A stretch of 64,000 bases of DNA from Eledone cirrhosa. Lineage: Eukaryota. The DNA lies in assembly GCA_964016885.1 (NCBI GenBank), contig OZ024748.1, positions 50,096,001 to 50,160,000 on the forward strand, written 5' to 3'. Shown here one piece after another: positions 1-64,000 of this stretch. The position numbers and the translations under genes were made by a program. The notes under the pieces were generated by a model, which did no database searches, was not told the DNA's origin, and was given only the letters and a program-made list of their open reading frames with translations. Within the stretch, counting starts at the first letter, position 1, and every line of letters starts with the position of its first letter.

Positions 1-3
1 TAG

Positions 4-62
<59 letters not shown>

Positions 63-429
63 GTGTGTGTGTATTCATCGGTCCACTTGCAGTTACCAAC
101 CCTGGGCAAAATTGCTGGGAGTCAACGAAGCAAGCTATAGGCAATGTGCCAATGAAGGCAAGTATTAAGTACCTAGCTCCACGTTCCATACCCAGGCAGT
201 ACCTGGCAAATGAAAGGAGAACAGTTAAAGAAATATTCAACCTTCCTTTTCTCAACCACCAAATACTGTTCCTAGAGGGTGGGGGTAGGGGGTAGGGGGT
301 GTAGGAATAATATCGATCTTTGCAGACGCACGCTCGTCGCCATTCTTGTGACACACGAATGAATGGCCGCTTGTCGGTAGAATTGGGACTTTTGCATGGA
401 TGGTTCAACGAGTGGCTGTAGTTGGAAAA

Positions 430-1129
<700 letters not shown>

Positions 1130-1644
1130 GCGCACGAGCGCGCGCGCATGTGTGTGTGTGCACGTGCTTAGGTTTGCGGTGTAGAATTGCGTGCCTTAGT
1201 GTAGAAACAACAACACATTACTTACTTACACAGTGATCGCTATACGTGTGTTTTATTATGTTTGTGATATTATTTATAGGCCAATCAATTGAACGCTGTT
1301 CTGGTGGTTCATCGTCTTACAGAAGAATTCAGTTCCGGAAGGAGCGAGCTAAGAGAAGAGAAAAAAATGTCGAACTGGGAAAAATACGCCATGATAGATG
1401 GACAAATTAACTGCACACACAGGAAAACTTTATAATCCTCTCCATACCACTGCTTTCTCTTTCACTAGTATCCCATTGGAATATACATGCAGGCAATACA
1501 AGGTATATAGACAAAGAGGCGCATTCGAGAAGTTTCTAAATTGCAAAATCTTACATGAAAAGACAAAAATAAAAGACAATTTAAGTATGCGAAGCTCATA
1601 TCGTTATGTACGTATATATATATATATATATATGTACGTATATG

Positions 1645-1709
<65 letters not shown>

Positions 1710-2017
1710 GTATATATGTACTTATGTGTGTATGTATCTATGTATGTATGTTGGTATGTCTGTATGTATGTATATATGTTTGTATGTATGTTTGTATGTA
1801 TGTACGTACGTACGTATGTAGTGTGTATGTACGTATGTGTATGTATGCCTGCATGTATGTTTGTATGTATGTATGTATGTATGCATGTATGTCTGATTTC
1901 TGCACAGATGCATGCAGACATGCATATGACAATCTACCAAACCCCATTTATCTATATACATAGCGAAGTATATAAGAAGACACATATAAATATATACATA
2001 TACGTATATATATATGT

Positions 2018-2109
<92 letters not shown>

Positions 2110-2123
2110 TTATATATATATAT

Positions 2124-2158
<35 letters not shown>

Positions 2159-2182
2159 CATATATATGCATATATATATATA

Positions 2183-2350
<168 letters not shown>

Positions 2351-4052
2351 GGTATATATATACCTATATACCTCCATTCTGACATGAACTGTGTTTTCGT
2401 GTGTGTTTGTGTATTTAGTTGTCCAATTTCCGTTACTTCGGGGATGATGGACTTCAGCAAAATGACTTGCTTCTGACATTCTCTATACGGTTTATATACA
2501 CCCTATATACACTCTACACACACCCTACGCACACTTTACACACACCCTATGTATCATCTACACACGCCCTACATTCATTCTCTGCACACCTTACATACAT
2601 CCTGCATACAGTTAATGAATTCATTGGTGTGTGAATGTCCAAGAAAGAATACTTATTTGAATACTAAACTCACACGCACACAAATCCTGATTTCTCTCTC
2701 TCTCTCTCTCTCTCCCTCTCTCTCTCTCTCACTATCTCGCTCTCTCTTTCTCTCTCTCTCTCCCCCCTCTCTCTCTCTCTCTCTCTCTTTCTGTATATAT
2801 ATATATATATAATCATATATATATATATTTATTTTTGTGTAAATGTATGCGTTTATGTATATACCACCGTGTGTGTACATCTATGTATATATATGTCGAA
2901 GTTTGAAACCACCGTGCATATATGTAGTCCCAATCTTTGTTATAATAGATTTATGAGAGAGATCTTTGTTCAATTAATGGCGCTAGAGTTATCTAAGTAA
3001 TGTTTCCCAACGGAAGAATTGGCCTACCATAATTTAAACTAGCAATTCTCTATTCTATTTGACAACGTTGCATATTTATTTACTGATTGTCCGAAACATA
3101 TTGGCAGCATCATGGTCTCTTTTCTGAACATACCAGACTGGCGGGAAGTGAGAAATGGATCCACAAATTAGAGATTTGATCCCTATGCTTGCAACGTATT
3201 TGCCTCATTTAAAGGCCCGAAATCACTACCTGGAAGGGTTCAACTGGGCAAATAGAACACAGCGTGATTTTTGTCCAAGTGCACACACTATCTAGAGCAA
3301 ATATAACGAGACAGTTATCTGACGCCTTAAATATTTCCCCAATGCATCCCATGAGGCAAATTGTTTGATATACTTTGTCAACCCACGAAAGAAGAAGAGC
3401 AATTTTGTCATCGGCAGAATTTCAATACAGAAATTAGGGAACCACAAGTAATACCAACAAATCTGCATGTTGTGGAGTTCGGAGACATTTAAAACCCTCC
3501 GACGATATCTTACATAGGCGTTACGTCATTCAATGAAGTAACAATGGATATTTAACTATGAGTCAACATTTTAATGTTGTGAGCAAACATTTTAACTACT
3601 TTAGATTTCTACGGAGAGGGAGGGAAAAAAAAACATTTTAAAAATTATTAATTCTAATCAAGAATGGTAGGGGAGACAAGCCCCGAATTCAAAGTTTAAC
3701 CCCATGGTGATTAAGGAGACTCATTCTACCTCGGTTTTGAAATCAAAGTGATCCTACTCCTAGATTGATTGCCAATCAAGTCTAACCAGCTCGGTCTACC
3801 CGTTTTGTTTGCATGTGAGGAGTGGGAGTGGCAGCTGTTGGCTGTTGACTGTCATGAGTTTCTCCCCCCTTTTACAGATTTCGTTTTTCAGCCTTCCTCA
3901 GAAAGCAAGCGTGCTAGAGTTACCCGTTTAGTCGGTGACGGCCACTCCATTTGACAGGTTGTACTAGGTTTCATGTTTCTAGTAGCACTCAAGTGTGACC
4001 TGACATAATAAGCTCACATACAAACACACATATTCACTCACATACATATGTC

Positions 4053-4087
<35 letters not shown>

Positions 4088-4228
4088 ACTGGCTGTAAGT
4101 GGGTCTGCTAATATGCAGATCTGACTGATCAGTCAGTCTGCTAATATGCAAATCAGGCCGATCAGTCACTATATATTCCAGAAAATATATATTTTCACTA
4201 GCTCTGAAAGTTGACAGGTAAACCGGAT

Positions 4229-4275
4229 ACTGTACTGATGAAGGGTACTCATCCAGAAACATTAGTGCCTGCAGT
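4229..4275 (+). ncRNA. Degenerate type I hammerhead ribozyme candidate
   Basis: ACTGTA-CTGATGA-A-GGGT(actc)ATCC-A-GAAAC-atta-GTG-cc-TGCAGT; stems I and II pair, but the cleavage triplet is GTG plus 2 extra nt. Confidence 0.45.
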
Positions 4276-4395
4276 TTTGTTTATATGCCAACACAAGACT
4301 AAGAATTACGGGGTCATTCTACTCACATGGCTTAAAGAGACTGTTTGTAAAATTGCAAAAGAATCAAATATTATTATTTATTAATATTCTAAAAA

Positions 4396-4459
<64 letters not shown>

Positions 4460-4666
4460 TGTGTTTATATATATATATACAATATAAAGAAATACACAGA
4501 TACATGCGGACACATACATACACATGAATATATCCACATATATCCCTGAATTTGTGGTGCCAACCTCACCGATGTTCCTCTAAGAATAACTGGGACAAAA
4601 TAATCCGAATGGATTAGATTGATTCAGTATCAGAGCTATATCATACGTATTATATATATATATATT

Positions 4667-4848
4667 CGGTGGATTGGCAGTATCGGTAGAGGGTCGGACG
4701 CCATGCTTTCCAGCATAGTTACGTCCCTTTACGATCTGAGTTCAAATCCCGCCGAGGGTTGACTTTGCCTTTCATCCTTACGGGGTCGATAAACTAAAGT
4801 ACCAGTAATGCACTGGGTAATTGCTGGCCTTGTGCCTAAAGTAGAAAC

Positions 4849-4852
<4 letters not shown>
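4667..4852 (+). mobile_element. tRNA-like SINE family A (Nin-domain-like), near full length
   Basis: TGGCAG A-box-like head, GAGTTCAAATCC B box, central CTTTGCCTTTCATCCTTACGGGGTCGATAAA, AT-rich tail; many near-identical copies in the window. Confidence 0.9.
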
Positions 4853-4888
<36 letters not shown>

Positions 4889-4990
4889 GTTTCCGTAGGA
4901 AAGGTAAAGGAAAGGAGAGTGCTCTATGTAAGCTATAGAGCTATTTAGTTATGTAATAAACAGCATAAGACAATTATTCCATTAACCAAA
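4889..4990. mobile_element. Short (TA)n-embedded repeat, family G
   Basis: Homologous to 46141-46241. Confidence 0.7.
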
Positions 4991-4992
4991 GG

Positions 4993-5050
<58 letters not shown>

Positions 5051-5200
5051 AGTTTCAGAAGATCCCGTTAAGGGTGAAAGCAGCGATTCTTTGCTTAAAC
5101 TTTAATCTGTTATTTTAATAAATATTTGCTCTACGGTTCTTATATATTTGATATATATTTATCCTTATCGAGCCCTCTTTGGATTTTAGTCTTGAAATTT
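5051..5200 (+). mobile_element. Family C HHR-like element, 5'-truncated copy
   Basis: Near-identical to 36952-37026 and 44450-44600; begins at AGTTT-CAGAAGA. Confidence 0.85.
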
Positions 5201-5207
5201 ATTATTA

Positions 5208-5277
<70 letters not shown>

Positions 5278-5685
5278 TATATGTATGTATATATATATGT
5301 ATATATATATGTGTGTTTGCATGTATATATTTATGTATGTATGTATATTTCTTCAACAGATATCATATATATATGAATTTATAGTCATATTGACTTATAT
5401 TGTAAATGATTACAGTGTTGAACGAAGAAATATATTCGTAAGTAAAGAAATCTATTTGTATATGATTGTTATATACTTAACTTTCCCGCCTATTTACCTA
5501 ATCTTGTAATCGTTTATATCTAGCATTCTGTGTTTCTTTCACACCCACTGTACACCAATAGTAGCATTGTTATATACCAACGTACAGATATATACACACA
5601 CAAACACAAAAAGACGCACAGTCACAGTTATGTATAGTGCGTGCCTGTATGTATATATGCATATATACGTACACAGAAATATATA

Positions 5686-5739
<54 letters not shown>

Positions 5740-5754
5740 TATATACATACACAG

Positions 5755-5799
<45 letters not shown>

Positions 5800-5814
5800 T
5801 ATATACATTCACAG

Positions 5815-5910
<96 letters not shown>

Positions 5911-5924
5911 GTGTGTATGTATAT

Positions 5925-5992
<68 letters not shown>

Positions 5993-6012
5993 GTATGTAT
6001 ATATACATACAC

Positions 6013-6047
<35 letters not shown>

Positions 6048-6226
6048 TATATATATTTGCATATATACGTACACAGAAATATATATATATGCATATATAC
6101 ATACACAGAAATATATATATATGTATATATACATACACAGAAATATATATATATATATATTTGCATATATATATTTGCATATGAATATATAAATATATAT
6201 ATATACGTATGTGTATATATATATAC

Positions 6227-6261
<35 letters not shown>

Positions 6262-6587
6262 CATATATATACATATATCTGTGTGTGGGTGTGCGTGCGT
6301 GTGTGCCCGCGTGTGTGTGCTTACATATGCGTGAACATATATAAGTAAACTGATAGAATAATTTGTATGTTTCTATACATTATTGAGAGCAGTTATGCTA
6401 CAGTACATCTATATAATTGATATGTAAATATAATTATGTACATACACACACACACACACAGACACACAGACACACATATATATATGTATATATATATACA
6501 TAAATATACATATATGCATATATCTACATATATGCATGTATATGTGTGCATGTGTGTGGTGTATACACAATATACCTATTTATTTAC

Positions 6588-6627
<40 letters not shown>

Positions 6628-6635
6628 GTATAAAT

Positions 6636-6713
<78 letters not shown>

Positions 6714-6791
6714 ATATATATATATATGTATATATATATACATATATATAAATACACACACGCAACCATATATATATATATATCCATATAT

Positions 6792-6840
<49 letters not shown>

Positions 6841-6842
6841 CA

Positions 6843-6918
<76 letters not shown>

Positions 6919-6919
6919 C

Positions 6920-6980
<61 letters not shown>

Positions 6981-7023
6981 TACATACATATATATATATA
7001 TATACATACATATATATATATAT

Positions 7024-7074
<51 letters not shown>

Positions 7075-7083
7075 CATACATAT

Positions 7084-7154
<71 letters not shown>

Positions 7155-7507
7155 CATACGAACAACTGCGTTTATTTGCATGCTAAGGTATCTATATGTC
7201 TTCAATTGTTACACGTTTTATAGCCATTTCCATTTGTGCATTTGCTGGGTAGGATAAAGCATATAGTAATCTATCATTTTAACTTTGCAAACTAGACGTA
7301 AATTTCATTAGATAAATACCGACAGATTAATAAAAATCTCAGAACGCAGGCACGAAAATATTCTTGTGCCAGACAGAGGTCTGCAAACGGAAGCGATAGC
7401 ATTAATCTGGCTGATGAGAATAAATGATTTGATAGATAGATAGATAGATATGTAATTTGATTAGATAGATAGGAATAATCATACACACACACACACATAT
7501 ATATATA

Positions 7508-7684
<177 letters not shown>

Positions 7685-7744
7685 ATACATATACACACTT
7701 ACACAGACATGTATATATATATATGTATATATATAAATATATGT

Positions 7745-7868
<124 letters not shown>

Positions 7869-7893
7869 ATATATGTATATATGTATGTATATA

Positions 7894-7925
<32 letters not shown>

Positions 7926-8289
7926 CATACCTATATTCACACATACATATATGTATATATACATACATACCCATATGTGTGTATAGTGTATATATGTATG
8001 CGTGTTTGTAAGAAATAAGAAATCAATGAACATTCACCCACCGACACAAATTTATATATGGGATGCATTTATATATATTTGCATAGGTATATATACTGAG
8101 ATAGAGAGAGAGTGCGTGAGAGAGAGAGAGGGGGAGTGAGTGTGTGAGAGAGAGAGTGAGGGAGATAGATAGTGAGATAGAGAGAGAGAGTGGGAGAGAG
8201 AGAGTAGGATAGAGGGAGAAAAGAGAAGAGGACACGAAGGAGGGAATGAAAGATATATATAGATTCAACCTAATACACGATCTGATACA

Positions 8290-8354
<65 letters not shown>

Positions 8355-8771
8355 ACATATATATATAGGCATTTGCATACATTTACATTTAAATGCTTAT
8401 ATAGAAATAGAATTAGTAAAGAAAAGGAAAGTAAGCAAAGACGACGATTCACTGATTAGATAGTTATAGAGATAGATGTACACATAAATTGACTGAATTT
8501 ACTGAAAGACAGAAAAACAAAGAAGATTCACAAAACTAAAAAAATAATGAAGAGACAACAGACATTCCAACATGTTCAAGAAGACATTGGAAAGAACGAA
8601 AGACAAACTCGATTTTAAAAAGCAGTTGTCAGAATATAATGGTGTTTATTGGAATAAATTAAGGGAAATGACAACAAAGTTGCCTCTCTTTAAGTGTCAA
8701 CAAAATCTAAATATATCGGTTAAGAAATTCATAAATAAATATTATATAAATATATATAAAACAGTATGCAA

Positions 8772-8806
<35 letters not shown>

Positions 8807-10031
8807 ACTATGCAAAGATTCGTAGAAGTATCGTAGAAGTATTGTAGAAGTATTGATAATGGTTTCGGGGATGATATTTTGTTGTTATTGTTTCTGTCGC
8901 TAGTGGTTTTATTGTTTTTGTTGTTGTTACTTAATCCCAGGCCAGCACCCCCACCAACCCACTGTCGGAAGTACGATCAAAGAGTTTGAGACATAGCCAT
9001 CTCAAGCTCTTTTTTTCTCTTTAATAGTGCAGGTTATTTTCTTAACCAAGAATTTATTTCCATCCCGTTTCACTAGTTCCTCTATGAGGATAACTTTGAT
9101 GTCTGCAGAGGCCAATTTTTCCATAGAACATGCTGAGACACAGATGGCACATTAGTGTAGGCAAATGGCATTGTTGATTAAGTCAGATCTTCCGTTGTTA
9201 TCATTTTCTTCCCTCCTCACTTCTTATTTTGATTTCCAAAATGAACGCCTCTTTTAATGACGGCTTGACAGCAGAAGGAACGTGGTTGTACAATGTCTTC
9301 AATCGAATTTAGACCATTATTCCTTATCTTAAAAGTTGACTTGAGTTACTCTTTTTCGTAGCAGAGAGGGCGTCCCTGCGATCTCTTCTCTATAGTGAGT
9401 TTGCTGAAGAGTATTTGTTACGGGTGCTTTTTTTCTATTTTACAGCCTGGTAACATGTCGTGGCCATCAAAGATTGGGCTTCATGATGGTGGATACAATA
9501 CTCTAAATAAATCCTCTATCTATTGTTGTCGGTGAAATGGTCTTCTCATTTAATATTGAGAATGGAGCTAAGCTTTTGATGGTGAAAATGGGAACTCTTT
9601 AACGTCGTTATATATCGACGATAAAATGTTCGAATTTGCAAACATACAATAATATAGAGATGACGACGCCTTGGTAGCCTATACGTTCTACTTATCTAGA
9701 ACTTCATTAACCAAACTGATTTCCTTTTTAAACCGGTAGGTTTAATTTGTAGGAAATTTAATTGTTATTCTTTGCAGATTTAGTTTATATTTCTCTGACT
9801 CAAACAAAATATATATTTTGATGTGGTTATGTTGATGATGTTGAACATTGGCTATATTGATTCATCATTATCTGGGGCTTAATTTGTTGACAATCAGGTA
9901 TACAGAAATACATAGTCTACCTCTGCCAAAGTAGATCTGGCAAATGGTGGAAGATATTTGAGTGAGTTTTCCTGAGAGCTGAAAGGGTCTCCCACGAAGA
10001 GAGATAGAGATAGATAGATAGATAGATAGAT

Positions 10032-10118
<87 letters not shown>

Positions 10119-10125
10119 GAGAGAG

Positions 10126-10201
<76 letters not shown>

Positions 10202-10317
10202 ACTGTGATTTTTAGTCTGAATGGAAATTAGAACACCCTCAGACCTGCCTATCACAAATTACTATACGACAACAACAAAAAACAACAACAACAAAAAACA
10301 ACAACAATTACAACTTC

Positions 10318-10369
<52 letters not shown>

Positions 10370-11217
10370 TTGAAGATGGTGAATATAATGGACCCTAATT
10401 CGTCCAAAGAAGGCGTCATCATGGGGGATTTCAACACTCCTAATATAAATATATAAAGTGACCTATGCTTATAAGTAGATATCTTGTGCAGTATCTGATC
10501 GAATCTCCTGCTGGCTGTTAGTAAAAAGCAACACAATATTAAAAAAATAAAAAATACGAAAGAAACAACACCATAAAAAAATAGATTAATGGTATATATA
10601 TGTAAACACTGCGGAAAGTTTTATCTTGTATATATTATCGGGGTTTAGTTAATTATATCAACCCCATGAGTTAGATTGAATTTCAGAAGGATAAAACAAA
10701 ATCGACTGCGGTAGCATTTGAGACACCGAAAATAAAGGTATGTCTATTAAATACGGGCAGAGTATTTCCTTAGTATTTCTATAGAGTTTTATCATTATGT
10801 TGAGCCAGTTCTACTCCGCCATAACAGCCCTCACCGATCCAGATGATAATAATGAAGTTTACAATAAATATTACTTATAAAAGACGGAGGAAGGTGAGGT
10901 TTTATAGGTTATAAATTAGTATTGCGAATTAATACCTACTTATGGAATAAAAGAACAGAATTATATATTACTTATACGCTGAACACAAATAGAAAGAGCA
11001 AAAATAACAAAAGCAAACAAAGCAAAAAAAAAAAAAAAAAGCCCACAAGATAAACAGTAAATTTGTTCAAAGTAAATAGCACCATTTGTATTACCTATAT
11101 ATTTATGAATCACATAGCACTTTCTCTAGTTAGCCATATATCAATATGTAAGTATCTCGATATTTATCTAACTATATATATATATATATATATATTCACC
11201 TACATACATATATATAT

Positions 11218-11277
<60 letters not shown>

Positions 11278-11322
11278 TTATTTATTAGCCTGTACTGCAG
11301 TTTGTATAGAGGTATAGAGGTT

Positions 11323-11375
<53 letters not shown>

Positions 11376-11392
11376 ATATTTATCTATCTATC

Positions 11393-11443
<51 letters not shown>

Positions 11444-11577
11444 GTAACAAGTTGGCGTATGCGTTATTCATCTGTTTAAATGTCTAGTATTATATTTTAT
11501 CTGCCCCTCTTTCAATTGTCGGTTAATCAGTTTGTCCTCCTGTCTCTCCCACACATACACTCACACACACACACAAC

Positions 11578-11608
<31 letters not shown>

Positions 11609-11744
11609 GTGTGCGTGTGTGTATTTTTGTAGAGGGGTGGGTTGTTTTGGTGTAAATGTGCGTATGTAAGGGAGTGAGGGTATCTGTGCGCTTGTGTCTA
11701 AGTTTTTGCATATCTCTCTATATATAATTAACTATATGTATATA

Positions 11745-11795
<51 letters not shown>

Positions 11796-12039
11796 TCATA
11801 TCAGTGGATATCTAGGGGGGGGGGGTCTATGAAGCGTCTAACAAAGACAACATCACAACTTATATCGCTATCTCTCACTCTATTTGTACAAATTATATTT
11901 AGGATAAGGAAATAAACAAATATTACTTCTTCAAATGAAATTTTATGGTAGCTCTCTCCCCGGTTTCCAAACGATTTAACATATCTATACACATACAGAA
12001 ACAGACATACATTCCAGATCTCATCTATCCATCTATATA

Positions 12040-12070
<31 letters not shown>

Positions 12071-12072
<2 letters not shown>

Positions 12073-12170
12073 GTCTATCTATCTGTCTATTTCTCTGTCT
12101 GTCTGTCTGTCTATCTGTCTCTCTCTTTGTCTCTCTCTTTCTCTCTTCTCTCTCTCTTTCTTTATATACA

Positions 12171-12224
<54 letters not shown>

Positions 12225-12724
12225 TATCTATCTGTCTATTTCTCTGTCTGTCTGTCTGTCTATCTGTCTCTCTCTTTGTCTCTCTCTTTCTCTCTTCTCT
12301 CTCTCTTTCTTTATATACATTCATATATATATCTATATATATATATATATATATCTGTCTATCTATCTGTCTATTTCTCTGTCTGTCTGTCTGTCTATCT
12401 GTCTCTCTCTTTGTCTCTCTCTTTCTCTCTTCTCTCTCTCTTTCTTTATATACATTCATATATATATATATATATAAATATATATATATATGTCTATCTA
12501 TCTGTCTATTTCTCTGTCTGTCTGTCTGTCTATCTGTCTCTCTCTTTGTCTCTCTCTTTCTCTCTTCTCTCTCTCTTTCTTTATATACATTCATATATAT
12601 ATCTATATATATATATATATATATCTGTCTATCTATCTGTCTATTTCTCTGTCTGTCTGTCTGTCTATCTGTCTCTCTCTTTGTCTCTCTCTTTCTCTCT
12701 TCTCTCTCTCTTTCTTTATATACA

Positions 12725-12770
<46 letters not shown>

Positions 12771-12865
12771 TATCTATCTGTCTATTTCTCTGTCTGTCTG
12801 TCTGTCTATCTGTCTCTCTCTTTGTCTCTCTCTTTCTCTCTTCTCTCTCTCTTTCTTTATATACA

Positions 12866-12870
<5 letters not shown>
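12071..12870. repeat. Tandem minisatellite: 6 units of a ~105-bp CT/GT-rich block separated by variable (TA)n
   Basis: TGTCTATCTATCTGTCTATTTCTCTG...TTATATACATTCA restarts near 12071, 12221, 12355, 12491, 12625 and 12767. Confidence 0.93.
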
Positions 12871-12957
<87 letters not shown>

Positions 12958-13139
12958 CACATATATATATAAATACACACACACACACACATATATATAT
13001 ATTTATACATACATATATATATATATGTGTGTATGTGTGTGTGTGTGTGTCGGTATATATATGCGTTTATATCTCTAGAATCTTACGTGCACCGAGACAT
13101 ACATCCAGCCACCTTTTGTATATATATATATATATATAT

Positions 13140-13187
<48 letters not shown>

Positions 13188-13248
13188 GTGTGTATAAACA
13201 AAAATATAGTCTATATGTAAATAAATAATTATGAATATATATATATAA

Positions 13249-13295
<47 letters not shown>

Positions 13296-13301
13296 ATATA
13301 T

Positions 13302-13336
<35 letters not shown>

Positions 13337-13686
13337 GCGAAAAGAGAGTGAGGTGAAATTGAACAAGGAAAGTAAGAAACATCAGTGAAAAATAATGAGA
13401 AAGTAGATGGAAAGAGAGATGGCGAGGAAGAGAGGAAATAGTGAAGAAATGAGCAATAGATTCAATACAATGGACTTTGATCTATGGACAATAAATTAAC
13501 TGGCGTTTGTTTGTGTCACTGACTGTTCCACTCTCGACAGATTAGTTGTAAAAATGCCTTCACTCTGTTTATGGCTTTCAAATCAAAACGTGATATTTCA
13601 TCTCTTCTAGATTACTCTTGTTGTGGTGATAGTTGTCGTTCTTTGTACTTTTTGGATTTGTTGTGCGCGCTTGGTAGTATATATAT

Positions 13687-13734
<48 letters not shown>

Positions 13735-13754
13735 ACACACACATGTGTATATAT

Positions 13755-13785
<31 letters not shown>

Positions 13786-13866
13786 CTGTATGTGTGTTCA
13801 TATACATATATATATATATATATATTTATAAAAATATGTATAAATATATATATATTTATATATACG

Positions 13867-13902
<36 letters not shown>

Positions 13903-14071
13903 CGTGTGTTTGTGTGCGTGTGTGTGCGTGTGTGTGTGTGTGTGTGTGTAAATACATACATATAAATAAAAATATATAGATAGATAGATTAGTCACAGTC
14001 TGGTAAACCTTTCTGGATAGATAGATGTCTCTGTGAATTCTCGCTTCTTCAGCTTGTATATATATATATAA

Positions 14072-14106
<35 letters not shown>

Positions 14107-14320
14107 GAGAGAGAGCTAGAGAGAGAGAGAGAGGGGGGGGGGAGATAGAGAGAGAGAAAGAGAGAGAGAGAGAAGCACAGTATCTTTGATTTCACCGTTT
14201 GTAGGGATCTTCCAAAACATATTCTCTAAAATCTGTGGACGGAAATTGTGGAATATCTGAAGTTTCTGAAGCTCCATTGAAAGGGTGAAAGGAAAGATTC
14301 TGTGCTAAAACTTCTGTTCA

Positions 14321-14342
14321 AATTGATATATTTTTGGTCTAC

Positions 14343-14396
<54 letters not shown>

Positions 14397-14410
14397 ATAT
14401 ATATATATAT

Positions 14411-14466
<56 letters not shown>

Positions 14467-14488
14467 GTAGACCAAAAATATATCAATT
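14321..14488. repeat. Near-perfect 168-nt palindrome
   Basis: AATTGATATATTTTTGGTCTACCG-(CT)n-(AT)n-(AG)n-CGGTAGACCAAAAATATATCAATT. Confidence 0.92.
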
Positions 14489-14691
14489 GCCGATCCCCAC
14501 GTGGAGTCAGCAATAGTCAGCCCTTGTATTAACATTGAACTAAAACCTGTTGAGAAAGTGGCTTCCTTGTTCAATCATCTTACCAGAAGCCTGGCATTAT
14601 TTATGTAAGCGGACGGTACTTGATTTAGGAGCCGCAGAAACCCAAATACTGGATTTTACCAACCTTCCAGGGGTCCGGGTAAATTTTCAAT

Positions 14692-14872
14692 ACCCGAATT
14701 ACTTGATCGTTATTTTTGGCTATGCGAATGATTGTTTAACCATCGTCTCAGTGTGTTTGGCCTTTAACGTTTGTTATAGCTCTGGTTCATCTGAACCATT
14801 GAGCACATGCCTCACATCTCGGAGGTTGTTTTTCGTTATTTCGTGGGCCGAAATGCGAATCTCGATAATTTA
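14692..14872. mobile_element. Dispersed ~180-bp repeat, family E
   Basis: Homologous to 27968-28150; both copies end at (TA)n. Confidence 0.8.
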
Positions 14873-14876
14873 TGTT

Positions 14877-14923
<47 letters not shown>

Positions 14924-15023
14924 CGAAAGAAGATGGTGAAATGAATAGATCTGCTTTTTCAAGAAGGTTTTTCATTACTGCCCCGGCTCACTACTGTATC
15001 TCTTTATTTCTTCTTTAATTTCT

Positions 15024-15080
15024 CATTCTATATTCTGATGAAGGACTAACGTCCGAAATGTTACTATATTAAGAGTGAAA
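15024..15080 (+). ncRNA. Minimal hammerhead-like motif
   Basis: CTGATGA-A-GGAC(taac)GTCC-GAAA; stems I and III weak or ambiguous. Confidence 0.5.
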
Positions 15081-15445
15081 ATAATATATAACTTCATTGA
15101 CTTAATTGTCTGTCGTATTTTTACTTTTACCATTCACATACACACAAACACACAAACACAAACACACGCGCTCACACACATATACACAAACAAAGACACA
15201 CACACATATACACACACTCACATATATATATATATATATATATATGACGGCGATCAATTTGTTTTGCGAGGTTTTTGATATGAAATCGTGTGTCGAAACA
15301 AATATTATTATACTTGGGGACGGTCATATTGTTGTAATAATATTGCCAGAAATAATAACACTATAAAACTGCTCAAAATCTACGTTGAACACTCTTAAAG
15401 AAGGAAAAAGAAGTTGGCCTTGTTCCTATGTCAGAAAGCATTATA

Positions 15446-15626
15446 GATTGGCAGTATCGGTAGACGGTCAGACACCATGCTTTGACGCATAGAGTTACGG
15501 CCCTTTCTATTCTGAGTTCAAATCCCGCCGAGGCCAACTTTGCCTTTCATCCTTACGGGGTCGATACAATAAAGTACCAGTAATACACTGGGTAATTGCT
15601 GGCCTTGTGCCAAAAGTAAAACAATT
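15446..15626 (+). mobile_element. SINE family A
   Basis: Homologous to 4667-4852. Confidence 0.9.
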
Positions 15627-15855
15627 ATTTATTAATTACAGATATAATCGTTTAAAAACAAAGTGTTCGCCGCAGTTTACAAAAACGACTATTTCCTAGT
15701 AGATAGAACATGTTTTAACAAATACAATCATACCAATACATACAAATGTAGCAATCACAATATAAGCTGTACAAATTGATTTTCATAACATCTGCTTTAT
15801 TTACAAAACGAATAAGTAAATGAAGCTATAAATATAAGTTGAAACATAAAACAGA

Positions 15856-16133
15856 CGGGGGTGGCTTAAAAGTTCATAAGTTGACTATAAAGGGGTGATG
15901 GTAAAGCTGTGAATTCTTGCATGCTTTAATTTCAACATAGAATACATAATTGGCTCACATGAAGACAGAAATACGAACCTAACCCACAATTTCTTTGTGG
16001 ATGACTTGAAACTCTATGCCAACATTCTTATCATTAACTGCATTGTTTCTTTACAGGTAAAAGATAAAACTCCCTTGGTCATTCCAAGAGAGTATCTTGG
16101 TCAGTCTATGAACTTTTCAGCTGACTTTTATAT
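15856..16133. mobile_element. Decayed mariner-like MITE
   Basis: Imperfect TIRs: GGCTTAAAAGTTCATAAGTTGAC versus GTCAGTCTATGAACTTTTCAGCT. Confidence 0.55.
15961..16029 (+). pseudogene. Non-LTR reverse transcriptase catalytic-motif fragment (R4/Dong-like)
   Basis: Translates EDRNTNLTHNFFVDDLKLYANIL, matching the H-x-x-(F/Y)-x-D-D-L-K-L-Y-A motif. Confidence 0.7.
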
Positions 16134-16293
16134 CGTACCGTTTATTGTTGTATTCTATTGTTTTTAGGTTGTTACCAAATATCATCATAAATATTGTTAA
16201 ATGCTATTGTTTCCGTGTGATTCTTTTTGTATTTCACTAACTGGAGAGTACGTAATAGTACGGACTATTGTAATACGTATAATTTATACTGTT

Positions 16294-16665
16294 GATTGGC
16301 AGTATCGGTATAGTGTCGGATCCCCTGCCTTGTGGTAGAGAGTTACGGCTCTTTACGTTCTGAGTTCAAATCTCGCCGAGTTTAGCTTTGCCTTCCATCC
16401 TGACGGGGGTCGATAAAATAGAGCACCAATAACACACTGGGATCGATTTAATCGATTTTCCCCTCCCCCCAAGATTGCTGGCTTTGTGCCTAAATCAGAG
16501 TAGAGGGTTCGACGCCGTGCTTTGCAGCAAAGAGTTACAACCCTTTATGGTCTGAGTTCAAATCCTGCCGAGGTTAACTTTACCTTTCATGCTTACGGGG
16601 TCGATAAAATAAAGTACCAGTAATGTACTGGGTATTTGCTGGCCTTGTGCCAAAAGTAGAAACAA
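16294..16665 (+). mobile_element. Two head-to-tail SINE A copies (16294-16498 long variant; 16501-16665)
   Basis: Two B boxes and two central domains; the first copy has an extra GATCGATTTAATCGATTTTCCCCTCCCCCAAG segment. Confidence 0.88.
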
Positions 16666-16788
16666 TGATTAGATTGTTGAAATTAGTAGAAAGATTAAAA
16701 CACGATATTTATGACTAGGCGATGGTACGAATCCTTTTTCACGAGGATCCCTAAAAATGTGCTATGGCCTTCTATCATCATCATTATT

Positions 16789-16838
<50 letters not shown>

Positions 16839-17030
16839 AATTATCATCACCATCAATATTAACATAAAAAATACAGGAAGCAGTATGCAGACTAGTACAA
16901 TGCAAAACAACGCTCTCTAAGAAGGAACAACACATTGGAGTAATGTAGTCCCAAATAGATCAAGTCAGAAAAATAAGCATCGTGGTAGTGACAATTGTAA
17001 CAAAATCTAACCCTATGAAGGGGTCACTAT

Positions 17031-17213
17031 GTGGATTGGCAGTATCGGTAGAGGGTCGGACGCCATGCTTTGACGCATAGAGTTATGGCCCTTGCCATTC
17101 TGAGTTCAAATCCCGCCGAGGTTAACTTTGCCTTTCATCCTTACAGGGTCGATAAAATAAAGTACCAGTAATGCACTGGGTAATTGCTGGCCTTGTGCCA
17201 AAAGTAGAAACAA
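17031..17213 (+). mobile_element. SINE family A
   Basis: Homologous to 4667-4852. Confidence 0.9.
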
Positions 17214-17294
17214 CTATGTTAGATATCCTAAACAAATCTCATCAAATCTTGATTAGAAATTCTAAATAACCTAGTGTGAAGGGATTTGGCGTCG

Positions 17295-17555
17295 CCTGGC
17301 CTAGTGGTATGGTTATTGGACTTAGGCTCATAATGTCGTGAGTTCGATTCCTGGACTGGCTTGTATATTGTGTTCGTGAGAAAAACACTTCATGTTACGT
17401 TGCACCAGTATACTCAGCTGAAAACGAGTTCCATCAAAAGCTGAGTTTTTGACCCTGGTGTCTTGTTCAGGTGGGGAGAGTCTTGTACTCTCGGTTGCTT
17501 TATTCCACGGAATCCGGGATAGGCAGCGACGTGGTGAGCCTCTGGGTTTGAAACA
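17295..17555 (+). mobile_element. tRNA-derived SINE family B (CORE-like)
   Basis: TGGCCTAGTGG A box, GAGTTCGATTCC B box, then a TGTGTTCGTGAGAAAAACACTTCA CORE-like block; homologous to 63735-64000. Confidence 0.8.
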
Positions 17556-18339
17556 GACATTGTGTACATTTACCTTACGAAGGGATGTGGGATACGTTAT
17601 TTCAATACTAGGGTGTAAGGGGATCTGGATAGAAGTAGTGTCTAATGACTGTCAACTGCACTCTTTAGAATTGGACAGGTTCACCAGTTCTCATCCAACC
17701 CACTAAAGGTTTCATGCCTGGCGCCTAATGCCAGAGAGAACACGTTCAACAATGTCGTCTTATATAATCCTCTAAACAGATGGGTTGATTACAACAGGAT
17801 TGTCTTTGGTCATTGGTCATCTCAATCAGAATTGTACTAAAGAATACAATCTGCAACATTCCACAGGCACGTGTGGCCTTAATGTAATTCTCAGAGAGAT
17901 TAAGCGTGACAAAGGCTGGCTCTTTGAAATACAGCTCATGTTTGCCAGATGAATAGACTAGATTCTAGACTATTTATCTGGCAAACATCAGCTGTATTTA
18001 GAACAAGATAAAATACCATATGTTTCCCAAGGGCAGAACGCTGTGACCACTAAGCTAGCAGCCTTCACATCTACAGCCATTACAGATATGTATAAACAAT
18101 AATTATCTATAACTGAGTGGAGGAATTTGTTCGTATTGGCCTCGTTAAAAATACTTCATATGATCCCATATATTTTGACAGAGCCGTAGGGTCACCGTAC
18201 TGACATACGGCGTTTCTTGAATAATTTAAGTCTGGCGGAGCCCATCCCTCTCCAGGTCTGAATACAGCAAATTTCTTGCAGACAAAGATTGAGAGTGAGT
18301 GGGAGAAAGTGAGAAAGAGATATAGAAGAAGAATTGACC

Positions 18340-18482
18340 TCTGTACTAGACTGGTACTCTTTTTATGGATCTCAAAAGCATGAAAGGCAACGTTGACCTC
18401 GGTGAGATTTAAACTCAGAGAGAAGAATGGCTGAACGAATATATTATATCCCACGTTCTAACGACTCGGTCAATTCGCCGCC
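18340..18482 (-). mobile_element. Diverged SINE A relative
   Basis: CTGGTACT...TGAAAGGCAACGTTGACCTCGGTGAGATTTAAACTCAGA...CAATTCGCCGCC is the reverse complement of the SINE A consensus. Confidence 0.75.
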
Positions 18483-19021
18483 CATAAAATTACTTAGAAA
18501 ATTTACTTGAAAACGATAAAAGCAAAATACGTTCATTACAATGACATGCATGATCATGCTACTTAAGAGGCGGAATTGTAGAGTGGAGTTAAAAGAATTT
18601 GTAATTAAATATGACCGTATTCTTCTCTGTCAAGAAAATGTGATCAGGGCTTACTTTCTTTCACGTTATTTTACAAATATTAGCATGCAAACAAACACTC
18701 GCACACACAAACGCACACACACTGAAACAGATACACATACAGGCGCACACGCAGACACATACATACGTACACACACAAACACATACATACGTACACACAC
18801 GCGTACACGTCTATATGTATACACATATATACTATCTCTCTCTCACACACATATACACACAGACAGACCTCACACACACACACATATATATATATTCGTG
18901 AGTGAATCCACTATGTTAGAGCGAAAACAAATCTTATCTATATATATATAGAGAAAGAGACATATATACACATATATAAGTAAACTCGCATGTACACGCG
19001 CACATAAAGTCATACACAAGC

Positions 19022-19094
<73 letters not shown>

Positions 19095-19279
19095 GACTAT
19101 ATATATATTTATACACTATATATATCTATGCATATATTTACACGGCTTAACACAAGTCCATATAAATATATCTCAATACATTTACTCGTATCCCATAATA
19201 CGCTCAGTCTTAAACGCTTACAACCAATAGATTACATTGCACAAACATATTCACACACATGCACACACACACACACACG

Positions 19280-19311
<32 letters not shown>

Positions 19312-19342
19312 CACGAACACACACACACACACACGCACACGC

Positions 19343-19386
<44 letters not shown>

Positions 19387-19952
19387 GCACACACACACAC
19401 ATACACATTCATACACCAATCCTGTATCTTCGGCGTCAATAGGTCAGTGAGTTTAGAGCTTAGTAAAGATTTCTAGACCGAGGCCATAAAGAAGAATTTT
19501 AACAAAATATCTATTCTGGGTTTCTGTTTCTGTTAGTTTTTCCTATCCTTTCTTCACTTCGTCGCCATTTTCTTTCTTGTTTTTACTAGACATTTGTTTC
19601 TTTTCCCTCTATTTCGCTGCTGTTGTTTCAGTTGCTGTCGATGTTGTTGTTGTGGTTTAGTTTGCATTTTTACGTTTCTTGTTGAAAATATCTCCAATGC
19701 TTAATTTGTTTGAAACTTCTATTGGAGATTGATGGCATCTGTTCTAAACTGCTATTCTCATTATTCCTAATTTGCTGAAAGAATTCCTACGTTTTGTAGT
19801 ATGCACAAGTAGTAGAAGAGGTAAAGAAGTGGATGGAGGAATGTAGATGAATATATATATATATATACACACACATATATATAAACACATATATATATAA
19901 ACACATATATATGTGTCTGTGAGTGTTTGTGTGTATATGTAAGTATATAATG

Positions 19953-20030
<78 letters not shown>

Positions 20031-20507
20031 TATATATATACAAAGATATATATATATATACAAATATATATATATATACAAAAAAAAACAGAAATAAATA
20101 TGAAAAAAACAAAAAACATGAACAATGAATTAATAATAACAATAATAATAAGTTAGTGACTATTATAGGTTTTATTAAACAAAAGCTTAAGGTCAACTTA
20201 AAGGTGAGGTGGCTGATGAGGGGGAAACGCGTAAAAGAGTAGACAAATGTAGGTCAAGTTAGTTTTGAATTCAATCATCTACTTTTCCGTGTCTTAACCC
20301 GTTAATAAAGAATTTGACGCTAATAATCTCTTCTGTAATGGTATATGTCATTTATTTCCAAGTCTGACATTTTAAGGGAGGGTGCGGTTTCCCATCTTCC
20401 TTTCTCTCTTTAATCCCGTCTTGTCTCTCTCTCTCTCTGTCTGTTTGTCTCTCTGTCAGTCTGTCTGTCGACATGTTTGTCTTTCTTTTTTTCTGATTTT
20501 GTATGTT

Positions 20508-20572
<65 letters not shown>

Positions 20573-21541
20573 CAGTCTGTCAGTCTGTCAGTCCGTCTGC
20601 CTGCCTGTTTGTCTTCCTTTTTTTCTGACTTTGTACGTCCGTCTCTCTCTCTCTCTCTCTCTCTGTAAGTGTGAAAAATAGAAACAGAGAGAAATGAGCG
20701 GGGCCGAAGAGAGATGTGATAAAGACAGATATAAAGAAAGAACGATAGATATAAAGATATAAAGAAAGTCAGAAAAAAATGAACTATATGCAGCATATGA
20801 TACTGGTAAACTGCGCCTTAAAGAACTATAGTCAAAAGACGGCTGTATTTTGTATGCAACAGTCACAGTGTGTCGAGTTAAAAACATCATGCAAAAGAAT
20901 CTAACATTGACTGTAAGACTTTTCTGGTTTCAAGGGAACCATACAATGCACTTCGTTTAATCTATAGAAGTATAATATGTAACCTATTAATAACTCATCA
21001 TGTTGAGCATTTCTTCAACTTTGCAAACAAATAACAAATTCTATCTAACTATCAAATATACATACGCCATAACATCCTCATAGTATAATCCACAGTAAAT
21101 GGGTTATAGTATTGCAGATAAAGTTTCTTAATCTAAAGTGTACTTAGATTAAATGCATATATCGTTTGTAAATATTTGCACTGTAGAAGAAACAATCGCA
21201 CATTCATATATTCACTAAACATTTTCTCCTTTTGTCAAAATGCTATACATATATTATACCGACACAACAATAACCTACTTTCTTCTCACGTTCTAACCAA
21301 AACTCTGTAAAAAAAACAACATTGGTGTAACTGTCTCCAAATCTATCTATGCAGATTAAGAGTCAGTCCACCTTGTGGTCCCGGCGGACAGGATGAAGAC
21401 ATTGCCCTGGAGACGCACTGGAACAGCCCATCCGCCTAGTGGTCCCGACGGACAGGATGAGAATTTTGCTCCGGAAGTTGGCGGGGGAGATATAATTTAT
21501 GCAGTCTACAGGAAAATGGAAAATTTTGCAATTGCAAGTTC

Positions 21542-21605
21542 TAAAGAGCAAAAAATCTCTGTCAAGGTAATCTTAAAGAGCAAAAAATCTCTGTCAAGGT
21601 AATCT
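21542..21605. repeat. Perfect 32-bp tandem duplication
   Basis: TAAAGAGCAAAAAATCTCTGTCAAGGTAATCT x2. Confidence 0.95.
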
Positions 21606-22277
21606 AGTGATTGGTCAACGTTAATCCAACCAAAATATTAAACAAATGTTTGTATTCTATGATTAAATAAATTAAACGTATCTCTCCGAAGAAGGGATCT
21701 GCTTGAACATTTACAAATGACGTCTCTTCGACAGTATAAATATTCATTCAAATTTAACAATTTTAAAAAAGACCAAAAGGCTTATAAAATTCGCATAAAA
21801 CCTTTTACACAGTGATGAATAGAATGAGAACCAAATTTACACTAAATTGGACAGCTATGTAATAGAAAAAAAACACACATAAAATCTTGAGCTATAACGT
21901 ATAATAATTTTTGTGTTAAATGTTTGGGGGCATCACCCAGCGTAAAATGCGACCAATTCTATGAACTGCGCTTGATTTCCTTCTCGTATATGTGTGAACT
22001 TTTTCCATGGTTTATCCCAAAGATGAAAGAAATGTTGGTAACAAAGGAGGCAAAGTCGTAAAACCAAATTGATAATAAATGACGTGTAAAAGGTAATAAT
22101 ATAACAAATTTACTCGCAGAGATTTTGTGTAGGTGAAATGAATCAAAGGAGAAAGCGAATACGTGTGGGTTGTGTGCAACACAGAGTTAGAAACAAATAA
22201 ACGCACAGAAAAATAATATGCAAAAAAATATACATAAATTTAGACACAAATACACATAGTATACAATGATGTTCATC

Positions 22278-22339
<62 letters not shown>

Positions 22340-22355
22340 GTATATACATATATAT

Positions 22356-22465
<110 letters not shown>

Positions 22466-22589
22466 ATATATATGTATGTGTGTATATATATATATATATA
22501 CATACGTACGTGGACACAATGTAACACAAAACACTTAATATGAATATATATATATATATATATACATAAATATATATATATATATATAC

Positions 22590-22708
<119 letters not shown>

Positions 22709-22920
22709 GATGTGTATATGTGTGTGTATGTGTATTAAATTAATGTACATATTATGTAGACATAAAGATGAGTTTAAAGATATATATAAAGAGAATCTGA
22801 CATATAGAATGACACTAAAACACATGCTCTCATAACGTCTAATTCTCGTTTACACACTTTCATTCATATGAACATATAGACATACATGCATATACACACA
22901 CAAATATTATAACTTATATT

Positions 22921-22998
<78 letters not shown>

Positions 22999-23637
22999 TC
23001 TCTCTATATATATATATATATGTGTGTCTGTGTATGTGTCTGTGTGTGTGTGTCTCTCTCTATATATATATAGAGAGAGAGAAGGAGGGAGATAGAGGGA
23101 GAGAAAGAATTTGTGTTTGTGTACAGAATCGGAAGTTAAAATGGCGAGAAAGATATTTAATAGATATGGATATTTGGTAGATTTGTAGTTAGATCTAAAA
23201 AGAGAGAATGAGCAAGAGATAAAAAAAAAAATAAAAGAAAAGAAAATAGATAAAGGTGAGAGAAGAAAAAATATCAACAATGAAATAAAGATTATTAAAT
23301 TAGCAACAAGAGGAACAGTTCTGGGTCAATAAGAGAAATTCTAGCTTTGAAAAAGTGTCTTTGCCTAATATCATGATAGTTGTTCATACAGAAGTTTGAC
23401 CAACAAAATAACAAAACCAAGGCAACATTGACAAAAGAATCTATGCAGTGTTATTATTTTTTTTGTTTTTATATACACTTCATCATTTTTTTTTTTTTTT
23501 ATTGATACTTGTTTATCATTTGTTTCTTTTAATCTCAGAATTACTCCTGTTATTGATTTAGCATGGAGAGTTGTTGAGGAAATATATTGTATTTGACGAT
23601 TTTGTTTTAAATAAACCATGAGATAGTTACTGGATTG

Positions 23638-24590
<953 letters not shown>

Positions 24591-24738
24591 TTAATATAAT
24601 AAATATGCGTATGTTTTCTGCGAAGATGCACACAAACACATACACACACACACTCACAAACATATATATACTTACACATACACATGCATATATATATGAA
24701 AGTGTATGCGCGTGTGGGTATGTATATGTATATACATA

Positions 24739-24850
<112 letters not shown>

Positions 24851-25624
24851 TACTATGCCTGATAAACAATAACCACAATCACCGTAGGATAGAAAATACT
24901 GTAATATTAGCTACAAGAATGTAGAATCAAAGATGTATATTGATGTAGCAAAACGTGTAAATTACAGGGTTATACATATTTGGCTAAATATTTACGGTTG
25001 TCTTGAGATACCATGAAATATATATTTTGAAAAATATATATGTATATATAATTCTGTTTGCCATAATATAGATAACTTCTAATTGGTGCCTGTAAATTAA
25101 TCCCAATTCAAAATTAAAATATATATTATATATGCTACAGAGAAATAAGGAGTGCCAAGAGTTTAATAAATGGGAATAAGCATGATAGCCATAAATGAAA
25201 TATGTGGGTGTTAGACATAAAGCAACAACGTGTGAGAAAGAATGCTTCAAAATTAACTGGATGAAAGACAAATAATGAAGCCGAAGGTAAAATTCGTTTA
25301 TAACTCCGCGCACTGGCGAGGTTTTAGTCTGGTGTTTATGTATATTAACAGTACGGCAGTGTCCCTATAATTGCCAAAAATCCCTGCTCTACTGTGTAAA
25401 CCATATAGGGTTAGTGGGATTTTATAACATTCATCTATGCACACAGGGAAACACGTCCTATGTATCGATATTTGTATATAATTAAAATCCACATTCGCAG
25501 CGTTTTCTAAAAATGATTGAATATCTCAAGTTATAGGATTATCTCCCTTGGTTTCTTAATATCTGAAAACAACTAATGAGAGATTCGGTCTTGAATTTGC
25601 AAAGTTAATCTGAGATGATTGATA

Positions 25625-25682
<58 letters not shown>

Positions 25683-25801
25683 TAAATTAAGAGAAAGGAA
25701 GAGATAGAGAAAAAAAAAGGCGTACAGGTAAAACCAGAAACTATACCCCCGGCACGTATATATATATGTGTGTTAGTGTGTGTTTGGGTGTGAGTGTGCG
25801 C

Positions 25802-25871
<70 letters not shown>

Positions 25872-26041
25872 ATGTATATATGAGTGTTCGTATGGGCATA
25901 CACGTAAATATATGTATGTAGATAAATTGAGGATGTATTGTAAAGTTCTTGTGTAACTTGTACAATAAATTAGATCGGAAAGTGATATGTTTCTTATTGC
26001 AATATATGTATACATACATACATACATATATATATATACAC

Positions 26042-26159
<118 letters not shown>

Positions 26160-26347
26160 GTGTGTGTATATACACACAAATACACACACATACACACATA
26201 TATATATATAACACATATTAAAAATGGCATATTTGTTGAAAAGAAATCATAAAAGTATTGCTTCAAGGTAAGATTTCATACAAACGTTTCGGAAATATGT
26301 TAGAATGTAATGAAAATTCAAAGTACTCAGTCTATCCGCTTATCTAC

Positions 26348-26401
<54 letters not shown>

Positions 26402-26453
26402 ACGTATGTATGCATGCATACATGCATATACATATATATATATCACAATACAC

Positions 26454-26490
<37 letters not shown>

Positions 26491-26889
26491 AATATATATA
26501 TATATATATTTATATCTAAGCAAAAACATATATATATATATACATATATATAAGAGTGTGGATATATAGTATTATATATACACATATATAATATATATAC
26601 TTATATATATGCAACTATGTATATGCATATTCAAATATGTATATTGTTGCACAGATTTTAATATTTCCTGAGATCTTTTATAATTTCAAATGTCGTTTTA
26701 GACTATGCTTGGTTAATCGTCGGAAAGAGAGAGTAAAAAATGGTAATATTTTGCACAATACACTAAAGAGGAACCGGTGACGATGTTGAATATCATCTCG
26801 TACCTCCCACCGACATCTCGCTAGTTTTTTTTCATTCATTTTAACTGCGTTATATTTATTTATTTTAAATGTAGCTATGTCTGCAATTC

Positions 26890-26992
<103 letters not shown>

Positions 26993-27024
26993 TTCTCTTT
27001 CCTTCTCTCTCTCCCTATCACTAT

Positions 27025-27089
<65 letters not shown>

Positions 27090-27120
27090 TTTCTCTTTCC
27101 TTCTTTCTCTCTATCACTAT

Positions 27121-27170
<50 letters not shown>

Positions 27171-27269
27171 TTCTCTCTCTCTCTCTATATATATATGTAT
27201 ATGTATATATATATTTATCTTTCTCTCACTCTCTTTCCTTCTCTCTCTCTCTCTATCTATATATATACA

Positions 27270-27308
<39 letters not shown>

Positions 27309-27836
27309 TTCTCTCTCTCTCTCTCTTTCCTTATCGCACTATCTATCTATTTATCTATCTCTTTCTCTCTCCTTCTCTCGCTCCCTCTCTCTATCTATCT
27401 CTATATATCTCTCTCTCATTCTCTCTCTCTCTCACTATATCTCTCACCTTCTGTCCCCCTCTCTCTCTCTCCTTCTTTTCCGCCTTCTCTCACTCTCTCT
27501 TTCACTTCACGTTCAATATATCGCTCTGTCCCCCCCCCCCCGTTTTCTCAGTCGCTCGTTTTCTTTTCATACAAAATATTACGGATGCACATTTACACAA
27601 ACTCATGCTCATACAAACACGCTCACATTAATATACATACATGCGTGTGTGTATATGTGTATAGTTTTAGTAATGTATAAATATTATAAATTCCTCAAAA
27701 TTCTATACGTATATATAATATATATGATATAACATTGTTCATTTTCTCATCGCATGTGGAGAATGGAGAAATATATGTTTAAAATTTGATATGTGTACGT
27801 ATCTATGTATGTATTTATGCATGCAAGTAATCATGC

Positions 27837-27913
<77 letters not shown>

Positions 27914-27967
27914 CACATAATTTTTCAATCACATACTTTCTTCAATCACATATTTTTTTATTTGTTT

Positions 27968-28150
27968 GACCCGAATTACTTGGTCGTTTCTATGGTTGTG
28001 CGGATGACGGTTTAACCATCGTCTGAGTGTGTTTCGCCTTTAACGTATGTTGTAGCTGTGGTTCGTCAGAATTATTGAGCGCTTGCCACACATCTCGGAA
28101 GTTGTTTTTCGCTAATTCCAAAGCCGAAATACGATTCTCGCTAATTTATA
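27968..28150. mobile_element. Dispersed repeat, family E
   Basis: Homologous to 14692-14872. Confidence 0.8.
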
Positions 28151-28164
28151 TATATATATATATA

Positions 28165-28253
28165 TGGAGTTGCGACCGATAGATAGTACTAGCAACTGGA
28201 AAGACCAACGGAAACATTGTTTCCCCGGTCCGATTTGACGAAAGTCAATCGAT
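28165..28253. mobile_element. Structured ~100-bp repeat, family D
   Basis: Near-identical to 52535-52635 and homologous to 30185-30285. Confidence 0.85.
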
Positions 28254-28256
28254 AAA

Positions 28257-28290
<34 letters not shown>

Positions 28291-28297
28291 TTATATA

Positions 28298-28352
<55 letters not shown>

Positions 28353-28675
28353 ATATGAAGTAGTTAGTTTCGAATTCACTGTTGCAGCATACATAGAAAA
28401 TTTTGCCATATTACAATCGTTTCAATATTAATCAGCTGAAGGTAGAATGATAATGTCCAGGGCCCGACTCTACCTCGATATCTCCTTAGATATGCGAGTT
28501 TATATGTGCAGAGACATATCGAAGCTGTTAACAGAGCAACAGTGACTTTGATATTACTTTATTAACTCTCTACACACTACAACAACGTTTAATCTGGAAT
28601 AAACCCCAATACGAGGCGGACCTCGTAAGAACATCGAGTGTTTCGAGCCCCGCACTGCATAGTTAGACGCTTAAG

Positions 28676-28707
<32 letters not shown>

Positions 28708-28726
28708 GAGTGTGTGTGTGTGCATT

Positions 28727-28792
<66 letters not shown>

Positions 28793-28896
28793 TAATGCAA
28801 TGAAATATCTATGATCGTTGGCAAATCACTGATGAGGGACTCATTTTATAACATGTTATCCATGTGCAACCTGCAGTATTCTTCTCCCCATTTTTT

Positions 28897-28948
<52 letters not shown>

Positions 28949-29329
28949 CAGTAATACTAAGGTAGCGTTAAGCCTTATAGGGGTTTAGATGAAAACGTGT
29001 ATAAATATATACATGAAAGCATATAATATAAGATTGTATAAAGTAAAGAAATGAGACCCTCAGTACCAAAGAAAAAATGTTACAAACACACACACACAGA
29101 GACACACAGACACACACACACACACACACAGACACACACAGACACACACACACACATACACACACACACACACACATTTAGTTTGTTTGATAGATAGATC
29201 GATTGATATGATTTCTACAGATATACGTATGTGTATGAATAAATGACCTAAAATACATTTGCTGATTTTTACACTTATTGTTGTTGTATACAATCGTTGA
29301 CTGTATGATACTGTTGTACGTATTTCCTG

Positions 29330-29545
29330 GCAGTTCATGTAGCAATGTTTTGTAAATTCTGTGAAATACTGTTGTCGTTTTTCTCATGCATTTGTCATCA
29401 GTTTTAGCATCTCCAATATCACAGAGAATATTTCCAATATAGCTGCATCGTTCCGTCTCTTGACATTATTTTCTTCAACAACCGTTTTCCCTCTTGTTTG
29501 TCCGATTTCCATCATCTTCCTCTTCCCTGTACTCATTGTCAATCA
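29330..29545 (-). pseudogene. Frameshifted RTE-like LINE RT C-terminal (thumb) remnant
   Basis: Minus-strand frames give MSTGKRKMMEIG... and CSYIGNILCDIGDAKTDDKCMRKTTTVFHRIYKTLL, resembling KTKVM...F-YLGS-I--DG----EI--RI-KA---F--L. Confidence 0.55.
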
Positions 29546-30116
29546 GATATTCTTACATTTTTCATCTGCAGAAAGAAACCCTAGTAAAAATACAAAGAAA
29601 ACAGCAAAAATACAAATAGAACAAGGAGATGTGAATGTTACGCCTGGAACACATTTGATCATATTTTCACATCACGTAGGGCTGACCTGGGCCTAAAGTA
29701 CAATTGTAACTAACTAAATGTATACTAAACATTAGTGGGAATTAATACAAATTCTTCGTCAATTTATGATAAAAATAAAATAAAATAAAATAATTTTCCT
29801 TCACTTAATATTTTTCCTATCTTCATTTTATTTTTGTTCATTCTTTGTTTTCGAATTTATTTTCTGTCTTTTTCTGTCCTCCCTCCCCACCTTCGATCTT
29901 CTTCAGTGTTTCTTTATTTCCCTGAGAATTACTTTCCCTACGTTCATCTCATTATTACTTACAGTAATGTAATTTATTTGGGAGAAATGAATTAAGACGA
30001 AGGCGCCAATTTCTCACCTCGCATCTAAAACGACTATTTCTGAGAGAAGAAAAAAAAACAGTATGAATAATGGACAACAAAAACAATCAAAGAAATACGT
30101 TTGTACACATATACGG

Positions 30117-30184
<68 letters not shown>

Positions 30185-30186
<2 letters not shown>

Positions 30187-30285
30187 TCTACCTGGAGTTA
30201 CGACCGATATATATTATTAGCAATTGGAAAGACTAACGGAGACAATGTTTCCTTGGTCCGATTTGACGAAAGTCGATCGATCCTT
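30185..30285. mobile_element. Family D repeat in (TA)n
   Basis: Homologous to 28165-28253 and 52535-52635. Confidence 0.85.
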
Positions 30286-30353
<68 letters not shown>

Positions 30354-30418
30354 CATACACACACACACATATACATATATATATATATATATGTTTGTTT
30401 GTAAAAATGTATGGATGA

Positions 30419-30497
<79 letters not shown>

Positions 30498-30929
30498 CAC
30501 ACACATATATATATATATATAAATACATACACACACACACATATACACACATATATATATATGTTCGTTTTGAAAAAAGGTATGGATGAATGTATATATA
30601 TATATATATATATACATACATATATATATATACATATATATATATATTTATATATATATATGTATATATATGTACATTCGTGTGTGTGTGTGTGTAAAGC
30701 CATAATTAGAAACCAACAAATTTGTCAAAAAATACAATATACAATAGTATTGGTCTTCTTTCTATTTCCTCTTTGTATTTCAAGTACGACTTCGTATTAA
30801 AATACAAGTGTACGTGTTTGTAGAGTACAGTGAATCAGTCGAATTTATTACTGGTACTATCTGGACATAGAATGAATGAGCCACAGGTTTTATATCGGAG
30901 TTATTCCAGTTTCCTGAGATGCCTTCTTC

Positions 30930-31320
30930 TAGAAGAATACCCTGACGATGTTGATCTTTTCTTCTTTTCGGGTTATAGCTACTGTCGCTCAGTGAGTGGG
31001 ATTGGCTCAGCGCACAGCCTTTCCTTACTTTTAAATACGATAGCATTAATTGATAACTATTAAGGGCGGTGGATTGGCAGTATCGGTAGAGGGTCGGACG
31101 CCATGCTTTCCAGCATAGTTACGTCCCTTTACGATCTGAGTTCAAATCCCGCCGAGGTTGACTTTGCCTTTCATCCTTACGGGGTCGATAAAATAAAGTA
31201 CCAGTAATGCACTGGGTAATTGCTGGCCCTGTGCCTAAAGTAGAAACAATTAATTGATAACTATTAATAATGGTATATCGTGCAATGGCCATACTCGATA
31301 ACGAAGGAGCAGCCATCATC
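30930..31320. mobile_element. Older dispersed repeat interrupted by a SINE A copy
   Basis: Segments match 38840-38920 and the reverse complement of 52172-52315. Confidence 0.65.
31065..31250 (+). mobile_element. Full-length young SINE A with 19-bp target site duplication
   Basis: ATTAATTGATAACTATTAA at 31045-31063 and 31249-31267. Confidence 0.95.
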
Positions 31321-32830
31321 ATTTATATATCTATGTAAGTATGTATGTATTGATTGATGAGTGTGTGTTTGTATGTATGTATAAGTGAATATATGTATGC
31401 ATATGTGTGTGTATGTACTATATATATATATATATATATATTAGTATGTATGTATGTTTGTACGTATGTGTATGTATGTATTTATGTATGTGTGTATGTA
31501 TGGATTGATGGATGCATGGATTGATGTATGAGTGTGTTTGCATATGTATATATGTGTGTATGTGTGTTTGTATGTATGCATAAGTGAATATGTGTATGCA
31601 TGTGTGTGTGTTTATGTGTGTGTGTATATATATATATATGTGTTTGTGTGTGTGTTTGTATGTGTATTTGTATGTGTCTCTATCTCTGTATGCGGGCGTA
31701 TATCACAGTATATCACTATCTAACTCTCTATCTGTTGTGATTACATTACTGTTTTGGCTGTGAAACCTTTTTCTATCTGTGTCCACTAACGTCTTCTATA
31801 TCAAGGTCAATACTGCCCAATAGATCTTCCCGTATTTAAGTAAGGATTGGTCTGGGGGTAAATTGGTTCTCATTTCTAGTTTATATCAGGGTCAACAATG
31901 AACAATAGATCTTTCCTTATTTAAGTAAGTAACGATTGGTTTCAAGGGGAATTGGTTCCCATTTCTAGAAGGTCAATATATCACGTAGATGCTCCACAAT
32001 TGGTTCGAGGAGATGGAGGTTGAGATAATAGCCTGTGATATATAAATACAAAGTAAAAGTGTTGTGAGTACATCGAAGAGTTTTCTCTAATGTTTCATTG
32101 TTTCGGTATTGCCATATAGCTATAGCATTGTTACACAAATCGAAGTAAGATATCACAAGTGTATATATATTCGAAGAACGAATTGAAATAGTATACTGCC
32201 TGTATTTAGGTTAGAGTCAGTGCATGTATCCATGTCGCGTGATCTACAAAGAGAAATCGATGAACAAAGAGAGATTAATGAAGTCAGTGTCAGACCTGAT
32301 CAAATGAGTACTGATATTGATATGATGGAACAAATCTATGAAGAAGGTGCCCCATCATGGCCGCAGTCTAATGTCTGAAACCAGAAAAACAAATATGAGA
32401 AACTACGAAGAAAAGCATCTATGTGTATAGATAGGGGAACACTAGCTTATAGAGAGTGAGGAATAATGACCTACGCCATTTTGAAGGTATATAAATAAAT
32501 AACTGAAATATATAGAAAAAAACAGTTTGTTTTAATTAAAAAAAAAAATTATATCAGAACAATTGCAGCCTTCGTTCTCAATAGACTGATGGAGACGTTC
32601 TCGGAAGTTCTTCATGACTCATTTGCATATTGAGCTGTCAGGCCGGCTCAGCTTGAAAATAGAACTAAACCTTTCGTTCCGATAGAGCTGTATACATATA
32701 AGTATGTGAATATTGACGGATCGGAAACTTTAATTCTATTTTCAGGCATGACAGCGCCATATGCAAATGATGCTAATCAGCCCATGTACATGGGCAAAAA
32801 GAAAATATATATATTTTCGCCTGTATAAAT

Positions 32831-32920
32831 TCCAGCAGAAAACGGTGGCGGAAGCATTGTCTTGAGAACGTTGATAAACCAGAAACGTATCGACAGTTAT
32901 CGTTTAATATTTCTGCTGGA
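32831..32920 (+). ncRNA. Type I hammerhead candidate with U3-A8 core (family H)
   Basis: ATTGTC-TTGAGAA-cGTT(gata)AACca-GAAA-cgtaTC-GACAGT, closed by TCCAGCAGAAA/TTTCTGCTGGA (11 bp). Confidence 0.55.
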
Positions 32921-33033
32921 AGATGGCGCTTGCCGTCAGCTTACAAATTTCATAACTAAAGAGCTTTTTAAATTGTCTATTCGTAAACATACCGTATATG
33001 ATTAGATGTAAAAAATTCACACACACACACACA

Positions 33034-33135
<102 letters not shown>

Positions 33136-33400
33136 GATATATATAGATATAAATATACACACATGTATGTATACATTATATATACACACGTACATATATA
33201 TGTTTGTATATATATTATGTATATTCGTATATGTATATTACACACAAGTACATCTGTTGAGAAGTACTCAACTAGTTGTTAAGGGTAAATCTGAAGAGCT
33301 GTAACAATCTACCGAAGATGGTAATCGAAAAGACAAATTACCAATTTAAGTTGATCTCTTAATTTTTCCTTGCCATATTATAAGAGCTGTCAGGAAAGAG

Positions 33401-33700
<300 letters not shown>

Positions 33701-33720
33701 TGTGTGTATATATATATATA

Positions 33721-33764
<44 letters not shown>

Positions 33765-33778
33765 TGTATATATATATA

Positions 33779-33828
<50 letters not shown>

Positions 33829-33898
33829 CACACACATATATATACTGTATATATATATATACACACATATATATATATACAGTATATATATATATGTG

Positions 33899-34021
<123 letters not shown>

Positions 34022-34199
34022 GTGGAGTCAGAGAGATGGAGAGAGAGAGAGACAGAGAGACAGAGAGTATGGCATATATGGACTTTTGGAAGAATACCTA
34101 CGTAGATAGGTAGGTGTACATTTAAGTGAAGGAGTAGGAGGTAATGATGATAATTAGTAAGATATTAAGTGGGGTGTGGGTGAGGGTAGGAGGAATATG

Positions 34200-34239
34200 T
34201 AGTACTAGCAGTAGTAATAGCAATAGCAGCAATAGCAGC

Positions 34240-34277
<38 letters not shown>

Positions 34278-34436
34278 GAGTAGTCGTAGGAGTAGTCGTA
34301 GAAGAAGAAGAAGAAGAAGAAGAAGAAGAAGAAGAAGAAGAAGAAGAAGAAGAAGAAGAAGAAGAAGAAGAAGAAGACGAAGAAAAAGAAGAAGAAGAAG
34401 AAGAAGATCAAGAAGAAGAAGAAGAAGAAGAAGAAG

Positions 34437-34467
<31 letters not shown>

Positions 34468-34468
34468 G
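34200..34468. repeat. Compound trinucleotide tract (AGT/AGC)n-(AGA)n
   Basis: Direct reading. Confidence 0.97.
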
Positions 34469-34569
34469 TAAAATGATGAACCAGAGAGAAAAATGATGAA
34501 AAGAAAACAATATTTAATAAGGATGATGATTGATTTTAGAAACAACTTCTACTTAGGAATTTCAGCATT

Positions 34570-35132
34570 CTTTCACTACCCCCTCCTCCTTCCATCTATA
34601 TCTTTCACTACCCTCCTCCTTACATCTATATCTTTCACTACCCCCTCCCTCTTACATCTATATCTTTCACTACCCCCTTCCCCTTACATCTATATCTTTC
34701 ACTACGCCTCCCTCTTACATCTATATCTTTCTTTCTCTATCTCTCCCCCTTATATCTATATCCTTTCTTTCGCTCCACCTCCCCCCCTTACATCTATGTC
34801 TTTCCCTACCCCCTCCCTCTTACATCTATGTCTTTCTTTCTCAATCTCTTCCCCTTATATCTATATCTTTCTTTCGCTCCACCTCTTCCACTTACATCTA
34901 TGTCTTTCTTTCTCCCCCTCCACCTTACATCTGTCATTCTTTCTCTCATCTTCCCTCTCCCTTACATCTATGTCATTCTTTCTCTACCTCCTCCCCCTCC
35001 TCCTGTTACATCTATGTCTTTCTTTCTCCCCACCCCCACCCCTCCGTTACATCTATATCTTTCTTTCTCCCCCCCCCCCGTTACATCTATATCTTTCTTT
35101 CTCCCCTCCTCCTCTGTTACATCTATGTCTTT
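34570..35132. repeat. Degenerate ~27-40-bp pyrimidine-rich minisatellite
   Basis: Recurring TTACATCTAT(A/G)TCTTTC core followed by C-rich spacers. Confidence 0.9.
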
Positions 35133-35259
35133 CTTCCTGTTCTTCCTTCTTTTTTTTCCCCCCTCTAGCCCAGCGATACAATCTTTTCGGTTCCTCGTTT
35201 TGCCTTGACAAATATTTTGAGTAAGATGACGGCATTGATTATGGTGGTATTGTTGCTCT

Positions 35260-35758
35260 TGATGGTGATGATGATGGTGATGATGGTGATGGTGATGATG
35301 ATGATGGTGATGATGATGATGGTGATGATGATGGTGGTGGTGATGATGGTGGTGGTGGTGGTGACGGCCGTGGTGGTGGTGGTAGTGATGATGGTGGTGG
35401 TGGTGGTGATGGTGGTGGTGATGATGGTGATGGTGGTGGCGATGGTGATGGTGATGGTGGTGGTGATGGTGGTCGTGATGATGGTGGTGATGGTTGGGGA
35501 TGGTGGTGGTGATGGTGGTGGTGGTGATGGTGGTGATGATGGTGGTGGTGGTGATGGCCGTGGTTGTGGTGGTGGTGGTGATGATGGTGATGGTGGTGGT
35601 GATGATGGTGATGGTGGTGGCGATGGTGATGGTGATGGTGGTGGTGATGGTGGTGGTGATGGTGGTGACGGTGATGGCGGTGGTGATGGTGGTGGTGATG
35701 ATGGTGGTGATGGCCGTGGTGGTCGTGGTGGTGGTGATGGTGGTGGTAATGGTGGTGG
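35260..35758. repeat. (GGT/GAT)n trinucleotide tract
   Basis: Direct reading; explains the Pro/Thr-, Gly/Asp- and Met/Val-rich ORFs. Confidence 0.95.
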
Positions 35759-36125
35759 TTTCACTTGGAAAGGAAGGTAAGGGTGGAGAGAGAAGTGCTG
35801 CCCCCCCACCCCTCAGTACATTTGCTGAAAGGTGGGTGAATGTGGCTAGAATGCTTGTGTGAGTGGGCCTACTCTGGTCATGCGCCTGTAGGTGGGTAAA
35901 TTTGAGGGGGAGAGGGTGCCCTTCCAGGGTGCTCTCAAAGCGTCGGGCCGTTCAGGATTGGTGAGGTACCTGAGCAAACCCTGGGTGGTCATCCCTCCTA
36001 TTGGAGAATTTTTCTTGTTACTTTGTTATTGTCATTCATATTTTTTACTCGATTTTTCTGTAAAACCCCACTGTCCCAGTCTCTTGTATTGTCCCCTATA
36101 TGTCGGCCCTTGTGGCCAATAAATG
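35759..36125 (+). mobile_element. 3' end of an L1/Tx1-like LINE
   Basis: Frameshifted FHLERKVRVEREVL...FAERWVNVARM C-terminal-like peptide, a 3' UTR and AATAAA at ~36118; clade assignment is from recall. Confidence 0.45.
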
Positions 36126-36144
36126 AAATCATTATTATAATAAT

Positions 36145-36389
36145 GGATTTGAACTCAGATCGTAAAGGGACGTAACTATGCTGGAAAGCATGGCGTCCGA
36201 CCCTCTACCGATACTGCCAATTCACCGCCATTATTATAATAATTGTTTCTACTTTAGACACAAGGCCAGCAATTACCCCGTGCATTACTGGTACTTTATT
36301 TTATCGACCCCATAAGGATGAAAGGCAAAGTCAACCTCGGCGGGATTTAAACTCAGATCGTAAAGGGATGTAATTATGCTGGAAAGCAT
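36145..36389 (-). mobile_element. Two partial SINE A copies (36145-36229 and 36241-36389)
   Basis: Reverse complement of the SINE A consensus. Confidence 0.9.
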
Positions 36390-36564
36390 ATAATGTTGAT
36401 TATTTAACATTTACTCTCTCAGAACCTCTTAACCTCAGCCATCTTCTTTTCAGACTTTATTTTTCTCCTTCTTCCATTTTTTATTCGCTCTGTATCTCTC
36501 TCATCCCTCCCCTATCTTTCTATGTAAGTATATATATATATATATATATATAGTAATAATAATA

Positions 36565-37018
36565 AAATTGAAGACTAAAATCCAAAGAGGGCTCGATAAG
36601 GAAAATATATATCAAATATATAAGAACCGTAGAGCAAATATTTATTAAAATAACAGATTAAAGTTTAAGCAAAGAATCGCTGCTTTCACCCTTAACGGGA
36701 TCTTCTGAAACTAACAAAGTCAATCTGTAAACGCAGAACTGGATATTTCAAAAAACGTTGCAACCGGAGGAAGACAGGTTTTGTCTTTGCGCGTAATTGT
36801 TTTTCACCGCTCCTATTAATGACGTATTATTCGTTTTTTCCCGTTTTTTGCCAGCGAACGTTACCACGAACCAAAGTATCGTCTTCCTGTATTCCTCCGG
36901 TTGCAACGTTTTTTGAAATATCCAGTTCTGCGTTTACAGATTGACTTTGTTAGTTTCAGAAGATCCCGTTAAGGGTGAAAGCAGCGATTCTTTGCTTAAA
37001 CTTTAATCTGTTATTTTA

Positions 37019-37026
<8 letters not shown>
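36565..37026. mobile_element. Family C fold-back element: ~140-bp inverted arms (36638-36778 / 36886-37026) plus a ~73-bp one-sided tail, in (TA)n
   Basis: Arms are reverse complements with about 1 mismatch; the tail matches 5127-5200 and 44525-44600. Confidence 0.9.
36936..37011 (+). ncRNA. Type I hammerhead-like fold with variant core CAGAAGA (mirror copy at 36653-36728, minus strand)
   Basis: ACAGATTGA-ctttgtt-AGTTT-CAGAAGA-tCCC(gttaa)GGGt-GAAA-GCAG(cgattct)TTGC-TT-AAACT-TTAATCTGT. Confidence 0.65.
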
Positions 37027-37058
<32 letters not shown>

Positions 37059-37336
37059 CCGTATTACCATATTACTATATTTATGAGTTTTTCATTTCTT
37101 GTATGTCCTTAACCTATAAGAGGGAGCAGGAAAATTGGATAGGGAAATTGGTATGCTTGCCTATTTGTCTGTCTGTGTATGTCTAATGTGTATTTATGTA
37201 TGTAGGTAGGTAGATAAACTCATATCAGCACAGAGACAGGGCGGTATTGGCTTCGTCTTTAGAATATCCCTGCTTCATCTCATGGAATGTCCTACTGGTG
37301 TAACTGATCACAATTTAAAGCTACGTATTTCTATGA

Positions 37337-37845
<509 letters not shown>

Positions 37846-37919
37846 CCTACATGAAATTGATAGAAATTATATATTAATATTGGTTTCTCATTTAAGCACA
37901 AGGCAAACAATTTTTTGGG

Positions 37920-38047
37920 AGGGCAAAGTTGATTAAATCGACCTCAGAGAATATATTTTATCGATCCCCTAACTATGAAAGGCAAAGCTAATCTTGCAGC
38001 ATTTGAACTCAGATCGTAAAAGGCCATAACTCTGTGCCATAAAGCAT
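37920..38047 (-). mobile_element. Diverged SINE A fragment
   Basis: TTTTATCGATCCC...TGAAAGGCAAAG...TTTGAACTCAGA. Confidence 0.75.
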
Positions 38048-38087
38048 ATATATTAATATTAATATCTTTTTTTATACTTACATTAAA

Positions 38088-38300
38088 TTCTTCTTCTTCT
38101 TCTTCTTCTTCTTCTTCTTCTTCTTCTTCTTCTTCTTCTTCTTCTTCTGTACACTTATTCCTGGGAGTGTTATGGGTACAGAGTCCTCAGACACGCCATC
38201 AAACGTGTTTTGTCAGAAGCAACAGACTCCAATTGATCCTGCTGGATCTATCTTCCTTGGAGCCAACAACCGGGTATCTTGCTGGTAGGTTTTGCCTGGG
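38088..38300 (-). mobile_element. 3' end of an RTE-like LINE with a (GAA)n tail
   Basis: Minus-strand peptide QDQLESVASDKTRL resembles the RTE C-terminal A-x-D-R motif, followed by a short UTR and (GAA)n. Confidence 0.45.
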
Positions 38301-38614
38301 TATACATATGTTTTATATTTACATTCAGAAAGACAAGTATATTTAGAAGAACATCAAAATAGTTCAGATAAAATTATTGTAGGTAGTGCAGGGGAAATTC
38401 GAAATAAAAAGAGAAAATAATTGCAGACTCTAGAGAAATATTCGATATGCACGAGCAGCTTATAAATGAATCAAAATAGACAGGCAACATATACATAAAT
38501 CAAATGATACCTTGTATAAAGTCGATTGGTAGTTGATAGAAAATGAGGGTGTTCAAATTCTTAAATTCAATATGTAATATATTTTCTATCCCTTCCTCTC
38601 TCTCTCTCGCTCGC

Positions 38615-38724
<110 letters not shown>

Positions 38725-39166
38725 TATACAGGGTGTATATACATACACATCCGGGAGAGATGACCCCTTAGGCTTTGTCAAGGCAGAATTCTAGGAGAAG
38801 GAAAACTCTGATATAACACCTGCAACCCTGATGGTATCCAAAGATGTTGACTTGTTCTTCTTTTTGGTAAATATCATCTTGGTTAAGAGAGTGGGACTGG
38901 CTTTGTGCAGTGCCTTTGCTAACTATGAAAGCTTCACGGCACAGGCATTGCTTTATATCTGGAGATCTCTCTGCACTTGTCGTCACATGGTACCATGGGC
39001 CCAGCACCATGTGTCAATAATTGTCACAAGTGTAGTGTTTGTACCAGAGTTTTCAAGTCGCTGGCTGGACTAAAAAGTCACACTCGTTCAGCGCATCGGT
39101 AGGGGTTCTCCTACATGGATATAAAGTAGTGGCCGTACTCGAAAACGAGTTGGCAGCCACCATATA

Positions 39167-39271
39167 CAGGGTGTACCCCCAAATGTGTATACACAAAGTC
39201 TATGCGTTCTAATTGATATTCCCTGTACAGCAAGTAATCAAATGTTGTATACATTTATTGGGTACACCCTG
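39167..39271. mobile_element. ~105-bp Tc1/mariner-like MITE
   Basis: TIRs CAGGGTGTACCC...TGTATACA / TGTATACA...GGGTACACCCTG, with TA on the left; related copy at 42945-43018. Confidence 0.75.
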
Positions 39272-39275
39272 TGCG

Positions 39276-39354
<79 letters not shown>

Positions 39355-39701
39355 TAGTGTGTGTGTGTGTGAGTTTTTGTGTGTATGTGTGTGTATTCTT
39401 ACCCACCCATGCACACACACACACACACACATACATATAAATACATGCATCCAATTGTTACTACATTTATTACAAGGCCAGTCATTTGAAATGAGAATAT
39501 CGATTAAATCGACCCCAGTGTGTTATTGATATTTTATTTTATCGTCACGGAGGAAATCACGAGGGAAGCCTGATGATTTCTTTTGAATAAAACAGTTCTA
39601 GACCTGTAGAAGCTATTTCTATATTGAACCTGATGTTTACACTCTACTAATATATTGAGTACCTATTTTACTGTGATTAGCCCGGATTGAACCCAAGACT
39701 G

Positions 39702-40080
<379 letters not shown>

Positions 40081-40085
<5 letters not shown>

Positions 40086-40797
40086 AATACATCTACCAAC
40101 ATATGCGTACAGATGTACACTAATACTAGTAAATATATAAGTTATGTCAAAGTACCTAGGTGGTTCAATGCAGGGGGATGCAGAACAATTATATGAAAGA
40201 CGTAAAATAAGAAAATTTTAAAAATTAAAAATTAACTTACTAAAATTTTCACTCCAACTAATTAGTTTCTGTAATGGGATAAATATAGTTACACAATGTA
40301 ACTATCGAGAATTCATTACGTCATCAGGGAGTCTATTCTCAGCTAAGTCCCCAGGCAATGCGCGGACACTAGGAACCCATATAAAAATAATAATTCAGTG
40401 GATGTAATAAGCTAGCGGGGACTAAATTCCATAGCACTGAAAAAGTTCACTGCCTCTGGTCAGTGGTGGATTCTAAAGAATCAATCACGTGACACTGAGG
40501 TTAGTCAGTTAGGAGTGGGGTGGTATTATGACAAGAGCCTACTACTACTACAATGAATTAGCAGTAGATTTGGTAAGTTTGCTCAACAAATAATTTGGAG
40601 ATAAATATAGAGAATTAATACATCTACCAACATATGCGTCTAATACTAGTAAATATATAAGTTATGTCAAAGTACCTAGGTGGTTCAATGCAGGGGGATG
40701 CAGAACAATTATATGAAAGACGTAAAATAAGAAAATTTTAAAAATTAAAAATTAACTTACTTACTAAAATTTGAGTAAGTAAGTTAATTTTTAATTT
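40081..40797 (-). mobile_element. Retrozyme-like element: ~165-bp direct repeats with 531-bp period, an internal hammerhead and a terminal fold-back
   Basis: 40081-40248 matches 40612-40772; HHR at 40251-40332; hairpin 40742-40797. Confidence 0.75.
40251..40332 (-). ncRNA. Type I hammerhead ribozyme with extended stem II
   Basis: Minus strand: ACTCC-CTGATGA-c-GTAATG..ATAGTTAC(attgt)GTAACTAT..CATTAC-a-GAAAC-TAATTA-GTT-GGAGT. Confidence 0.8.
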
Positions 40798-40869
40798 GAA
40801 CTCAGAATGGCAAGGGCCGTAACTCTATGAGTCAATGCATGGCAGCCGACCCTCTACCGATACTGCCAA
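40795..40869 (-). mobile_element. SINE A 5' fragment
   Basis: TTTGAACTCAGAATGGCAAGGGCCGTAAC...CCTCTACCGATACTGCCAA. Confidence 0.85.
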
Positions 40870-41058
40870 ATGATAATTATATATAAGTATGCTTGTGTGA
40901 GTGTGTATGTGTACACACATACACACACACACATATATATATAAAGGAGCGCACAAGACAGAGACGGTGGAAGAAACACAGACACCTCTTTTTCCTCAGT
41001 CCCTTAAAGTACTATCTATCTCTCTCTCTATCTATCTATCTATAAAGAAAGATCTCTC

Positions 41059-41102
<44 letters not shown>

Positions 41103-41699
41103 TCTCTCTCTCTCTTCTATATATATATATATATATATAGCTGCAGCTGCATACATACACATATGAACATGTGTGTGCGTGAGTATATAAAAGAGACAAA
41201 GAGAATCGGTGTGTGTAGGGATTTATATATATAAAATCTTCTTCTTCTTCTTCTTCTTCTTCTTCTTCTTCTTCTTCTTCTTCTTCTTCTTCTTCTTCTT
41301 CTTCTTCTTCATTTCTTTCTGTCTTTGTTTTTTTTGCATAAAGAAACCTATCATTATATTTGTTTGCTCTCTTCATGCGATCTACTTTTCTCATTTATCA
41401 ATGTCACAGCTGCTATTGATAAACCTTAATCCACCAGATATATATTATAAGACTAAATTGGACCAACCACAGCTAAACCGAAAACACCATTGTTTCTTTC
41501 AGCCAATTGTGACATTCTTCAATGTTGTTTCAGTTAAAATATTTCGTCATTCATTGCTATTATCAAACTATTGTATTACGTTGCATTAACACTTTCCAAT
41601 GAACCAACTCTCACCTTAATGTCTTAAACTGAAAGGCATCACGAACAATGCGGTCTTACACTCCGATCACCGCATACACAGTTAGTTATACAGATATAT

Positions 41700-41885
41700 A
41701 TGAGAGCATGTAGTTTCGGTGTTAGGTCGTAAGGTAACATCGTGAGTCCTTGAGCAAGCCACTTCATTTCCCGCTGAATCTTCTTGATAGAAATGCTCAG
41801 CTATTCGCATATTTGTTTTACAAGCGGGCGGTTTCGTTGATCAAGTCAACTGGAATACCTGGTTGGAGAAAGCTTATATGCATGT
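41700..41885 (+). mobile_element. Diverged SINE B fragment
   Basis: GTCCTTGAGCAAGCCACTTCATTTC CORE-like block. Confidence 0.55.
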
Positions 41886-41919
41886 ATGAGTGTATGTACG
41901 ATATATCTATTTATCTATC

Positions 41920-42103
<184 letters not shown>

Positions 42104-42270
42104 GAAAAGTATAGAAATTATTGTGAGCAAGAAGCCAACAGTATTCCATAATATATAAGTGACTATAACGTCAAAATGGAAAAATAGTTAACATAAGATG
42201 TGGGAAAATAATTCAAACTCAATTCAATATATTGAGAGAGAGTGGGAGAGAGAGGAGAGAGAGAGTGGGA

Positions 42271-42351
<81 letters not shown>

Positions 42352-42376
42352 AAAAGAATCGAAGTCAGTGTTGCAG

Positions 42377-42489
42377 CATATGTACAAACGATATTTGTCC
42401 GTTAAAATTGTTTCGATATCGATCAGCTTAGGGTACAGTACAATGAAGGTAACGGGGCCCGAAAGTTTTTCGTCATCTCGTCAGATATG
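42377..42489 (-). ncRNA. Hammerhead candidate with large stem II and III insertions
   Basis: Minus strand: CATAT-CTGACGA-GAT...ATC-GAAA-CAA...TTG-TA-c-ATATG; one extra nt after the cleavage site. Confidence 0.4.
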
Positions 42490-42787
42490 TGAGTTTAATG
42501 TACAAATACACGTCGAGAGTGCGAAAACGATATAGTTATGAATGGAAAACTTATGATCATAAATCTGTCACAATCATGTTTGAGCGGGTGATAAACAACA
42601 AACTCCATTGTGTATCGTTAGGTCTTACTTGCATGAAATCAAGTCTTTCTTAGCTTTTGAATGGTTTTGAATGATTTTCTCAATTCGATTCCAATTCTAT
42701 CAGGTTATTGTCATTATTTGTGATTCAGCAGATCGATGATCTTTACTCGTATAATCGTACAAGTTAGGTGATGGCTCGACCGAAGTC

Positions 42788-42895
<108 letters not shown>

Positions 42896-43086
42896 CTCTC
42901 TCTCTCTTGTATATATATATGTAAAAAAAAAAAAAATATATATACAGTGTCCCCAAAAATGTATACAAATATTTATTAGAAAGTTGTTGGAGTGTGTATA
43001 CATTATTTTGGTACACACTTTCTATATAAATATATATATATATGAATAAAGAAAATATAGATTTATGTATATATATATATGCATAT

Positions 43087-43117
<31 letters not shown>

Positions 43118-43181
43118 GATATATATATATATATCGTATATATCTCTCTCTATATATATATATATCGTATATATCTCTCTC

Positions 43182-43355
<174 letters not shown>

Positions 43356-43356
43356 C

Positions 43357-43399
<43 letters not shown>

Positions 43400-43917
43400 G
43401 TATGTATGTGTGTGTCTGCACACAGACACACACATACACATACACATACATATATGCAAATAAATATGAAAGTTATTGAAAGGAAAAATATAAAAAATAA
43501 ATACACACACACACACACACATATATATACACACACATACATACATACACACACATACATATACACACACAAGAAATTTACCTGACAAGTTCAGAAACTA
43601 ATTTGGAATGCTAATGGTTTAATTTGCGACCTAATGTTTTGGTCATTGACAAGACACAAGCTGCTGCTAGAAATGGTCGATAGGACATTAGTGGAACCAA
43701 CTAATTATCTAGACCCCTTCAAGCCTGCATTTTCTCGCCCCACCTTCACTGCAATCAATAATATTTCAGGCGTTCATTTCTTTCCTAACACTAGAATATT
43801 TTTTAAACGCCATTTTCTACTTACCCTCTAAATAGGTTTTTTTCACTGTTTGGTAACGATTCCAGTTCTAATCAATGCACACCACGCAGCAATGGTTACT
43901 GTATGTGTGTGTGGTAG

Positions 43918-43963
<46 letters not shown>

Positions 43964-44012
43964 ACGTGTATACATACATATATACATAATATATATATAT
44001 ATGTGCATGTAT

Positions 44013-44070
<58 letters not shown>

Positions 44071-44077
44071 TATATAT

Positions 44078-44303
44078 CAAATCTATTTATCTATAAAACT
44101 GTCTATATTGTATTTTGTCTGAGGAAGGCATAGCATATTGTTAATATGATATCCCTGAAATATATATAATGAAATAGATATGGTTTTATAAATATAGTTT
44201 CCATTTATTTAATATCGTAAATATACTCCAAATACTTGTTGAGTGCTTTTATATCAGTTATAAATATTTACTAGTTGTAACCCAACAATTTAAATATAAC
44301 TTT
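44078..44303 (+). mobile_element. Family A-HHR ~225-bp element in (TA)n
   Basis: Homologous to the reverse complement of 45695-45918. Confidence 0.85.
44111..44176 (+). ncRNA. Type I hammerhead ribozyme (family A-HHR)
   Basis: TATTTTGT-CTGAGGA-AGGcATAgCATATT(gtt)AATATGaTATcCCT-GAAA-TATATATA-ATGAAATA. Confidence 0.8.
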
Positions 44304-44356
<53 letters not shown>

Positions 44357-44357
44357 T

Positions 44358-44600
44358 TATTTATTAAACTAACAGATTAAAGTTTAAGCAAAGAATCGCT
44401 GCTTTCACCCTTAACGGGATCTTCTGAAACTAACGAAGTCAATCTGTTAATTTCAGAAGATCCCCTTAAGGGTGAAAGCAGCGATTCTTTGCTTAAACTT
44501 TAATCTGTTATTTTAATAAATATTTGCTCTACGGTTCTTATATATTTGATATATATTTATCCTTATCGAGCCCTCTTGGGATTTTAGTCTTCAAATTTAT
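44358..44600. mobile_element. Family C fold-back element with tail
   Basis: Inverted arms meet at ~44447; HHR-like fold on the minus strand at 44372-44447 and on the plus strand from ~44450. Confidence 0.88.
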
Positions 44601-44622
44601 TATTATTATTATTGCTTGACAT

Positions 44623-44706
44623 GGCCTTTCATCCTTACAGGGTCGACAAAATAAAGTACCAGTAATGCACTGGGTAATTGCTGGCCTTGTGCCAAAAGTA
44701 GAAACA

Positions 44707-44710
<4 letters not shown>
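44623..44710 (+). mobile_element. SINE A 3' fragment with (ATT)n tail
   Basis: GCCTTTCATCCTTACAGGGTCGAC...GTAGAAACAATT(ATT)n. Confidence 0.88.
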
Positions 44711-44754
<44 letters not shown>

Positions 44755-44998
44755 ATATATATATATAGATAGATAGAAGGAGAAGAAACACGATGAAGTT
44801 TCGTTTACATGTATCTATTTTTTTATTGTTACGCTCGTTTCGCAGATGATTGGCTCGAGGTTATCATGGAGTCGGGTGTATAGATCATGTGCGAAACGCG
44901 CGTAACAGGGCGATACACAATAAAAACATAAATACATGGAAACTAAACATTCTCGTTTTCCTTACTGCCTGTGCACCGAGTTCTCATATTGCTACCTA

Positions 44999-45076
<78 letters not shown>

Positions 45077-45082
<6 letters not shown>

Positions 45083-45260
45083 GTGCGGTTTTTGTTACAA
45101 AATGAAAAATAACCGAGGTGTCCTACACGAGTGGAAGTATAAAGAAAAAGAGATGAAATCGAACATGCAACTTAAGTCTTATTTTTTTTTTAAATATATA
45201 TATTTAAAAAAAAAATAAGACCTTCAGTTGCATTTTCGATTTCATCCCTTTTTCTTTATA
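45077..45260. mobile_element. Family F fold-back element (~60-bp arms spanning 45138-45260, plus ~60-bp tail)
   Basis: Palindrome centred at ~45198; homologous to 53390-53490. Confidence 0.85.
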
Positions 45261-45404
45261 TATATATATATATATTGTAAACTTGACTGTCACCACTGAA
45301 TATGAACCTGGAGATTACGAAAACATGAAAGTACTTGTTCAATTAACATTTAACATTTAATATTCTACCATACTATTTCATTATAATATCATCATAACTT
45401 TAAA

Positions 45405-45591
45405 GGCGGTGAATTGGCAGTATCGGTAGAGGGTTGGACGCCATGCTTTCTAGCACAGTTACGTCCCTTTACGGTCTGAGTTCAAATCCCGCCGAGGTTA
45501 ACTTTGCCTTTCATCCTTACGGGGTCGATAAAATAAAGTACCAGTAATGCACTGCGTAATTGCTGGCCTTGTGCCTAAAGGAGAAACAATT
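45405..45591 (+). mobile_element. Full-length SINE A with ~11-bp target site duplication
   Basis: ATAACTTTAAA at 45394-45404 and 45592-45602. Confidence 0.93.
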
Positions 45592-45650
45592 ATAACTTTA
45601 AAGTATTGTAAATAAAACGAGTAAATCAGACAAAGTTGGAATTCCTTTTA

Positions 45651-45696
<46 letters not shown>

Positions 45697-45822
45697 TTCT
45701 ATTTAAATTGTCTGGATACAACAAGCAAATATTTTTATAACTGATATAAAGCACTCAAGAAATTATTGGAGTAAAAATACGATATATTAACAAATGGAAA
45801 CTATATTTATAAAACCATGTTT

Positions 45823-45885
45823 TTTTCATTATACATATTTCAAGGACACCAAGTTAAATTATGGTGCGCTTTCATCAGATAAAAT
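45823..45885 (-). ncRNA. Type I hammerhead ribozyme (family A-HHR; element 45695-45918)
   Basis: Minus strand: TTTTAT-CTGATGA-AAGcGCACCA..TGGTGTcCTT-GAAA-TATGTATA-ATGAAA. Confidence 0.8.
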
Positions 45886-45977
45886 ATAATATAGATCAGT
45901 TTTATAAATAAATATTGACATACCCTTAAAGAATGCGACCATTTCTGTTGGAAGCTCCCTGATATATATATATATAC

Positions 45978-46053
<76 letters not shown>

Positions 46054-46140
46054 GTATACATACATATATATAGTGTGCGTGTATGATTACTGGTGATAGT
46101 TCCAATATATATATGTATATATATAAATATATATATATGA

Positions 46141-46294
46141 AGTAATTCCGTCGGAAAAGTCCAGGAAAAAAGAGTGCTCTATGTAGGTAACAGAGCTTAA
46201 TAGTTATGTAATAAACAACATAAGGCAATTATTCCATTACCAGTCTATGTAGGTAAATGGAATAATTGCCTTATGTTGTTTATTACATAACTAT
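46141..46294. mobile_element. Family G fold-back element (arms 46200-46241 / 46252-46294, plus ~60-bp tail)
   Basis: Near-perfect inverted arms; homologous to 4889-4990. Confidence 0.85.
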
Positions 46295-47674
46295 ATATAT
46301 ATATATATATGTATATATATACAATATCTAGAAAGGATAACACACTAGAGAGAGAGAGAGAGTGTGTGTAAAATATGTAAACCCAATCTCTATAACTATA
46401 TATCACACACGTACAAATCCAAAGAGATTTATTTTGCCAAAAAATTATTGACTGAAATGGAAACACCTATGGGTCATCAGCGTGTGTTAACTCTTTAGTG
46501 TTCAAACCGGCCAAAACCGGCCAAAACCGGCCAGAATTCTATACCTCTTTCTGTTGAAACTGGCTGTAACTGGTCGTTCAAACTGATGCTAAGGTATTAT
46601 TCTCAAAATAAATACTTTCAAAATCTCATAGATTCGATACTATGTGAGATAATTATGTGAGGTAAAGTCTTTACCATGAAAATATGATAGTATATATAGA
46701 GTAATGTAAATGCTAAAGGGTTAAGTAAATATATTCCAGACAACTCTAAGAAAATATAAGATAACCGTCTTGCAACACATGGTAGAGAGATGTTACAGCG
46801 TGCATAGGACAGTGAACCAGTGGTATTCGTGGGACGAGCTGTTAGAAATGGCAGCCCAAAACCACTCAAAGAAACGTGCTCAACCAAACGGAGTGAGAGG
46901 AAAGTTTGTTATAAGAAGCGAAATATTAAGATAAATTAACGTTGCCATAGGCTCGCGTTTGTCCCTCTGAATTATGTTCTCAAATTAAAAGGAGTCCTGA
47001 GCTCTTCTTTTGAGCACATAATTTACAGGGACTAACGTATGTCTATGGCTCCGTTAATATATATATATGTGTGTGTGTGTGTGTGTATGTGTATACAACC
47101 ATATTCAATTGCCAAAAACTAGAGTTTGCGTTATATGTACAAAGAATATCTGTTCGTATACACCTCCTCGCTAACATGTGTTTTTTTTATTAAAAACAAA
47201 CCAGTTTACTTTTGAATGCTCCCACATGGATGCATATGTAATATCTTTTCAATTGATGTGTGATATAACCTGAATGTAGTTTGAAATTTAAATGACTAAG
47301 TGAAATTGTAAAATAACGGAAGTATTTTTATATAATTTAACTTAAGAGAGGGTAAAATAAAAACCGAGACTTGGGCACAAATCAGAATTACTTTGAAGAG
47401 ATAAACTATATGTATGGCTACTAAGTTTAACAAAAGGTGTGCACAATTGCTTCTGCATTCATTGAAATGACTTGTTCATTTAAAATACCCAACGAATAAT
47501 AATAATTAAACAGCGCAACGATATACAGATGTTGAAGATTTATATTTAATGCGCTGAAATGTCCGTGACTCCCAGCAGACGAATGTCTCTTGTTTGTGCT
47601 TTCCTTTAATTTCTAAATACACTTTATCAGTAAACACAGAGCCCCTTGTTTCTCTTAAATATATATATATATAT

Positions 47675-47733
47675 ACTCTTTTACTCTTTTACCTGTTTCA
47701 GCCATTCGGCTGAGGCCATGCTGGGGCACCGCC
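47675..47733 (-). mobile_element. SINE 3'-end fragment with (AAAAGAGTA)n-type tail
   Basis: Reverse complement GGCGGTGCCCCAGCATGGCCTCAGCCGAATGGCTGAAACAGG; related plus-strand piece at ~32345-32388. Confidence 0.65.
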
Positions 47734-47735
47734 CT

Positions 47736-47787
<52 letters not shown>

Positions 47788-49000
47788 GCGTGCGTGCGTG
47801 TGTGTCTGTGTGTGAGTGCATACGTATATATATAGAGTAGAAATGGCTGTGTAGTTGCTATTTAAGGTAACTTAAAATGCAGTGGGAATACGAAGAAAGC
47901 AAGAACGGGGGGCGGGGGGAGTTTTCCTCATCAGTTATTTACTGAGGGGTCTCGGATATTTCTACGCTTTAAAGACAAGATATCTATCCCCAGGGCGTCA
48001 ATAACTGGATAAGTTATTGGGGAAACGGAGGAGGGAGGGAAGGAAAGCAAAAGTTTGATATAAAAACTAGGCTGTATAGTTACAAAAATAATATCATTAA
48101 AAAACACGTGGGACAAATACGGTAAAGACAAAACTCGGAAGAGACACCCACAGGGACAATTCTCTCTCTCTTCATATTCTGTCTGCTGAGGATCATTATA
48201 GTGTTGAGCGAACGTAAGTTGAATTTGCAAGATTCATAATGAGAAATCGTGTGTTGAGACAGATATATGTGCCGGAATATTTTCCTCTGTTTATACTGTT
48301 TATTGAATCTCTCTTTGGTGGTTCTATATGATAGTTATACAAGGAAAGGATTATTTATAATATTCTTAATAAAACCATGGTAGTATTAGAACAAACATGC
48401 TAAGATCAGGGAAGATTATATCATGAAATATTTCGTTTCCTAAAAATGCGTTGAAGAAATATTAGTACTGTTTTGTACGGAATATATTCTATATTTGAAG
48501 CTACAATATTTTCATGCAACATTGCAAGAGGAGCACCACATCCTGAGGATTCCATCTCAGAAGATAAGCTGGAAGTGCACTAACTAATGTAATTAAATGT
48601 GTTGTTCAAGATTATTAAAGTGGAGTTAGAATTTACATTAATATATTATTTCTAGTTAAGTTTATTTTAAGAGCAGTATTTACCGTGACATGGATCTAGA
48701 GATATATTTAAGAAATTAAGTATGATTAGATTACACGCACACATGTATATCATGACTCACACACTATTCACTTCCCTGACATTTGTATATTATTCTATGT
48801 ACTATATATGCACCTTTGACGAGTTGTAGTGCACCTGAGCACTGTACACAATAATTTCATTATTATTATTTTAAATCCTACTTAAATCTTAGTTTATAAG
48901 GTCATACAATTACCTACTTAAATACGTAGCACACTTCCAGTCTACGTACATACATATACAGACATATGTACATATACACATACATACATACATAAGTACG

Positions 49001-49048
<48 letters not shown>

Positions 49049-49655
49049 TATATATATATACTTACACATGTATATATGTATTATATATACATATGTGTGT
49101 GATGTGTGTGTATGTGGGGGTATGCGTGTATGTATGTATACAGATTAGGCAACAAAGGATAGATAGATAGATAGATAGATAGATAGAAAGAGATTCGTGG
49201 CAAAGATAATAATTCACCACACATTCAGTTCAGATTTTAGTGGAAAAATAATATAAAAATGTCAATAGAAGTAAATAGATCGAGAGAGAGACAGACCTAA
49301 CAGTGAAAAAAAAATACATATTATAGAGGGGAAAAAATCATTGAGAGAAAAATGGGAGCAAACATACTCCATCAAATATATTACTTATAACATTAGGTAA
49401 TATATATATATAAATATATTAGATAGAAATGGGAATAGAGCTGTTAGTTGGCATTATGGCGGCATAAATTCAAATTAGTTAAGAAGTATATAACCAATAT
49501 ATTCCATAGTTATGTATGTGTGTATGATGTACATATTAGTTGCTGTACTATGTTCAGATTACTTTTGACACAACACTAGTTTTACGTTATTAGAAATAAA
49601 CATTAGCGTAGTATAGTTTATTATATTATATAATTACAGTGTCTTTATATAGAAA

Positions 49656-49705
<50 letters not shown>

Positions 49706-50037
49706 TAGATAGATATATATATGTATGTATGGATATATATATATATATATATATACATGCTAATATATGTATGACTACATTTTTCTTTCAGTGCATGTGT
49801 ATATTAATATAAGCCAGTATATATATATGTATATATATATATATATATAAACACACACTCGCGGACACACTTATATATATATATATGTATGTATATATAT
49901 AGAGAGAGATTGATAGATACATACACATATATATATACTTATATATATGTGTATGTGCGTATACATATTTTATCTATATCTATCTCTCTATATATATATT
50001 ACATACACACATACACTCATACATATATATTTATTTA

Positions 50038-50075
<38 letters not shown>

Positions 50076-50559
50076 TATATATATATGTGTGTCTGTGTGT
50101 GAGTGTGTGTGTGAAAGTATATGTATATATATATATATTTATATATTTATGTATATATATATATGTGTACGTATTTATAAAGTAGCATGTGAATGCAATG
50201 TGATGACATATACATAAAAAAAAAACCAACAAAAAAAAAAGACAATTGTTCATCAGTAATGTCATATACACATGAATGAGGTATACACATACATGTTTGT
50301 AAGTAATGTAGATATAAGAAATTTTTTTTATTTTCAAACATGAAAAATCATGAAAGCTGCTACACTAACGACAGATATATTCTAGCTAATAATGTATAAC
50401 AGCAGTAGCGTAGATAAATTGTATGTCTGTGCATACATGTGTGTTTTGGGATGTGTTTCCTTTAATGTGTGCATGCGTGTGTATATATAAACTTGCACAC
50501 GCACACACCAGCACATGTATATCAATATTATATAAATATATTGTGTTAAATTCTATGAC

Positions 50560-50597
<38 letters not shown>

Positions 50598-50620
50598 GAT
50601 GCATATATCTATATCTATAT

Positions 50621-50741
<121 letters not shown>

Positions 50742-50861
50742 CCTATATGTATATATATATATATATGAATATTTATATAAATGCAATTATATGTATATTT
50801 ATAAATATATATACATATGTATAATTATATATAAATACATTCATATATATATGTATATTTA

Positions 50862-50900
<39 letters not shown>

Positions 50901-51080
50901 ATATATATATATACGGATATATATATAAGACACACACATATACACACACACTCACACGCAAACGCACAGACAAATATATATACGTACATATAAGTATATA
51001 TACATACACACACACACATATGTATATATGTGTGTGTATATATATATATATTTATATATATATATATTTACACACACACA

Positions 51081-51127
<47 letters not shown>

Positions 51128-51348
51128 ATATTTATATATCTTTACACATATTTATATATGTCTATGAATTTCTGTCTCTTTCTGTAACTCCTCAAATATT
51201 CCATTTTTCTGTTTATTTATCAACTTTGCGTCTTACATTGTTTTGGCAGTACCGCAATTCAACCAATTTATTCAACACACTGTAAACAGCTCTATCTATC
51301 TATCTATTTATCCATCTGTATATCTTTCTGTCTATATCTATATCTATG

Positions 51349-51449
<101 letters not shown>

Positions 51450-51601
51450 ATACAGATATATCTTACCATCTATCTATATCTATATGTATATCTATATATA
51501 TATAACTATATGTCTATCTATATATCTATTTATGTAACTGCCTATGACACTATCTCTCTCTCTCTCTCTCTCTCACTCTCTCTCTCTCTCTCTTTCTCTC
51601 A

Positions 51602-51652
<51 letters not shown>

Positions 51653-51760
51653 AATATAAATTCTCTTTATGTCACTCTTCATAATTTTCTATCCACATTC
51701 TCTTCATATCACTCTATATAATTGTCTATCCACCTGTCTCTCTTTCTCTCTATTTATTTC

Positions 51761-51873
<113 letters not shown>

Positions 51874-51975
51874 CAATATCTATGTATGTGTCGGTAGACA
51901 GCATATAACTATTAGCCTGCTTTTGAAAATATATTACTTGGAGAGAAATATGGTCACATAAAAAATATATATATA

Positions 51976-52009
<34 letters not shown>

Positions 52010-52120
52010 TACACACACACATATATATATATATATATACATATATATTATATGTATATACACACATACGCAAACACAATTTTATGCATATATATATAAT
52101 TATATATTTATATATTTATA

Positions 52121-52177
<57 letters not shown>

Positions 52178-52334
52178 TGCCCCCTCGTTATCGAGTATGG
52201 CCATTGCATGATATACCATTATTTATAATTATTAATTAATTCTATCGTGCAATGCCTGTGCGTGAAGATATTTTTAAAGTGAGGAAAGACTGTGCACTGA
52301 GCCAATCCCACTCTTAAGTGATGTATATATATAT

Positions 52335-52419
<85 letters not shown>

Positions 52420-52420
52420 A

Positions 52421-52534
52421 GGCGTGTGCTGAATGGTTAGAGAATTGGATTCACAATCTTGAGGTTGTGAGTTCGATTCCTGGACCGGGCGATGCGTTAT
52501 GTCCTTGAGCAAGACACTTTATTTCACGTTGCTC
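52421..52534 (+). mobile_element. SINE B 5' half, truncated at a family D element
   Basis: B box GAGTTCGATTCC and TGTCCTTGAGCAAGACACTT block. Confidence 0.85.
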
Positions 52535-52632
52535 CTTCTACCTGGAGTTGCGACCGATAGATAGTACTAGCAACTGGAAAGACCAACGGAAACATTGTTT
52601 CCTCGGTCCGATTTGACGAAAGTCGATCGATC

Positions 52633-52635
<3 letters not shown>
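52535..52635. mobile_element. Family D repeat
   Basis: Near-identical to 28165-28253. Confidence 0.85.
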
Positions 52636-52681
<46 letters not shown>

Positions 52682-53036
52682 TTAAATAAAAGATTTCAAC
52701 GCAGGTAAAAATATATCGGGGGTTGTCTTGGGAATTGTAATCTCGTTTTAATCTTTACATTAGGTCCATGGAGGCGCACCCTACCATAGATTTAGCTGGG
52801 AATATCAACCCCAGCATTTATGCTGTGCAATCTGGGACTTATTTTATAGACCTCTGTGCATCAAACTCCTATATAATACGTAAAAAGTAATTGCAAACTT
52901 ACCCAACTATGCATATGTATGTACGTATATGTAAGTATACGTGTATGTAAGTATATATCTATATATCTATATCTATATCTATATCTATATATACCTACAT
53001 GGTACATGAACAGACATTCCCTACTCATACACACAC

Positions 53037-53094
<58 letters not shown>

Positions 53095-53096
<2 letters not shown>

Positions 53097-53296
53097 CGAA
53101 AGAAGTGTGGTAAGGAACCAGGTGGACCATAACGCACCACAAGAGTACTCAATACTTAGGGTAGTAGAGTGGGTAATAGGAAAACGTTTAACCCCGACAG
53201 CAGAGCTCAAGCCGTTTCGTCGACTATTTCTGGACTGAGTCCAAAAATAGCCGTCGAAACGGCTTGAGCTTTGCTGTCGGGGTTAAATATTTTCCT
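53095..53296. mobile_element. Family B fold-back element
   Basis: Tail plus hairpin centred at ~53237. Confidence 0.9.
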
Positions 53297-53328
53297 ATAT
53301 ATATATTGAGAAAAACCACCATCTCAAC

Positions 53329-53370
53329 TCCAATTTTGAAAAGCAGAAGAACTGCGAAACCGGTAAAGGA
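53329..53370 (+). ncRNA. Minimal hammerhead candidate with U3-A8 core (family F element 53308-53490)
   Basis: TT-TTGAAAA-GCAG(aagaa)CTGC-GAAA-CCGG-TA-AA; palindromic ACCGGT stem III; stem I short. Confidence 0.55.
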
Positions 53371-53484
53371 ACCAAATAAATATACATATATTTTTTAAAT
53401 TAAGACTCCAATTGCATTTTCGATTTCATCTTTTTTTCTTTATACTTTCATTCGGTTATTTTTCATTTGTAAAAAAAACCTCAC

Positions 53485-53526
<42 letters not shown>

Positions 53527-53529
<3 letters not shown>

Positions 53530-53735
53530 AAAGAGTAGGACCCCGACGGCTGAGCTCAAGCCGTTTCGACGGCTAATTCTGGACTGTACATTTTTAGTCC
53601 AGAATTAGCCGTCGAAACGGCTTGAGCTCAGCCGTCGGGGTCCTACTCGTTCCTATTACCTACTCTACTACCCTAAGTATTGAGTACTTTGGTGCGTTAT
53701 GGTCCACCTGGTTCCTTACCACATTTCCATCGTTA
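53527..53735. mobile_element. Family B fold-back element, opposite orientation
   Basis: ~58-bp arms centred at ~53590; tail on the right. Confidence 0.9.
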
Positions 53736-53768
53736 TATATATATATATATCGTTATATATATATATAT

Positions 53769-53919
<151 letters not shown>

Positions 53920-53922
53920 GTG

Positions 53923-53955
<33 letters not shown>

Positions 53956-54354
53956 TTATATGTGTGTATACATGCAATCGCATATTGATTTATGTGTGCT
54001 GGTGTCTGTTTATAGGTGCGCGCGTGTTTTTTCTGTGTTTATAAGTGTATGCTTGTGTATTTATTTATGTATGTGTACGGACTATTGGTTAAACATAGTA
54101 TAGGTATATGAAAGATATAGAATGATATGTAGCATATTTGCTCTGCTGTATACATTTTTTTATCTCCTACTAAACAATATATTGACACTCGGTGTATTAT
54201 AGTGTTTCATTATGTAACTTTCCCTCACTTATATATTTTGTGTTTCACAACTCTCTGTATATATAAACGTTTGTCTGATTTGATTTCTATCTATCTATCG
54301 ATCTATGCATCGCCCTAACTATGTATCTAAACATACAGAAAAAAAAAAAAAAAA

Positions 54355-54460
<106 letters not shown>

Positions 54461-54551
54461 TATATAAATATATATATATGTATGTGTATATATGTATCTA
54501 TCTATCTATCTATCTATCTATCTCTCTATGTATATATATAAATATATATAT

Positions 54552-54624
54552 AATTGTTTTTACATTTGGTACAAGGCCAGCAATTACCCAGTACATTACT
54601 GGTAGTTTATTTTATCGACCCCGT
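54552..54624 (-). mobile_element. SINE A 3' fragment
   Basis: Reverse complement of the SINE A tail. Confidence 0.85.
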
Positions 54625-55118
54625 ACATATATATATATATATATATATATACGAGTTATCAGTCATAAACCTTACATGTATAGTCTAGGTATGCAATTAT
54701 GAAAGAAATTAAAACAAACAATTAAATCAAGTTAAGAAAAGAAACTGAAAGAAATAATATCGTATACCAAGAGAAGGTAGGAGGAAGTGTGTGTGTGTGT
54801 GTGTGTGTGTGTGGGGGGGGGGGGGGTAAATAACAATTTTAATAAAACACTCAGGATGGGAGCGAAGGAGGCGGGGGGTGGGGAACAATTACTGCACCTC
54901 TGTAGTTGCAACGTTAGATGTTATGGTGTGCTGAACTTTTGTGATACTGATTATCACAACGGTCAGTATTGTTTATGTAATATGTGTGTGGGAGCTGAAG
55001 GTTGAATGTATTACAGTTGCAATGGAAATCACCTGAATGGAAAACTGCACGGTGGGTCGGTGGTGCCACACATCGTTATATAACTCTGGATTGTAATTAC
55101 ACCACCTTGTGTTTTCAC

Positions 55119-55181
<63 letters not shown>

Positions 55182-55184
55182 CAT

Positions 55185-55725
<541 letters not shown>

Positions 55726-56039
55726 AGAACTTCTCCCATCTTTTCCAGGAGATCTATATTGGAAACTCCCAATATAAACATACATACATTCATATAAAAA
55801 AAACAAAAGATGATCCTTCCAAACATCTTATTAAATGGCACGAGTGATATACCCAATCCTATATATATATATATATATATGGGGAGGGGTGCATGTATGT
55901 GTATGCGTATGTGTGTGTGTGCGTGTGTGTGTGTGCGTGTGTGTGTGCGTGTGCGTGCACGACAAACGAGTAATAAGAATACTCAATGCAGACATAGAGT
56001 TCACCTATTCGTTTATTATGTTAACTATAACTAAGTATT

Positions 56040-56103
56040 GAGTCTTATTACTCTGGAGTTTCACCTGCGGACTTGCAGGTGAAACTCAAGAATAATAAGA
56101 CTC
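56040..56103. repeat. ~29-bp-arm hairpin; related segment at 56695-56728
   Basis: GAGTCTTATTA..GAGTTTCACCTGC(ggactt)GCAGGTGAAACTC..TAATAAGACTC. Confidence 0.85.
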
Positions 56104-56124
56104 ACTTCTTAGCTATATCAAATG

Positions 56125-56168
<44 letters not shown>

Positions 56169-56273
56169 CATATAAACAAGTTCGTTTCTATATGTACAAA
56201 TAAACACATGCACAAAGGTACAAACTTATATATGCATATATGCATGTATATATAACATGAAAGTAGATAAATT

Positions 56274-56333
<60 letters not shown>

Positions 56334-56385
56334 AATCTATATTAATTCAAAATATTAACAAAATAGATATTCTTGTGATTCAGTA

Positions 56386-56452
56386 TATTTTATTATATAT
56401 ATTTCAGAGGTACTGAGTTAAGTTCAACAGTACGTCCTCATCAGATAAAATA
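56386..56452 (-). ncRNA. Type I hammerhead ribozyme (family A-HHR)
   Basis: Minus strand: TATTTTAT-CTGATGA-GGAcGTACTG..CAGTACcTCT-GAAA-TATATATA-ATAAAATA; perfect 8-bp stem I. Confidence 0.85.
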
Positions 56453-56582
56453 AGATGATGCATGACATACCCTGACATAGTAGATGGTTAAGATTGAGTC
56501 ATGGAAGTGAGTAATATAGGAGTGCTTCCAATCTATTGTAAAACTCATTCTTTGATTTATTCATTGAACCTTGTTTAACTTT

Positions 56583-56685
<103 letters not shown>

Positions 56686-56894
56686 AACCTAAATAGTGAG
56701 TCTTGTTAGTATGGAGTTTCGCCTGTCTATCACTAGCTAATATATACACATATACACATATGTTTATATATAAATATATAAACATGTGTGTTTATTTATA
56801 TATATATATATATGTAGTGAAGACTTGGACGGGAACAGAGACAGAGAGGCAGTACAAATAAAGGTTTATTAGGTTCTTGAGAGTGAGGAGAGGG

Positions 56895-56927
56895 GACGTT
56901 TCGGGCATAAGCCCTTCATCAGGAGAA
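56895..56927 (-). ncRNA. Penelope-type minimal hammerhead core
   Basis: Minus strand: CTGATGA-A-GGGC(ttat)GCCC-GAAACGTC; no cis stem I found. Confidence 0.6.
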
Positions 56928-56965
56928 AAGTTGGTAGGAAGAGAGTTCCGAGAGTCTGTGGGGGA

Positions 56966-57017
<52 letters not shown>

Positions 57018-57025
57018 ATATCTAT

Positions 57026-57073
<48 letters not shown>

Positions 57074-57075
57074 AT

Positions 57076-57151
<76 letters not shown>

Positions 57152-57185
57152 TATTTTCCTCCGATTTTTAATTTGATATATATAT

Positions 57186-57339
57186 AACGAAGAGGGTGTG
57201 GTAAGATACCAGGTGGACCATAACGCACCAGAGTACTCAATACTTAGGGTAATAGAGTGGGTAATAGGAAACGAGACAGCACCCCACGGCTGAGCTCCGG
57301 CCGTTTCGTCAGGTAGATCAGAACGGATCCTGGCTCTTT

Positions 57340-57342
<3 letters not shown>
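57186..57342. mobile_element. Diverged family B copy; further fragment at 58983-59032
   Basis: Homologous tail, arm and TTCCTA end. Confidence 0.85.
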
Positions 57343-57378
<36 letters not shown>

Positions 57379-57489
57379 TATATAATATATATATATATAT
57401 ATAATATATACATAAATATACATATATATATATATATATATACATCTACATATATATATATATATATACATATATACATATATATATAT

Positions 57490-57522
<33 letters not shown>

Positions 57523-57581
57523 TATATACATATATATATATATATACATATATACATATATACATATATATACATATATAC

Positions 57582-57623
<42 letters not shown>

Positions 57624-57668
57624 CCATATATCCATATATCTATATATATACATATATACATATATATA

Positions 57669-57724
<56 letters not shown>

Positions 57725-57878
57725 TATATATATATATATATATATATATACATAATGTAGGAGGTGAGTTTTATTGTAGTACAATAAAGCAATGCAGATA
57801 TCGGATAAGAAGCACTCTACAGTTTGTAGGACTGGAGTATACATAATATAAGATCAAAACCATCTTTTGATCTTATAT

Positions 57879-57916
<38 letters not shown>

Positions 57917-58171
57917 CGTGTGTGTGTGAGTGTGTATGGGTGTGCGTATGGGTGTGTGTTTCTGCAGTGTGATAATGAGAGAGAGAGAGAGTATATACCG
58001 AGTGGGGAGAGAGGGGTAAGGAAAATATATAGAGAGACACATGCTTATGCATATTTGTGGCTCTGCATTTATGTTCATATGTAGAGAAATATGACTGCAA
58101 ATAATAAAATTGCATATACATAATATCATGCAATCATACTTATATACATGCCATACATATATACTTTACAT

Positions 58172-58255
<84 letters not shown>

Positions 58256-58287
58256 TATATATATAGATAGATATTTATATATATATA

Positions 58288-58321
<34 letters not shown>

Positions 58322-58503
58322 TAGATAGATATAGATATATATATAGATAGATATTTATATATATATATGCATATATATATATATATATATGCATATATAT
58401 ATATATACATATATATATTTATATACATATATATATATATATATTTATATACATATATATATATAGATATATATAGATATATTTATATATATTTATATAT
58501 ATT

Positions 58504-58536
<33 letters not shown>

Positions 58537-58825
58537 GTGTATAAGTATTTATATATTTATATATATTTATATTTGTATAAATATGAATGTATATAATTGA
58601 ATAACTATGCACGTATTTACAAATATATCACTCTCTTTGTATTTATGTATATATGACATTTGGTTCAACTCAACAACATATTTCTATCTCTTTGCAAACA
58701 TTTCCAGTGCCATTTTACCTGACATATTGAAATATATTTTATAGTTAAATGCACTGAGGCGGTTTCATATGAAATATAATGTTACCCCAACCATATTCAT
58801 ATATTTAAATTTATGTATGTATATA

Positions 58826-58938
<113 letters not shown>

Positions 58939-59208
58939 CACTATATTCTACCAATATATTGAGTACCTACCTACCTCGGATCTAGCTGTCGAAACGACCG
59001 AAGCTCAACCGTCGAGGTCCTGACTCTCTTCCTATATATATATGTAGAGAGAGAGATATATACATACATATATGTTTGTGTATATATATATATATACATA
59101 TATATATACATATATATATTTGAGATTATGTGTGTGTATATGTATATATGCACACACATATATATAAGTATATATACATATGCAATACAAACCCACACAT
59201 ACATACAA

Positions 59209-59257
<49 letters not shown>

Positions 59258-59364
59258 TGTATGCTTGCAATAAATGCGTCGGTAGGCTGTATGCATTTTG
59301 AGCACTCGATGCTCGCGCAGAGCAGAATATAAATATATATATATATTTATATATATATATATTA

Positions 59365-59396
<32 letters not shown>

Positions 59397-59732
59397 ATAT
59401 ATATATCGGTATAGGTATAGATATATATGTATGCGATGGCTCACTGAATATGTATGTGTGTTTTTTCACATCATTTCTTTCCCTATCTAACCCCCTCTTA
59501 CTCTTTGTATTTCTATTTTATCTTTTAATTCTAATTCTATCGGCTGATGAAGGTTTTTAAGACTATTTTCCTTTCATTTCAAGCATTAAACTACTATATT
59601 TCATCAATTCACGTTGTTGTGTTGTTTGCTTTGTTATTTTATTTTACGTTTTACACTCAGGCATACTCACACACACACAAACACACATATATATCTTTTT
59701 ATGAATATGTATATTTGTATATACACATACAT

Positions 59733-59806
<74 letters not shown>

Positions 59807-59824
59807 TAAATATATATATGTATA

Positions 59825-59910
<86 letters not shown>

Positions 59911-59940
59911 TATATTTAATTATAAAATTATATTATTACA

Positions 59941-60306
59941 TTCAAATCCCGTCGAGGTTAACTTTGCGTTTCATCCTTACGGGGTCTATAAAAAAGTACC
60001 AGTAATTTACTGGTAGAATTGCTGTCCTTGTGCCAAAAGTAGAAACGATGATATTACATTATATATATATAATGTATATAATATATATATATATATATAC
60101 AATATATATATAGGGCGGTGGATTTGCAGTATCGGTAGCGGGTCGGACGCCATGCTTTGACGCATTGAGTTACGGCCCTTGCCATTCTGAGTTCAAATCC
60201 CGCTGAGGTTAACTTTGCCTTTCATACTTACGGGGTCGATAAAATAAAATAAAATACCAGTAATGAACTGGGTATTTGCTGGCCTTGTGCCAAAAGTAGA
60301 AACAAT
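59941..60306 (+). mobile_element. Two SINE A copies (59941-60046 partial; 60113-60306 full)
   Basis: Homology to the SINE A consensus. Confidence 0.9.
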
Positions 60307-60310
60307 TTTA

Positions 60311-60347
<37 letters not shown>

Positions 60348-60384
60348 ATGATATTAATAAATTGAAACTATATTTATAAATCAA

Positions 60385-60450
60385 TATATTCTATTATATA
60401 TATTTCAAGGGTACCAAAACTTTCGGTACGCTCTCATCAGATAAAATACA
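60385..60450 (-). ncRNA. Type I hammerhead ribozyme (family A-HHR)
   Basis: Minus strand: TGTATTTTAT-CTGATGA-GAGcGTACCGAA..TTTGGTACcCTT-GAAA-TATATATA-ATAGAATATA. Confidence 0.85.
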
Positions 60451-60496
60451 AAATTTGTTTTATAAATACCCAGGAATCAGACCTTAACATAATATA

Positions 60497-60639
60497 ATTG
60501 TTTCTACTTTAGGCACTTTATTTTATCGACCCCGTGAGGATGAAAGGCAAAGTTAACCTCGGCGGGATTTGAACTCAGACTGTAAAGGGACGTAACTATG
60601 CTAGAAAGCATGGCGTCCAACCCTCTACCGATACTGCCA
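60497..60639 (-). mobile_element. SINE A with internal deletion
   Basis: Reverse complement of the consensus, lacking the GTACCAG...GGCCTTGT segment. Confidence 0.9.
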
Positions 60640-60803
60640 TATATATGTTATATATATATATATACATATATATATACGTATATATATATATATATACGTA
60701 TATATACATATATATATATATATATCCACACACACACGCACACACACATACACACACACATGTACATATATATTTAAAAAAAATATGTGTATGTATGTGT
60801 GTG

Positions 60804-60863
<60 letters not shown>

Positions 60864-61241
60864 CAACAAGTAGCTCTTTTGAGGTTCTTTCTCATTGTCT
60901 CTCACCCTCTCTCACCTTTTCCTTTTGCTAATTTACATAATACATCGCTTCATTCTTCTACTGTGTTATGCTGTATGTGTGTATATATGTATGCTTGTGC
61001 GAGTGTATGCGTGTATGTAGTATATTCGACGTTCTTGTGTTCGTGTGTTCGCACTGTTGAATTTAAATTCTCATTTCACTCACTCAAACACTCCTCTTCC
61101 TCTCCCTCCCTCTATACTTTTATCTCCTACTCTTTCTCTCAGCGGCTTTTCGTTTCCCCCCCTTTCACTTTGTTTTTTCTCCTCCTACTTCTATTTCAAT
61201 TTTTAACAAATCCCTCCGTTTTCTTCTCCTTGTCATTCCTC

Positions 61242-61315
<74 letters not shown>

Positions 61316-61594
61316 CTCTACCTTTCTCTCTCTTTCACACACACACATACTTTCTCTCCCACACGCTGTTTCTCCTTCTCTATCTCAACCTCCCCTTCTA
61401 TCTCTCTCATCCCTCATTGTTCTCTCCCCCTCTCTCATTCAATCGTTCTTCTATTCTACTAGTCAGCTTGGTTACTTTTGATAGTCTACCATATTTTTCT
61501 GTGACTCCATTCAAAAGCCACACAGATATATTCTAAAGATGTACAACAATAAATATCGTAATCGGTTGAAGCATTGAATCATAGAAACATAGGT

Positions 61595-61860
61595 TAATAG
61601 ATTAGTATTGAAGTAGGTGTCCCGTTCACGATTGCAACGTTGTGAGTTCGATTCCCGGTCGGGGTGTCGCGTTTTGTTCTTGAGTAGGACTTTTTATTTT
61701 ATGTTGCTCCAGTCCTCGCAGCTGTTTAAAAATGAGTTGGCGGCCAGCCTTATCACACACTGTATCATTGTACACATCGGAATTTCACCCAGAGCACGTA
61801 TCGGAATTTCAGGGAGCACGTATCTGTAAAATACTCAGTGGGTTACACGTTAATTTTACA
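61595..61860 (+). mobile_element. SINE B
   Basis: GAGTTCGATTCCC B box and TGTTCTTGAGTAGGAC...GTTGCTCCAGT. Confidence 0.75.
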
Positions 61861-62034
61861 ATGAAGAAGAAACGAAGGTGAATTTTAGAGGAATAAAATA
61901 TGAAGAATGAGTTGTTGGTATTGAGTGAAGGACAAAATATATATCCAGAGCCACATGTTTCTGTCCCTAAGTGCATTTTACCTGGGTTTAGAAAGCTATT
62001 GTTATTCGTAGTGTTCGGGTGTTCTTACTGCATT

Positions 62035-62075
<41 letters not shown>

Positions 62076-62242
62076 TATATATGTACTGGTATCTACTTGT
62101 CTATGGTAGGGTCAATAGCTTCACCCTTTGTTTTCATTGTTCAACACACACATACACACACTCAAGCGTGAAACTAAAAGCCTACCATTTGTACTGCCTC
62201 TTTGTTTTTTGTTCACATCACGGACGCTCTATCTCAAAAATA

Positions 62243-62278
62243 TTTTTGAAAAGCATTAGAAATGCGCAACCGGTAAAA
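62243..62278 (+). ncRNA. Degenerate homolog of the 53329 hammerhead
   Basis: TTT-TTGAAAA-GCATT(aga)AATGC-GCAA-CCGG-TA-AAA; GAAA mutated to GCAA. Confidence 0.45.
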
Positions 62279-62516
62279 CTTAAAACCAAAACTGAATACT
62301 AACCAATACAATTACTAATTCTCACTTATTCCTAATTAAACTATTTTTCACTGTGAACAATTTGTCAGCATTTTCTATTCCGTTTACCAATATATATATG
62401 TATATATATGTGTCTGTGTCTGTGTGTGTGTGTATGTGTGTGTGTGTATATAATACATACATATGATAAAAGAGAGATAAGTTTTTAAATGCCAGTACAA
62501 TGTAGTAGAAATATAT

Positions 62517-62702
62517 AATTGTTTCTACTTTAGGCACAAGGCCAGCAATTACCCAGTGCATTACTGGTACTTTATTTTATCGACCCCGTAAGGATGAAAG
62601 GCAAAGTCAACCTCGGCGGGATTTGAACTCAGATCGTAAAGGGACGTAGCTATGCTGGAAAGCATGGCGTCCGACCCTCTACTGATACTGCCAATCCACC
62701 GC
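62517..62702 (-). mobile_element. Full-length young SINE A
   Basis: Near-identical reverse complement of 31065-31250. Confidence 0.93.
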
Positions 62703-63128
62703 TGGTCAAATATATTTCTACTACAAACAGCTGGCGCGCTTGGAACCGTCATTAAGATGGCTGCTCCACAGCTATCGATCTACATACAATTATATGTGCC
62801 CACTTCTTAATGGGGAGAAATGTACATGAGAGCGTATGTTGTGTACAAGATCACTGGTAAGAGATTTAACTCTTTATATACCGGAAGTACCGTCTGGATA
62901 CTACACATACTTATCATGGAGCACATGACGACGAGAACCTCTTCTGTTAAAAACGCCTTGACAGATGCCACAGCGAAGATATTGTGGTCACCATAGTGAC
63001 GTCGTAAAGGAACGTGGGCTATTTAAAAATCAAAGAGGTCAATATTATCACTCCCACCCCTAAAAATGATAAATAATAGATTGGAAATGTATAAAGCATA
63101 ACCAGAATGTATTGAAATGTTTATTTAT

Positions 63129-63290
63129 ACTGGATGGCCACTGAAAAACTTGTTCGTTTTCAATCTTTTTTATTTATTTTTATTTTTTTGCAGGTTATAG
63201 GGCATCCCTGTTTTTCACACATAATACTGAAAACGTGTTTGTAAAAGTTATTTTTGTTTTATATCATTCAGTCTTTCAGTAGCCACCTTA
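63129..63290. mobile_element. Possible decayed mariner-like MITE
   Basis: GGATGGCCACTGAAA versus TTTCAGTAGCCACC inverted ends flanked by TA. Confidence 0.45.
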
Positions 63291-63734
63291 TATTTGGATA
63301 CTAGTAGGAAATAAAAAAATAAAACAGTAGTGAGCTGCAAACTCAACAGACGTGAAGTTGTTCTATTGGACATGAACACATGTCTTGCATTCCTATAGAT
63401 ATCAGCTGATCAAATGATGTAAATATACCCATTAAGGATGGGAAAGAAAGAGAACCTCTATAGTAAGCAAATGCCGAAATTACAGCTCTTGTTTCCTGAT
63501 TACTGAACTTCTTCTCCCTCTACTGTTGAAGAATTTAGGGTCTCTCAATCCCCCACCAAACAAACAACAACAACAAAGTAAATTCACTCGTCACAGGCAT
63601 TTTAAATTGCTTAGTGTTATTCTAATGTTGTGTGAAATATCCCAAAGACTCTCTATTTGAGTTTCCCCCAGCCAACACGCAAATATAAATGTCTTACAAC
63701 ACACAATCATATTGAAACTCTAGAAGTAAGGATG

Positions 63735-64000
63735 TTAGACTTAGAAGTAAGGATGTTAGACTTAGGATCATAATGTCGTTGGTTCGATTCATGGAATGGG
63801 TTGTGTGTTGTGCTCTTGAGAAAAAACACTTCATTTCACGTTGCTCCAGTACACTCAGTTGAAAATAAGTACCAGCAATGGTTAAGGGAATATCACTAGG
63901 ATGGACTGGTGTCCTGTCCAGGGGAAAGTACTTTCACTCGTTTAGGGCCACTAAAACCGGGATAAACTCCGGGTTGATGAGCCTCTGGGCTCGAGATAAA
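63735..64000 (+). mobile_element. SINE B running to the window end, with a 21-bp tandem duplication at 63721-63762
   Basis: GGTTCGATTC B box; homologous to 17295-17555. Confidence 0.8.

Follow-up and report, generated by a model that had tools for sequence, protein, structure and literature searches.

Predicted hammerheads with an unpaired stem II cytosine in Hydra-type Penelope-like retroelements of Eledone cirrhosa

Four diverged hammerhead-like motifs lie in a 64,000-nucleotide stretch of the Eledone cirrhosa genome (GCA_964016885.1, contig OZ024748.1, positions 50,096,001 to 50,160,000; hereafter the window), raising the question of whether they are genuine ribozyme folds, which element carries them, and what a mismatch common to their second stem is for. 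Scanning the window for the conserved boxes and a pairing stem II, with pair 4 left free and no mismatch assumed, returned six loose matches, four of which also possess a full stem III and stem I. These CUGANGA-stem II-GAAA matches lie at 44119-44160 on the plus strand and at 45878-45838, 56444-56402 and 60440-60403 on the minus strand; neither stem III nor stem I is present at the two remaining ones, 48186 and 42484. In 40 runs of an order-4 Markov simulation of the window, loose matches averaged 0.175 and never exceeded 1. All four motifs contain the CUGANGA and GAA boxes, A15.1-U16.1 and a NUH triplet, an invariance of the core columns that is partly due to selection by the search pattern itself. 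Rfam yielded no match at the gathering score in the whole window, and none of its hammerhead families reached E<=10 within 43900-46100. A covariance model built from 33 family representatives recovers the four motifs by construction, plus two weak matches, and MFE folding (z = -0.8, -2.1, -1.1 and -2.6) provides weakly significant evidence by itself. The stem II letters are exactly those quoted in the sequence-only reading from which this work started, pairing in every copy despite their divergence, with double-sided changes at pairs 2, 3, 5 and 6 among the four. C indeed faces C at pair 4 in each of them, and position 7 varies as described (G in the 44119 copy, U in the other three). By contrast, the single stem III palindrome proposed for all copies, TATATATA, does not extend to the 45878 copy, which has ATATGTAT, although the AUA triplet is found in 4/4. 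The four motifs are real and are predicted type I hammerhead folds; selection for their structure is supported by covariation in the wider set described below. The features of the window, with matching loci elsewhere in the genome given by their L numbers, are as follows, PLE standing for Penelope-like retroelement.

44078..44305, plus strand: putative 5'-truncated terminal (pLTR) fragment of a Hydra-type PLE, 91% to L099/L100; long ('tailed') end about +150 from GAA, (TA)n at both flanks
44111..44176, plus strand: predicted hammerhead 1; core 44119-44125 (position 7 = G), stem II 44126-44156, C10.4 at 44129 opposite C11.4 at 44153, GAA 44157-44159, stem III 44160-44167, predicted cut after 44168 (AUA)
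45695..45955, minus strand: putative 5'-truncated terminal fragment of a sister subfamily, 88% to L191; long end, passing into (TA)n at 45654-45694
45822..45886, minus strand: predicted hammerhead 2; core 45878-45872, stem II 45871-45842, C10.4 at 45868 opposite C at 45845, stem III ATATGTAT, predicted cut after 45830 (AUA)
56333..56521, minus strand: putative terminal fragment of a third subfamily, 91-93% to L139 and L151; short end (about +70) into (TA)n
56386..56452, minus strand: predicted hammerhead 3; core 56444-56438, stem II 56437-56406, C10.4 at 56434 opposite C at 56409, predicted cut after 56394 (AUA)
60341..60489, minus strand: putative terminal fragment of family A, the subfamily directly tied to an ORF; short end (+65) into (TA)n
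60387..60448, minus strand: predicted hammerhead 4; core 60440-60434, stem II 60433-60407, C10.4 at 60430 opposite C at 60410, predicted cut after 60395 (AUA)
37492..37534, plus strand: probable fifth, decayed member, from the covariance model (22.9 bits, rough E 8e-4)

In the probable fifth member the core is intact, C again faces C at pair 4 of a shortened stem II, stem III reads ATGTGCAT-A, and stem I is broken at its first pair. Because the 44078 and 45695 copies are convergent and of different subfamilies, they represent two insertions and not inverted partners. The ORF listing of the window holds microsatellite frames only, and tblastn detected no PLE ORF or ORF remnant in it. Several other repeats share the window. 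A classical minimal hammerhead of another family, with a bulged A and a G-C closing pair and without stem III, lies at 15026-15091 (plus strand), where it was picked up as the second weak match of the covariance model, and has relatives in L016, L164 and L194. Near-perfect hairpin palindromes of 60-165 bp occur at 44357-44523, 17926-18000, 39891-40012, 40738-40801 and 46195-46299, and further ones at 53186-53288, 53522-53659, 56036-56107 and 45138-45262, many with TA runs ending both arms; that at 44357-44523 recurs in L112, and three of the window's palindromes have one sequence family in common. Their probable source is other PLE ends, left as head-to-head remnants, or else foldback elements. 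Finally, at least 10 window copies (45399-45605, 60116-60307, 60512-60637, 31057-31252 and 62515-62701, among others) belong to an abundant SINE, about 190 bp long and tRNA-like at its head, which presumably resembles octopus tRNA-derived SINEs; ARAGORN identified no tRNA.

To what extent do these motifs belong to a larger family? A DNA search of the 3.0-Gb genome (1,796 contigs) with 44078-44305, by a tool that passes over common words, gave no match, and patterns were used in its place. There are 2,010 exact occurrences of a 24-mer taken from the 60440 copy. A pattern with a pure-TA stem III (core plus 18-36 free bases) matched 26,574 times, against 23 for its control, and one with other stem III centres (ATATGTAT, ATGTTCAT, ATGTGCAT and others) matched 29,350 times, a figure that contains a few double counts via an internal core-like word, against 3. 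The two patterns thus give about 56,000 motif copies in total, and the four window hammerheads are therefore not a local family; since position 7 was fixed as U in both patterns, these counts are too low. Many matches form head-to-head pairs, with 100-250 bp between them or, where they flank ORF remnants, 1-4 kb. Two mismatch-type hammerheads, at L166:2443 (plus strand) and L205:4599 (minus strand), were each seen as a single copy and have an AUC triplet rather than AUA. In a related family with a very long stem II of about 16 bp (L034:7626 and L135:1980, both on the minus strand, L196, L197 and L202), pair 4 is C-U and stem III is a G-C-rich palindrome, ATGCGCAT; no ORF for it was found.

We aligned representatives of this larger family, taken from 188 distinct copies in 55 clusters. 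The 33 representatives, 30 cluster medoids and three window copies, were hand-picked and are mutually related; the 25 clusters left out comprise near-duplicates, copies with a TA end, a single match due to chance, and three singletons in which pair 4 is standard (L094+2089, L186 and L179), apparently point mutants within mismatch families. The selection on ribozyme structure proposed from the four window copies holds in this larger alignment, where 109 double-change cells were counted versus 34.5 in shuffles, counts that are not probabilities because the rows are related, and where the covariation score reached 0.53 versus 0.09-0.21 for slid controls. Double changes affect 7/8 pairs of stem I, which is open, 6/7 of stem II and 1/3 of stem III, with 12, 21, 14 and 11 of them at pairs 2, 3, 5 and 6, respectively. 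The third stem III pair is A-U in 27/33 representatives and G-C in 5/33, a covariation that fits a self-complementary dimer stem, not a TA mimic. The octamers that form stem III are self-complementary, in several cases around a G-U, U-U or C-G centre, and so fit the dimer model as given in the available parts of PMC4209133 and PMC3088659. The G10.1-C11.1 closing pair is present in only 3/33 representatives; natural U-U exceptions to it are described in PMC3088659 and PMC7229834.

To identify the host element, we ran a protein search of the genome, obtaining 150 scored copies, and inspected 20 loci chosen for their long ORFs. The family hammerhead was found on the ORF strand past the endonuclease in 10/20 loci, at 0.5-1.3 kb (nine of them at 1.0-1.3 kb), and an inverted hammerhead copy upstream in 9/20. 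The sequence that follows the hammerhead continues into the ATG in 3/8 loci read upstream, two of these three including the hammerhead itself, and the ATG lies about 216 nt after the G of GAA. Since the post-hammerhead sequence reaches the ATG, what lies 3' of the cut is 5' UTR, which places the motif in a pLTR. The order in long copies is pLTR with hammerhead, about 216 nt, ATG, RT, GIY-YIG endonuclease, a 3' UTR of 1.1-1.3 kb, hammerhead and end, which gives a unit of about 3.7 kb (about 0.2 + 2.25 + 1.2 kb). This arrangement, in which a hammerhead with a short palindromic helix III occupies pLTRs flanking an RT-EN ORF, is the one by which PLE hammerheads are recognized. The RT and the C-terminal GIY-YIG EN both fall within one open frame of 637 aa, which contains the RT core, RWR (K>R relative to RWK) and DKT; by eye, the CxCx5C linker, CxxC and CxH are present and CCHH is absent. 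The ORF matched 887 proteins at E<=1e-20, the best 120 of which are 32-43% identical; among full-length homologs in this identity range, one is annotated PF01541 and one PF00078. A direct Pfam scan returned nothing in 3/3 pieces of the ORF, and a PDB search with it gave no match. From the ORF motifs, compared by eye with published Hydra proteins, the host appears to be a Hydra-clade PLE. No ORF of its own could be linked to the 56386 subfamily. The ORF beside the hammerhead in L139/L210 was dropped as a partner, as it is that of another Hydra family, whose own hammerhead is free of the mismatch, and the Neptune-like and Poseidon-like ORFs beside copies in L020, L034 and L011 are neighbours, not the hammerhead's partner. 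A GIY-YIG PLE family with a CxxxxCxxC linker (L020:2311-2820 and L034:3723-4298, both on the minus strand, and L092), which we take to be Neptune-like, often adjoins Hydra copies within shared TA tracts. Mismatch-free hammerhead families also occur (L210:1-1900 on the minus strand, L052, L061, L208, L034, L198, L097 and L085), with stem III centres ACTAGT, ACGCGT and ACCACTGGT, one of them downstream of a second Hydra-type ORF.

Insertion into (TA)n is seen for window and genome copies alike, and the window copies are, as read from these comparisons, short ORF-less end fragments of Hydra-type PLEs inserted in (TA)n. Could they instead be non-autonomous retrozymes, tandem repeats of 150-450 bp that make circular RNAs? 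Their size (150-260 bp), the lack of an ORF and the type I hammerhead resemble the elements of PMC7229834. However, there is no tandem array at 44078-45918, head-to-tail repeats of 150-450 bp were found in neither window nor genome copies, which are single or in inverted pairs with variable 5' ends, and long copies continue upstream into the 3' UTR and ORF. We thus regard a retrozyme origin as highly improbable, and retain the assignment to PLE ends.

The sequence-only reading considered the C·C mismatch to be invariant. Genome-wide, this applies to the 5' C only, while its 3' partner varies: C10.4 faces C in 28/33 family representatives, U in 4/33 and A in 1/33, and as one family has U and some subfamilies A, the rule becomes C10.4 opposite C, U or A. 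Sampling that made no assumption on pair 4 gave 88 distinct stem II sequences, of which 86 leave this pair open and 81 have C-C there, compared with standard pairing in 72-86 of the 88 at pairs 1-3 and 5-8; in the representatives pair 4 is standard in 0/33. C10.4 is kept in 94% of copies. The 5' C is absent in 1,604 of 26,574, mostly through scattered C>T changes in known families among the matches listed, and closure as C-G is found in 279 of about 56,000 (~0.5%), again scattered among the matches listed. The mismatch is common to families whose EN is 50% (L188-L191, 4 loci) and 40-44% (L031 and L204, 2 loci) identical to that of family A, and absent from another Hydra family in this genome (RT 44-57% identical) and from several other hammerhead families. 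An EN tree of 150 columns groups families A and B (98/97) and leaves family D unplaced, so that the depth of C10.4 conservation rests on these identities.

Such a mismatch might have been inherited from one ancestor without any function, in young copies evolving neutrally. All families are indeed related (31/33 chain by flank similarity, at a loose threshold), other Hydra hammerheads, one of them in this same genome, work without a mismatch, and individual copies decay neutrally, so that the genome-wide counts mostly mirror master copies. However, the commonest base accounts for only 11-21 of 33 representatives at pairs 2, 3, 5 and 6 while C10.4 stays in 31/33, the partner became U or A but never G in a family, and the linked proteins are 40-50% identical. 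We therefore hold functionless inheritance to be unlikely, and the unpaired C10.4 likely has a role of its own. Four permutation tests gave no Watson-Crick partner for C10.4 or loop 2 in the flanks (P 0.11-0.81), a result that lends a contact role no direct support. A pseudoknot between loop 2 and the 5' flank had looked credible by eye in family A but did not pass its permutation test, which the stem I controls passed.

We then asked whether the cleavage site imitates the insertion target, as had been suggested from the (UA)n motif of stem III. The genome does not bear this out. TATATATA is absent from over half of the motif copies, and at most 145 of the 26,574 pure-TA copies (0.55%) pass from stem III into (TA)n, a list that itself contains families with a normally non-TA stem III and TA expansions inside continuing copies. 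In a set of 89 family-A-like copies, the end falls at +59-75 in 46 and at +140-170 in 31; a single copy stops at the cut site, and the remaining 11 stop elsewhere. The two main ends, about +65 and +155 past the core, thus lie downstream of the cut site; both coincide with short TA-rich stretches of the element, whereas the run in stem III and another TA run, near +110, are passed over. Inverted head-to-head pairs combine a long and a short arm in 28/36 cases and two long arms in none; the others are 3 short with intermediate, 1 short with short, and 4 with one arm unscored. The difference between the two end sites corresponds to a PLE 'tail' of about 95 nt. Contigs from three sequencing runs, compared with the stretch, yielded no information on copy ends or expression. 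According to these data, the idea that cutting after (UA)n lets the RNA 3' end anneal to nicked (TA)n and prime reverse transcription is largely refuted as the main route, and we give it very little credence, even though the element targets (TA)n, the stem III of 3/4 window copies and 26,574 genome matches is pure TA, and a few copies do end at stem III (L019+): it is contradicted by the rarity of passage into (TA)n at stem III, by the 29,350 matches with non-TA centres, and by the 77/89 copies that end at two sites well downstream.

We consider it probable that the four motifs are predicted type I hammerheads in pLTRs of Hydra-type PLEs, present here as ORF-less end fragments in (TA)n, and that selection likely maintains C10.4 for docking or protein contact and not as a target mimic. 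In the proposed scheme, the element's protein would bind the pLTR-ORF-pLTR transcript and nick (TA)n on both strands, and each nick would prime reverse transcription at one of two internal sites, with the RNA uncut or religated. Such twin priming would yield the head-to-head pairs, long in one arm and short in the other, plus the many truncated ends. The ribozyme would be weak, with a weak first pair in stem II, a self-complementary stem III of 2-3 bp and AUA, a slow triplet that is known from nature and cleaved most slowly among four compared (PMC1636495). It would cleave only when two pLTRs form a dimer and/or the element's protein is bound, and cleavage would free a unit-length RNA whose 5' end is the 5' UTR of the ORF. 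The C-H mismatch would most likely serve an assisted folding step.

The weak first pair, AUA and tiny stem III would equally suit a fold kept as a protein-binding or packaging signal after loss of cleavage; genomic copies retain sequence on either side of the cut site, and the anole PLE can do without cleavage in vitro (PMC11167929). On the other hand, the catalytic boxes, A15.1-U16.1 and a cleavable H17 are all kept, an argument that is partly circular because the search patterns selected for these residues. We believe that a signal devoid of cleavage is improbable, and favor the assisted ribozyme. A bolder version of it, which we advance tentatively as a minority possibility, is that these hammerheads form an undescribed subclass in which the unpaired C10.4 replaces the usual loop-loop contact as the switch by which the element's RT-endonuclease, or the dimer partner ribozyme, turns on cleavage, coupled to strict twin priming at +65 and +155. 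If C10.4 were such a switch, the ~56,000 natural variants of this one genome would amount to a mutational scan, already made in nature, covering both a protein-assisted ribozyme and PLE integration.

Host element, ribozyme and target preference are all of known kinds; PLE hammerheads, palindromic stem III, (TA)n targeting, the octopus Hydra family, the tail and the natural AUA triplet have all been published. Neither the conserved stem II mismatch nor its hammerhead family turned up in our literature searches, in the published Hydra hammerhead table or in the 56-motif alignment; Lunse et al. 2017, reportedly dealing with PLE-associated dimeric hammerheads (cited in PMC6765202), may contain such a variant. 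We see here a real and well-supported structural variant; its ribozyme type and its retroelement clade are both known, and its activity and the role of the mismatch we infer from sequence. The function of PLE hammerheads is an open question (PMC8557442, PMC11167929), on which the variant offers two handles, one conserved unpaired base that no amplified lineage has closed, and a near-strict one-long-one-short rule of inverted pairs that predicts two priming sites.

Set against the available parts of PMC8557442, the element resembles Hydra-clade PLEs, including Hydra-1_Obim of Octopus bimaculoides, in its C-terminal GIY-YIG, RW[K/R], DKT, CxCx5C, CxxC and CxH, in its (TA)n targets, in a hammerhead near the 3' end, in inverted 5'-truncated partners and in a tail at one end. 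Hydra-1_Obim itself targets (TA)n and carries a hammerhead unlike the Eledone ones. Published Hydra hammerheads have GUH triplets, and neither C-H at pair 4 nor AUA occurs in any of the 26 rows of File S2 of that paper. The unit is longer here (about 3.7 kb, versus generally <3 kb for Hydra, a tendency and not a strict criterion), as is the tail (about 95 nt versus 30-40 bp), and the about 56,000 motif copies, the long 3' UTR and the families are distinct from published Hydra. With the minimal PLE hammerheads of Cervera and De la Pena 2014 (PMC4209133), again as far as its available parts extend, our motifs share a type I fold in pLTRs, a long helix II, a dimer-suited palindromic helix III, many covarying families and opposite-strand pairs 100-700 bp apart. 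The consensus of that paper has a bulged base after A9 and G10.1-C11.1, whereas here the first pair is mostly A-U, G-U or U-U and is followed by C-H at pair 4; in the 56 representatives of its Fig. S3, compared by eye, helix II mismatches are isolated (C-A in S. purpuratus 1) and none is described there as conserved. Metazoan non-LTR retrozymes (PMC7229834, available parts) likewise have short type I hammerhead repeats with a dimer-dependent helix III, but these are tandem arrays with canonical loop-loop contacts, unlike the dispersed truncated PLE ends described here. The Poseidon PLE of Anolis (Frangieh et al. 2024, PMC11167929, available parts) has a protein-assisted hammerhead whose cleavage is unneeded for insertion, and its RT starts at two internal sites. 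As in Eledone, its hammerhead is located at the pLTR-ORF junction and both strands are extended, with two RT start sites downstream of the cut defining the tail, to which our two copy-end sites would correspond. Poseidon belongs to another clade, and its start sites lie inside the ORF without target homology, whereas both ends here fall in the 5' UTR at short TA-rich stretches.
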